Positions 1 to 48,046 of a stretch of DNA of 48,046 nucleotides are shown in pieces (position 1 is the stretch's first letter; each line of letters opens with the position of its first letter). The notes beneath the pieces are model-generated. The model was given only the letters and a program-made list of their open reading frames with translations. It did no database searches and was not told where the DNA came from. Origin of the DNA: Gaiellaceae bacterium. Lineage in GTDB: Bacteria > Actinomycetota > Thermoleophilia > Gaiellales > Gaiellaceae. The stretch is from assembly GCA_035535855.1 (NCBI GenBank), contig DATLPH010000002.1:1-48046 (forward strand). Reading direction: 5' to 3'. The translations under genes and the position numbers were made by a program.

Positions 1-340
1 TGTCCTCGTAGGCGATTGGGACGACGATCTCGGAGCGCGTCGAAGGAAAGCAGGCGAGGTAGCGCGGGTCGGCGTTGACGTCGTCGACGACCTCCGTCTG
101 CCCGCTCGCTGCGGCTGCGCCGCAGACTCCCTGGCCGACCGGGATCCGCACGTGCTCGGTCGCCTCCGGCCCGTTCCACGGCCCGAGGACGAGGTCGTGT
201 CCCTCGACGAGGTAGATCCCGACCCACGAGTAGTGATCGATGCGGTCGTGTAGGACGTCGACGACCGCCTGCAGCACCTCCTCCGCATCGCCGCCGCGGT
301 TGCTGATCCGCTCGATCGCCTCGAGTGCGCCCTCGCTCAC
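1..340 (-). CDS. GAF domain protein, free methionine-(R)-sulfoxide reductase-like (partial; C-terminus lies beyond the window edge)
   Basis: Hand translation of the minus strand from GTG at 340-338 gives VSEGALEAIERISN...YSWVGIYLVEGHDLVLGPWNGPEATEHVRIPVGQGVCGAAAASGQTEVVDDVNADPRYLACFPSTRSEIVVPIAYED. The GVCG and SEIVVPI motifs are typical of the fRMsr/GAF family. GC3 is high. The GTG overlaps the upstream stop as GTGA. It is absent from the ORF track because it is truncated by the window edge. Confidence 0.75.
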   Translation of the reverse strand, partial: MSEGALEAIERISNRGGDAEEVLQAVVDVLHDRIDHYSWVGIYLVEGHDLVLGPWNGPEATEHVRIPVGQGVCGAAAASGQTEVVDDVNADPRYLACFPSTRSEIVVPIAYED

Positions 341-795
341 TGGTCGAGATCCTCGCCCTCGAAGGCCGCGATCGGCTCGCGGTAGGAATCGGGGATCGGG
401 CACGCGCGGCGCTCGGCAAGGTCGACGAGCACCAGCGTCTGGGTCGCGGTCACCATCAGCACGTCGTCCTCCTCGCGGTAGGCGGCGCACTCGTAGGTGA
501 GGCTCGTGCGACCGATCTTCGCCACGCGGATGAAGACCTCGATCAGGTCGTCGAACCGTGCGGGCGCCTGGTACTCGATCGTGTTCGCGCGCATAACGAG
601 CTCGTGCTCGCGCGGTCGGGTCTCGAGCAAGTCGAGGTGGCGGTGGTACTCGACGCGCGCGCTGTCGAAGTAGGGGAGGTAGCGCCCGTAGTAGACGATG
701 CCCTGCGCGTCGGTGTCGGAGAAGCCGACCCGGGTCAGGGCGGAGTACTTGAACGGAGGCTTGCGGTCGCTGACGCGGCCGAGCTCGAGCGCCAT
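337..795 (-). CDS. acyl-CoA thioesterase, 4HBT/YbgC-like hotdog fold
   Basis: The 152-aa ORF has the DTDAQGIVYYGRYLPYFDSARVEY motif typical of YbgC/4-hydroxybenzoyl-CoA thioesterase family proteins. Confidence 0.85.
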   Translation of the reverse strand: MALELGRVSDRKPPFKYSALTRVGFSDTDAQGIVYYGRYLPYFDSARVEYHRHLDLLETRPREHELVMRANTIEYQAPARFDDLIEVFIRVAKIGRTSLTYECAAYREEDDVLMVTATQTLVLVDLAERRACPIPDSYREPIAAFEGEDLDQ

Positions 796-804
796 GCGGT
801 AAAT

Positions 805-1491
805 CTAAGCGCCGCTGCGCGGGAGGGGAGGCAGCGAGCCGCTGCCGGGGCCCTGGAGCTTGCGGTTCCGAAGGGCGCGGGTGACTCCCCAGCAGGCGAG
901 GCCGAGCAGCGCGCCGCCGATCAGGGCGACCGGCAGGATCAGGTAGAGGCTGCTCAGCTGGCCCGGGCCGGAGTTGCCGAGCGCGACGCCGCCCGCCGCC
1001 TGGGGCGCGAAGTCGCGGATCGACCTCACCTTCGTCTTCTTCGCGTCGAGCGGGGCGAGAGTCGCGACAGGCATGAAGGAGTCGACGAGCCAGCGGCCGT
1101 GCGCCGGCCGCAGGTAGATGTGGAAGATGATCGGGCCGACGTCGCTGTGCGCGCGTGGGATCAGCTGGAGCTCGAGCCCGACCTCCTCGCGCGTGACGTA
1201 GAGGATGTTCCAGGGGTGCGTCAGCCCCCGCGCGGGGAACGGGTAGACCGGGATGTCGCCGCCTGCCCATTCCCGGCGGCTAATGCCGGGCCGGAGCTCG
1301 GGTGCGACGACGTCGTAGGCCGCCACCGTGTCGGACCGCTTGACCGCGTGGTTGACGAAGACGTCGATCGCCCTCGTGATCTGGGCGCGGTCGGACTGGC
1401 TCAGCTTCGGGGCGGCCGAGGCGGGCGCGGCGAGCGCGAGCGCGACGGCTGCTGCGACGACGAGCTTCATGGACAAACGGTAGCGCCGCAT
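805..1491 (-). CDS. hypothetical exported protein with a C-terminal membrane anchor
   Basis: The 228-aa ORF has an N-terminal signal peptide (MKLVVAAAVALALAAPASA-AP) and a C-terminal hydrophobic helix (LYLILPVALIGGALLGLACWGV). GC3 is high. The start could be 1491 or the internal ATG at 1470. Confidence 0.7.
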   Translation of the reverse strand: MRRYRLSMKLVVAAAVALALAAPASAAPKLSQSDRAQITRAIDVFVNHAVKRSDTVAAYDVVAPELRPGISRREWAGGDIPVYPFPARGLTHPWNILYVTREEVGLELQLIPRAHSDVGPIIFHIYLRPAHGRWLVDSFMPVATLAPLDAKKTKVRSIRDFAPQAAGGVALGNSGPGQLSSLYLILPVALIGGALLGLACWGVTRALRNRKLQGPGSGSLPPLPRSGA

Positions 1492-1518
1492 CTCACACCG
1501 GATGACGCACGTTTCCGA

Positions 1519-2502
1519 TCACGCTGATCGGGAGCGCCGAACGAGGGGGCGGACGGTGCCGTCGAGCTCGGCCGTGAGCTGCGTGCAGACCTCACGCGCT
1601 GCCTCGACGAACCCGACCGAGGCCGGCGAGCGATAGCGGTCACGGTGCCAGAAGAGCGAGATCACGCGCGGCTGCACGGGGACGCCTTCGTCGAGCTGCA
1701 CGACTGCCGTGCGCGTGTCCGAGAGGTCGATGCCGAGGCGCGGAATGATCGCGCTCCCGACGCCCGCCCCGACGAGCGCTTGCACCGTGCTGAGGATGTC
1801 GGAGCGGAAGACGAAGTTCGGCTCGACTCCCTGCGCGCGCAGCTCGGCTTCGACCCGCGGCAGCACCCGGCACGTCCAGTGGCCGATCAGCGGGAGCTCG
1901 GCGATGTCGTCGAGCCCGACCGGGCCTCCTTCCAGCGCGAGCGGGGAGTCGGCTGCGACGAGGAGCACGTAGGGGTCGCGCAGCAGCTCGACCGATTCGA
2001 AAGGGCCGGGGTGGAGCGGCAGGTCGGCGAAGCTGAGCTCGAGCTCGCCGCGCTCGACGAACTCGAACAGCCCCGCGTCGGTCGGCGCCTCGCGCGGGAG
2101 GACCCGTACATCCGGCCAGTCGCGAGCGTAGCGCGGCAGCAGGCGCGGGATCACCCGCGCGCCCACGCTCTGGTAGATGCCGAGCCGCAGCGAGCCGGCC
2201 GAGCCGTCGGCAAGCGCTCCGAGGTCGGCCTCTGCTGCCTTCACGCGTCCGACGATCGCCGTCGCGTGTGCGAGCAGGATCTCGCCCGCCTCGGTCAGCT
2301 CGAGCGCGCCCGCGCCGCGCGAGCGCTCGACCAGCCGCTGGCCGACGATTCGCTCCAGGGCTGCGATCTGCTCGCTGATCGCCGACTGCACATAGCCGAG
2401 CCGCGTGGCGGCGCGCCTGAACGAACCCTCTTCCGCGACTGCTTCCAGAGCGGTCAGATGCCGGATCTCGATTCCCGATGGGTGATCGGCAGCCACGGTC
2501 AT
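1519..2502 (-). CDS. LysR-family transcriptional regulator
   Basis: The N-terminal wHTH (IRHLTALEAVAEEGSFRRAATRLGYVQSAISEQIAALE) is followed by a LysR substrate-binding domain. The ORF is 327 aa. Confidence 0.9.
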   Translation of the reverse strand: MTVAADHPSGIEIRHLTALEAVAEEGSFRRAATRLGYVQSAISEQIAALERIVGQRLVERSRGAGALELTEAGEILLAHATAIVGRVKAAEADLGALADGSAGSLRLGIYQSVGARVIPRLLPRYARDWPDVRVLPREAPTDAGLFEFVERGELELSFADLPLHPGPFESVELLRDPYVLLVAADSPLALEGGPVGLDDIAELPLIGHWTCRVLPRVEAELRAQGVEPNFVFRSDILSTVQALVGAGVGSAIIPRLGIDLSDTRTAVVQLDEGVPVQPRVISLFWHRDRYRSPASVGFVEAAREVCTQLTAELDGTVRPLVRRSRSA

Positions 2503-2530
2503 CCGAAGCGTAGCCGATCGTTGATCGCGA

Positions 2531-3877
2531 TTACGGCTCGCGGATGGTCGCGAGCACCTCGTCGCGCTTGCTTTCCATCAGTTCGCGCGTGCGCGCCTCG
2601 AGGTTGAGGCGCAGGAGCGGCTCGGTGTTCGAGGGCCGGACGTTCATGTGCCAGTCCTCGGCGTCGACGGAAACGCCGTCCAGGTGGCTGACCCGACCCT
2701 CGGCGCCGAAGCGCTGCTCGAGCCCCTGCAGCTTCGCGGCGACGTCGGGGACGGGGGTGTTCAGCTCGCCGGTGATGAAGTAGCGCTCCCGGAAGGGCCG
2801 CAGGATCTCGGAGAGCTTCTTCCCGCGCTTCGAGACGAGCTCGAGCATGAGCAGGAACGGGACGACTCCCGAGTCCGCCTGCGAGAAGTCGCGGAAGTAG
2901 TAGTGGCCGGAGACCTCGCCGCCGAAGGCGGCGTCCACCTCGCGCATGCGGTGCTTGATGTAGGCGTGGCCGACGCGGTTGACGAGCGGAACTCCGCCCG
3001 AGCGCTCGATCATCTCGGGCACCGCCCAGCTCGCACGCACGTCGTAGATGATCTTCGCCCCCGGTTCCTTTTCGAGCACGGCCTCCGCCAGCAGGGCCGT
3101 GATGAAGTCGCCGGGCACGAACTCCCCCGAGTCGTCCACGAAGAAGCAGCGGTCGGCGTCGCCGTCGAAGGCCACGCCGAAGTCGGCCTGCTCCTCGAGT
3201 GTCTTCGCGACGATGAACTCGCGGTTCTCCGGCAGCAGCGGGTTGGGCTCGTGGTTCGGGAAGGTGCCGTCGGGCTCGAAGAAGCAGCGGACGACCTCGA
3301 GCTCCGGCAGCTGCTCGAGCACCGGCGGGAGCATCACGCCGGCCATCCCGTTGGCCGCATCGATCACGATCGTGAGCGGCGCGATCGCACCCGGGTCAAC
3401 GAACGAGAGCACGCGCTCGACGTAGAGGTCCCAGATGTCGTGGCGCTCGACCTTCCCCGGCGAGCCGGCGGCTTTCGGCTCGCCCAGGGCGCGGTCGCGG
3501 ACCTCCAGCAGGCCGGACTCGCCGCCGACGGGCAGCGCGCCCTCGCGAACGATCTTCATGCCGGTGTACTCCTTCGGGTTGTGCGAGGCCGTCACGGCGA
3601 TGCCGCCGTCGAGGCCGAGCTCGCCGACCGCGAAATAGACCATCTCGGTACCGACCAGCCCCAGGTCGAGCACCTCGGCGCCCGCCTCCGACGCGCCGCG
3701 GATCGCTGCCTCCGCCATCGCCGGCGAGGAGACGCGCATGTCGTGCCCGACGGCGACCCGCTTCGGCTCGAAGACCTCGACGAAAGCCCGGCCGATCGCC
3801 TGCGCGCCCTCCTCGTCGAGCTCCGAGGGGTGGATCCCGCGTACGTCGTACGCCTTGAAAACACTGGGATCGAGCAC
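2531..3877 (-). CDS. phosphomannomutase/phosphoglucomutase (alpha-D-phosphohexomutase family)
   Basis: The 448-aa ORF has the FKAYDVRG start, the TASHNP active-site serine loop, the DGDADR metal loop and the GEVSGH sugar loop. The start is GTG. Confidence 0.92.
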   Translation of the reverse strand: MLDPSVFKAYDVRGIHPSELDEEGAQAIGRAFVEVFEPKRVAVGHDMRVSSPAMAEAAIRGASEAGAEVLDLGLVGTEMVYFAVGELGLDGGIAVTASHNPKEYTGMKIVREGALPVGGESGLLEVRDRALGEPKAAGSPGKVERHDIWDLYVERVLSFVDPGAIAPLTIVIDAANGMAGVMLPPVLEQLPELEVVRCFFEPDGTFPNHEPNPLLPENREFIVAKTLEEQADFGVAFDGDADRCFFVDDSGEFVPGDFITALLAEAVLEKEPGAKIIYDVRASWAVPEMIERSGGVPLVNRVGHAYIKHRMREVDAAFGGEVSGHYYFRDFSQADSGVVPFLLMLELVSKRGKKLSEILRPFRERYFITGELNTPVPDVAAKLQGLEQRFGAEGRVSHLDGVSVDAEDWHMNVRPSNTEPLLRLNLEARTRELMESKRDEVLATIREP

Positions 3878-3936
3878 GTTCGGATGCTACTCGGGGCGGA
3901 AGGATTCAGCTTTCTAGGTCGTTCTACACTGCAGGC

Positions 3937-6870
3937 ATGGAACGCAAGCTCGCCACGGTCCTGTTCGTCGACCTCGTCGATTCGACCGCGCTCGTAGCGG
4001 GCGCGGATCCCGAGGTCGTGCGCCGCCGCGTCCAGACGTACTTCGAGCGGGTCTCGCACTGCGTGACCACGCACGGCGGGATTGTCGAGAAGTTCGCGGG
4101 CGACGCGGTGATGGCGGCCTTCGGGATCCCACAGGCGCACGAGGACGACGCCGAACGCGCGGTGCGCGCCGGCCTCGGGATCCTCGAGTCGGTGCATGAG
4201 CTCGAGCTCGAGGCGCGCATCGGAGTCGAGTCCGGCGAGGTCGTTGCGGACGACAGCGACTCGACCTTCGCTACCGGCGAGGCCGTCAACGTGGCGGCGA
4301 GGCTGCAGCAGGCCGCCGAGCCGGGACAGCTGCTGATGGGCCCGGGGGCGCACCGCCTCAGTCTCGGCCGGATCGAGGTGGACGACGTCGGCCCGGTTGA
4401 CCTCAAGGGTCTCGAGCAGCAGGTCTGGGCCTGGCGCGCGCTGAGCGCGAGCGGGTCGTCCGGAGCTCGCCCGCACGTCCGGCGGGCGCCGCTCGTCGGC
4501 CGCGACCAGGAGCTCGAGCTGCTGCAGAACACCTATGACCGAGCGCTGCGCGACAAGCGCGCGCACCTGTTCACGATCTACGGCGAGCCGGGTGTCGGCA
4601 AGAGCCGTCTCGCGCACGAGTTCAGCGAGGCGATCGACGGCGCCACCGTGCTCTCCGGCCGCAGCCTCCCCTACGGCGAGGGCGTCACGTACTGGCCGCT
4701 CGCCGAGATGGTCAAGTGCGCCGCCGGGATCGGCGACGACGATCCGCTCGACGTCGCGATCGAGAAGCTGCGCTCCTTCTGCGAGGATGAGGTCGTCGCC
4801 GACTTGCTCGGCCTCGCCTCCGGCGTGCTCGAGGCGGTGCAGGCCGAGCGGAGCCAGCAGGAGATCGCCTGGGCGGCTCGCGAGTGGGCGCAGCGCGTCG
4901 CGCAGGAGCAGCCGCTCGTCCTGATCTTCGAGGACATCCACTGGGCCGAGGAGCCGCTGCTCGAGCTGATCGAGCATCTGGCGACCTGGGTCCGCGAGGC
5001 CCCGCTGCTGCTGGTCTCGCTCGCGCGGCCGGAGCTGCTCGACATCCGTCCGGGCTGGGGCGGGGGGCGCGTGCGGGCGACGGCGATCGAGCTCGAGCCG
5101 CTCGGGGAGAGCGACAGCGAGGAGCTGGTGGACGCTCTTGCCGACGGAGGCCTGACCCTCGAAGAGCGGCAGGAGGTGCTTGCCAAGACCGAAGGCAACC
5201 CGCTGTATCTCGAGGAGACGGTGCGGATGCTCTCCGAGGACGGCGCAGAGGGGATCGGGCGGATCCCGGACACGCTCCAGGCGCTGATCGCGGCCCGGAT
5301 CGACCGGCTCGCGCCGGAGGCGAAGGCGCTGCTCCAGCGTGCCGCGGTGATCGGCCGGACCTTCTGGGAAGGAGCGCTCGAGCGTCTCTCGCCTGAGCTG
5401 GAGTCGCTCGAGGAGCCGCTCGACGACCTGCGGCTGCGTGAGTTCGTGCTCGACGAGGAGCGCTCGTCGATTCGGGGCGAGACCGCGTACAAGTTCAAGC
5501 ACGTGCTGATCCGCGAGGTCGCCTACGGAGGGCTCTCGAAGAGCGCCCGGGCCGAGCACCATGCGCGCTTCGCCGAGTGGCTGAAGGAGCGCGCAGGCGA
5601 AGAGCTGCTCGAGATCCGCGCGTTCCATCTCGACCGTGCGACGGCCCTGCTCACGGAGCTCGACGGGGCTGCGCCGGCCGAGCTGCAGCGCGAGGCAGCC
5701 GAGGCTCTCACAGAGGCCGGTCTGCGCGCGTTCGCGCGTGAGGCGAACCGTGCCGCACGCCAGCACTTCGTCCGGGCGGTCGAGCTCGAGCCGACGACAC
5801 GCCGCCGCTACCTGGCGGCACGTGCGGCCGACCGGCTCAGCGATCTGCCTGCCGTCTCCCGCGAGATGGAGGAGGTGCTTGCCGCCGCGATCCAGGAGGG
5901 TGACGGCTGGACGCAGGGCCGGGCGCTCGTGACGCTCGCCGAGGCGGCCGTGCTGCGCGAGGCCGACGTGACCGCCGCGGAGGAGATGATCGATAACGCC
6001 CTCGAGGTGCTGGAGCCAGACGACCATTCCGGCCGTTATCGCGCACTGCGGGCGCGCGCGACGATCGCCTGGATGCGCGGGGATCTCGCCAAGGAGGAGC
6101 AGGTGATGCTCGAGGCACTCGAGCTCGCGCGGGCCTCAGAGCACAAGGGCTTTGAGAGCGAGGCCGCCGACGAGCTCGCAAGCGTGTACCTCGCCCGGCT
6201 CGAGTTCGACCGCGCCGAGCCGCTGATCGAGCAAGCGATCCTGCTCGCCGAGGAGAGCGGCAGCGCTATGTCCCGGGGGAGGGCGCTTCGCTTCGCCGGC
6301 CAGCTGCATCTGTACCGGCGCGAGCTCGACGACGCCGAGGCCGCGCTCGAGGCGGCCCGCGAGCACCTCGCCGAGGCTGGTGCCGCGTGGATGCTTGGCC
6401 GCACACTCAACTTCGCCGCGTGGACCGCACGGCACAAGGGCGACATCGCTCGCTCCGAGCGTCTCTTCCGCGAGTCGATCCGGATCCTCACCCCACTGGA
6501 GGACCGCGCGACGCTGTGCGAGACGCAGCGCTCGCTCGCGGAGCTCCTGCTCGTGCAGGGTCGGGTCGACGAGGCGGAGCGCTTCGCCCTCGCCGCGCGG
6601 GAGACGGTCGGGCCGCACGACGTTACGTCGCTGGCCACGACGACGATGTCGCTCGGCCTCGTGCGCGCCGCGCAGGGCCGGGACGAGGAGGCCGAGGAGC
6701 TACTCCGCCAGGCGTACGACACGCTCGCTGCGACCGACCACCGGAAGCACCAGTGCGAGCTGCTGCAGGCGCTCGTTCAGTTCCTGCGCGAGCGCGGCCG
6801 AGACGACGAGGCGGACGAGCTCGACGCACGCCGCGACGGCGTCCTCGCCGCAGCGGCCAGCACCGCCTGA
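3937..6870 (+). CDS. class III nucleotidyl cyclase - STAND/AAA ATPase - TPR multidomain protein
   Basis: The 977-aa ORF has an N-terminal cyclase homology domain (ATVLFVDLVDST, EKFAGDAVMAAFG, GEAVNVAARLQ). A P-loop follows (YGEPGVGKSRLAHEF), then a long TPR-like helical repeat region. No C-terminal HTH is visible. Confidence 0.88.
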   Translation: MERKLATVLFVDLVDSTALVAGADPEVVRRRVQTYFERVSHCVTTHGGIVEKFAGDAVMAAFGIPQAHEDDAERAVRAGLGILESVHELELEARIGVESGEVVADDSDSTFATGEAVNVAARLQQAAEPGQLLMGPGAHRLSLGRIEVDDVGPVDLKGLEQQVWAWRALSASGSSGARPHVRRAPLVGRDQELELLQNTYDRALRDKRAHLFTIYGEPGVGKSRLAHEFSEAIDGATVLSGRSLPYGEGVTYWPLAEMVKCAAGIGDDDPLDVAIEKLRSFCEDEVVADLLGLASGVLEAVQAERSQQEIAWAAREWAQRVAQEQPLVLIFEDIHWAEEPLLELIEHLATWVREAPLLLVSLARPELLDIRPGWGGGRVRATAIELEPLGESDSEELVDALADGGLTLEERQEVLAKTEGNPLYLEETVRMLSEDGAEGIGRIPDTLQALIAARIDRLAPEAKALLQRAAVIGRTFWEGALERLSPELESLEEPLDDLRLREFVLDEERSSIRGETAYKFKHVLIREVAYGGLSKSARAEHHARFAEWLKERAGEELLEIRAFHLDRATALLTELDGAAPAELQREAAEALTEAGLRAFAREANRAARQHFVRAVELEPTTRRRYLAARAADRLSDLPAVSREMEEVLAAAIQEGDGWTQGRALVTLAEAAVLREADVTAAEEMIDNALEVLEPDDHSGRYRALRARATIAWMRGDLAKEEQVMLEALELARASEHKGFESEAADELASVYLARLEFDRAEPLIEQAILLAEESGSAMSRGRALRFAGQLHLYRRELDDAEAALEAAREHLAEAGAAWMLGRTLNFAAWTARHKGDIARSERLFRESIRILTPLEDRATLCETQRSLAELLLVQGRVDEAERFALAARETVGPHDVTSLATTTMSLGLVRAAQGRDEEAEELLRQAYDTLAATDHRKHQCELLQALVQFLRERGRDDEADELDARRDGVLAAAASTA

Positions 6871-7661
6871 ATCGCCTGCGTCGACTCGAGATCCGGCGAC
6901 TCCGAGATGACGGTCGCCGGCCGCCTGAACTTCCGGAGCGCCTCCTTCAGCGGCTCGGCTCGGAGCGTGCCCTGGCCGTAGGGCAGGTGCTTGGTCTCGT
7001 TGCGGTTGGCGTAGGCGATGTCGGAGAAGTGGATGTGGAACGGCGCTTTCGGCTCGAGCACCTCGTCGGCGGCCTCGAGCGCTGCGGCAAACGGCTCGGC
7101 GTCGGTGAACGCGCCGTCGCTCGTCGCGTGCATGTGCGCGAAGTCGAGCACGGGGCGGACCCAGCCGCAGCGGCGGGAGATCTCGATCACGTCGTCGAGG
7201 CTGCCGATCTCGCGTACGCGGCCCATCACCTCGACCCCGAAGGGCACCGCGCGGTCCTTGCCCTCGAGCCGCTCGCGCAGCTCCGTCAGCTGCTCGCAGA
7301 TCGACTTGATCGCCGCGGCGCGCGTACGGCCGAGGAGGAACCCGGGGTGGAAGACGACGAGCTCCGCGCCCGCAGCCTTGGCGATCCCGGCCGAGTGGTC
7401 GAGCATCCCGACTGCCATCCGCTGCTTCTTGTCGCGCTCGACGTGGCCCATGAAGCCTGCGATCGGCGCGTGCACCGAGAGGGCGATCTTCGCCTCGCGC
7501 GCAAGCTCTCCGAACCGTCCGGCCCAGTCGTAATCCATCCAGAAACCGCCCTCGAAGTCGATCTCGCAGGCGTCGAAGCCACGCCGTTGCAGCATCGAGA
7601 TCGCCGTCTTCGGCGTATGGCGCGACGGTACGCGCGCAGGGCCGAAATGGAGCTTTCCCAT
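6777..7661 (-). CDS. sugar phosphate isomerase/epimerase or AP-endonuclease-2 family TIM-barrel protein
   Basis: The family-like sequence starts at MGKLHFGPARVP (ATG at 7661). The ORF-track N-terminal extension to 7826 is Arg/Ser-rich junk. Xylose-isomerase-like TIM-barrel motifs are present (ALSVHAP, VVFHPG, DFAHMHA). The 3' tail overlaps the convergent cyclase gene by 94 bp. Confidence 0.75.
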   Translation of the reverse strand: MGKLHFGPARVPSRHTPKTAISMLQRRGFDACEIDFEGGFWMDYDWAGRFGELAREAKIALSVHAPIAGFMGHVERDKKQRMAVGMLDHSAGIAKAAGAELVVFHPGFLLGRTRAAAIKSICEQLTELRERLEGKDRAVPFGVEVMGRVREIGSLDDVIEISRRCGWVRPVLDFAHMHATSDGAFTDAEPFAAALEAADEVLEPKAPFHIHFSDIAYANRNETKHLPYGQGTLRAEPLKEALRKFRRPATVISESPDLESTQAIQAVLAAAARTPSRRASSSSASSSRPRSRRN

Positions 7662-7704
7662 TCGTGGATCGTATGCCGTCCGAGGCGGTCGGTACCTTCG
7701 CCGC

Positions 7705-7947
7705 ATGGCCAAGCGTCCTTCCCGCATCGACCTGCTCGAGCTCGATATCGACCTCCGTCTCGCCGACCTCTGGCGCGAGGCCGCGGACATCGGCGAGTGG
7801 AACCTCGAGGTGGTAGCCGCGTTCATGCGCGCGGCCTACGGCAAGGGCTACTGCGACGCGCTCACCGAGGACAATCCGGGCAGCCTCTGCGAGGAGCACG
7901 GCTATCGGATCCCGACGCGGCGCACCGAACCGGCGCGCGAGCTCTAG
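7705..7947 (+). CDS. hypothetical small protein (80 aa)
   Basis: It has an ATG start and very high GC3 throughout. I recognise no family. Confidence 0.55.
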   Translation: MAKRPSRIDLLELDIDLRLADLWREAADIGEWNLEVVAAFMRAAYGKGYCDALTEDNPGSLCEEHGYRIPTRRTEPAREL

Positions 7948-7966
7948 CCCTCTCTACAATCACGGG

Positions 7967-8362
7967 GTGGTCCGGAACCCGCGTTCCGTCCGACTCGTGC
8001 TCGCCCTCTCGGTCGCCGGCGTGCTCGCGGTTTTCCTGCTCTACGTCTCGATTGCCGGCGGACGCACAGCGCAGCTGAAGCCGAGCGAGCTGGCGGGCCA
8101 CGCCGGCACGGTCTCGCTCGTGGGCGAAGTCACCGGCCCGGTCCACGGAGCCGGCTACGACACGGGCGGGCTGCGCTTCCATGTCGCCGACATCGGCGGC
8201 AGCGCCTCGGTGCCGGTCGTCTACCGCGGCAGCGTCCCCGACCAGTTCAAGCTCGGACGGCACGTGGTCGTCAGCGGCCGCTACGCCCACGGCGTCTTCG
8301 TCGCCAAGCGCGACACGCTCGTGACGAAGTGCCCTTCGAAGTACGTCAACAAGAAAGCCTGA
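7967..8362 (+). CDS. ccmE: cytochrome c-type biogenesis heme chaperone CcmE, CxxxY variant
   Basis: The 131-aa ORF has an N-terminal TM anchor. Its OB-fold region aligns by eye with E. coli CcmE (VPVVYRGSVPDQFKLGRHVVVSGR vs [24 protein letters not shown]). The C-terminal motif is LVTKCPSKY where E. coli has LAKHDENY. Confidence 0.85.
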   Translation: MVRNPRSVRLVLALSVAGVLAVFLLYVSIAGGRTAQLKPSELAGHAGTVSLVGEVTGPVHGAGYDTGGLRFHVADIGGSASVPVVYRGSVPDQFKLGRHVVVSGRYAHGVFVAKRDTLVTKCPSKYVNKKA

Positions 8363-8724
8363 CTGCCCGCCACGGGATCCGGCTGCTCGTCGCGTGCTTC
8401 GCGGCCGCGGCGCTCGCGGGGTGCGGCGGCGGAAGCTCCGGCTGGAGCGACGCCCAGTGCCGCCGGCAGGCCGACGCGATCGCCGCGCACGGCCGTTCCA
8501 TCCTCGTGCACTACCAGGGCAGCACTGTCTATCCGGCCGACGTGGCCTTGCTCTTGCTCAAGAACAGCCTCAAGCGGTACGACGAAGGCGGTTGCCCGGA
8601 CCCGACGCTCGGCGAGACCCTGCGGCGCCAGCTGCCGCCACGCAAGCAGGCTACGCTGCTGGCGCTGCTGCCGCGCCCCACCGAGAACCGCTTCCGGGCC
8701 GCGCTCGCAGCCGCCCCGGAGTAG
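8359..8724 (+). CDS. putative lipoprotein
   Basis: A lipobox is present (LLVACFAAAALAG-C-GGGSS). The start is uncertain. CTG at 8359 (CTGA overlap with the ccmE stop) gives an ideal signal peptide (M)TARHGIRLLVAC.... The only canonical in-frame start is GTG at 8329, which adds an acidic MPFEVRQQES extension. Confidence 0.6.
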   Translation: MTARHGIRLLVACFAAAALAGCGGGSSGWSDAQCRRQADAIAAHGRSILVHYQGSTVYPADVALLLLKNSLKRYDEGGCPDPTLGETLRRQLPPRKQATLLALLPRPTENRFRAALAAAPE

Positions 8725-8729
8725 CCTGC

Positions 8730-9050
8730 ATGCCGATGTGGCTCGCCGTCGGTGCGCTTCTCGCCATCGCCTGCGTCCTGCTCGTGGCGCGGCCGTTCCT
8801 GCGCGACCCCTCGCCCGTTGACGACCGCCTCGACGAGCCCGCGGAGGGCGTGCGCGAGCGAATCGCGCTCGCCGAGGAGCGGGACCGGGCGCTCGCGGCC
8901 CTGAAGGAGCTCGAATTCGACCACCGCACAGGGAAGGTCTCGGACGACGACTACCGCGCGCAGGTCGGCCCGCTGCGGCGCCGGGCGGCCGAGGCGCTGC
9001 GGGCGCTCGACCCGAAGCCGCAGAAGGAGCAGGCCCGTGCCGGCCGCTAG
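8730..9050 (+). CDS. small membrane-anchored protein, CcmI/CycH N-terminal-like (tentative)
   Basis: The ATG at 8730 follows GGAG at an 8-nt spacing. A TM helix (MPMWLAVGALLAIACVLLVARPFL) is followed by ALKELEFDHRTGKVSDDDYRAQVGPLRRRAAEAL. That segment resembles the conserved L-x-D-x3-G-x-hydrophobic-x5-Y segment of CcmI N-terminal domains, judged from memory. It sits just downstream of ccmE. Confidence 0.55.
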   Translation: MPMWLAVGALLAIACVLLVARPFLRDPSPVDDRLDEPAEGVRERIALAEERDRALAALKELEFDHRTGKVSDDDYRAQVGPLRRRAAEALRALDPKPQKEQARAGR

Positions 9051-9873
9051 CGGCTGCGCCAACTGCGGCGCGCGGCTGCCGAAGCGCGGCCGCTTCTGCC
9101 CCGAGTGCGGCACGCGGGTCGGCGCCTCGGCCGGCGAGACCGCGGTCGAGGAGCTGCCGCTGCAGGAGACCGGGCCCGTGCCGGTCGAGCTCGCGACCGC
9201 GACGCCGCACTTCTTCGGCGTCACGCCGCCGGGGGCCGTGCTCGCCTTGGCGGCAGCCTTCCTCGGCGTGGGGATCGCGCTGCTCGCCACGAGCCATCCC
9301 GTCGTCGGCGGCGCGCTACTCGGGGTCGCGGTCGTGCTCTTCGCTTTCTTCGTGAGCCTCGCCCGGAAGCTCCCCGACGTCGCCGTCTCGCGCGTCTCAA
9401 GCGGGGCGATGCACGCGCTGCGGGAGCGCGCCGGCTACGCGGTCGAGACGCTCGCGGTCCACTCCGGCGCACGCGTCGAGCTGTTCCGGCAACGGCGCGA
9501 ATTGGCCGAGCTCTTCGCACAAAGAGGCCAATGTGCACGGGTTTTTGGCGAAGCGGTGTACGCTGGTGACGAGGAAGGGACGCAATCCGCCCGTGCGCAG
9601 ATGGAAGAGCTCGACGGGCTGATCACCAAGAAGGAGGAAGAGATGGAGCAGACAACCGCAGGCGCGATCGAGCGGATCCAGCGGGCGCAGCTCCAGGTGC
9701 AGCCCACCGCGATCGAGCCGCCCCAGCCGGTCCCTGAGCCGTTTCCGGAGCCGAGCCCGCCGCCCCAGCCGGTGCCCGTTCCCGAGCCGACTCCCGAGCC
9801 CTCCGAGCCACCGGGCCCCGCGCACGTTCCCGAGCCCGGGCCGGTCCCGAGCCCGCCGCCGCAGGCCGAATAG
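9037..9873 (+). CDS. zinc-ribbon membrane protein with coiled coil and Pro-rich tail
   Basis: The GTG at 9037 follows GAAGGAG at about 7 nt. The protein has an N-terminal CANCGARLPKRGRFCPECG zinc ribbon and two TM helices. Its C-terminus is PQPVPEPFPEPSPPPQPVPVPEPTPEPSEPP low complexity. Confidence 0.75.
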   Translation: MPAASGCANCGARLPKRGRFCPECGTRVGASAGETAVEELPLQETGPVPVELATATPHFFGVTPPGAVLALAAAFLGVGIALLATSHPVVGGALLGVAVVLFAFFVSLARKLPDVAVSRVSSGAMHALRERAGYAVETLAVHSGARVELFRQRRELAELFAQRGQCARVFGEAVYAGDEEGTQSARAQMEELDGLITKKEEEMEQTTAGAIERIQRAQLQVQPTAIEPPQPVPEPFPEPSPPPQPVPVPEPTPEPSEPPGPAHVPEPGPVPSPPPQAE

Positions 9874-9919
9874 CCTCCGCGGGCAGGGACGCCCGCCGCA
9901 CCGCCGAAGTCACGCGAAG

Positions 9920-11107
9920 ATGCGCGCTCGCCTACTCATTCCGCTCGTCCTGGTGCTGCTGGCCGTCCTGGCCGCGCCTGCAAGCGGCGATGTCTCCAGC
10001 CGCAAGCAGGCGATCGACACGCGGCTCGAGAGGGTGCAGGCGAAGCTCGCCTGGGCGGAGCGGCGCGAGCGCGAGCTGGCGGGCGAGATCACGTCGGTCA
10101 ACCAGGAGATCCGCGGTCTCGCCTCGCAGGTGGGAGCCGTTTCGACGCGCCTGGAGCCGCTGGAGCGCGACCTCGACCTCCATCGTCAGAAGCTCGATCA
10201 CCTGAACGAGCTCTTCCGCCTCCAGACGGGCCGCTACGAGCTCTACCGGCACGAGTACGAGGCGCTGATGGCGCAGCTCGGGAACCGCCTCGTCGACCTC
10301 TACGAGGGCGGCGATCCCAGCACACTCGAGGTGCTGCTGGGCTCGAAGAGCGTCGGTGACCTGATCACGAAGGCGCAGCTCGTCGACTCGATCGGGATCC
10401 AGGACAAGAAGATCTCCGAGGAGGTCGGCAGCGCGAAGGAGCGCGTTCGCGTCCAGCGCGCGCATACGAAGCGCTTCCGGTCCCTGGTCGCGGCCGAGAC
10501 GCGGACGATTGCGATCCGTGCGGGCCAGGTGCGGGCGCTGCGCGACCAGCTGCTGGCGAGCAGGGACCGCCTGGCGGCCGCGCGGTCGGCCAAGCGCGAG
10601 TCGCTGCAGAACGTCAAGGAGTCGAAGGCCGAGTACCTGCACGAGGTCGCCGGCCTGCAGGCGGCAAGTGCCGCGCTGGCCGGCCAGATCCGCACCGCGC
10701 AATCGACCTCCTCGTACTCGCCGGGCGACGCGACGCCCTCGGCCGCGGGCTTCATCTGGCCCGTCAACGGCCCGGTCACGAGCCCGTTCGGCTGGCGCTG
10801 GGGCCGGATGCACGAGGGGATCGACATCGGCGCCGCCTACGGCACGCCGATCCATGCCGCCGCCTCGGGCCGAGTCATCTACGCGGGCTGGATGTCGGGC
10901 TACGGGAACCTGGTCGCGATCGACCACGGCCGCGGCATCTCGACCGCGTACGGCCACCAGTCCAGCATCGCGGTCTCGAACGGGCAGATCGTCTCGCAGG
11001 GACAGACGATCGGCTACGTCGGCTGCACCGGCCACTGCTTCGGGCCACACCTGCATTTCGAGGTGCGCATCAACGGGTCTCCGGTCGACCCGCTCGGCTA
11101 CCTGTAG
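9920..11107 (+). CDS. M23-family metallopeptidase with N-terminal coiled coil (EnvC-like)
   Basis: The 395-aa ORF has a signal peptide and a long coiled coil. The C-terminal LytM/M23 motifs are HEGIDIGAAYGTPI and GHCFGPHLHFEV. Confidence 0.9.
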   Translation: MRARLLIPLVLVLLAVLAAPASGDVSSRKQAIDTRLERVQAKLAWAERRERELAGEITSVNQEIRGLASQVGAVSTRLEPLERDLDLHRQKLDHLNELFRLQTGRYELYRHEYEALMAQLGNRLVDLYEGGDPSTLEVLLGSKSVGDLITKAQLVDSIGIQDKKISEEVGSAKERVRVQRAHTKRFRSLVAAETRTIAIRAGQVRALRDQLLASRDRLAAARSAKRESLQNVKESKAEYLHEVAGLQAASAALAGQIRTAQSTSSYSPGDATPSAAGFIWPVNGPVTSPFGWRWGRMHEGIDIGAAYGTPIHAAASGRVIYAGWMSGYGNLVAIDHGRGISTAYGHQSSIAVSNGQIVSQGQTIGYVGCTGHCFGPHLHFEVRINGSPVDPLGYL

Positions 11108-11130
11108 CCGGTTTTGCGCCCGACCGGGCG

Positions 11131-12414
11131 CTAGGCGATCCCGAATGTCTGGGCCAGCAGGAAGATGTTCAGTGCCGAGATCAGGGCGGCGACGACCGCT
11201 GCCAGCGCCGTCGTCGCCCGCCGGTTCACGAGCGTTCCCATCAGCTCCTTGCGGCTCGTGAACCAGACCAGCGGGATCAGCGCGAACGGGATCCCGAACG
11301 AGAGGATCACCTGACTGATCACGAGCGTCTTCGTCGGATTCACCCCGATCGCCGCCACGATCAGCGCCGGCACCATTGTCACCAGGCGGCGAACGAAGAT
11401 CGGGATCTGTCGCCTGATGAACCCCTGCATCACGACCTGGCCGGCGAGGGTGCCCACGGTCGAGCTCGAGAGGCCTGACGCGAGGAGAGCCAGCGCGAAG
11501 AGCGTGCTCGAGGCGCCCCCGAGGATCGGCTCGAGCGTCCGGTGGGCGGTCTCGAGCGAGTCGACGTTCAGCAGGCCGGACTTGTAGAAGACGCTCGCGG
11601 CCACCACCAGCATCGCCATGTTGATCAGGCCGGCGATCGACATCGCGATCACAACGTCGATCTTCGTGTAGCCGTACAGGCGCCGGGCCTCGACGTCGTT
11701 GCGCGGGACGACGCGATTCTGCGTCAGCGCCGAGTGGAGGTAGATCACGTGCGGCATCACCGTCGCGCCGAGGATCCCGACCGCGAGCAGCAGCGAGTCG
11801 CCGCCGGCAAAACCCGGCTTGACCGCGTGGAAGGCGACCGTCCCGAGCGGGGGATGGGCGAAGTAGAGCTCGGCGAGGTAACAGGCGCCGATCGCCGCCA
11901 CGAAGGCCACGATCACCGCCTCGAAGGCGCGTAGCCCGAAGCGCTGAAGGCCGAGGATCCCGAAGGTGACGAACCCGGTGAGGACGGCGGCGGGGAAGAG
12001 ATCCATCCCGAACAGCAGGTGGAAACCGAGTGCGGCGCCGAGGAACTCGGCGAGGTCGGTTGCCATCGCGATCAGCTCGGCCTGGATCCAGAGGCCGACC
12101 GAGGTGCGGCGGGAGAACTGCTCGCGGCAGACCTCGGGCAGGTTGCGGCCCGTGGCGATACCGAGCTTGGCCGACAGCGTCTGGATCAGCATCGCCATCA
12201 GGTTCGCGGCGAGGATCACCCAGCAGAGCGTGTAGCCGTACTTCGCTCCGCCGGCGATGTTGGTGGCGAAGTTGCCCGGGTCGATGTACGCGACGCAGGC
12301 CACGAAGGCGGGGCCGAGGAACGGCAGGATCCGCCAGCCCTTGCTCGGGCCGCCCAATGCCCGCTGCGCCGCCTGGACCGAGCCGGTGGCGACCGCGCCT
12401 GACCGTGTCGCCAT
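11131..12414 (-). CDS. mntH: Nramp-family divalent metal (Mn2+/Fe2+) transporter
   Basis: The DPGNFATNIAGGAKYGY and MPHVIYLHS motifs and about 11 TM segments are present. I prefer the ATG at 12414 (GAGG 5 nt upstream). The track uses a TTG at 12435 that lies inside the upstream palindrome. Confidence 0.92.
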   Translation of the reverse strand: MATRSGAVATGSVQAAQRALGGPSKGWRILPFLGPAFVACVAYIDPGNFATNIAGGAKYGYTLCWVILAANLMAMLIQTLSAKLGIATGRNLPEVCREQFSRRTSVGLWIQAELIAMATDLAEFLGAALGFHLLFGMDLFPAAVLTGFVTFGILGLQRFGLRAFEAVIVAFVAAIGACYLAELYFAHPPLGTVAFHAVKPGFAGGDSLLLAVGILGATVMPHVIYLHSALTQNRVVPRNDVEARRLYGYTKIDVVIAMSIAGLINMAMLVVAASVFYKSGLLNVDSLETAHRTLEPILGGASSTLFALALLASGLSSSTVGTLAGQVVMQGFIRRQIPIFVRRLVTMVPALIVAAIGVNPTKTLVISQVILSFGIPFALIPLVWFTSRKELMGTLVNRRATTALAAVVAALISALNIFLLAQTFGIA

Positions 12415-12431
12415 CACGGCCTCAGTGTAGC

Positions 12432-12459
12432 CCAAAGTTTAGTCTTGACTAAACTTTGG
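12432..12459. promoter_or_regulatory. perfect 28-bp palindromic operator candidate at the mntH promoter
   Basis: CCAAAGTTTAGTC-TT-GACTAAACTTTGG has 13-bp perfect arms and a 2-bp centre. It is AT-rich in a roughly 70% GC genome. It ends 18 bp upstream of the mntH ATG and sits immediately upstream of a TACACT -10-like box (12429-12424, minus strand). It covers the hpt stop codon. Confidence 0.6.
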
Positions 12460-12985
12460 CGAGGCGCAGGTCGGGCAGGTTTCGCCAGCGGCCGTCAACG
12501 TCGAAGCCGTAGCCGACGAAGAACTCGTCAGGCACGGTGAAGCCGACGTAGTCGACGGGCAGGTCGTCGACGAGGCGCCGGTAAGGACGGTCGAGCAGCG
12601 CCACGACGCCGAGGCTCGCCGGCTTGCGCAGGTCGAAGAGCTTGCGCAGGTAGTTGAGCGTCAGCCCGGTGTCGACGACGTCTTCGACGAGGAGGACGTC
12701 GAGCCCGGTGACGGGTATCACCGTGTCCTTCAGCAGCCGAACGCGCGAGTGGCCGCCGGTATCCGCGCCGTTGTAGCCGGCGAGCTCGACGAAGTCGATC
12801 TGATGCGAGATCGGGATGGCGCGCGAGAGGTCGGTGAGGAAGACGACGCTCGCCTTCAGCAGCGAGACGAGCAGCAGCTCCCGGCCTGCGAAGTCCGCCG
12901 CGATCTGCGCGCCGAGCTCGTCGACTCGTGTCCCCAGCTCCTCGGCGGTGAGGAAGACCTCGCCGATGCGGGGGTCGGTCCCTAT
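12449..12985 (-). CDS. hpt: hypoxanthine-guanine phosphoribosyltransferase
   Basis: The VLLVEDVVDTGLTL PRPP loop and DEFFVGYGFDVDGRWRNLP are present. The upstream in-frame sequence IGEVFLTAEELGTRVDELGAQIAADFAGRELLLVSLLKASVVFLTDL matches the Hpt N-terminal half. The open frame has no ATG, GTG or TTG before GTG 12721. The start is placed tentatively at ATA 12985-12983, which overlaps the upstream TAG as ATAG and gives 178 aa. Confidence 0.8.
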   Translation of the reverse strand: MGTDPRIGEVFLTAEELGTRVDELGAQIAADFAGRELLLVSLLKASVVFLTDLSRAIPISHQIDFVELAGYNGADTGGHSRVRLLKDTVIPVTGLDVLLVEDVVDTGLTLNYLRKLFDLRKPASLGVVALLDRPYRRLVDDLPVDYVGFTVPDEFFVGYGFDVDGRWRNLPDLRLAKV

Positions 12986-13347
12986 GACGCCAGGTCGAGC
13001 CGGTACCGCTGGGCCAGCCGCTCGATGTCGCGTTTGTAGAAAAGCTTCACGTTGACTTCGGGGTGGAGCTCACGGAGCTTGCGGAGCTTGCGGTTCTTGC
13101 GCGTCACGAGCCGCTGCTTCATGACCGTGATCTCGAGGTAGAGGTTCTGCTCGGGAAGGAAGAAATCAGGTGTGAACGCCTGGACGGTGCGGCCGTCCTC
13201 GCCCTGCTCGAGCACGAACGTGTGCGGCTCGTACTCCCAGGGGACGCGGTAGAAGTCCAGCACCTTGGCGCATTCGCGCTCGGCCTCGTTGGCGAACCGC
13301 GGCGGCTCGGCCCCGCGATATGCCTGGAAATCCGCTATTTCTCCCAC
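12982..13347 (-). CDS. conserved-looking small hypothetical protein, possible PD-(D/E)xK-like fold
   Basis: This is the real C-terminal 121 aa (GTG at 13347) of a 380-aa track ORF. The upstream part of that ORF is antisense to the DUF47 gene. The sequence is ...ECAKVLDFYRVPWEYEPHTFVL...AFTPDFFLPEQNLYLEITVMKQ.... GC3 is high. Confidence 0.65.
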   Translation of the reverse strand: MGEIADFQAYRGAEPPRFANEAERECAKVLDFYRVPWEYEPHTFVLEQGEDGRTVQAFTPDFFLPEQNLYLEITVMKQRLVTRKNRKLRKLRELHPEVNVKLFYKRDIERLAQRYRLDLAS

Positions 13348-13428
13348 CCAGCAGGCAGGGTAGCAGTGGGTGCGGACGCGGCCTCTCGCTCGAACCCTCG
13401 CCCGAACCTGATAGAAGCCGCTCGCGCG

Positions 13429-14052
13429 ATGCCCCGATTCCGGCTGACACCGCAGAAGCACGAGTTCTTCGAGCTCTACGCTCAGGCCTCGGCGAACACG
13501 ATCGAGATCGCCCGGCTGCTGGTCGAGCTGCTCAACCGCTTCCCCGAGGACGGTGACGCGCTCGTCTCCCGCATCAAGGAGCGCGAGCACGAGGGCGACC
13601 GCCTCACCCACGAGGTCGTGCTGCTCCTGAACAAGTCCTTCGTGACGCCGTTCGACCGCGACGACATGTACAGGCTCGCGAGCGCGCTCGACGACATCTG
13701 CGACCACGTCGACGAGGCGGCTGACAACCTCGGCTCGTGGGGGGTCGAGCGCGTACCGGAGAAGGCGCGGAGCCAGGCCGACGTGATCTTGCGCGCGGCG
13801 ACGAAGCTCGACGAGGCGGTGCGGCGGCTCGACGGCTTCCGCGACTCGAGCGACCAGCTCGGCGAGCTGCGGGAGCTCGAGGACGAGGGTGACACGCTCG
13901 TCCGCGATGCGGTAGCCGAGCTCTTCCGCTCGACGGACGACGCGAAGGTGATCATCCGCTGGAAAGACATCCACGAGCGGCTCGAGGAAGCGGTGGACGC
14001 GCTCGAGAACGCCGCCGACGTCCTCGAGGCGATCGTCGTGAAGAACCGCTAG
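13429..14052 (+). CDS. PhoU-like DUF47 family protein (Pit accessory protein)
   Basis: The start is ATG at 13429 (MPRFRLTPQKHEFFELY...). The helical DUF47/YkaA-like sequence includes EHEGDRLTHEV and EDEGDTLVRDA repeats. It ends 3 nt before the PiT gene, which is the classic pairing. Confidence 0.85.
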   Translation: MPRFRLTPQKHEFFELYAQASANTIEIARLLVELLNRFPEDGDALVSRIKEREHEGDRLTHEVVLLLNKSFVTPFDRDDMYRLASALDDICDHVDEAADNLGSWGVERVPEKARSQADVILRAATKLDEAVRRLDGFRDSSDQLGELRELEDEGDTLVRDAVAELFRSTDDAKVIIRWKDIHERLEEAVDALENAADVLEAIVVKNR

Positions 14053-14055
14053 GCC

Positions 14056-15045
14056 ATGGAAAACGTCCTGGTCGTGGTCGTCGTGTTGGTCGCGCTCGGC
14101 TTCGACTTCACCAACGGCTTCCACGACACGGCCAACGCCGTCGCGACCTCGATCTCGACGCGCGCCCTCTCACCGCGCCTAGCGGTGCTGATCGCGGCGA
14201 TCGCCAACCTCGCCGGCGCCTTCGTCACGACCGCGGTCGCGAAGACGGTAGGGAAGGGGATCATCGACACCGGGCTGGCGACCGAGCAGACCATCCTCGC
14301 GGCCCTGTTCGGAGCAATCGCCTGGAACCTGATCACCTGGCGGCTGGGGCTGCCGTCGAGCTCCTCGCACGCGCTCATCGGCGGGCTCGTCGGGGCAGCG
14401 CTTGCGCAGTCCGGCACCTCGGGGGTCCAGTGGCACGGGCTCGTCCACAACGTCGCGATCCCGGGTGTGGTGGCCCCCGTGATCGCGTTCGCCGGCGCCT
14501 TCGTGTTGCTGCTGCTCATCTTCTGGGCCCTGCTCCGGCTGACGCCGGGCTTCGCCAACCGCACGTTCCGGTTGGGCCAGCTCGTGTCGGGAACCTGGGT
14601 CGCGTTCACCCACGGCGCCAACGACGCGCAGAAGACGATGGGCGTGATCGCGCTCGCGCTCTTCGAGAGCGGCCACATCTCGCACTTCTACATCCCGACC
14701 TGGGTGATCGTCTCGTCCGGCCTCGCGATCGCCCTCGGCACCTACTCGGGCGGCTGGCGAATCATGCGCACTCTCGGGCAGCGGGTGATCAGCATGGAGC
14801 CGGCGAGCGGCTTCGCCGCGCAGATGACCGCGGGGGCGACGATCTACTTCGCGACCAAGCTCGGGTACCCGCTGTCCACGACGCACGTCATCTCGGGGTC
14901 GGTCCTTGGCGCCGGCGCGACGAAGCGTCTCTCGGCGGTGCGCTGGGGCGTCGCCGGAAACATCGTCGTCGCCTGGCTCTTGACGATCCCGGCCGCCGGC
15001 CTCGTTGCGGCTGCGCTGTACTGGCCCGTCCAGGCGATCTTCTAG
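14056..15045 (+). CDS. pit: inorganic phosphate transporter, PiT family
   Basis: The 329-aa ORF has the GFDFTNGFHDTANAVATSI signature, a second GANDAQKTMG signature and multiple TM helices. Confidence 0.92.
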   Translation: MENVLVVVVVLVALGFDFTNGFHDTANAVATSISTRALSPRLAVLIAAIANLAGAFVTTAVAKTVGKGIIDTGLATEQTILAALFGAIAWNLITWRLGLPSSSSHALIGGLVGAALAQSGTSGVQWHGLVHNVAIPGVVAPVIAFAGAFVLLLLIFWALLRLTPGFANRTFRLGQLVSGTWVAFTHGANDAQKTMGVIALALFESGHISHFYIPTWVIVSSGLAIALGTYSGGWRIMRTLGQRVISMEPASGFAAQMTAGATIYFATKLGYPLSTTHVISGSVLGAGATKRLSAVRWGVAGNIVVAWLLTIPAAGLVAAALYWPVQAIF

Positions 15046-15065
15046 GCCGCTCTACACTTCGGGAC

Positions 15066-15875
15066 ATGGCGCAGGGCCAGAACGGCGGGGCGTTCACGAT
15101 CGCGCAGATCTCCGACATCCATTGCGGAGGACCCGACTTCGTGCCCAACCTGATGGAGCGGGCCGTCAGCGAGATCAACGACCTCGATCCCGACCTCGTC
15201 ATCTGCTCGGGCGACCTCACGACCTTCGGCTTCAAGCACGAGTACGCGATGGCGAAGGCCTACCTCGACCGGATCAACTGCGACTCGATGGTGGTCATCC
15301 CGGGGAACCACGACTCGCGCAACGTCGGCTACGTCCACTTCGAGGACATGTTCGGCGAGCGCAACTCGGTGATGAAGCTCGGCGGCGTGACCGTGGTCGC
15401 CGTGGACTCGACGGAGCCGGACCTCGACCACGGCCAGATCGGCCGCGGGCGCTACCGCTGGATCGAGGAGCAGTTCACCGGCGACGCCGACCTGCGCATC
15501 TTCGTCCTGCACCACCACCTGCTGCCGGTCCCTGGCACGGGGCGCGAGCGCAACGTCGTCTACGACGCGGGCGACTGCATCGAGTGCCTGCAGCGAGCGG
15601 GCGTCGACCTGGTGCTCTCTGGCCACAAACACGTGCCGTACGCGTGGCGGCTCGAGAACCTGTTCGTCGTCAACGCGGGCACGGTCTCCTCGCAGCGCCT
15701 CCGCGGCAAGACGAGGCCCTGTTACAACGTGATCGAGGTCAGCGACCGCCATGTCGACGTCTGGCGCAAGTACCCGTTCCACGGGCAGGAGCGGATCATC
15801 CAGTTCTCGACGGAGACCCGCGCGTTCGAGAAGTACACGACGCGGATCGAGGACGAGGTCACGGCGAGGACCTGA
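15066..15875 (+). CDS. calcineurin-like metallophosphoesterase
   Basis: The start is ATG at 15066. Motifs are ISDIHCG, SGDLTTFG, IPGNHD, VLHHH and SGHKHV. The stop overlaps the next start as TGATG. Confidence 0.88.
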   Translation: MAQGQNGGAFTIAQISDIHCGGPDFVPNLMERAVSEINDLDPDLVICSGDLTTFGFKHEYAMAKAYLDRINCDSMVVIPGNHDSRNVGYVHFEDMFGERNSVMKLGGVTVVAVDSTEPDLDHGQIGRGRYRWIEEQFTGDADLRIFVLHHHLLPVPGTGRERNVVYDAGDCIECLQRAGVDLVLSGHKHVPYAWRLENLFVVNAGTVSSQRLRGKTRPCYNVIEVSDRHVDVWRKYPFHGQERIIQFSTETRAFEKYTTRIEDEVTART

Positions 15876-17134
15876 TGCGCGCCTTGGTGATCTCGGACGG
15901 TGAGCACTACGCGCCCGTGGTGCGGGACGCACTGGCGGCGCTGCCCTACGAGGTCGCGGCCGTGTGGCTCGCGGGTGGCACCGAGAAGCTGCGCGGCGGC
16001 GAGGACTACGGCGTGCCCGTGGTCGACGACCTCGCCGTGGCGATCTCGGAGCTCGAGCCGGAGGTCGTGGTCGACCTCTCGGACGAGCCGGTGCTGGGGC
16101 CGCGCGAGCGCTTTCGGGTCGCGAGCACGGTGCTCGCGCTGGGGCTGCCCTACGTCGGGCCCGACTTTCGCTTCGATCCGCCCGACTTCGCTCCCTTCCC
16201 GCTGCCCGCGCTCTCGGTGATCGGGACGGGCAAGCGCGTGGGGAAGACCGCCGTCACCGGGCACGTTGCCCGCCTGCTCGCCGGCGACCGCGACGTGGTC
16301 GTCGTCGCGATGGGCCGCGGCGGCCCTCCGGAGCCGGAGGTGGCCGAGGTGCAGCCGACGCTCGAGCGCCTGCTCGAGCTCTCGCGCGAGGGCCGGCACG
16401 CGGCCTCCGACTACCTCGAGACCGCTGCCCTCGCGGGCGTGGTGACGATCGGCTGCAGGCGTTGCGGAGGAGGCCTGGCCGGCTCGCCTGGGCAGTCGAA
16501 CGTGCTCGCCGGTGCCGCGCTCGCCGCGGAGCGCGAGCCAGACCTGGTGATCTTCGACGGCAGCGGCGCTGCGATCCCGCCGGTGGAGACCGGCGCGCGC
16601 GTCCTGGTCACGAGCACCGCTCAGCCTCGCGAGATCGTGACCGGCTACCTGAACGCCTACCGGATCCTCATCTCCGACCTGGTGGTCGTCACCGGCGGGC
16701 TCGACGACGAGCTCGTGCGGGCGATCCACGACGTCAAGGAGCTGCCGGTGATCGCGGTCGAGCTCAGGCCGCGGCCCGCGGTGCCCGTCCTGGGCAAGCG
16801 CGTCGCCTACTTCTCGACCGCGCCTGCACACGCGCACGAGGCGATCGAGCGGCACCTGCACGAGGAGCTCGGAGCGGAGGTGGTGCTGGTGTCGGGCAAC
16901 CTCGCCCGCCGGGACGAGCTGCGCGCGGACCTGGCCAGGGCGGACGATGCCGAGCTCTACCTGGTGGAGATCAAGGCGGCCGCGATCGACGTCGTCGCCG
17001 AGGCTGCGCTCGAGCGCGGCGTCGAGGTGGTCTTCGCCGACAACGAGCTCGTGCCGGCCGGCGTGCACGACCTCGACACCGAGCTGATCCGGCTTGCCGA
17101 CGAGGCAGTCGCTCGAGAGACGGTCGCCCGGTGA
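15875..17134 (+). CDS. cpgS: cyclic 2,3-diphosphoglycerate synthetase homologue
   Basis: The 419-aa protein carries the blocks I recall from archaeal cDPG synthetases. These are SDGEHYAPVV, GGTEKL, DLSDEPV...RFRVAS, VIGTGKRVGKTAV, VVAMGRGGPPEPE, HAASDYLE, IGCRRCGGGLAG, DGSGAAIPPV, STAP and EIKAAAIDV...VVFADN. Confidence 0.82.
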   Translation: MRALVISDGEHYAPVVRDALAALPYEVAAVWLAGGTEKLRGGEDYGVPVVDDLAVAISELEPEVVVDLSDEPVLGPRERFRVASTVLALGLPYVGPDFRFDPPDFAPFPLPALSVIGTGKRVGKTAVTGHVARLLAGDRDVVVVAMGRGGPPEPEVAEVQPTLERLLELSREGRHAASDYLETAALAGVVTIGCRRCGGGLAGSPGQSNVLAGAALAAEREPDLVIFDGSGAAIPPVETGARVLVTSTAQPREIVTGYLNAYRILISDLVVVTGGLDDELVRAIHDVKELPVIAVELRPRPAVPVLGKRVAYFSTAPAHAHEAIERHLHEELGAEVVLVSGNLARRDELRADLARADDAELYLVEIKAAAIDVVAEAALERGVEVVFADNELVPAGVHDLDTELIRLADEAVARETVAR

Positions 17135-18045
17135 CCGACCGCCGTTTCCGCCAGCCGCTGCCGCTCGGCGGCGAGGACGGGCTGCCCTTCTCGAAGGGCC
17201 TGATGGCGCGCGCGCTGATCGCGGCCGGGCTCTCGGCCGATCGCGCCTACGAGCTCTCGCTGGCGGTGGAGGCCGACATCGTGGGCAGCGGCAGGGAGTC
17301 GATCTCGCTCGAGCGTCTCGAGGAGCTCGCCGTCGAGGCCCTCGGGCCGGAGGACGGCGCGACCGCGATGCGGAGCCTGCGGCGCTACCAGGATCTGTAC
17401 GAGCTCGACTTGCCGATCATCCTGCTCGTGGGCGGCGCGACCGGCACCGGGAAGTCCACGGTCGCCACAGACGTCGCCTACCGCCTCGGGGTAACGCGCG
17501 TGACCTCGACCGACTTCGTGCGCCAGACGATGCGCGCTTTCTTCTCGCGGGAGTTCATGCCCGCGATCCATTTCTCGAGCTTCGAGGCCGGCCGCGCGAC
17601 CGCGGACGAGGACGCCGAGGGCAGCGAGGCGGTGCTGGACGGCTTCCTCGAGCAGACGCGCGACGTGCTCGTCGGCGTCCAGGCCGCGATCGACCGCGCA
17701 CTCGAGGAGGGCTGGTCGGTCGTGATCGAGGGCGTGCACCTCGTGCCCGGGATGCTCCCGCGCACGATCGAGGGCGCGCTCGTCGTGCAGTGCGTGCTCG
17801 CGATCTCCGATGCGGAGGCGCACGCGAGCCACTTCTGGATTCGAGACAACGACTCCGAAGGCGTGCGGCCCTACGAGAAGTACCTCGAGGCGTTCGACGA
17901 CATCCGGCTCGTCCAGGCGTACATCCTGGGTCGCGCGCAAAAGCACGACGTGCCGGTGATCGAGAACGGCGACATCGAGGACGCGATCGGCAAGGTGATG
18001 GAGCTCGTGCTCCAGGCCGCCGAGCCGCTGCAGGTGAGCCCGTGA
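17131..18045 (+). CDS. 2-phosphoglycerate kinase homologue (COG2074-like)
   Basis: The GTG at 17131 forms a GTGA overlap with cpgS. An N-terminal ATP-cone-like segment is followed by a P-loop (LLVGGATGTGKSTVATDVAYRLGVTRVTSTDFVRQTMR) and VIEGVHLVPG. Confidence 0.8.
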   Translation: MTDRRFRQPLPLGGEDGLPFSKGLMARALIAAGLSADRAYELSLAVEADIVGSGRESISLERLEELAVEALGPEDGATAMRSLRRYQDLYELDLPIILLVGGATGTGKSTVATDVAYRLGVTRVTSTDFVRQTMRAFFSREFMPAIHFSSFEAGRATADEDAEGSEAVLDGFLEQTRDVLVGVQAAIDRALEEGWSVVIEGVHLVPGMLPRTIEGALVVQCVLAISDAEAHASHFWIRDNDSEGVRPYEKYLEAFDDIRLVQAYILGRAQKHDVPVIENGDIEDAIGKVMELVLQAAEPLQVSP

Positions 18046-19055
18046 CCCAGACGCAGCCCGAGAAGCCGCAGGCAGGCACGGCGCCCGAGGCGCGCTTTTG
18101 CCTCTGCGAGAGCTACGCGCGGGTGACCGAGCGGTCGGCAATGGCCGGAGCGCGGTGGCTCGGCCGGGCCGACCAGGAAACCGCAGAGGAGGACGCCTCA
18201 ACCGCGATGCGCCTCGCGCTGGAGCAGCTGCCGATCGACGGGCAGATCGTGATCGGTGCGGGCGGCGAGGGCGGCCAGCTCGCAGGTGGCACGAAGGTCG
18301 GCGCCGGGGGAACGGAGGTCGATCTCGCGCTCGACCCGCTCGAAGGGCGCGGCGTCGTCGCGCGAGGCGGCTACGGGGCGATGGCCATGGTGGCGATCGG
18401 CGACCCCGGCTCGTTCCAGCGGCTTCCGGACATGTACATGCGCAAGATGGCGGTCGGGCCCAAGGCGCGAGGCGCGATCGACCTCGGCAAGCCGGTGGGC
18501 GACAATATCCGCGCGATTGCCGACGCCTTCGGGCGGATGGTCAACGACGTGACGACGATCGTGCTCGACCGGCCGCGGCACCACGACCTAATCGAGGAGA
18601 TTCGGGCCGCGGGCGCGCGCATCAAGCTGATCCAGGATGGTGACGTGACGGCCTCGATCTCGGCCGCGATCCGCGGGACGAACGACCACCTCTCGGTCGG
18701 GATCGGCGGCACGCGCCAGGCGGTGCTGACGGCCGCGGCGCTCCGCTGCCTGGGCGGCGAGCTGCAGGCGCAGCTCTGGCCGACCTCGCGCAGCGAGGTC
18801 GAGGCGGCGAAGGAGGCGGGCGTCGAGGACCTGGAGCGGCTCTTCACGATCGAGGACCTGGCACCCGGCGAGGTGATCATGGTCGCGACCGGCGTCTCGA
18901 ACGGCGACCTGCTGCGCGGCGTGCGCTTCCTTGCCGACAGCGCGCGAACGCACTCGCTCGTGATGTGCACGCGCTGCAACTGGGTCCGCTTCGTCGACGG
19001 CATCCATTTCTTCGCCCGCGAACGGCGCGAGGAAGTGCGCCTGCTCGGCTACTGA
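18042..19055 (+). CDS. glpX: class II fructose-1,6-bisphosphatase (GlpX) family protein, divergent active-site motifs
   Basis: The GTG at 18042 forms a GTGA overlap. The 337-aa protein shows strong GlpX similarity (VLDRPRHHDLIEEIRAAGARIKLIQDGDV, GIGGTRQAVLTAAALRCLGGELQAQL, ATGVSNGDLLRGV). However, VIGAGGEGGQLAGG replaces the GEGE-x-DEAPML motif, and DPLEGRG replaces DP-I/L-D/E-GT. Confidence 0.8.
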   Translation: MTQTQPEKPQAGTAPEARFCLCESYARVTERSAMAGARWLGRADQETAEEDASTAMRLALEQLPIDGQIVIGAGGEGGQLAGGTKVGAGGTEVDLALDPLEGRGVVARGGYGAMAMVAIGDPGSFQRLPDMYMRKMAVGPKARGAIDLGKPVGDNIRAIADAFGRMVNDVTTIVLDRPRHHDLIEEIRAAGARIKLIQDGDVTASISAAIRGTNDHLSVGIGGTRQAVLTAAALRCLGGELQAQLWPTSRSEVEAAKEAGVEDLERLFTIEDLAPGEVIMVATGVSNGDLLRGVRFLADSARTHSLVMCTRCNWVRFVDGIHFFARERREEVRLLGY

Positions 19056-19465
19056 TGGCGGAGGTCGTCAAGGGGAGCTGCCTCTGCGAGGGTGTGCGGT
19101 ACGAGGTCGAGCTGCCGTTCCTGCGCGCGAACCACTGTCACTGCTCGCTCTGCCGCAAGCAGTCCGGCACGTTCGGGCTCTCCCAGGGACGCGTTCCGCG
19201 CGAGCAGTTCCGCCTGCTCGAGGGCGAAGAGCTGCTGCGCGTCTACCGCCCGGAGACCGGCACGGTCGTGAAGGTCTTCTGCTCCGTGTGCGGCTCGAGC
19301 CTCTTCGGCGGTCACTGGCCCGAGGGCGACGAGGTCTCGATCCGGCTGGGCTCGCTCGACGGCGATCCCGGCATCCGGCCACAGTGGCACCAATTCGTCG
19401 ACTCGCGCGCGGTGTGGGACGAGCTCCCCGACGACGGCCTGCCGCGATACCCTGACGCTCCATGA
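19055..19465 (+). CDS. GFA (glutathione-dependent formaldehyde-activating)/CENP-V family Zn protein
   Basis: The ATG at 19055 forms a TGATG overlap. The CLCEGVRY...ANHCHCSLCRKQSG...FCSVCGS cysteine pattern is present. Confidence 0.8.
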   Translation: MAEVVKGSCLCEGVRYEVELPFLRANHCHCSLCRKQSGTFGLSQGRVPREQFRLLEGEELLRVYRPETGTVVKVFCSVCGSSLFGGHWPEGDEVSIRLGSLDGDPGIRPQWHQFVDSRAVWDELPDDGLPRYPDAP

Positions 19466-19758
19466 CACGCGATGACGTAATCGAGGCGCTCCGCTCCGTC
19501 GAGGATCCCGAGCTCGGGATGGACATCGTCGAGCTCGGCCTGGTCTACGACGCGGAGGTACAGGGTCCGAAGGTGAAGGTGATGTACAGCCTCACCTCGA
19601 TGGGCTGCCCGGCCGGTCCGCTGATCCAGCAGAACATCGAAGAGGTCGTGCGGGCCCTGCCCGAGGTCGAGGACGTCGAGACGGAGCTCACGTGGGATCC
19701 CCCGTGGACGCCGGAGAAGATGTCCGACGACGCGAAGTTCATCCTCGGCTTCGGCTAG
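19462..19758 (+). CDS. DUF59/SufT-like metal-sulfur cluster assembly factor
   Basis: The 98-aa ORF has an ATGA overlap. Motifs are VEDPELGMDIVELGLVY and LTSMGCPAGP. Confidence 0.85.
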   Translation: MTRDDVIEALRSVEDPELGMDIVELGLVYDAEVQGPKVKVMYSLTSMGCPAGPLIQQNIEEVVRALPEVEDVETELTWDPPWTPEKMSDDAKFILGFG

Positions 19759-20210
19759 TGCTGCGCGACGTCGTCGCGTCCGACCTCGAAGTCTTCTACG
19801 AGCACCAGCTCGATCCCGAGGCGACCGCGATGGCGCTCTTTCCCGCGCGCGACCGCGACGCTTTCGATGCGCACTGGCAGCGGGTGCTCGCCGACGACGC
19901 GGCCATCAAGAAGACGATCGAGCACGATGGCCGCGTCGTCGGGAATGTCCTCTCGTGGCGGCAAGACGGGCGCCAGCTCGTCGGCTACTGGGTCGGCCGC
20001 GAGTTCTGGGGCCAGGGCCTGGCGACGGCCGCGCTGGCGGAGCTGACGGAGGAGCTGACTACCCGCCCGCTGTACGCGTGGGTGGCGCGCAGCAACCCCG
20101 CGTCGATCCGCGTGCTCGAGAAGTGTGGCTTCGTCGAGGTGGATTCGCGCGCGGAGCACGACGAGCGTCTGGGCGTCGTCGTCGAGGAGGTCCTGCTCGA
20201 GCTCGAGTGA
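19758..20210 (+). CDS. GNAT-family N-acetyltransferase
   Basis: The GTG at 19758 forms a TAGTG overlap. The YWVGREFWGQGLATAALAEL acetyl-CoA-binding motif and NPASIRVLEKCGF are present. Confidence 0.8.
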   Translation: MLRDVVASDLEVFYEHQLDPEATAMALFPARDRDAFDAHWQRVLADDAAIKKTIEHDGRVVGNVLSWRQDGRQLVGYWVGREFWGQGLATAALAELTEELTTRPLYAWVARSNPASIRVLEKCGFVEVDSRAEHDERLGVVVEEVLLELE

Positions 20211-20241
20211 GCGGGCGTTGGCCGGAGGCGGCGAACGTGGT

Positions 20242-20478
20242 ATGACCCGCGTGATGACATTTTTCGCTCGGCTGTTCGGCTGGCTCAGGCGCACGCCTCA
20301 GCAGCCGGTGCTGGGCGAGGAGGACGCCTACAAGCGCTGCCACGGCGAGCGCGTGACTGAGATCGTCGTGATCCCGGTGCCGCCGCCCATGCCGAGGGTG
20401 CTGCCGAAGCTGCGGGGTGACTACCTGCAGCGCTGCTTCGAGGAGCGTCTCGAAGCCCGTCGCGCGCTGCACCACTAG
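20242..20478 (+). CDS. hypothetical small protein (78 aa)
   Basis: It has an ATG start and high GC3. I recognise no family. The ORF-track N-terminal extension overlaps the GNAT gene and looks spurious. Confidence 0.5.
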   Translation: MTRVMTFFARLFGWLRRTPQQPVLGEEDAYKRCHGERVTEIVVIPVPPPMPRVLPKLRGDYLQRCFEERLEARRALHH

Positions 20479-20480
20479 CC

Positions 20481-21440
20481 CTACGGGATCGAGAGCACGA
20501 TCTTGCCGAACTGCTCTCCGGCTTCCATCCGCTCGTGCGCGGCGCGGGCCTCCTCCAGCGGGTAGACCGAGTCCACCACCGGCTTCGCGCGGCCGCTCTT
20601 GACCAGCTCGTAGGCAGCCTCGAAGTCCTCTCGCGTGCCCATCGTCGAGCCGAGGATCGACAGCTGCTTCCACCAGATGCGATGCAGCGCCGCGGGCGGG
20701 TTCGGTCCGGAGGTCGCGCCGCAGACGGCGATGCGCCCGCCCGAGCGCGCCGCCTGGATCGAGGTCTGCCAGGTCGCCTCGCCGACGTGCTCGAGCACCA
20801 CCTCGACACCGGCGCCGCCGGTGGCCTCCTTCACGGCCTCGCGCACCTCGCCCGTCGCGTGGTTCACCGTCGCGTCCGCGCCGAGCGCCGTCGCCCGCTC
20901 GAGCTTCTCGTCGCTCGAGGAGGTGACGAGCGCCTTCGCCCCGAGCGCCTTCGCGATCGCCAGGCCGGCGGTGGCTACGCCGCTGCCGATCCCCCAGAGC
21001 AGGACCCACTCGCCCTCGCGCAGCCGGGCGCGGGTGACCAGCAGGCGGTACGCGGTCTCGAAGACGAGCGGGAACGCCGCCGCGTCCTCGAACGAGATCT
21101 CGTCCGGAAGCGGGTAGACGTTCGTCTCCGGGACTGCGACGAGCTCCGCGTGCGTGCCGTCCATGTGCTCGCCGACGACGCTGATCTGTTCGCCGTGCTC
21201 GATGCCCGGGTTGATCACGACACGCTCGCCGGTGTCCTCCCGGATGCCTGCCCCGTCCGCGCCGAGGATCCGCGGCTTGGGCACCGAAGGAAGGCCCTTG
21301 CGGACCCAGAGGTCGAGGTGATTGAGCGAGGCGGCGCGCAGACGGACGAGCACCTCACCCGGGCCGGGCTCGGGATCGGGAGCGTCCTCGTAGCGCAGAA
21401 CATCGGGCCCGCCGTCCTCGTGGATCCGAATTGCCTTCAT
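20481..21440 (-). CDS. zinc-type alcohol dehydrogenase/quinone oxidoreductase (MDR superfamily)
   Basis: The real start is MKAIRIHEDGGPDVLRYED (ATG at 21440), giving 319 aa. The track's 131-aa N-terminal extension is antisense to queG. Confidence 0.88.
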   Translation of the reverse strand: MKAIRIHEDGGPDVLRYEDAPDPEPGPGEVLVRLRAASLNHLDLWVRKGLPSVPKPRILGADGAGIREDTGERVVINPGIEHGEQISVVGEHMDGTHAELVAVPETNVYPLPDEISFEDAAAFPLVFETAYRLLVTRARLREGEWVLLWGIGSGVATAGLAIAKALGAKALVTSSSDEKLERATALGADATVNHATGEVREAVKEATGGAGVEVVLEHVGEATWQTSIQAARSGGRIAVCGATSGPNPPAALHRIWWKQLSILGSTMGTREDFEAAYELVKSGRAKPVVDSVYPLEEARAAHERMEAGEQFGKIVLSIP

Positions 21441-21458
21441 CCGGGCACAATCTCCCAC

Positions 21459-22403
21459 ATGCAGGCCGGAGACCTTGCGCTGCTGGCCGAGGAGCTCGGC
21501 CTCGACGCCGTCGGGGCGGCTCCGGTCGCGCCATACGACGAGACGGAGCGGCACATCCGCGAGCGCCGCGCCCGGGGGCTGTTCGCGGACATGCGCTTCA
21601 CGATGGCGCGGCCCGAGGTGTCGTGTCATCCGGAGACGCTGCTCGAGGGCGCGCGCACGGTCGTGTCGGCGGCGCTCTGCTACTGGGCCGACGGCGACGA
21701 GCCGCCGCCGGGCCACGGACGGCTCCCGCGCTACACCTGGTGGGACGCCTACTCGGCGCTGCGGGAGCGCCTCGACGAGCTCGGCCGGCGGCTGGGCGGC
21801 CGCTATCGCGTATTGGTCGACGCGAACCAGCACGTCGACCGCGAAGCCGCTGCCCGGTCCGGAGTCGGCTTCTACGGCAAGAACACGATGCTGATCACCC
21901 GGCGCTTCGGCTCCTGGGTCGTGCTCGGCACGCTCGTCACGACCGCCGAGCTCGAGGCGACGCCTCCGCTCGACGCGGGCTGCGGCTCCTGCACGCTCTG
22001 CATCGACGCGTGCCCGACCGACGCGCTAGCGGAGGCGGGAGTGCTCGACGCGACGAGGTGCCTCTCGTACTGGACGCAATCCGCGGATCCGTTTCCGGAG
22101 GAGTACCGCGAGGCCCTCGGCGACCGCGTCTACGGCTGCGACATCTGCCAGGACGTCTGTCCCTGGAACCGCGGAGTGGAGAAGCGGCGGGCGGGGCAGC
22201 CGCCCCCACCGGGTGCGGAACCGCACGTCTCGCTCGTGGACTGGCTCGAGGCGGACGACGAGGAGCTCGCGAGCCGCTACGACAGGCTGTTCGTCCCGCA
22301 CAACGACCCGCGCTACCTGCGCAGGAACGCGCTCGTCGCGCTCGAGAACATCCTGCGAGAACACGCCGAGTGGGCGCTCGCGCAAGTCGGAGACCCGGCG
22401 TGA
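21459..22403 (+). CDS. queG: epoxyqueuosine reductase
   Basis: The start is ATG at 21459. Motifs are GFYGKNTMLI, two 4Fe-4S motifs (CGSCTLCIDACP, CDICQDVCPWN) and RCLSYWTQ. Confidence 0.88.
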   Translation: MQAGDLALLAEELGLDAVGAAPVAPYDETERHIRERRARGLFADMRFTMARPEVSCHPETLLEGARTVVSAALCYWADGDEPPPGHGRLPRYTWWDAYSALRERLDELGRRLGGRYRVLVDANQHVDREAAARSGVGFYGKNTMLITRRFGSWVVLGTLVTTAELEATPPLDAGCGSCTLCIDACPTDALAEAGVLDATRCLSYWTQSADPFPEEYREALGDRVYGCDICQDVCPWNRGVEKRRAGQPPPPGAEPHVSLVDWLEADDEELASRYDRLFVPHNDPRYLRRNALVALENILREHAEWALAQVGDPA

Positions 22404-24196
22404 ACGGCGAGCTCAAGCGCCTGCGCGACGTCGAGCGCTGGATCGGCTGGGTCCGTCTCGGCGCAGTGCCCTTCGCGATCTTCCAGGTCGCGATCGGCCG
22501 CAACTATCCCGGCGACTACCGCCTCTGGGCATGGGTCACGACGGGTCTCCTCGCGGTCGGCACTCTGCTCATCTTCTGGCTCTCGCGCCGCGACTGGCCC
22601 AAGGCGTCGCTGAAGCGGCTCGGCTTTGCAGCGCTGACCTTCGACTTCGCGATCGTCTCCGCGTACACGCTGATCTACAGCTTCGAGCCGAGCTCGCCCA
22701 TCCGGCAGCTGATGTACCTGCCGCTCGTCGAGGCGGCGCTGCGCTACGGAATTCGTGGCGCCCTCGTCGTGGTGGTCGCGAGCGCGCCGGTGATGGTTGC
22801 CTTCGAGTGGCTGCGTGAGCGGCGCCTCGCACCCCGGAGCTACCACCTCGACTACGTCACATTGCAACTCGGGCTCGAGGTGCTGCTGGGCCTGATCGTC
22901 GGCTGGCTGATGCTGCGCCTGCTGGGCCAGACGACGGTCGCCGAGTCGCGCGCGGCCGAGTCCGAGCGCTTACGCGACCAGCTCGGCCGCCGAGCGGACG
23001 TGCTCGAGGCCGCGAACCGCTGCGCGCGGGCGCTCAGCTCCTCGCTCGAGCTCGACCAGGCCTTCGACGCGTTCATCCGCGAGGTGCGCGGCCTGATGCC
23101 CTTCGACCGCATCGCGATCGTGCTGAGCGAGAACGGCATCGCGCAAGTGATGGCCGTCGCAGGGGCCGGCGCCGAGGATGTCCTGCCGCCGGGCTCGGGC
23201 CGGCCGATCCACGGGACGCTGCTGGAGGAGCTGCTGCGGACGAACCACACGGTCTACCGCAAGGACATGGCCGCGGCCGACTACCCGGAGGAAGACGAGT
23301 TCCTCGCACTAGGCCTGCGCTGCCGCCTCGCGACATCGCTCCTCCAGGGTGCGAGGTCGATCGGCATGCTCTCGCTCGTCAGGCGCGAGCCCGACTCGTT
23401 CACCGTCGAGGAGATCGAGCTCGCCGGACTCCTCGGGCGGCTCGTGGCCAGCGCGGTCCAGAACATCAGCGCCTACGAGGCCGAGCGCAAGACCGTCGAG
23501 GAGCTCCGCCGGCTCTCAGCACTGCGCGCCGACTTCGTCTCGCTCGTCTCGCACGAGCTGCGCACGCCGATGGCGGCGGTGATCGGCGCGGCGCGCACCC
23601 TCCAGCAACGCTGGCGCGAGCTGTCCGCCGACCAGCGCGAGTCGTTCCTCGAGCTGATCGCGAGCGAAACCGGAAGGCTGGCGGACCTGATCACGGACGT
23701 CCTCGACACCTCGCGGATCGAGGCCGGCACGTTCAGCTTCCGCTTCGCCGACGTCGACATCGGCCAGCTCGTGCGCGACGCCGTTGCCACCGCGCAGGTG
23801 GGCCAGGACGAGGTGCGGCTGCTGGCGCAGGTACAGGACCCGCTGCCGGACGTGCGCGGCGACGCCGAGCGCCTGCGCCAGGTCCTGACGAACCTGATCG
23901 ACAACGCGATCAAGTACTCGACGGCCGGCGGAGACGTCGAGGTGCGCGCGTATCCCGAGGACGGCCGCGTCTACATCGACGTCCGCGACCACGGGCCCGG
24001 GATCGCCAAGGAAGACCAGCGGCTGATCTTCGAGAAGTTCGGCCGGGTCACGAGCACCGGCACGACGCTGCCGGGAACCGGTCTCGGCCTGTTCATCGCC
24101 CGCTCGATCGCCGAGGCCCACGGAGGCGGGCTAGAGGTCGACTCCGCGCCCAACCAGGGCGCGACCTTCACCCTCGAGATCCCGATCGGCGGCTAG
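22400..24196 (+). CDS. membrane sensor histidine kinase with GAF domain
   Basis: The GTG at 22400 forms a GTGA overlap with queG. About 5-6 N-terminal TM helices and a GAF-like region are followed by an H-box (SLVSHELRTPM), an N-box (LTNLIDNAIKYS) and G-boxes (DHGPGI, GTGLGL). Confidence 0.88.
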   Translation: MNGELKRLRDVERWIGWVRLGAVPFAIFQVAIGRNYPGDYRLWAWVTTGLLAVGTLLIFWLSRRDWPKASLKRLGFAALTFDFAIVSAYTLIYSFEPSSPIRQLMYLPLVEAALRYGIRGALVVVVASAPVMVAFEWLRERRLAPRSYHLDYVTLQLGLEVLLGLIVGWLMLRLLGQTTVAESRAAESERLRDQLGRRADVLEAANRCARALSSSLELDQAFDAFIREVRGLMPFDRIAIVLSENGIAQVMAVAGAGAEDVLPPGSGRPIHGTLLEELLRTNHTVYRKDMAAADYPEEDEFLALGLRCRLATSLLQGARSIGMLSLVRREPDSFTVEEIELAGLLGRLVASAVQNISAYEAERKTVEELRRLSALRADFVSLVSHELRTPMAAVIGAARTLQQRWRELSADQRESFLELIASETGRLADLITDVLDTSRIEAGTFSFRFADVDIGQLVRDAVATAQVGQDEVRLLAQVQDPLPDVRGDAERLRQVLTNLIDNAIKYSTAGGDVEVRAYPEDGRVYIDVRDHGPGIAKEDQRLIFEKFGRVTSTGTTLPGTGLGLFIARSIAEAHGGGLEVDSAPNQGATFTLEIPIGG

Positions 24197-26196
24197 CCCA
24201 CTTTGACGCGTGAAAGGCCGAGCTCACGCTGGACAGCCTTGGCACGCTCGGCGATCTCGCGACGCAGCTCCGGCGGCTCGAGCACGACTGCCTCGCCACG
24301 GTAGGAGAGCACCTCGCCCATCAGCCACTCCGGGCTGCCGACCGGTCGCTCGGCCGCGGCCGAGCCGTCCTTCAGCATGCGCGCGCCCTTCTCGAGCTCC
24401 CAGCGCGCAATCACCTTCGAGTACCAGATGCGCGCCGTGCGCGCGTCCCGGAACTCATGCGGGTCGAAGCCCTCGCGCGGCTCGAAGTGCGCGCGCTGGA
24501 TTCGGGCGCTGCGCATCCGGTCGAGCCGGAAGGAGCGCTCGGCGTCGCGGGTGCGGTCCCACGTGTGGATGTACCAGTACGGCAACCGCCGCTCGAGCGA
24601 GTACGGCTCGACGAGGTGCGTCGAGACCTCGTCCTCGCCACCCTTGAGGTAGTCGATCTCGACCAGGCGGCGCTCGCGCAGGCCGTGGCTGAGCGTGCCG
24701 ACGAGGTCCTCTTCGGCGCGCTGCACGTGCGGCTCGGGGGTCTGGGCGAGCTCGAACTCGCCGAAGGTCTCCTCGAGCTTCGCGCGCACGCGGTCGAGGG
24801 CGGAGCCTGCGTCGGCTGCGATCATCGGGCCGACGAACTCGAGCGCGAGGCGGATCGCGCGCGCCTCGAGCGGGGTCAGTCGCGGCGGGGCACGGAAGGT
24901 GTCGCCGAACAGCTCCTTGTCGACGCGGATCGTGTCGCCGTCGAGCTCGGCGTAGACGGCGTAGCAGCCACCGCCGAAGTTGACGAGGTTGAGCAGCGAG
25001 AGGTGCTCCTCGAGCGCCTCGAACGGGATGTTGAAGCGGTCCACCAGCTCCTGAGCCGGGAACTCCGCCTGCGAGTCCTCGCCGCAGCGGTCGAGCAGGT
25101 AGGCCAGCAGCGCCTGCAGCACGGCGAAGCGCTCGGGCGCCACCGGCGCGGCCGGGCGCTCGGCGATCACCTCCACGAGCCCGTCGGTCTCGGCCGCGAG
25201 CCGCTTGGGAGCGCCCTCGTGACGCTCGCGCACGAGCTTCAGCGCGCGGGCGACCTCGCGCCGCAGATCCTCGGGCGCCTGCGGCACCGCGCGTCCGTCC
25301 TGGCGCAGCACCCACGAGGCGAGCAGCGGCAGGCTCGAGTATTCGGTCACGAAGACGCCGTCCTCGACCTTCGTCCCGAAGGTGCGCTCGACCCACCAGG
25401 CCGTGTCCCCGCCGACTTCGATGCGCGCCTCGCCGACCGGCTCGCCGATCTGCCAGGGCGGGCGGCCGCGGTATTGGTCGACGTCGAACTCGGCCGGGAG
25501 GCGGAAGTCGCGTTCGCGGCGCGTGGCGAAGCGGATCTCGCCGCGGATGCGCGAGACGCGGAACGTGCGCTCCGCCTCCGCCTCGAGGTCCTGCCCGACC
25601 ACGTACCAGGCTCCCGCGTCCTGGAAGAGCGCGTACGGGTTGACCGTCCGCTCGCGCTCCTCGTCGCGGGAGATCGACCAGTACGGGAACTTGACCGTGC
25701 GCTGCTTGGAGATCGCCGCCTCGAGCTTGCTCAGCCGCCCCTGCATCTCGGCGGAGTACTCCGGGTCGAGCACCTCGACGCGCATCGCGGTGTCCGTGGG
25801 CGCTTCGGCGAAGCCGGGCCTCCCGAGCGCGAGGTTCTGGAGCGCGAGCCGCAACGGCTCCGCGTAGGCGAATTTGCCCTCCAGCAGGTAGAGGCAGGTC
25901 TGCAGGGCCGCGAGCTCCTCGTCGGTGAGCTCGAGCGGCGGCAGGAAGTAGCGCTCGGAGCGCATGGTGTAGAGCTCCTCGCCCGTGTACTCGTCCCGCT
26001 GCGAGTGGAGCGGGACGCCCAGCGCGATCAGCTCGGCGCGGTCGGAGTAGAAGCGCCGGGCGAACGCCTCGTCCGACATCTCCTGGTAGCCCTCGACCTG
26101 GCCTTTGATGTCGCGCGCGGTCACCGCCCGCCGCTCCGCCATCAGAAAGGCGACGAGCGAGAGCTGACGGATCAGCTTGTCCGTGTCATGCGACAC
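24193..26196 (-). CDS. fused PafB-PafC-like transcriptional regulator (two HTH-WYL-WCX modules)
   Basis: The 667-aa ORF contains two modules. Module 1 is a wHTH (LIRQLSLVAFLMAERRAVTARDI) plus a WYL domain (RTVKFPYWSISRDEERERTVNPYALFQDAGAWYVVGQD...FRVSRI). Module 2 is an HTH region plus a WYL domain (RRLVEIDYLKGGEDEVSTHLVEPYSLERRLPYWYIHTWD...FRLDRM). Confidence 0.8.
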   Translation of the reverse strand: MSHDTDKLIRQLSLVAFLMAERRAVTARDIKGQVEGYQEMSDEAFARRFYSDRAELIALGVPLHSQRDEYTGEELYTMRSERYFLPPLELTDEELAALQTCLYLLEGKFAYAEPLRLALQNLALGRPGFAEAPTDTAMRVEVLDPEYSAEMQGRLSKLEAAISKQRTVKFPYWSISRDEERERTVNPYALFQDAGAWYVVGQDLEAEAERTFRVSRIRGEIRFATRRERDFRLPAEFDVDQYRGRPPWQIGEPVGEARIEVGGDTAWWVERTFGTKVEDGVFVTEYSSLPLLASWVLRQDGRAVPQAPEDLRREVARALKLVRERHEGAPKRLAAETDGLVEVIAERPAAPVAPERFAVLQALLAYLLDRCGEDSQAEFPAQELVDRFNIPFEALEEHLSLLNLVNFGGGCYAVYAELDGDTIRVDKELFGDTFRAPPRLTPLEARAIRLALEFVGPMIAADAGSALDRVRAKLEETFGEFELAQTPEPHVQRAEEDLVGTLSHGLRERRLVEIDYLKGGEDEVSTHLVEPYSLERRLPYWYIHTWDRTRDAERSFRLDRMRSARIQRAHFEPREGFDPHEFRDARTARIWYSKVIARWELEKGARMLKDGSAAAERPVGSPEWLMGEVLSYRGEAVVLEPPELRREIAERAKAVQRELGLSRVKVG

Positions 26197-26230
26197 CTCG
26201 GGCGAGACTATCGCCTAGCGGCGGCGCGGG

Positions 26231-26683
26231 CTACGCCGCGACCTTCGAGCGCTCGAGGTGCTGGTGCGACGGGCAGTAGTCGCGATCCGGCAACGGCGTG
26301 CGCTGGCACGGCTTGCCCTTGCGTGTGGTGGCGCGGCAGCGGGCGATCCCGCCGTCGAAGGCGCCGGCCTCGATCTGGCTCTCGATGAAGGCGACCGCCG
26401 CGGCGACGCCCTCGCGCACCGCCCAGGCGACCTGGGCCTGGCACGTGATCGGGAAGTAGCGGCGCAGGTCCTGGAAGAGGGCGCGGTCGGGCTTGGCGAA
26501 GTAGAGCGGGTCCTTGGCGAGGCGTTCCATCGTCTGCTCGCAGGCCTCGAGCACCTCGCGCCGGTACTGCACCCGCGTCTCGGGGGTGACGTAGGGGTCG
26601 ATGAGATCCTTGATCGACCGGTAGATCGCGCGTGAGTACTGATACATGCAGGCTTGAATCTGAAGCGTCCGCTCGTCCATCAA
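26231..26683 (-). CDS. hypothetical protein with a C-terminal Cys3-His zinc-knuckle-like motif
   Basis: The 150-aa ORF has high GC3. Its C-terminus is CRATTRKGKPCQRTPLPDRDYCPSHQH. It ends 34 bp upstream of the PafBC-like gene on the same strand. Confidence 0.65.
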   Translation of the reverse strand: MMDERTLQIQACMYQYSRAIYRSIKDLIDPYVTPETRVQYRREVLEACEQTMERLAKDPLYFAKPDRALFQDLRRYFPITCQAQVAWAVREGVAAAVAFIESQIEAGAFDGGIARCRATTRKGKPCQRTPLPDRDYCPSHQHLERSKVAA

Positions 26684-26688
26684 TCAGT

Positions 26689-26773
26689 ATCTCCGGCTCC
26701 TATTAATCTCCGGCAAAGCTTTGTTAATGGCGGGTTAATCTCTCCTGGCGGCTTGGCCGCGAGGCCGAGTCTA
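26689..26773 (-). promoter_or_regulatory. candidate promoter plus repeat-bearing 5' leader of the 26231-26683 gene
   Basis: On the minus strand, TTGTAA-16 nt-TAGACT is present (TAGACT is the complement of 26768-26773). Downstream, in an unusually AT-rich stretch, ATCTCCGGC occurs twice on the plus strand (26689-26697 and 26706-26714). TTAATCTC also occurs twice (26703-26710 and 26735-26742), with a third GTTAAT at 26723. Confidence 0.4.
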
Positions 26774-26827
26774 ACGAACCAGGGCCGTGTTACAAAGTCC
26801 GCTTCCCCGTCGCCTTCTGGGTAAACG

Positions 26828-27508
26828 TCACGGAGTGATTCGGCGGGGGTACGGATTGCGGAAGCCGTGACGGTGCGCATCGATGATGTGGCTCTGGGCG
26901 TCCGCCTCCGTGTCGTAGATCCCGAAGAAGACGACGAAGTAGCCGGGGTGGAGGCTTGAGAAGCGCGCCGAGTCGAGGACGCCGACCGGCTTCATGCCGA
27001 GCTGCAGGGCCTGCCGCGCCTCAGCGAGGGCGGCGCTGCGGCCGTTCACGGTCGGCACCGAGTCGAGCACGATCGTCCAGCCGCTCTTTCCTGCCGGCCA
27101 GGCAACGACTGCCGGGCGCGGGGGCGGAGGAGGTGGCGGCGTGGGGGTCCTGCCCGTGGTGGCCGTCGTCGGCGTGGTCGTGGTCGGCTCGGGCGGCGTT
27201 TCCGTGGACTCGCCGGTCGAAGGCTTGCCCTGCGTCAGGACGAGCGTGTCGTTCGCGGAGCTCGACTGGTCGGCGAGCCAGACCGCCGAGACGACGCCGG
27301 CGGCCACGGCGACCAGGAGCGCGAGCAGAGCGGGCCAGACCCAGTCGCCCGGGTACCAGCCGAGGTGGCGCCGCCACCTGGAGCCGAGCGCCGCCACGAG
27401 GCCGGAGCCGGCAGGCAGGCGCTGGCCGCACTCCAGGCAGTACTCCTGGCCCTCCCCGTACGGCGTGCCACAGCGGGGGCAGCGCCGCTCATCCTCGGGG
27501 TGCGCCAC
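26828..27508 (-). CDS. zinc-ribbon / TM / Pro-Thr linker / SPOR-domain protein
   Basis: The GTG start forms a TAGTG overlap with the upstream gene. The protein has a CPRCGTPYGEGQEYCLECG zinc ribbon, one TM helix and a PT-rich linker. The C-terminal SPOR-like domain reads GWTIVLDSVPT...AEARQALQLG...GYFVVFFGIYDTEADAQ. Confidence 0.8.
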   Translation of the reverse strand: MAHPEDERRCPRCGTPYGEGQEYCLECGQRLPAGSGLVAALGSRWRRHLGWYPGDWVWPALLALLVAVAAGVVSAVWLADQSSSANDTLVLTQGKPSTGESTETPPEPTTTTPTTATTGRTPTPPPPPPPRPAVVAWPAGKSGWTIVLDSVPTVNGRSAALAEARQALQLGMKPVGVLDSARFSSLHPGYFVVFFGIYDTEADAQSHIIDAHRHGFRNPYPRRITP

Positions 27509-28020
27509 TAGCGCTCCCAGGGATCGGCTGCGCGCAGGAACGTCTCGTCCGCGGCCTGCTCGGGCTCGGGCTCCGGCTCCGGCGTCGCGTCGGCATAGGC
27601 CTCGGCTTCAGCCTCCGCCTGGCTCGCCTCGACCGCGCGGCCGCAGTGGGCGCAGAAGGTCGCGTCTGCGGGGAGCGGATGGCCGCAGCCCTCGCAAGCG
27701 ACCACGGGCTCCCCGCCGACTGGCCGGCCGCAGTTGGCGCAGAAGTGCGAGCCCCAGGGAACGGGCGCGCCGCACTCGCAGGTCGTCGGCGCACGCCGCG
27801 CAGTCGCGACGGCCTGCAGCATCGAGTCGAGCTCGTGGATCCGCTCCTCGAGCGCGATGATCTCGCGGCAATGCTCGACCAGGAGCTCGTCGCGGAAGCT
27901 CGAGCGCCGGTACATCTCGAGCGTGAGGCCTCCCAGGTGGCGGATCCGCTCCTCGCGGGCCTTCACGATCGCCCGCCGCTCACGCCGTAGCGCGCCCGGT
28001 GACGGGGCGCGCCGGAGCAC
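27508..28020 (-). CDS. coiled-coil protein with a double zinc ribbon
   Basis: The CECGAPVPWGSHFCANCG and CEGCGHPLPADATFCAHCG motifs are present, with an acidic EAEAEA/PEPEPEPE tail. I chose the GTG at 28020 because GC3 drops upstream. GTG at 28092, 10 nt after a TAGACT box, is an alternative start. Confidence 0.7.
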   Translation of the reverse strand: MLRRAPSPGALRRERRAIVKAREERIRHLGGLTLEMYRRSSFRDELLVEHCREIIALEERIHELDSMLQAVATARRAPTTCECGAPVPWGSHFCANCGRPVGGEPVVACEGCGHPLPADATFCAHCGRAVEASQAEAEAEAYADATPEPEPEPEQAADETFLRAADPWER

Positions 28021-28127
28021 CCGCGGCGAGGTGGTCGCAGGACCGCCGCCAGATCGACTGCGAATGCGGTTTAGCAGGGAAAAACGCGCCACGAGCGGCG
28101 CGAGTCTAGCATCGGGGGAGGAGGCCT

Positions 28128-28283
28128 TTAGTGCCCCGGCTCGTTGGCGGCACGGCGCCCGAAGCCCGCCACGAGGGCGATGAACAGGAGCAGCCCGACG
28201 AGGCCGATAGTGACCCCGACCCACGGGATCACGAACCCGAAGACGATGCCGATCACCATCAGTGCGATTGCGAAGCCGATCAT
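28128..28283 (-). CDS. small hydrophobic membrane protein (51 aa)
   Basis: The sequence is MIGFAIALMVIGIVFGFVIPWVGVTIGLVGLLLFIALVAGFGRRAANEPGH, with two predicted TM helices and very high GC3. It starts 11 bp after the aldehyde dehydrogenase stop. The rest of the 194-aa track ORF is antisense shadow. Confidence 0.6.
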   Translation of the reverse strand: MIGFAIALMVIGIVFGFVIPWVGVTIGLVGLLLFIALVAGFGRRAANEPGH

Positions 28284-28294
28284 GTGCCCGGAAC

Positions 28295-29722
28295 CTAGAG
28301 GTCGATGACGACGAGCCGCTCCTCGGTCAGCTCGCGCACGGCATAGGCGGGCCCCTCGCGCGTGTTGCCCGAGTCCTTCACGCCGCCGTACGGCATCTGA
28401 TCGGAGCGGAAGGTCGGCGCCTCGTTGACGATCACGCCGCCGAACTCGAGCTCCTGCGCGGCGCGCATGGCGGAGTCGAGGCGGCTCGTGAAGATCCCTG
28501 CCTGCAGGCCATAGCGCGTGGAGTTCGCCAGCTCGATCGCCTCGTCGAGCGAGTCCACCGCGTTGATGGTGACGACCGGGCCGAAGACCTCGTCGCAGCT
28601 GACCTTCAGCTCGGGCGAGGCGTTCGCGATCACCGTCGGCGCGATCAGGCCGTCCTGCTCCTCGCCTCCGCTCAAGATCTCGGCGCCGGCAGAGCGCGCC
28701 TCTTCGATCCACTCGAGAATCCGCTCGCGGGCATCAGCGTCGATCACGGGTCCGACGTCGGTCTCCTCGTCGGCCGGGTCGCCGAGCTTCAGCGCCTGCA
28801 CGCGCGGGAGGAAGCTCTCGACGAAGGTCTCGTACGCGGGTCGCTCGACGTACAGCCGCTGCACCGAGATGCAGCTCTGGCCGGCGAAGGCGAAGGCGTT
28901 TGCGGCCATCGCCGTGGCGGCGGCCTCGACGTCGGCATCCGCCGTGACGATCACCGGGGTCGCGTTGCCGAGCTCGAGGCTGACCTTCTTGTGCGGCGCG
29001 CGCTCCTTCAGGCCCCAGCCGACGCCCCCCGACCCGGTGAAGGTGATCGCCTTCACGCGCTCGTCCTCGACCAGCACGTCGCCGATCTCGGAGGACGGCC
29101 CGACGACGACGCTGAGCCAGCCCGGCGGCAGCCCCGCCTCCTCCTCGAGCTCCGCGAGCAGGAGGGCCGAGAGGGGAGTCTGGCTCGCGGGCTTGAGCAC
29201 GACCGGGCAGCCGGCCGCCAGCGCAGGCGCCAGCTTGTGCGCGACGAGGTTCAGCGGGAAGTTGAACGGCGAGATCGCGCCGACGATCCCGATCGGCCGG
29301 CGCAGCGTGAAGCCGAGCTTGCCCTCGCCGGCCTGGGCCGCGTCCATCGGCACCATCTCTCCCGCGAGCTTGCGCGCCTCGACCGCGGCGAAGGTGTACG
29401 TGGACATCGCGCGCTTGGCCTCGACCCGCGCCGCCTTCATCGGCTTGCCCGCCTCGTCGGAGATCTGCCGCGCGACTTCGTCCTGCCTCCGGGCGAGGCC
29501 GGCGACCACCTTCACGAGGATCTCGGCCCGCCTGTGCGCCGGGAGCGGCTCGCGCAGCGCCTGCTCGGCCGCGTCGATTGCGCGCCTCGTCTCGTCCGCT
29601 TCGCCCTTGGCGACTCGTCCGACGACGTCGCCGGAGTACGGAGAGCGCACCTCGAGCCAGTCGCCCGTCTCGACCCACTCGCCGGCGACGAAGAGCTTGC
29701 GCTCGGTGGTCGTCGTGGCCAC
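28295..29722 (-). CDS. NAD(P)-dependent aldehyde dehydrogenase
   Basis: The 475-aa ORF has SPFNFPLNL, the catalytic LELGNATP glutamate motif and the FAGQSCISVQR cysteine motif. The start is GTG. Confidence 0.92.
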   Translation of the reverse strand: MATTTTERKLFVAGEWVETGDWLEVRSPYSGDVVGRVAKGEADETRRAIDAAEQALREPLPAHRRAEILVKVVAGLARRQDEVARQISDEAGKPMKAARVEAKRAMSTYTFAAVEARKLAGEMVPMDAAQAGEGKLGFTLRRPIGIVGAISPFNFPLNLVAHKLAPALAAGCPVVLKPASQTPLSALLLAELEEEAGLPPGWLSVVVGPSSEIGDVLVEDERVKAITFTGSGGVGWGLKERAPHKKVSLELGNATPVIVTADADVEAAATAMAANAFAFAGQSCISVQRLYVERPAYETFVESFLPRVQALKLGDPADEETDVGPVIDADARERILEWIEEARSAGAEILSGGEEQDGLIAPTVIANASPELKVSCDEVFGPVVTINAVDSLDEAIELANSTRYGLQAGIFTSRLDSAMRAAQELEFGGVIVNEAPTFRSDQMPYGGVKDSGNTREGPAYAVRELTEERLVVIDL

Positions 29723-29728
29723 GCGGGC

Positions 29729-29735
29729 TAGTCTA
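29729..29735. promoter_or_regulatory. back-to-back -10-like boxes in a 21-bp divergent intergenic spacer (leaderless promoter candidates)
   Basis: The sequence is gCTAGTCTAGa. Plus-strand TAGTCT (29729-29734) lies 9 nt before the thiolase ATG at 29744. Minus-strand TAGACT (29735-29730) lies 7 nt before the aldehyde dehydrogenase GTG at 29722. There is no room for a 5' UTR or SD on either side. Confidence 0.45.
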
Positions 29736-29743
29736 GAGCGGCG

Positions 29744-30895
29744 ATGGCGCGTGCCGATGCTCTGATCGTCGACGCCGTCCGCTCACCGATCGGCCGGCGG
29801 AACGGCACGCTGGCCAGCCTTCGTGCGGACGAGCTCGCTGGGCAGGTGCTGAACGGCCTCGCCGAGCGGAACGGGCTCGACCCAGCCGAGGTCGAGGACG
29901 TGCAGATGGGCTGCGTCTCCCAGGTCGGCGAGCAGGGCTGGAACATCGCGCGCATGGCTGCGCTCGTCGCCGGCTGGCCCGAGTCGGTTCCCGGGTCGAC
30001 CGTCGACCGGCAGTGCGGCTCTTCGCTGCAGGCGAACTTCAACGCGGCGGCCGCGGTGTGGTCGGGACAGCTCGACGTCGTCGTCGCGGCGGGCGTCGAG
30101 TCGATGTCGCGCGTGCCGATGGGCTCCAGCGGCGGCGATCTCTCGAACACGTTGCTCGAGCGATGGGAGATCGTGCCGCAGGGGATCGCGGCGGAGCTGA
30201 TCGCCGAGGAGTGGGGACTGTCGCGCGAGGAGCTCGACGCGTTCTCCTACGAGTCGCACCGGCGGGCGCTGAGCGCGATCGAGGAGGGGCGCTTCGAGCG
30301 CGAGATCGTTCCGGTCGAGGTCTCGAACCCTCACGCGGGCGTGCTCTTCGCGGTCGACGAGACACCGCGTGCTGACACCTCGCCGGAAGCGCTCGCCGCG
30401 CTCGAGCCGGCCTTCCTGCCCGAGGGGAAGGTGACGGCGGGGAACTCGAGCCAGATCTGCGACGGGGCGGCCGCCGTGCTCGTTGTGAGCGACGCGGCCT
30501 GCACGCGCCTGGGGCTCGAGCCTCGGGCGCGGTTCGTGTCGTTCGGCCTCGCCGGCGTCGACCCGCGGCTGATGCTGCACGGCAATCCGCAGGCGTGCGA
30601 GCGCGCCCTGGCCCGAGCGGGGCTCGGCTGGGACGACATCGCGGTCGTCGAGGTGAACGAGGCGTTCGCGTCGGTCGCGCTCCAGTTCATGCGCGATACA
30701 GGCCTCGAGGAGCGGTGGGCAGATGTGAACCCGAACGGCGGCGGCATCTCGCTCGGCCATCCACTCGGCGCGACGGGCGCGCGGGTGACGGCGACGCTCC
30801 TGAACGAGCTCGAACGGCGAGACGCGCGCTACGGCATGGCGACGATGTGCATCGGCTTCGGCCAGGCGATCGCCGCGGTCATCGAGCGTCTCTAG
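29744..30895 (+). CDS. acetyl-CoA C-acyltransferase (thiolase)
   Basis: The 383-aa ORF has the VDRQCGSSLQA active-site Cys, NEAFA, NPNGGGISLGHPLGATG and CIGFGQA motifs. Confidence 0.93.
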   Translation: MARADALIVDAVRSPIGRRNGTLASLRADELAGQVLNGLAERNGLDPAEVEDVQMGCVSQVGEQGWNIARMAALVAGWPESVPGSTVDRQCGSSLQANFNAAAAVWSGQLDVVVAAGVESMSRVPMGSSGGDLSNTLLERWEIVPQGIAAELIAEEWGLSREELDAFSYESHRRALSAIEEGRFEREIVPVEVSNPHAGVLFAVDETPRADTSPEALAALEPAFLPEGKVTAGNSSQICDGAAAVLVVSDAACTRLGLEPRARFVSFGLAGVDPRLMLHGNPQACERALARAGLGWDDIAVVEVNEAFASVALQFMRDTGLEERWADVNPNGGGISLGHPLGATGARVTATLLNELERRDARYGMATMCIGFGQAIAAVIERL

Positions 30896-31026
30896 GCTCG
30901 GAGCAGAGGACACACTTCCGGCACGAAGCCGTCACAGACACGTGACGATTTCGCCGCTACCCTCAAAAGCGGGGGCTAGGGGCCGAAGGCCCCCGGGGGG
31001 AAGAGGTTCACGCGTGCCCGTGAACT

Positions 31027-31047
31027 CGGAGCGCGGAGCGCGGAGCG
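31027..31047 (+). repeat. tandem heptamer CGGAGCG x3 in the thiolase-hbd spacer
   Basis: There are three perfect tandem copies (31027-31033, 31034-31040, 31041-31047). They lie immediately 3' of the hairpin GTTCACG-cgtgcc-CGTGAAC (31006-31025). Confidence 0.8.
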
Positions 31048-31063
31048 CATAGGATCGCGCGCC

Positions 31064-31927
31064 GTGGAGATCTCCCGGGTCGGCGTGGTCGGGCTCGGCA
31101 CCATGGGTGCCGGGATCGCACAGGTCTGCCTTCAGGCCGGCCTCGAGGTCGTCGGGCGCGATGTTTCCGAGGAACTCGGCGAGCGCGCGCGCGGGACGAT
31201 TGACCACTACCTCTCCCGGGGCGTCGAAAAGGGGCGCCTGACCCAAGAGGAGAAGCACGCCGCACTCGGCCGGCTCACGCTGACGACCGAGCTCCCCGAC
31301 CTGGGCTCGTGCCAGCTCGTGATCGAGGCCGCCTTCGAGGACATCGAGGTCAAGCGAGAGCTCTTCGGCGAGCTGGACCGCGTAGTCCCCGCACCCGCCA
31401 TCCTCGCCACGAACACCTCGGCCCTCTCCGTGACCCAGATCGCCCACGCGACGAGCAGTCCCGAGCGGATCGTCGGCTTGCACTTCTTCAACCCGGCGCC
31501 GGTGCTGCCACTCGTCGAGGTCGTCCGCACCGCGCAGACGAGCGACGAGGTGTTCGACGCCGGCTACGCGTTCGCCCAGCGCATCGGCAAGGAGCCCGTC
31601 GCCTGCAACGACACACCGGGCTTCATCGTCAACCGGATCCTGATCCCGCTGCTCAACGACTGCGTGCGCGTGCTCGACGAGGCGCGCGTCAGCCCGGAGG
31701 ACGTCGACCGCGCGATGCGCTTCGGCGCCAACTGGCCGATCGGGCCCTGCGCGCTGATCGACCTGATCGGCGTCGACGTCCACGTCCACGCGTCGGAGGC
31801 ACTCCACGGCGCGCTCGGCGAGGGGCGAATGGCTCCGCCCGAGCGGCTGCTCGAGATGCAGAGCGACGGGCGGCTCGGCCGCAAGAGCGGCCGCGGCTTC
31901 TACGAGTACGACGCTCCGCGCGGCTAG
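31064..31927 (+). CDS. hbd: 3-hydroxyacyl/3-hydroxybutyryl-CoA dehydrogenase
   Basis: The 287-aa ORF has the VGVVGLGTMGAGIA Rossmann motif, TNTSALS, HFFNPAP and PGFIVNRIL. Confidence 0.92.
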   Translation: MEISRVGVVGLGTMGAGIAQVCLQAGLEVVGRDVSEELGERARGTIDHYLSRGVEKGRLTQEEKHAALGRLTLTTELPDLGSCQLVIEAAFEDIEVKRELFGELDRVVPAPAILATNTSALSVTQIAHATSSPERIVGLHFFNPAPVLPLVEVVRTAQTSDEVFDAGYAFAQRIGKEPVACNDTPGFIVNRILIPLLNDCVRVLDEARVSPEDVDRAMRFGANWPIGPCALIDLIGVDVHVHASEALHGALGEGRMAPPERLLEMQSDGRLGRKSGRGFYEYDAPRG

Positions 31928-33549
31928 CGGGTCAGCCGGTCCCAGAGGTTCTCGACGAGCCGCGAGACGGCCGGGTCGTTGATCGACGCCGCGAAGTTGA
32001 CGACCCCAGCCGCGAAGACGCGCGCGCCGGCCCCGGTCTCGTAGTAGGTCATCTCCGCGTCGTGCGTGCCGATCAGGCCCGGGCTCCGGGCGAGCAGGCG
32101 CGTGCCCGGAGGCGAGCTCGGCGCCCGGGCGTCGATCTCGATTCCGTAGCGGCCGAAGGTCGAGCCGTTTCGAAGGCCGGTGCCCGCGAAGGCCCACGGC
32201 GTCGAGCCCGCTCCCTGCACGGTGTAGAGCCCCTGCACCGAGCCGTAGTTGCTCGCGACCCACTGGGTCCCGACGAGCGCTGCCTCCGGCCGGCCGAGCG
32301 CTCTCCACATCTGCACGCGGCGGATCAGAGACCCCTCTCGCCGCACCTTCCAGAAGAAGTTGTTCGCCGAGAGGAACATCAGCCGCCCGCCGAGGTCGCG
32401 GTAGCGGGTGACGATGTCGTAGACGTGGTCGCTCACGTACTCCTCGTGGCCGGGGAACACGACCAGGTCGTAGTTGCGCCGCAGCGTGTCGCCGGTGCGG
32501 ATGCGCTGGAGGTCGTCGTCCGAGATGTAGTCCACCTGCTTGCCCGTCCGCCGCAGCCACGAGATGAAGCTGAGGTCCCAGTCGCGGAAGCGAAACGGAA
32601 CGCCGAAGTCGAGGAACGGGCGGCGGAGGTCGACGACGCGGGTGGCGCCGCTCACGTACCAGCTGTCGCCCCAGCCGTCGCCGTTTGCGTCGAGGAAGTT
32701 GTAGGCCTGCCAGGTGTTGGTCGAGAGGACGACCGCGACCCGGTGCTCGCCGAGCTTGCGGGGACGCAGGATCAGCGGCGCGTAGCCCACGCGGCGGTCT
32801 CCCGAAGTGACACGCAGGAAGTAGAGGCCGCTCTCGGGAACGCCCGCGTGGCTGATCTGCACGAATCGTGGCGCGCTCCCGCGGTGCTGCAGGTCGAGGC
32901 GCACCGCGGGCGCGACCGCCACGCCTCCCGTTCGAAGGTCGCGAACGGTCGGCCGCGGCAGCGTGGCGAACGAGAAGAGCTGCAGCCGGATCCGCCGCGC
33001 GTCCGTCGAGATCGCCACCGTCGCGTCGCCGCCCACGGGGTAGCTGCGGGCCAGGAAGCCGGCGTCGATCCCCTGCACCCGCACGACGAGGCCGCTGGTG
33101 AAGCGCCCCCGCCGCGGCGGCTCGAAGCCGTACACGCGCCGGCCGCCTGTGCGGCCCTCGACGAGGAACCGGACCAGATAGGTCCGGTCCGGCGTCGTGC
33201 GCGCAGGTCTCCAGCCGATCGTGTGCGGGCCGGCGGCGAGGCGTCTCCTCGTCGTCCAGATCGTTTTCACCGGCCGGCGCACCTCGTCGGTGGCGACGAC
33301 GCGGACCTCAACGGACGCTGAACGGTCGAGCTTGAAGCGGATCAAGGCGCGGTCGCGGAAGCCGTCCCCGTTCGGGCTCACGGTCGCGAGCAGCGGCGTG
33401 TCGCCGGCAAACGGAGTGCCGCCGTTCGAGATCCGGAGCCCGAGCAGGCGAGGAGGACCGGCTCCGGCCGGCGCCGAGCCCGCGATCAAGGCTGCGACGA
33501 CGGCTCCGATTGCCGCTGAAATAGTGGCCTGGGCGCCGCGTTTACGCAT
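31924..33549 (-). CDS. secreted protein, N,N-dimethylformamidase large-subunit-like family (tentative)
   Basis: The 541-aa ORF has a signal peptide (AALIAGSAPAGA) and an N-terminal Ig-like region (SPNGDGFRD). The central block LSTNTWQAYNFLDANGDGWGDSWY...FPGHEEY resembles the DMFase beta-subunit/DUF6605 family, judged from memory. Confidence 0.7.
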   Translation of the reverse strand: MRKRGAQATISAAIGAVVAALIAGSAPAGAGPPRLLGLRISNGGTPFAGDTPLLATVSPNGDGFRDRALIRFKLDRSASVEVRVVATDEVRRPVKTIWTTRRRLAAGPHTIGWRPARTTPDRTYLVRFLVEGRTGGRRVYGFEPPRRGRFTSGLVVRVQGIDAGFLARSYPVGGDATVAISTDARRIRLQLFSFATLPRPTVRDLRTGGVAVAPAVRLDLQHRGSAPRFVQISHAGVPESGLYFLRVTSGDRRVGYAPLILRPRKLGEHRVAVVLSTNTWQAYNFLDANGDGWGDSWYVSGATRVVDLRRPFLDFGVPFRFRDWDLSFISWLRRTGKQVDYISDDDLQRIRTGDTLRRNYDLVVFPGHEEYVSDHVYDIVTRYRDLGGRLMFLSANNFFWKVRREGSLIRRVQMWRALGRPEAALVGTQWVASNYGSVQGLYTVQGAGSTPWAFAGTGLRNGSTFGRYGIEIDARAPSSPPGTRLLARSPGLIGTHDAEMTYYETGAGARVFAAGVVNFAASINDPAVSRLVENLWDRLTR

Positions 33550-33602
33550 TCCTTACAACCCGTTTATCCCCAACTCACCAGGGGTGCCGATACTGTCGTT
33601 CT

Positions 33603-34076
33603 ATGGGCCGGACACTGATCCTCATTGCGCTGCTCGCAGCCCTCACGGTACCCGCCGCGCTCGCGGGCGACCGGGCCACCGACGGCACGCTCTCGGTCAA
33701 GCGAGGCAAGGGCGCGATCACACTCAAGATCAAAGGCACGGTCATCGGCCGCGTCCAGAACGGCCGCGTGCAGGTGAGGGACTTCCGACCGTACGACGGC
33801 AACGAGGCCCACTTCACCGGCTGCAAGGCCAGGCACCCGAGCTTCGGCGTCTCCATCTGCAAAGGCCGCGTCGTGGGCTACCGCGTCGACGACGGCCGCT
33901 TCAACGTGAACGTCCGAGGCCGCGCAATCTCAATCACGGCGGTCGGCCGCGGCTCCGTGATCGTCGATGGGGCAGGTCTCAGCGACGGCGTGATGTCCAT
34001 GGACGGCGCGCCGTACTCGTCCTTGCCGGACGACCCCACGACCTTCGCCCTCGGCATCACCGTAGCCGGGCGCTGA
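33603..34076 (+). CDS. hypothetical secreted protein
   Basis: The 157-aa ORF has a signal peptide (LILIALLAALTVPAALA-GD) and a beta-rich sequence. I recognise no family. Confidence 0.65.
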   Translation: MGRTLILIALLAALTVPAALAGDRATDGTLSVKRGKGAITLKIKGTVIGRVQNGRVQVRDFRPYDGNEAHFTGCKARHPSFGVSICKGRVVGYRVDDGRFNVNVRGRAISITAVGRGSVIVDGAGLSDGVMSMDGAPYSSLPDDPTTFALGITVAGR

Positions 34077-34101
34077 CGGACGTCTCTGGCATCCTGAGGC
34101 C

Positions 34102-34809
34102 ATGGGAGCCCAGGCGCAGTCGATTCTGGTTGTCGAGGATGAGTCCTCGATCGCCTCGTTCGTCGCGCTCTACCTGAAGAACGCCGGCTACTCCGTGAGC
34201 ATCGTCGCCACCGGCAAGGAGGCGCTTTCGCACGTGGAGGGCGAGCGGCCCGACCTGATCGTGCTCGACCTGATGCTGCCCGACGTCGACGGCATAGAAG
34301 TCTGCCGCCGCATCCGCCAGGACTCCGACGTGCCGATCCTGATGCTGACCGCGCGCGACGAGGACGTGGACAAGATCATCGGGCTCGAGGTCGGCGCCGA
34401 CGACTACCTGACCAAGCCGTTCAACCCGCGCGAGCTGGTCGCGCGCGTGAAGTCGATCCTGCGCCGCTCGGTCTCCGACCGGCGCGAGAGCGAGACGAAG
34501 CAGATCAAGCACGGCGACCTCGAGATCGACGCGGGCCGCCGCGAGGCGCGCGTCGCGGGGACGGAGATCCAGCTCGCGCCGAAGGAGTTCGACTTGCTCT
34601 GGGAGCTGCTCGACCACCACGGGATCGTGCTCACCCGCGATCAGCTGCTCGAGCGGGTGTGGGGCTACACCTTCGCGGGCGACACGCGCACCGTCGACGT
34701 CCACGTGCGGCAGCTGCGGCGGAAGCTCGGTGAGGCCTCGCCGATCGTCACGGTCTGGGGGGTCGGCTACAAGGTCGCTCCCTCGCGGGACGCGGCGGTG
34801 AGCGCCTAG
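34102..34809 (+). CDS. OmpR-family response regulator (canonical)
   Basis: The canonical receiver residues are present: ILVVEDE, LIVLDLMLPDVDG, MLTAR and DDYLTKPF. A winged-helix C-terminus follows (VWGVGYKV). Confidence 0.93.
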   Translation: MGAQAQSILVVEDESSIASFVALYLKNAGYSVSIVATGKEALSHVEGERPDLIVLDLMLPDVDGIEVCRRIRQDSDVPILMLTARDEDVDKIIGLEVGADDYLTKPFNPRELVARVKSILRRSVSDRRESETKQIKHGDLEIDAGRREARVAGTEIQLAPKEFDLLWELLDHHGIVLTRDQLLERVWGYTFAGDTRTVDVHVRQLRRKLGEASPIVTVWGVGYKVAPSRDAAVSA

Positions 34810-34821
34810 GAACCGGAGCCG

Positions 34822-36195
34822 ATGCTCCGGTCGCTGCGCTTTCAGCTTCCCGCGCTCTTCCTGCTCGGAGTGGTCGTCGCCGGGCTCGTCTCGGCCGCGA
34901 TCGCGCTGCGGCTCTTCCGGCAGTACGCGCAGGACCGCGCGCGCGAGCAGGCGTACAGCGAGTTGGTACGCGAAGCGAACGGTCTGACGCAGCTGTACGC
35001 GGACCAGGCGGGGTTCAAGCTGCTCTCGGCGAAGCGGCTCGAGCGCGCGACCGGCGACAAGATCTTCTACGAGGGCCTTGATCTCTTCCCGGGCCAAAAG
35101 GGCAAGGCCTTCACGGCGCTGCCGAAGGGCGTCGTCGAAGAACGGCTCGTGCGAGGGGGCCGGACGGTGCGCTTCGTCTTTCGCCCACCGGGTGCCCGCC
35201 ACGACTACCTCGCGGTCGCAACCCCGGTGCGCGTCGGCAAGACCTTCATCGGGACGATCGCGGTCGCCAAGCCTCAGACCGTCCTCGCACAACACTGGCT
35301 CGCGCTGATCGAGCGCCTGCTGCTGGCCTTCGCAGGCGGTGTTCTCGTCGCCGGCGCCTTCGCCTGGTATTTGACGCGGCGGATCACGACCCCGGTGCTG
35401 AAGCTCTCGCACGCGGCAGACGAGGTCGCTCGAGGCAACTACGACGTCGACGTGCCGAGCGGCAGCGGCGAGATCGGCATGCTCGCCGACCGCTTCGGCG
35501 AGATGGCCTCCCGTCTGGCCGAGGCCGAGGAGCTCGAGCGGAACTTCCTGATGACGGTCACGCACGAGCTGCGCACGCCGTTGACCGCGATCCGCGGCCA
35601 CGTCGAGGCACTGCGCGAGGGCGTCGTCACCGACGAGGAGCTGCGGGTCGCATCGCTGACGGTGATCGCCGCCGAGGCGACGCGGCTCGAGCGGCTCGTC
35701 GGCGACGTGCTCGACCTCGCCAAGCTCGATGCGCACCGGTTCACCGTCCTCCAGGAGGAAGTCGACATGGGCCGGCTGGTCGACGAGGCTTTCGCCGCCT
35801 TCACCGAGGAGGCGCGCCGCCGCGGGATCGACTACCGCTGCGACGTCGACGGCAAGCCCGTGATCGTCACCGACGGCGACCGCGTGCTCCAGGTGATCTC
35901 GAACCTGCTCTCGAACGCGTTTCGGTGGACCCCCGACGGGGGCCGCGTCGCGCTCGAGCTGACGTCGTCGAACGGGACGGTGCGCGTGGCCGTGGACGAC
36001 AACGGGCCGGGAATCCCGCCCGGCGAGGAGGACCGGATCTTCCGGCCGTTCTGGTCGCGGGGCGGGGGCGGGACCGGGCTCGGGCTGGCGATCGCGAGCG
36101 AGCTCGCGGCCGCTCTCGGCGGGCGGCTCCGGCTGGCGAGCTCCGCCGAGGACGGCAGCCGCTTCGAGCTGGTGCTGCCGGCACGGCTCAGCTAA
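34822..36195 (+). CDS. sensor histidine kinase (TM-HAMP-HisKA-HATPase)
   Basis: The 457-aa ORF has two TM segments, a HAMP domain, the H-box TVTHELRTPLTAI, the N-box ISNLLSNAFRWT and the DNGPGI and GTGLGL boxes. It lies 12 bp after the response regulator gene. Confidence 0.92.
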   Translation: MLRSLRFQLPALFLLGVVVAGLVSAAIALRLFRQYAQDRAREQAYSELVREANGLTQLYADQAGFKLLSAKRLERATGDKIFYEGLDLFPGQKGKAFTALPKGVVEERLVRGGRTVRFVFRPPGARHDYLAVATPVRVGKTFIGTIAVAKPQTVLAQHWLALIERLLLAFAGGVLVAGAFAWYLTRRITTPVLKLSHAADEVARGNYDVDVPSGSGEIGMLADRFGEMASRLAEAEELERNFLMTVTHELRTPLTAIRGHVEALREGVVTDEELRVASLTVIAAEATRLERLVGDVLDLAKLDAHRFTVLQEEVDMGRLVDEAFAAFTEEARRRGIDYRCDVDGKPVIVTDGDRVLQVISNLLSNAFRWTPDGGRVALELTSSNGTVRVAVDDNGPGIPPGEEDRIFRPFWSRGGGGTGLGLAIASELAAALGGRLRLASSAEDGSRFELVLPARLS

Positions 36196-36214
36196 GCGCA
36201 GTCAGAATCCCCAG

Positions 36215-37117
36215 GTGGTCGCCGCTCCCGAGCTGCTCGAGCTTCCGCGCCGCCGCTCCCTACCGCGCGCGACACTCGTCGCGCTGCGGCCGCGGCAGTG
36301 GTCGAAGAACCTGCTCGTCTTCGCGGGGCTCGTCTTCGCGGCGAAGCTCGGCGACGCGGGTCGTTGGGCCGAGGCGCTGGCCTGCTTCGCGGCCTACTGC
36401 GCGGTCTCGAGCGCCGCGTACCTGGCGAACGACGTGCGCGACCGCGAGGCCGACCGCGCGCATCCGGTCAAGCGTGCGCGCCCGATCGCCCGCGGTGAGC
36501 TCTCGCCGCGGGCGGCGCTCATGCTCTCGGCGGCCCTGACGCTCGCGGCCGGGGCGATCTGCGCGGTCCTCGGCCCGCTCTCGCTCGCACTCGTGGCGGG
36601 CTTCGCGGCGCTGCAGGCCGCGTACACGCTCGGACTCAAGCACGTCGTGCTGATCGACGTGCTCGCGATCGCGGGGCTGTTCGTGATCCGAGCCGCGGCC
36701 GGCGCGGCAGCGGTCGACGTGCGCATCTCGCCCTGGCTGCTGCTCTGCACTGCGCTGCTCGCGCTCTTCCTCGCGCTCGCCAAGCGGCGCGGAGAGCTCG
36801 TGCTCGTCGGTGCCGAGCGCACCCCCGGCCGCCGCGTGCTCGAGGGGTACTCGCTGGAGCTCGTCGACCAGCTCGTGGCGATCGTCGCGTCCTCGACCGT
36901 GATCGCCTACGCCGTCTACACGCTCACGGCGCCGCACTCGCGCGCCCTGCTGGCGACGGTGCCGTTCGTCGTCTTCGGCGTCTTCCGCTACCTGCTCCTC
37001 ATGCACCGCGACGACATCGGCGAGGAGCCGGAGCAGGTGCTGCTGACCGACGTGCCGATCCTGCTCGCCGTCGCCGGCTGGATCGCGACCGCGGCTGCGA
37101 TCCTCGCGCTCACCTGA
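36215..37117 (+). CDS. UbiA-family prenyltransferase, decaprenyl-phosphate phosphoribosyltransferase-like
   Basis: The 300-aa ORF has LRPRQWSKNLLVFAGLVFA, YLANDVRDREADRAHPVKRARPIARGEL and multiple TM helices. Confidence 0.8.
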   Translation: MVAAPELLELPRRRSLPRATLVALRPRQWSKNLLVFAGLVFAAKLGDAGRWAEALACFAAYCAVSSAAYLANDVRDREADRAHPVKRARPIARGELSPRAALMLSAALTLAAGAICAVLGPLSLALVAGFAALQAAYTLGLKHVVLIDVLAIAGLFVIRAAAGAAAVDVRISPWLLLCTALLALFLALAKRRGELVLVGAERTPGRRVLEGYSLELVDQLVAIVASSTVIAYAVYTLTAPHSRALLATVPFVVFGVFRYLLLMHRDDIGEEPEQVLLTDVPILLAVAGWIATAAAILALT

Positions 37118-38001
37118 AACGCGCACTCGTCCTCGGAGCCGCCCTCTCGGCGGCGGTCCTGCTTGGGCTCGGCCTGTACGCCGACTTCGGTCAGCTCGGC
37201 GACGAGCTGGCGAGCTTCCGCTGGGAGCTCTTCCCGCTCGCGCTGGCCCTGACGGCTCTCAACTACCTGCTCCGCTTCTGGCGCTGGCAGCGCTACCTGG
37301 TGCGAGTCGACATCGATGTGCCGACGAGCCGCAGCTTCACGATCTTCGTCGCCGGGCTGACGATGACGATCACGCCGGCGAAGCTCGGGGAGCTCCTGAA
37401 ATGCGGGCTGCTGAAACGATCGTTCGACGTGCCCGTCCGCCGCTCGGCGCCGGTCGTCCTCGCGGAGCGGATCACCGACGCGACCGGGGTGGTGGTGCTC
37501 GCGGTCGTCGGCGGGGCGGGGGTGCACAACTGGCCGCTGCTCGTCGCCGCCGTCGTCGCCGTGGTCGCGGTGGTCGTTCTCGTGCGGAGCCCCCTGCTCG
37601 AGCGGTTCACGCGGCTGGGCGAGGCACCGGAGGCCGCTCGCGCCTTGCTGGGGACGAAGCTGCTCGTGGGCATGACGCTGCTGTCCGCGGTTTCGTGGCT
37701 GTGCGAGTGCCTGGCCGCCTACGTGTGCGTGCGCGGGCTGCGGCTCGACCTCTCGTTCGCCGACACGATCGTCGTCTTCACGCTCGGCAGCCTCGCGGGC
37801 GCGCTCTCGTTCCTGCCCGGCGGCATCGGCGTCGCCGAGACGAGCATGACCGGACTGATGCGCGCGCTCGGCGACGTCTCGAAGGCCGGCGCGGCCGCGG
37901 CGACCGTGCTGATCAGGCTCGCGACGCTCTGGTTCGCGGTCGCGCTGGGGTTGATCGGGCTGGCGGTGGAGGAACGGCTCGCCCGGACTCAGCGCCGGTG
38001 A
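37114..38001 (+). CDS. flippase-like / lysylphosphatidylglycerol-synthase-TM-region family membrane protein
   Basis: The open frame reads (L)KRALVLGAALSAAVLLGLGLYADF...NYLLRFWRWQRYL...AGLTMTITPAKLGELLK.... The first canonical start (GTG 37300) would remove the first 62 residues, including the first two predicted TM helices. The start is placed at CTG 37114-37116, which overlaps the upstream TGA as CTGA. Confidence 0.65.
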   Translation: MKRALVLGAALSAAVLLGLGLYADFGQLGDELASFRWELFPLALALTALNYLLRFWRWQRYLVRVDIDVPTSRSFTIFVAGLTMTITPAKLGELLKCGLLKRSFDVPVRRSAPVVLAERITDATGVVVLAVVGGAGVHNWPLLVAAVVAVVAVVVLVRSPLLERFTRLGEAPEAARALLGTKLLVGMTLLSAVSWLCECLAAYVCVRGLRLDLSFADTIVVFTLGSLAGALSFLPGGIGVAETSMTGLMRALGDVSKAGAAAATVLIRLATLWFAVALGLIGLAVEERLARTQRR

Positions 38002-38090
38002 TGGTGGCACAAGCGCTTCGGGTCAGCGGCGCAGACGGACGCACGAGCGAAGCTCGTCCGTCCTGATTGGCGGCACCGACGAGCGGCGCC

Positions 38091-38537
38091 TCAGCCGGTG
38101 CGGCGCTCTTCCATGCGGTAGACGATCGCGCCGTCGCCCGTCTCGAGCTTGCGCTCGAGCGTCGAGAGCCGGCGCTCGACCGACTTCCAGCTCGACGTGA
38201 TCAGGTCGACGAGCAGGCCGAGGTCGTCCACGCGGGCGTGCCGCTCGGAGAGCAGGTCGCCCTCGACGCGTTCGAGCCGCCGGATCACCTGGTTCATCAG
38301 CCCGCGGATCTCCGCGAGGTTCCGGCCGACCGGCCGGACCTGCTCGCGCAGCCCGTCGCTGACGGCGTTCTCGACCTTCGCGGGGATGGTCGCCTCGAAC
38401 TCGGCGGCGGTCTGCGCCAGCTCCTCGACCTGCGCCCGCGCGCGCTCGAGCGCGGCGTCGACCGCGGCGGCGTCGGGACGTCCCTCGGCGGCCTCGCGCA
38501 GCCGCTCTCGAGCTTTCTCGATCGCGTCGTCGGTCAT
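38091..38537 (-). CDS. hypothetical coiled-coil protein (148 aa)
   Basis: The real start is MTDDAIEKARERL (ATG at 38537). The remainder of the 488-aa track ORF is antisense to queA. GC3 is high. Confidence 0.6.
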   Translation of the reverse strand: MTDDAIEKARERLREAAEGRPDAAAVDAALERARAQVEELAQTAAEFEATIPAKVENAVSDGLREQVRPVGRNLAEIRGLMNQVIRRLERVEGDLLSERHARVDDLGLLVDLITSSWKSVERRLSTLERKLETGDGAIVYRMEERRTG

Positions 38538-38564
38538 CGGCGCCAACGGTAGCGTTCGCATCGG

Positions 38565-39509
38565 ATGAAGTCTTCTGAGCTGGACTACTCCCTTCCGCCG
38601 GAGCTGATCGCGCAACACCCGCTCGAGCGGCGCGACGGGTCGCGGCTCCTCGTACACGACCGTGCGGCCGGCGAGACGCGGCATCGCCGCTTCGACGAGC
38701 TGCAGGACGAGCTCGCCGACGACACGCTGGTCGTCGTCAATGACACACGCGTGCTGCCGGCGCGGCTGCGGCTGCAGCGCCCCGGCGGAGGCGAGGCCGA
38801 GGTGCTCTTGCTCGAGCGCCTGGGCGAGAACGGCACCTGGGAGGGGCTCGCTCGTCCCTCGCGCAAGTTGAAGGCGGGCCAGCGACTGGGGCCGGTGGAG
38901 CTGCTCGAGCCGCTCGGCGAGGGGCGCTGGCGGTTGCGGCTGGAGGGCGAGCCCGCCGGCGAGGCGCCGCTGCCGCCGTACATCCACGAGCGGCTCGACG
39001 ATCCCGAGCGCTACCAGACGGTCTACGCGGAGCGCGAGGGCTCGGCGGCGGCGCCGACCGCGGGGCTGCACTTCACGCCGGAGCTCCTGGCGCGGCTCGA
39101 CGTCGAGCGCGTGACGCTGCACGTCGGCCTCGACACGTTCCGGCCGGTCGCCGCAGAAGACCTGGCCGAGCACGCGCTGCGCAGCGAGCGTTACGAGGTC
39201 ACGGCCGAGTCCTGGGCGCGGATCGAATCCGCCGAACGAGTGCTCGCGATCGGAACGACGACGGTGCGCGTGCTCGAGTCGCTCGCTCGCGGCGCGCCGC
39301 TCGCGGGACGGACGGAGCTGTTCGTGACGCCCGGCTTCGAGTTCCGCCGGGTCGACGCTTTGCTGACGAACTTCCATCTCCCGCGCTCGACGTTGCTCGC
39401 GCTCGTGATGGCCTTCGCCGGAGTGGAGGAGACACGGCGCCTCTACCGGGTCGCGATCGAGGAGGGGTACCGCTTCTACTCGTTCGGCGACGCGATGCTG
39501 GTGCTGTGA
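38565..39509 (+). CDS. queA: S-adenosylmethionine:tRNA ribosyltransferase-isomerase
   Basis: Motifs are LDYSLPPELIAQHPLERRDGSRLLV, PLPPYI, AAPTAGLHFT and TNFHLPRSTLL. Confidence 0.92.
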   Translation: MKSSELDYSLPPELIAQHPLERRDGSRLLVHDRAAGETRHRRFDELQDELADDTLVVVNDTRVLPARLRLQRPGGGEAEVLLLERLGENGTWEGLARPSRKLKAGQRLGPVELLEPLGEGRWRLRLEGEPAGEAPLPPYIHERLDDPERYQTVYAEREGSAAAPTAGLHFTPELLARLDVERVTLHVGLDTFRPVAAEDLAEHALRSERYEVTAESWARIESAERVLAIGTTTVRVLESLARGAPLAGRTELFVTPGFEFRRVDALLTNFHLPRSTLLALVMAFAGVEETRRLYRVAIEEGYRFYSFGDAMLVL

Positions 39510-39666
39510 GCGGGCAGCGGCCACAGCGCGCTGGAACGATCGGCACGGCATCGGCACGATCGCGTCACGGACATGCGCGAGTCTCGGCGATACGCTCGCA
39601 GCGGGAGCGAGGGTGGTCCAACAACCCCACCCAATTGAAGGGCGGGGGCTGCCTCGTGGTCAATCC

Positions 39667-39960
39667 ATGGCCGTGATGACCGCGGAGGACTGGCGGCGGT
39701 TCTGGGAGGAGCGCGGGATGCGGGAGCTGCGTCTCCTGCTCGCGGAGTGCTGGGACCCGCTCGGGGCCGGGACGCCGCGGCAGCGGGAGGCATGCGCCTT
39801 TCGGATCGCGTCGCTGCTCGGCAGCCGCGCGGCGAGCCCGGCAATCACGGAGGAGCTCGGCCGCATCCGTGGCGAGCTCAGGCTCGGCGAGGCGCCCGAG
39901 GAGGACGCGCGGGCTGCCGCGACGGTCGCCGCCTGGTTCGAAGCGGTGGCCGCCGAATGA
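39667..39960 (+). CDS. hypothetical protein (97 aa) inserted between queA and tgt
   Basis: The start is probably ATG at 39667; the track starts at 39613. GC3 is high. The stop overlaps the tgt start as ATGA. Confidence 0.5.
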   Translation: MAVMTAEDWRRFWEERGMRELRLLLAECWDPLGAGTPRQREACAFRIASLLGSRAASPAITEELGRIRGELRLGEAPEEDARAAATVAAWFEAVAAE

Positions 39961-41084
39961 GCACCTTCGAGCTGGAAGCGGCCGACGGCGCCGCGCGCAC
40001 GGGCTTCCTCCGCACCGCTCACGGCGAGCTCCGCACGCCGGCCTTCATGCCCGTCGGCACCAAGGCCACGGTCAAGGCTGTCGACCCGGACGAGCTCGAG
40101 CAGCTCGGCGCCGAGATTCTGCTCTGCAACACCTACCACCTGCACTTCCGCCCCGGCGCCGACCTGATCGCCGAGCTCGGCGGTCTGCACCGGTTCATGG
40201 CCTGGAACGGCCCGATCCTCACCGACTCCGGCGGCTTCCAGGTCTTCTCGCTCCGGCACACGATCCTGCGGCAGGACGACGAGGGCGTCACCTTCCGCTC
40301 GGTCTACGACGGCGACGAGGCGCGCTTCACGCCCGAGCACGCGGCGCAGGTCCAGGCGCAGCTCGGCTCGGACATTGCGATGTGCCTGGACGTCGTTCCG
40401 CCGCCGGAGGTCCCGCGCGCCGAGCTCGCCGAGGCCGTCCGCCGCACGACGCTCTGGGCCAAGCGCCAGCATCAGGCCAAGCGCGCGCCCAGCCAGCTCC
40501 TGTTCGGAATCGCCCAGGGCGGCACCGACCGCGAGCTGCGCCGTCGCAGCGTCGAGGAGATCGGCCAGATCGGCTTCGACGGCCACGCCCTCGGCGGCCT
40601 GGCGATCGGCGAGTCGCGCGAGGAGATGCTCGACACGACCGCCTGGGCGACCGAGCTCCTGCCCGGGAACCGGCCGCGCTACTTCATGGGCATCGGCGAC
40701 CCCGTCGGCATCCTCGAAGTGATCGAGCGCGGGATCGACATGTTCGACTGCGTGCTCCCGACCCGCAACGCGCGCACCGGCTCCGCCCTGACCTGGGAGG
40801 GTCAGCTCAACATCAAGGGCGCACGCTTCGCCCGCGACCCGCGCCCGCTCGACGAGGACTGCGCTTGTCCCGCCTGCACGCGCTTCTCGCGCGCGTACGT
40901 GCGGCACCTCCTCAACCAGCAGGAGATCCTGGGGCTGCGCCTCCTGAGCCTGCATAATTTGCGCTTCCTGCTCGACCTCGTCGCCGGCGCGCGTGCCGCG
41001 ATCGAGCGAGGCGAGCTCGGATCGTTCAAGGAGCAGGCGCTGGCGCGGTTGCGGCGCTCCGAGGAGGCAACGTGGGCTATGTGA
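39957..41084 (+). CDS. tgt: queuine tRNA-ribosyltransferase
   Basis: The start is ATG at 39957. Motifs are TPAFMPVGT, LCNTYHL, ILTDSGGFQV, the GLAIGE nucleophile-region motif and the zinc motif CACPAC...H. Confidence 0.93.
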   Translation: MSTFELEAADGAARTGFLRTAHGELRTPAFMPVGTKATVKAVDPDELEQLGAEILLCNTYHLHFRPGADLIAELGGLHRFMAWNGPILTDSGGFQVFSLRHTILRQDDEGVTFRSVYDGDEARFTPEHAAQVQAQLGSDIAMCLDVVPPPEVPRAELAEAVRRTTLWAKRQHQAKRAPSQLLFGIAQGGTDRELRRRSVEEIGQIGFDGHALGGLAIGESREEMLDTTAWATELLPGNRPRYFMGIGDPVGILEVIERGIDMFDCVLPTRNARTGSALTWEGQLNIKGARFARDPRPLDEDCACPACTRFSRAYVRHLLNQQEILGLRLLSLHNLRFLLDLVAGARAAIERGELGSFKEQALARLRRSEEATWAM

Positions 41085-41377
41085 TCGCTCTTATCGCGCT
41101 GTTCGGGCTGATGTACCTCCTGCTCATCCGGCCCCAGCGCCGGCGGCAGCACGAGCAGAGCCAGATGCAGGAGACCCTCACGCCGGGCACCGAGATCCTC
41201 ACCGCCGGTGGCATCCACGGGACGGTCCAGTCGATCGAGGACGAGATCGTGCTCCTGGAGATCGCGCCCGGCACGATCGTCCGCCTCGACCGCCGCGCGG
41301 TCGCCGGGATCGCGGAGGAATCCGAGCCCGAAGGAGAAACCGAGGCGGAGAGCCCGGTCTCGACCGGCGAAAGCTAA
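41072..41377 (+). CDS. yajC: preprotein translocase subunit YajC
   Basis: It has a single TM helix, then LLIRPQRRRQ and GDEILTAGGIHG-like (GTEILTAGGIHGTV) motifs. GAGGAGG lies 4 nt upstream of GTG 41072. GTG 41081 (GTGA overlap with tgt) is an alternative start. Confidence 0.88.
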   Translation: MGYVIALIALFGLMYLLLIRPQRRRQHEQSQMQETLTPGTEILTAGGIHGTVQSIEDEIVLLEIAPGTIVRLDRRAVAGIAEESEPEGETEAESPVSTGES

Positions 41378-41395
41378 TCTGTCCCGACTCTCGGC

Positions 41396-44137
41396 GTGTC
41401 GAACCGACGTTCTCATCTGATCCTGGTTGGCCTGATCGTGGCCGCGCTCGTGGGCGTGATGGCCATGGCCGTGCCCAGCTCGCCCGTGCACAAGAAGGTC
41501 GTCCTCGGCCTCGATCTGCAGGGCGGGCTCGAGGTCGTGCTGAAGGCGGTCCCGCCGAAGGGGAAGAGCTGCGACGACGCCTGCATGGAGCGCTCGATCT
41601 CGATCATGCGCAGCCGCATCGACAAGCTCGGCGTCTCGGAGCCCGAGATCCGCAAGCAGGGCAAGAACCAGATCGTGATCCAGCTCGCCGGGGTCCACGA
41701 CGCCAACAAGGCGGCACAGATCATCGGCAGCACCGCCCAGCTGCAGTTCTACGACCTCGAGAACGACGTCGTCGGCCCCTCGAACGACGGCAGCGGCAAC
41801 CCCGTCGCCACGGCCAACCTCTTCCAGCTGCTGACGAAGGTCCAGGGCGACGCGAAGAAGGGGACGCCTTCCGCCTACTACCTCTTCAACCCGAAGAAGA
41901 AGCTCGTCAACGGCCCCGCGGACACGCAGAAGAAGCTGCTCGACACGCCCAGGCTGAAGGGCAAGCTGCCCAAGGGCTACACCGTCCTCGCCGTGCCGGA
42001 GAAGATGACCGTGATCACGTGCGAGACGGCCACGGGCTGTGTCGGCGCCCCGCAGACCGTGACGTCTCCGACGGTCTACTACCTCTTCAGGTTCGACCCA
42101 CCCCGGGTGCCGGAGGCGACCGGCAAGGACCTGAAGCTCTCGGGCATCCAGGCCGACATCAGCACCCAGGGCCAGGGCAACGTCGTGCGGCTCGACTTCA
42201 CCGGTGAGGGCAGGAGCAAGTTCCACGCCATCACGCGCGCGGAGGCGCAGCGTGGCCAGATCGCGGCAAACGCCGCGGGCCAGACCGGAAGCGACCTGAA
42301 CACGGTCCTCCAGTTCGCCCAGCACTTCGCGATCGTGCTCGACGGCGACCTCAAGTCGACGCCGTACATCGACTACAAGCAGAACCCGGACGGAATCGAC
42401 CCCGTCGGCGGCGGCGGCGCCGAGATCTCGAACATCGGGAGCTTCGGCGAGGCGAAGGACCTGGCGCTCGTCCTCCAGACCGGTGCGCTACCGGTCGACT
42501 TCACGCCGCTCGAGCGCACCGACGTCTCCGCCACGCTCGGCAAGGACTCGCTCAAGGAGGCGAAGCTCGCCGCGCTGATCGGCCTGCTGCTCGTGGCCGT
42601 GTTCCTGCTCGTGCTCTACCGCTTCCTCGGCGTCGTCGCTGTGATCGGGCTCGGCATCTACGCCGCCTTCCTCTACGCGGCGATCCTCCTCTTCAACGTC
42701 ACGATGACGCTGCCGGGCTTCGCCGGCCTGATCCTCACGATCGGAGTCGCGGCCGACGCGAACGTCGTCGTCTTCGAACGGATCAAGGAAGAAGTGCGGT
42801 CCGGGAAGTCCGTGCGCGCCGCCATCCAGGCCGGCTACGCCAAGGGCTTCCACACGATCATCGACGCCAACGTCGTGACCGTGATCACGGCGATGGTGCT
42901 CTTCGCCGTCGCGACCGCCGGCGTGAAGGGCTTCGCGCTGATGCTGATGATCGGAACGGTGATCTCGCTGGTCACCGCGGTCGCGGCCACGCGCGCGATG
43001 CTCGGCCTGCTCGCCGGCTTCCGCTGGTTCGAGAACCCGCGCTTCATGGGCGCGGCCGGCCAGCAGGGCGCGAAGTGGCTGCAGATCGACTTCATGCGCC
43101 GGCGCTACCTCTGGTTCGCGATCTCGGGCGCGATCGTCGTGATCGCGATCGGCGCCCTCGCGATCAGGGGCCTCAACCTCGGCATCGACTTCGAGGGCGG
43201 CACGCAGGTGACGTTCACGACGCCGAAGCCGGTCTCGCTCGCGTCCGTTCGCACGCAGGCAACGAAGTTCGCCGCAGAGCCGGTCGTCCAGGGCCGCGGC
43301 AAGAGCTTCAACAGCGACCAGTACCGGAGCTTCCAGATTCGTCTGCGCTCGCTGAACGGGCCGGAAACAAGCGCGCTCAAGAGCGACATCCAGACGGAAT
43401 TCAGCAGCGCCTCGCTCCAGATCCAGACCGTCTCGGCGAGCTTCGGGAGGCAGATCGCGCGAGGGGCGATCATCGCGATCCTCTTCTCGCTGCTCCTGAT
43501 CATCCTCTACATCGCGATCCGGTTCGACTTCAAGTTCGCGGTACCGGTGATCGTCGCGCTGGTCCACGACATCGTGATCACGATCGGCGTCTATGCGTTG
43601 CTCGGGCGGGAGGTCTCGAACTCCACCGTCGCCGCGGTCCTGACCGTGCTCGGCTACTCGATCTACGACACGATCATCATCTTCGACCGCATCAGGGAGA
43701 ACATCCCGCTGATGCGGCGCGCGCCGTTCGCCACGATCGCGAACGTCTCGCTCTGGGAGACGATCCGCCGCTCGCTGGCGACGACCTTCATCACGCTGCT
43801 GCCGGTCATGTCGCTGCTGATCTTTGGCGGCGCGACGCTGCAGGACTTCGCGTTCGCGCTGCTCGTCGGGATCGCCTCGGGAGCGTACTCCTCGATCTTC
43901 ATCGCGGCGCCGCTGCTCACGATCTCGAAGGAGCGCGAGCCTGAGTACGCGCGGCGAATCGGCCAGGAGCCGAGCGGCGATAGCCAGGCGATGCTCGATG
44001 CCGCCGAGGAGGCTGCGGCCGCAGAGCCGACGCCCGAGCTCTCGCCGGTCGGAGCCGTCGAGCGCGTCGCCGACCAGGCAAAGCGGGAACGGCGCCGCCA
44101 GCGTCGGCGTGCACGCCCTCATGGCCGCGCCCGCTGA
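41396..44137 (+). CDS. secDF: fused protein-export membrane protein SecD-SecF
   Basis: The 913-aa ORF has a SecD periplasmic domain plus a 6-TM block (GLILTIGVAADANVVVFERIKEE). A SecF block follows (LGIDFEGGT, VHDIVITIGVYAL, YSIYDTIIIFDRIREN). Confidence 0.92.
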   Translation: MSNRRSHLILVGLIVAALVGVMAMAVPSSPVHKKVVLGLDLQGGLEVVLKAVPPKGKSCDDACMERSISIMRSRIDKLGVSEPEIRKQGKNQIVIQLAGVHDANKAAQIIGSTAQLQFYDLENDVVGPSNDGSGNPVATANLFQLLTKVQGDAKKGTPSAYYLFNPKKKLVNGPADTQKKLLDTPRLKGKLPKGYTVLAVPEKMTVITCETATGCVGAPQTVTSPTVYYLFRFDPPRVPEATGKDLKLSGIQADISTQGQGNVVRLDFTGEGRSKFHAITRAEAQRGQIAANAAGQTGSDLNTVLQFAQHFAIVLDGDLKSTPYIDYKQNPDGIDPVGGGGAEISNIGSFGEAKDLALVLQTGALPVDFTPLERTDVSATLGKDSLKEAKLAALIGLLLVAVFLLVLYRFLGVVAVIGLGIYAAFLYAAILLFNVTMTLPGFAGLILTIGVAADANVVVFERIKEEVRSGKSVRAAIQAGYAKGFHTIIDANVVTVITAMVLFAVATAGVKGFALMLMIGTVISLVTAVAATRAMLGLLAGFRWFENPRFMGAAGQQGAKWLQIDFMRRRYLWFAISGAIVVIAIGALAIRGLNLGIDFEGGTQVTFTTPKPVSLASVRTQATKFAAEPVVQGRGKSFNSDQYRSFQIRLRSLNGPETSALKSDIQTEFSSASLQIQTVSASFGRQIARGAIIAILFSLLLIILYIAIRFDFKFAVPVIVALVHDIVITIGVYALLGREVSNSTVAAVLTVLGYSIYDTIIIFDRIRENIPLMRRAPFATIANVSLWETIRRSLATTFITLLPVMSLLIFGGATLQDFAFALLVGIASGAYSSIFIAAPLLTISKEREPEYARRIGQEPSGDSQAMLDAAEEAAAAEPTPELSPVGAVERVADQAKRERRRQRRRARPHGRAR

Positions 44138-44447
44138 GCTCCGAGAGATCGCGGAGAAGCTCGTCCTCGCGGGCGTCGGCGCGGTCGCGCTGACCGCCGA
44201 ACGGGCGGATGCGCTTGCGGAGGAGCTCTCCGCGCGCGGCGGCATCGGCCGCGAGGAGGCCCGGGCGGTCGTCGAGGAGCTGGTCGGCCGCTGGCGCAGC
44301 GAGACGGTGCGTCTCGGCGAGCGGACCGGCGCGGGGCTCGCCGGGGTCTTCCACGAGCTGGGCCTCGTCACGCGGGACGAGCTCGAGGAGATCGAGCTCC
44401 GGCTCGCCCAGCTCGAGCACCGGCTGCGGCTGCTCGAGAGCCCGTGA
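44121..44447 (+). CDS. phasin-like/PHA-regulator-like small helical protein (tentative)
   Basis: The ATG at 44121 overlaps the secDF end by 17 nt. The sequence is EKLVLAGVGAVALTAERADALAEELSARGGIGREEARAVVEEL...ELEEIELRLAQLEHRL. GC3 is high. Confidence 0.5.
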   Translation: MAAPAELREIAEKLVLAGVGAVALTAERADALAEELSARGGIGREEARAVVEELVGRWRSETVRLGERTGAGLAGVFHELGLVTRDELEEIELRLAQLEHRLRLLESP

Positions 44448-45136
44448 ACCCGCTCGCGCGGCTGAAGACTGCGGAGGGCGGCTGGGCGATCGGCCGCCTG
44501 TTCGTCCCGCGGATCGCGGTGCTGCTTGCGCCCGCGGCCGGCTACGGCGTCGAGCGGATCCCGCTGGAGGGCGGCGGCGTGGTGGCGGCGAACCACTTCT
44601 CCGGCATCGACCACCCGCTGATCGGTGGCTTCTGCCCGCGGATCATCTACTTCCTCGCCAAGGCCGAGCTGATGGCGGTTCCCGTGGTCGGCGCGGCGCT
44701 CGGGTGGCTCGGCGTCTTCGGCGTCCGCCGTGGGGAGGGCGATCGCGACGCGCTGCGCCGGGCGCGCGAGCTCGCCCGCGACGGGAATCTGGTCGGCGTT
44801 CACCTCGAGGGCACGCGGCAGCGCTTCGGCCACCCGGGCGTGATGCAGCCCGGCGGCCTGATGATCGCGATGCAAGAAGGCGTGCCGGTGATCCCGTGCG
44901 GGCTCGACACCTTCGGCTGGTCGCCGCTGAACCGGCGCAAATGCGCCGTCGTCTGGGGCGAGCCGATGAGGCTCGACGACCTGCCGCGCAATCGCAAGGG
45001 CTACGCGCAGGCAGCCGAGCGCGTAGGCGCCGAGATCGTCCGCTTGTGGCGGCTGGCGGTGGAAGCCTCGGCCGCGGGACTGCCGCCGGCGCTACCGGAC
45101 GGCTCTCGCCGCAGCGGGATCAACCCGAAGCCCTGA
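44444..45136 (+). CDS. plsC: 1-acyl-sn-glycerol-3-phosphate acyltransferase family
   Basis: The GTG start forms a GTGA overlap. The NHFSGIDHP (HxxxxD) and LEGTR motifs are present. Confidence 0.85.
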   Translation: MNPLARLKTAEGGWAIGRLFVPRIAVLLAPAAGYGVERIPLEGGGVVAANHFSGIDHPLIGGFCPRIIYFLAKAELMAVPVVGAALGWLGVFGVRRGEGDRDALRRARELARDGNLVGVHLEGTRQRFGHPGVMQPGGLMIAMQEGVPVIPCGLDTFGWSPLNRRKCAVVWGEPMRLDDLPRNRKGYAQAAERVGAEIVRLWRLAVEASAAGLPPALPDGSRRSGINPKP

Positions 45137-45161
45137 CGGCCGCTGCTGTCACACTGAGCCC

Positions 45162-46826
45162 ATGGCGAGCACGGCCAGCCGGAACCTCGGGCGGATCTCC
45201 GAGATCGCCCAGGTCGCGGTCAAGCACGGCTTCGGCTACTTCTTCGAGACCCACCGCCTGACCGATCTCCTCCCGGGCCGGCCGAAGCTCGACGAGAGCG
45301 TTACGCCGTCCCAGCGTGGTCAGCACCTGCGCGAGATGCTGGACGAGCTCGGTCCGACCTTCGTCAAGTTCGGGCAGCTCCTCTCGACCCGTCCCGACGT
45401 CGTCCCGCCCGACATCGTCGTCGAGCTGCAGGGTCTGCAGGACGCGGTCCGGCCGTTCCCCTACGAGGACGTCGAGCGCGTGATCCGCGAAGACCTCGAG
45501 CTCTCCATCGAGCAGCTCTTCACCGAGTTCGACCCGACCCCGGTCGCGGCCGCGTCGATCGGCCAGGTGCACCGCGCGACCCTGCCGAACGGCCGGCGCG
45601 TGGCCGTCAAGGTGCAAAGGCCCAACGCGCCGCGCCAGATCGAGGCCGATCTCTCGCTCCTCTACCAGGCCGCGCGCCTGATCAAGGAACGCGTCAGGGC
45701 CCTCGAGTTCATCGACCCGCGGCAGCTGGTCGACGAGTTCGCGCGCTCGATCCGCCAGGAGCTCGACTACCGCCTCGAAGCGCGTAACGCCGAGTCCTTC
45801 CACCACCGCTTCTCGGGCCACCCACACGTGCGCATTCCAAGCGTCTACTGGAGCTACACGCGTACGCGCGTGCTCACGCTCGAGCTGCTCGAGGGGATCC
45901 AGCTGGCCGACCTGCCGCTCGACGCGTGGGAGATGGAGGAACGCCGCCGCCTCGCGTACCTGATGGCCGACACCTGGATGACCATGATCTTCCGGCACGG
46001 GCTCTTCCACGGCGACCCGCACCCGGCGAACATCTTCGTCCTCGGCGACGCGGAGCACATCGGGATCGTCGACTTCGGCCAGGTCGGGAAGCTGACCGAC
46101 GAGGACCACTCGAAGCTGACCCGGCTTTTCATCGATGCCGCCAACGAGCGCATCGACGCGCTGCCGCGCCGGCTCGCGGAGCTCGGTGTCCGCTACCCGA
46201 AGGAGCGCGAGGACGAATTCGTCCACGAGCTGCAGGAGATGTACTCGCGCTACTACGGGGCGAGCCTGTCGGAGATCGACCCGCTGCAGGTGATCCGCGA
46301 GGCGTTCCAGCTGATCTACCGGCTCAACCTGCGTCTGCCCACGCGCTTCGTGATGCTCGACAAGGCGATCGCGACGCTCGGCTCGGTCGGCGTCGAGCTC
46401 TATCCGGACTTCAACGTCTTCGAGGTCGCGAAGCCGTACGCGCGCAGCCTGATGCTCGAGCGCTACACCCCGCAGCGCGTGCTCAAGCGGGCGCGGGTCG
46501 AAGGGATCGAGCTCGCCCGCATCGCGCGCGACATGCCCTACCAGGTGAGCGACTTCCTCGAGCAGGCCCGCGACGGCCAGATCGAGGTCGGCTTCGTCCA
46601 CAAGGGCCTCGACGAGTTCATGCGGAAGCTCGACGTCGCCTTCAACCGGCTGGTGATCGCGCTCGTCGTCGTCGGCGGCCTGATCGGCTCGAGCCTGATC
46701 GGGATCTTCTCGACGCAGGGCCCGCAGATTGCCGGCGTGAACTTCATCTCGTTCATCGGGTTCGTCCTCTCGGTCGTGCTTGGCCTCTGGCTGCTGTGGG
46801 GCGTGCTCCGCTCCGGGCGGCTGTAG
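45162..46826 (+). CDS. ABC1/UbiB-family atypical kinase with a C-terminal TM anchor
   Basis: The 554-aa ORF has [37 protein letters not shown] and [11 protein letters not shown] motifs, plus C-terminal TM helices. Confidence 0.9.
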
Positions 46827-46895
46827 AAATCTCGACGCAGTTCCGCGCGAAAGGACATCTGGCGGGGCTGGAGAGGCACCGCTAGCTTCGTCTCC

Positions 46896-47729
46896 ATGTC
46901 GCAGGCGCTGCTCCTCGCCGAGGCCGAGCCGGGAACGCGGGAGTTCCTTGAGCGGCACCTGGCGAGCGACGGCTTCTCGGTTTTGGGGACGGACGCGGGG
47001 CGCGAGGCGCTCGAGTTGGTCGAGCGCGAGCGTCCCGACCTCGTGCTCGTCGGCGGCCTCTCGGACGCACCCGCGCTCGAGGTGTGCCGCGTCCTGCGCG
47101 AAGGCGAGCCGGGGCGCTCCTGGGACCGCGACGTGCCCTTGATCGTCCTCGGCGAGGCGCGCTCGTCGGATCCGGTGGATCGCGTGCACGCCTTCGAGCG
47201 CGGCTGCGACGACTTCGTCCCGCGGCCGTTCCACTACGAGGAGCTTGTCGCGCGCATCCACGCGGTCCTGCGACGGGCGCAACCGGGCGTGCGGGAACGG
47301 CTGGCCGCCGGACCGGTGGCGATCGACCGCGCGACGCGGCGAGTCACCGTCCACGGCTTCGCGGTTGCGCTGGCGGCGAAGGAGTACGAGCTGCTGGTCA
47401 AGCTCGCGACCGAGCCGACGCGCGTCTTCACGAAGGAGGAGCTGTTGCGCGACGTCTGGGGCTTCAGATCGCTTGGGCGAACGCGCACGCTCGACTCGCA
47501 CGCCTCGCGCCTGCGACGCAAGCTCGGCCAGGCCGGCGCTTCCGACTGCGTGCTCAACGTCTGGGGCGTGGGTTACTCCCTGCTAGGTAGTGGGACGAGC
47601 ACCGATCCGCTGCCCCGGCTGTACGTCGGTACTGATCGCCCACGAGGCGAAGGTGTGTCGGCACGCATAGACGCTGCGATGCTCGATCCCGGCCCGCTCG
47701 CAGCGCAGGCGTCCAAACAGGCACGCTAG
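46896..47729 (+). CDS. atypical OmpR-family regulator with a degenerate (pseudo-)receiver domain
   Basis: A winged-helix C-terminus is present (KEYELLVKLATEP...VWGVGYSL). Receiver fold positions are all substituted: LLLAEAEPG for the acidic pair, DLVLVGGLSD for DLxLLD-, IVLGE for the Thr/Ser, and VPRPF for KPF. A roughly 50-aa C-terminal extension has lower GC3. Confidence 0.8.
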   Translation: MSQALLLAEAEPGTREFLERHLASDGFSVLGTDAGREALELVERERPDLVLVGGLSDAPALEVCRVLREGEPGRSWDRDVPLIVLGEARSSDPVDRVHAFERGCDDFVPRPFHYEELVARIHAVLRRAQPGVRERLAAGPVAIDRATRRVTVHGFAVALAAKEYELLVKLATEPTRVFTKEELLRDVWGFRSLGRTRTLDSHASRLRRKLGQAGASDCVLNVWGVGYSLLGSGTSTDPLPRLYVGTDRPRGEGVSARIDAAMLDPGPLAAQASKQAR

Positions 47730-47766
47730 CTCAGGAGGCCGTTCTGCCTGAGATGTTTATGTGTTG
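47730..47766 (+). terminator. possible intrinsic terminator
   Basis: The CTCAGG...CCTGAG stem (47730-47735 / 47747-47752) starts directly after the stop codon. It is followed by T-rich ATGTTTATGTGTTG. The stem is short and the loop is long. Confidence 0.3.
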
Positions 47767-47905
47767 TAGATATGGACAGACCGGTCTGACTACACGGACC
47801 GCGTTCGGAGCAGTGCTTCCCAGTTCTGCCTGTATCGGGTCACGGTGGTTTGCGAGGGGATGGGTCTGAGTCCTCCGCCGTAATCGATCCACGAGGAGGC
47901 TCCAC

Positions 47906-48046
47906 ATGGCAGCAACCGAAGCCGCTGAGCGGCGGCGCATGCATGCGTCGTCCAGCGAGACTCGTCGGACGACCGACGAGACCAAGCACGCGCTCAAGAC
48001 GACCGAGTTCTTTGCGATGGTCGGCGTTATCGGGGCGATCCTGATC
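47906..48046 (+). CDS. hypothetical membrane protein (partial; N-terminal 47 aa only)
   Basis: The ATG at 47906 follows GAGGAGG at about 7 nt. The sequence is MAATEAAERRRMHASSSETRRTTDETKHALKTTEFFAMVGVIGAILI..., running into a TM helix at the window edge. Confidence 0.55.
   Translation, partial: MAATEAAERRRMHASSSETRRTTDETKHALKTTEFFAMVGVIGAILI

Follow-up and report, generated by a model that had tools for sequence, protein, structure and literature searches.

A conserved metallophosphoesterase-cpgS-2PGK gene unit in Gaiellales as a candidate bacterial cycle for cyclic 2,3-diphosphoglycerate

According to the literature searched (PMC10690619, PMC12136491), cyclic 2,3-diphosphoglycerate (cDPG) occurs in methanogenic archaea and nowhere else, a view that the initial annotation of the locus reported here shared. 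The compound acts as a store of carbon and phosphate in M. thermautotrophicus, and the hydrolase degrading it, which is inhibited by K+ and Pi, has been described as membrane-bound in archaea (PMC1224877). The cDPG synthetase (cDPGS) of Methanothermus fervidus binds 2,3-diphosphoglycerate (2,3-DPG) through E45, K145 and R146 and Mg2+ through T150 and D208, while K149 and K406 shield charge (PMC10690619). In Methanobacteriales, the sole organisms with proven cDPG, the synthetase gene cpgS lies apart from the genes for 2-phosphoglycerate kinase (2PGK) and esterase and precedes a RimB-like gene; no link between cpgS and a metallophosphoesterase (MPE) gene was found in this group. In Thermococcales (P. 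yayanosii PYCH_14390-400; the Thermococcus-type protein of PDB 9SXB), cpgS is directly followed by 2PGK, and the archaeal locus examined has as neighbour a mannosylglycerate-synthase-type glycosyltransferase gene and lacks MPE. A distant branch of the cDPGS P-loop superfamily is represented by ArcE, an arginine synthetase (TK2200), which is widespread in bacteria, was historically annotated as a GTPase and catalyzes quite a different reaction (PMC11032458); therefore, homology alone leaves the substrate of a CpgS protein unfixed.

The window analyzed here is a stretch of 48,046 nucleotides (contig DATLPH010000002.1) from a Gaiellaceae bacterium, a mesophilic soil organism and not a thermophilic methanogen, and this assignment agrees with the bacterial host proposed initially. 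Its plus strand carries a string of nine genes at 13429-20210, and all nine open reading frames and their junctions match those first reported. The DUF47 gene (13429-14052) is separated by 3 nt from the PiT phosphate transporter gene (14056-15045), and this in turn by 20 nt from the MPE gene (15066-15875); in public gene calls, DUF47 begins with the GTG at 13366 instead of the ATG at 13429. From there on all genes overlap: MPE with cpgS (15875-17134) by one base in TGATG, cpgS with 2PGK (17131-18045) and 2PGK with GlpX (18042-19055) each through start and stop codons in GTGA, GlpX with GFA (19055-19465) in TGATG, GFA with DUF59 (19462-19758) in ATGA, and DUF59 with GNAT (19758-20210), the last gene, in TAGTG. 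A small divergent gene and hpt delimit the string upstream, and a convergent gene of the alcohol dehydrogenase (ADH) type delimits it downstream. Its G+C content (0.67-0.72) is the same as that of the remainder of the window. Co-translation across the MPE/cpgS, cpgS/2PGK and 2PGK/GlpX overlaps is likely from their layout, and we infer a single transcript; no promoter, terminator or RNA element delimiting one was detected at the string.

Domains were assigned by Pfam and NCBIfam profile searches. The 419-aa cpgS product aligns over residues 4-408 (405 residues, both domains) with crystallized M. fervidus cDPGS (PDB 8ORK/8ORU; E 2.1e-79, 41% identity), and matches PDB 9SXB almost equally (E 6e-79). 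Pfam PF27272 (CpgS_N) is recorded on a public protein identical to it, and its Walker A loop reads GTGKRVGKT. Every residue named for 2,3-DPG binding, Mg2+ binding and charge shielding in the M. fervidus enzyme (PMC10690619) is kept; the retained ligand residues are E45, K46, K145, R146, K149, T150, D208, T353, E404 and K406, and across 25 diverse homologues each of these either never varies or is conserved to 90% or more. Among the nucleotide contacts, E305 has become Leu. By these matches the protein is clearly a full-length cDPG synthetase homologue. The initial annotation had made its proposal depend on this family membership, which the structural match, the CpgS_N domain and the conserved ligands all bear out, and the synthetase sequence blocks it had listed are all present, each aligned to the identical M. 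fervidus block. The naming itself is not new, since bacterial homologues already bear the name cDPG synthetase in JGI and NCBI annotations.

The 304-aa product of the next gene matches the NCBIfam 2-phosphoglycerate kinase model PRK04220 over its full length (E 5e-79), at 265.8 bits against an NCBI equivalog cut-off of 343 bits. The kinase identification made at the outset thus holds at the level of a full-length 2PGK-family protein, below that cut-off. Kinases with other substrates occur inside this family, including mevalonate-3-phosphate 5-kinase, and the plant LPA1 protein, which is linked to phytate, is reportedly counted in it as well. The two homologues might accordingly act on other substrates and yield a product other than cDPG, for example through another vicinal bisphosphate, through acyl-phosphate ligation, or by working in the ATP-forming direction as in ArcE. 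The diversity of the kinase family, the sub-cut-off score of its member here, the Leu at position 305 of CpgS and the divergent chemistry of ArcE all speak for such a reading. However, the window kinase reaches no more than 79.8 bits with the mevalonate-3-phosphate 5-kinase model, less than a third of the 2PGK match, the similarity between ArcE and cDPGS is described as low (PMC11032458), and the window CpgS, 41% identical to a true cDPGS across both domains, is paired with 2PGK and not with arcB/arcC. All named 2,3-DPG contacts are conserved both in this protein and in its family, and phosphoglycerate mutase genes recur beside cpgS in other lineages, with iPGM directly after cpgS in five loci and apgM upstream of it in six, which points to phosphoglycerate chemistry. 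We consider a product other than cDPG distinctly improbable. Such mutase genes are suppliers of 2-phosphoglycerate (2-PG).

The neighborhood of these genes was surveyed in 160 related loci, 80 from Gaiellales and 80 from diverse metagenomes. MPE lies immediately upstream of cpgS in all 80 Gaiellales loci, and 2PGK lies directly downstream of cpgS in 78 of 78. Among the 80 diverse loci, cpgS and 2PGK are directly adjacent in that order in 36, including a Thermococcus locus, and an MPE orthologue is linked to 28 of these 36 pairs. The triad also occurs in one non-Gaiellales Actinomycetota MAG and in one unassigned bacterial contig, while Cloacimonadota show the rearranged order cpgS-2PGK-CBS-MPE, so that the linkage crosses phyla. 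Mean identity to the window proteins in the diverse loci is 52% for MPE, 45% for CpgS and 40% for 2PGK. The conserved unit is MPE-cpgS-2PGK, at 15066-18045. Of the wider Pit-MPE-cpgS-2PGK-glpX arrangement proposed for such a survey, only this central part was recovered throughout Gaiellales, PiT being rare (7/75) and glpX variable (62/76).

MPE, the most conserved partner of cpgS, had not been singled out initially. It belongs to Pfam PF00149 (Metallophos; E 2.7e-20) and is likely an active esterase, because all canonical metal-binding motifs (DxH, GD, GNHD, HHH and GHKH) are intact. Its nearest solved structures are the glycerophosphodiesterase GpdQ (PDB 2ZO9) and Rv0805/Icc (PDB 2HY1, 3IB7), with which it shares the fold family and the conserved binuclear-metal motifs. 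However, this similarity is weak (E about 5e-8), and the MPE family is set apart by a conserved HHHLLPVPGTGRERN loop of its own and by being strictly associated with cpgS-2PGK in genomes. MPE is a candidate hydrolase of cDPG or 2,3-DPG, and it looks soluble, in contrast to the membrane-bound archaeal cDPG hydrolase (PMC1224877).

The genes flanking this unit are far less constant. By its scores (TIGR00330, 278.3 bits against a cut-off of 259.3; Pfam FBPase_glpX, E 7e-105) and its closest structure, M. tuberculosis GlpX (PDB 6AYU; E 4.7e-69), GlpX is an orthodox class II fructose-1,6-bisphosphatase (FBPase), and probably serves ordinary gluconeogenesis while sharing a transcript with the core. 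It follows 2PGK in 62 of 76 Gaiellales loci and is missing from that position in the other 14; in the diverse loci, the position is taken by transaldolase (TAL_FSA) in 20 and by GlpX in four. It was thus too readily counted as part of a cDPG system, as were GFA and GNAT as operon members. The GFA/CENP-V-type zinc protein (Pfam PF04828, E 1e-24) is encoded downstream in 7/80 Gaiellales loci and the GNAT acetyltransferase (Pfam PF13302 Acetyltransf_3, E 5.8e-17) in 5/80, and both are lineage-specific passengers. DUF59, a SufT-like Fe-S assembly protein (Pfam PF01883 FeS_assembly_P, E 6e-21), is encoded at most 4.5 kb downstream of 2PGK, at variable spacing, in 72/80 Gaiellales loci. The 80 diverse loci yielded no match to it, and only Gaiellales conserve its position.

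At the upstream end, DUF47 (Pfam PF01865 PhoU_div, E 1.9e-24) and PiT (Pfam PF01384 PHO4, E 6.8e-95, 318 bits) form a pair of a familiar kind, DUF47/PhoU_div proteins being the usual regulatory partners of PiT. The window pair resembles DUF47-PiT pairs elsewhere in its families, both with above-threshold Pfam matches, and in their order, and differs in its insertion immediately ahead of the cDPG core. DUF47 lies upstream of MPE in 8/80 Gaiellales loci and PiT adjoins MPE in 7/75, and neither arrangement was found in the 80 diverse loci. By this distribution, the pair is a recent lineage-specific insertion ahead of the core, confined to one Gaiellaceae sublineage, and coupling to phosphate uptake, put forward initially, does not stand as a conserved trait. 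A role as phosphate reserve is hinted at mainly by the DUF47-PiT link, which does not extend beyond this small sublineage.

Such turnover of the flanks could mean that the nine genes form no single system, close packing and overlaps being the habit of a streamlined high-G+C genome that runs unrelated housekeeping genes together, and the adjacency of MPE inherited synteny. The variable passengers (GFA, GNAT and DUF47-PiT), the ordinary FBPase, the Gaiellales-restricted linkage of DUF59 and the lack of any detected element defining a transcript are in line with this. However, the MPE-cpgS-2PGK linkage persists in other Actinomycetota, where protein identity has fallen to 40-50%, holds in 80/80 and 78/78 Gaiellales loci while the flanks vary, and recurs in a different order in Cloacimonadota-type loci, which inherited synteny does not explain. 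We consider this reading of the string very improbable.

We regard it as moderately probable that the MPE-cpgS-2PGK core encodes a cycle of cDPG synthesis and hydrolysis, with the esterase as candidate hydrolase, and we infer its enzyme activities, esterase substrate and physiological role as follows. First, the 2PGK homologue would phosphorylate 2-PG with ATP to 2,3-DPG. Second, the CpgS homologue would use another ATP to close the intramolecular phosphoanhydride, yielding cDPG, ADP and Pi, as the M. fervidus enzyme has been shown to do. Third, the soluble MPE would provide the return path, from cDPG to 2,3-DPG or from 2,3-DPG to monophosphoglycerate. GlpX, or transaldolase elsewhere, may couple expression to gluconeogenic flux, the source of 2-PG, and the DUF47-PiT importer ahead of the core would fit a phosphate-reserve role in the sublineage of the window. 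The cluster would thus be a make-and-break cycle for a small reserve rich in phosphorus, carbon and energy, or for an anionic solute. In E. coli, the ppk-ppx operon likewise holds the synthesis enzyme (polyphosphate kinase) and the hydrolase (exopolyphosphatase) of a phosphate-rich reserve in one transcription unit; the likeness is one of analogy only, the protein families being unrelated and the reserve here a small cyclic pyrophosphate and not a polymer. A reserve role has its precedent in the carbon and phosphate store of M. thermautotrophicus (PMC1224877). Weighing against the cycle are the sub-cut-off score of the kinase, the different reaction of ArcE, the faint resemblance of MPE to solved structures, its soluble look beside a membrane-bound archaeal hydrolase, the separation of cpgS from MPE in Methanobacteriales, the narrow spread of the DUF47-PiT link and the failure to detect an element bounding the transcript.

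The same enzymology could serve another end: cDPG, balanced by K+, would act mainly as a compatible anionic solute that protects soil cells from heat, drying or osmotic stress, the esterase would only clear it once the stress is over, and the PiT neighbor would be incidental. In archaea, cDPG ranks among the extremolytes and osmolytes (PMC10690619; PMC1224877), the glycosyltransferase gene adjoining the Thermococcus cpgS-2PGK pair is another solute gene, most loci lack DUF47-PiT, and Gaiellales come from soil, as judged from sample sources, where desiccation is common. However, a solute costing two ATP and two phosphates per molecule would be expensive in phosphate-poor soils, the Gaiella occulta genome paper gives trehalose genes as the only solute pathways and leaves the cluster unmentioned (PMC6741124), and universal co-transcription with a hydrolase suits a turnover pool at least equally well. 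A role mainly as solute is rather unlikely.

The methanogen cDPG pathway and the Gaiellaceae core share homologues of both enzymes, including a full-length CpgS with CpgS_N, GTGKRVGKT and the 2,3-DPG and Mg2+ ligands; in the bacterium it is a candidate pathway, whose genes are probably coupled in translation with MPE. These observations suggest, although they do not prove, that common soil bacteria may also produce and recycle cDPG, a compound supposedly confined to archaea.

All nine genes of the string lie on the + strand. A DUF47 gene (13429-14052) is followed after a 3-nt gap by the gene for a PiT phosphate transporter (14056-15045) and, after a 20-nt gap, by that for a metallophosphoesterase (MPE; 15066-15875). 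The remaining genes overlap their predecessors, with the junctions TGATG from MPE to cpgS, the cyclic 2,3-diphosphoglycerate (cDPG) synthetase homologue (15875-17134), GTGA from cpgS to the 2-phosphoglycerate kinase (2PGK) homologue (17131-18045), GTGA again to GlpX (18042-19055), TGATG to GFA (19055-19465), ATGA to DUF59 (19462-19758), and TAGTG to GNAT (19758-20210), the last gene. The coordinates and junctions of the initial annotation were all borne out on translation, and Pfam and NCBIfam agree with its domain assignments for every gene but cpgS, which was assigned by other means. The start/stop codon overlaps are compatible with co-translation. On its upstream side the string is bordered by a small, conserved gene in divergent orientation, followed by hpt and an NRAMP gene, and on its downstream side by a convergent ADH-type gene; G+C content is ~70% across the whole window. 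A promoter/terminator scan of 12900-20600 returned no promoters, and terminator-like sites only at background level, and neither the Rfam nor the tRNA scan, both covering the whole window, gave a match. A locus identical to that of the window recurs in several soil metagenome assemblies.

The 419-aa cpgS product matches the crystallised Methanothermus fervidus cDPG synthetase (cDPGS; PDB 8ORK/8ORU) over its full length at 41% identity (phmmer E 2.1e-79; query residues 4-408 on chain residues 8-449) and a Thermococcus-type cDPGS structure (PDB 9SXB) with E 6e-79; the PDB search with it returned cDPGS entries only. Its family membership rests on these matches and on precomputed hits of the N-terminal domain family CpgS_N (PF27272) to an identical public protein and to all listed homologues. 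In the M. fervidus enzyme, linear 2,3-diphosphoglycerate (2,3-DPG) is bound by E45 (in trans), K145 and R146, and Mg2+ by T150 and D208, while K149 and K406 shield charge and the nucleotide contacts include T353 and E404 (PMC10690619). The equivalent residues of the window protein are identical, namely E37, K120 and R121 for 2,3-DPG, T125 and D179 for Mg2+, and K124 and K367 for charge shielding; T353 and E404 also have identical counterparts, and the Walker A loop of cDPGS is present. Among the residues matched, from which P335 was left out for a numbering mismatch, the sole difference is Leu in place of the nucleotide-contacting E305. Across 25 aligned, diverse homologues, each of the ligand positions is either invariant or conserved at 90% or more. 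The placement of this protein in the cDPG synthetase family, as first proposed, is thus upheld by the identity, the retained ligands and the CpgS_N domain. The same superfamily includes, on a distant branch, the arginine synthetase ArcE, whose similarity to cDPGS is described as low (PMC11032458); because of this branch, homology at the superfamily level does not fix function. Indirect evidence speaks against an ArcE: besides that low similarity, the window protein is 41% identical to true cDPGS and keeps the DPG ligands, and no arc genes (arcB/arcC linkage, as for ArcE) occur near window cpgS. On this evidence, window cpgS probably falls on the cDPGS side of the superfamily rather than on the ArcE side.

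The 304-aa product of the next gene finds its two best models in PRK12337 (266.2 bits) and NCBIfam PRK04220 (265.8 bits, E 5e-79; residues 17-296 on model positions 14-291 of 306), both named 2-phosphoglycerate kinase; the mevalonate-3-phosphate 5-kinase model reaches 79.8 bits only. The P-loop GGATGTGKST is present, and an N-terminal ATP-cone match is weak (Pfam, E 9e-4). The proposed identity as 2PGK (COG2074) stands as far as a full-length family match goes, but the PRK04220 equivalog cut-off of 343 is not reached; as the score lies below the NCBI naming threshold, the protein is filed as a member of the 2PGK family and not as a proven 2PGK. The PDB search yielded no 2PGK structure. COG2074 genes were reported for the bacteria Thermus and Deinococcus in 2005 (PMC1274311). 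It is conceivable that the cpgS and 2PGK homologues act on a different substrate, as the existence of ArcE and the sub-threshold kinase score would allow; with the 2,3-DPG ligands of cpgS all identical and the 2PGK match far stronger than that to the mevalonate-3-phosphate 5-kinase model, we consider this improbable.

The nearest cpgS homologues are found in Gaiellaceae and Gaiellales MAGs (Thermoleophilia, Actinomycetota). An exhaustive representative search gave 285 clusters at 50% identity (E < 1e-30). Among the members that carry names are Bipolaricaulota, Cloacimonadota, other Actinomycetota, Thermococcus and many Methanobacteriales, some of the latter from mesophilic genera. At least 556 stretches of species-representative genomes encode a relative, the best 80 of which are all from Gaiellales, Thermoleophilia or Actinomycetota MAGs. 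When the nine window proteins were compared with 80 Gaiellales genome loci, MPE was immediately upstream of cpgS in every one, and 2PGK immediately downstream in all 78 with enough sequence. Among 80 diverse metagenome loci, 2PGK adjoins cpgS in 36, of which 28 also have the MPE orthologue. This place directly downstream of cpgS (78/78 Gaiellales and 36/80 diverse loci) lends indirect support to a putative conversion of 2-PG to 2,3-DPG by the kinase homologue. In the diverse set, 2PGK is followed by a transaldolase gene (20 loci), by GlpX (4) or by a CBS gene and a tandem MPE (6), and phosphoglycerate mutase genes occur as apgM upstream (6) or as iPGM directly after cpgS (5). Among individual contigs, the order MPE-cpgS-2PGK-transaldolase was seen in one unassigned bacterial contig and one non-Gaiellales Actinomycetota MAG, cpgS-2PGK-CBS-tandem MPE in a Cloacimonadota MAG, apgM-cpgS-2PGK in a second unassigned bacterial contig (encoding Rho), cpgS-iPGM in a Bipolaricaulota contig, and the cpgS-2PGK pair in a Thermococcus contig; in Methanothermobacter and M. 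fervidus, a RimB-like gene follows cpgS, with no 2PGK or MPE nearby. With the linkage recurring in other phyla and in another gene order, mere synteny is a very improbable explanation. A neighbour-joining tree of 75 cpgS homologues is star-like and mostly unlabelled, and does not show the direction of transfer between archaea and bacteria. Starting from a protein of a Gaiella sp. MAG, a homologue search gave no match named Gaiella occulta, few matches carrying names, and the cluster genes go unmentioned in the G. occulta genome paper (PMC6741124).

The comparison of individual loci (L-numbers, in their own coordinates) also brought out features of other lineages. In Methanobacteriales, the gene consistently found after cpgS is not 2PGK but the RimB-like (PF05618) one (L085, 7405-7935; L086, 5914-6492), and this linkage is conserved, methanogen-type loci with it making up 14 of the 80 metagenome loci (e.g. 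L100, L130). We know of no discussion of the Methanobacteriales linkage. Bipolaricaulota-type loci (L087, 6001-8908; L098, L129, L140, L146, L156) have a cofactor-independent phosphoglycerate mutase directly after cpgS and no recognisable 2PGK adjacent to it. In a Thermococcus contig (L092, 3467-7171), about 400 bp separate cpgS-2PGK from an upstream gene for a mannosylglycerate-synthase-type glycosyltransferase (PF21969), and the region may be a compatible-solute gene neighbourhood.

The outer genes of the string are less constant. PiT (PF01384, 318.4 bits) and the adjacent DUF47 (PF01865, 86.7 bits) both score above the Pfam gathering score; an E. coli-type PitA was rejected for the window PiT, which scores 144.7 bits with the NCBIfam PitA exception model against a cut-off of 800. 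Coupling of the cluster to phosphate uptake had been suggested initially, and as a general feature it does not hold: PiT adjoins MPE in 7 of 75 Gaiellales loci, DUF47 lies upstream in 8 of 80, and neither occurs in any of the 80 diverse loci. Loci that lack PiT have, in front of MPE, the divergent small gene, hpt and NRAMP that flank the string in the window, and DUF47-PiT is therefore regarded as an insertion in the window's sublineage. GlpX (TIGR00330, 278.3 bits vs cut-off 259.3) is closest to M. tuberculosis GlpX (PDB 6AYU, E 4.7e-69) and on these matches is classed as an orthodox class II fructose-1,6-bisphosphatase. It follows 2PGK in 62 of 76 Gaiellales loci; in 14, GlpX is absent and DUF59 comes directly after 2PGK. 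GFA is present in 7/80 and GNAT in 5/80 Gaiellales loci. The slot after 2PGK is held either by GlpX (18042-19055 in the window; most Gaiellales and 4 diverse loci) or by a small TAL_FSA gene for a transaldolase / fructose-6-phosphate aldolase (L088, 8325-8972, and 20 metagenome loci), two different sugar-phosphate enzymes sharing one position.

Several observations concern the upstream flank. The hypoxanthine phosphoribosyltransferase gene hpt (12449-12985, - strand) has an intact frame of ~180 codons with no ATG, GTG or TTG before codon 117, so that its product is only 90 aa long in public gene calls. The small gene upstream ends in a TAG stop, which overlaps with an ATA at 12985-12983 to give ATAG (12982-12985), a junction found in 8 of 15 Gaiellales relatives, one relative having a normal ATG; hpt may have a non-canonical, translationally coupled start. 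The small conserved protein (12982-13347, - strand; ...FANEAERECAKVLDFYRVPWEYEPHTF...QRYRLDLAS), divergent to the operon, has no Pfam family on record, and in most Gaiellales loci its gene immediately precedes hpt. Just ahead of the DUF47 start lies a 12-bp tandem duplication (13385-13408; CTCGCTCGAACC / CTCGCCCGAACC). A PHO box or response-regulator site was rejected here, since the repeat is missing from all relatives with DUF47-PiT in the same order; the duplication is local rather than a conserved operator.

To our knowledge, the gene for cDPG hydrolase has never been identified, and MPE is a candidate supported by genomic linkage. It scores 74.1 bits with PF00149 (Pfam gathering score 21.5), its metal-binding motifs DIH, GD, GNHD, HHH and GHKH are all intact and conserved in orthologues, and the closest relatives of known structure are GpdQ and Rv0805 (~E 5e-8). 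In the diverse loci it is the best conserved of the triad, with a mean identity to the window of 52% vs 45% for cpgS and 40% for 2PGK. The cDPG hydrolase activity of M. thermautotrophicus was reported as membrane-bound and inhibited by Pi and K+ (PMC1224877), whereas MPE has no obvious membrane segment. The cpgS-linked esterase of the Cloacimonadota type is a tandem fusion (L090, 7733-9232; also L134, L144, L145, L150, L167), always preceded by a small CBS-domain gene; the metal motifs are all kept in its N-terminal half and lost in the C-terminal half, which is likely a pseudo-enzyme domain.

The homology, the conserved ligand residues and the linkage conserved across phyla are established here, and the most likely mechanism to be proposed on them is a cDPG cycle. 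2PGK would convert 2-PG to 2,3-DPG, CpgS would cyclise 2,3-DPG with ATP to cDPG, and MPE would hydrolyse cDPG or 2,3-DPG, so that both synthesis and mobilisation would be encoded by the cluster; the phosphoglycerate mutases recurring beside cpgS in other lineages fit with a supply of 2-PG. Inhibition of the hydrolase by Pi and K+ would avert a futile cycle if both activities were co-expressed. The arrangement can be likened to ppk-ppx for polyphosphate, in which making and mobilising a reserve go together. In M. thermautotrophicus, cDPG is described as a carbon and phosphate store that is broken down by the hydrolase (PMC1224877), and the inserted DUF47-PiT fits with a phosphate-reserve role in the window's sublineage, not in general. 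A role of cDPG as a solute instead, to which the uptake genes would have no such relation, is rather unlikely. It is a tentative proposal, with the balance against it, that Gaiellales, other deep-branching Actinomycetota and Cloacimonadota-type bacteria make cDPG and turn it over by a dedicated MPE, which would be the long-missing cDPG hydrolase, and that cDPG is a widespread reserve or solute of mesophilic bacteria.

In textbooks, as far as we know, cDPG appears as a thermoprotectant of hyperthermophilic methanogens only. The literature describes it as exclusive to these organisms (PMC10690619) or as found in certain of them (PMC12136491). JGI and NCBI annotation calls the nearest Gaiellales homologues cyclic 2,3-diphosphoglycerate synthase or synthetase, and the window enzymes are new members of known families already named by pipelines. 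In the literature that could be searched, a cDPG pathway of bacteria is not dealt with, and neither the near-universal presence of the cluster in Gaiellales nor the conserved esterase partner of cpgS-2PGK is described in it. With the universally linked MPE there is a specific candidate, open to testing, for the enzyme that degrades cDPG. Present attempts at cDPG production use archaeal enzymes (PMC12136491), and the bacterial operon is a source of mesophilic ones for biotechnology. Few Actinomycetota are as common in soil as Gaiellales. Should the cluster function in the way that homology suggests, abundant mesophilic soil bacteria would make cDPG, which would then be no mere curiosity of hyperthermophilic methanogens; its role would shift from heat shield to a small-molecule phosphate, carbon and energy reserve parallel to polyphosphate, or to a general anionic solute, and an unrecognised organic phosphorus pool would be added to soil phosphorus cycling.
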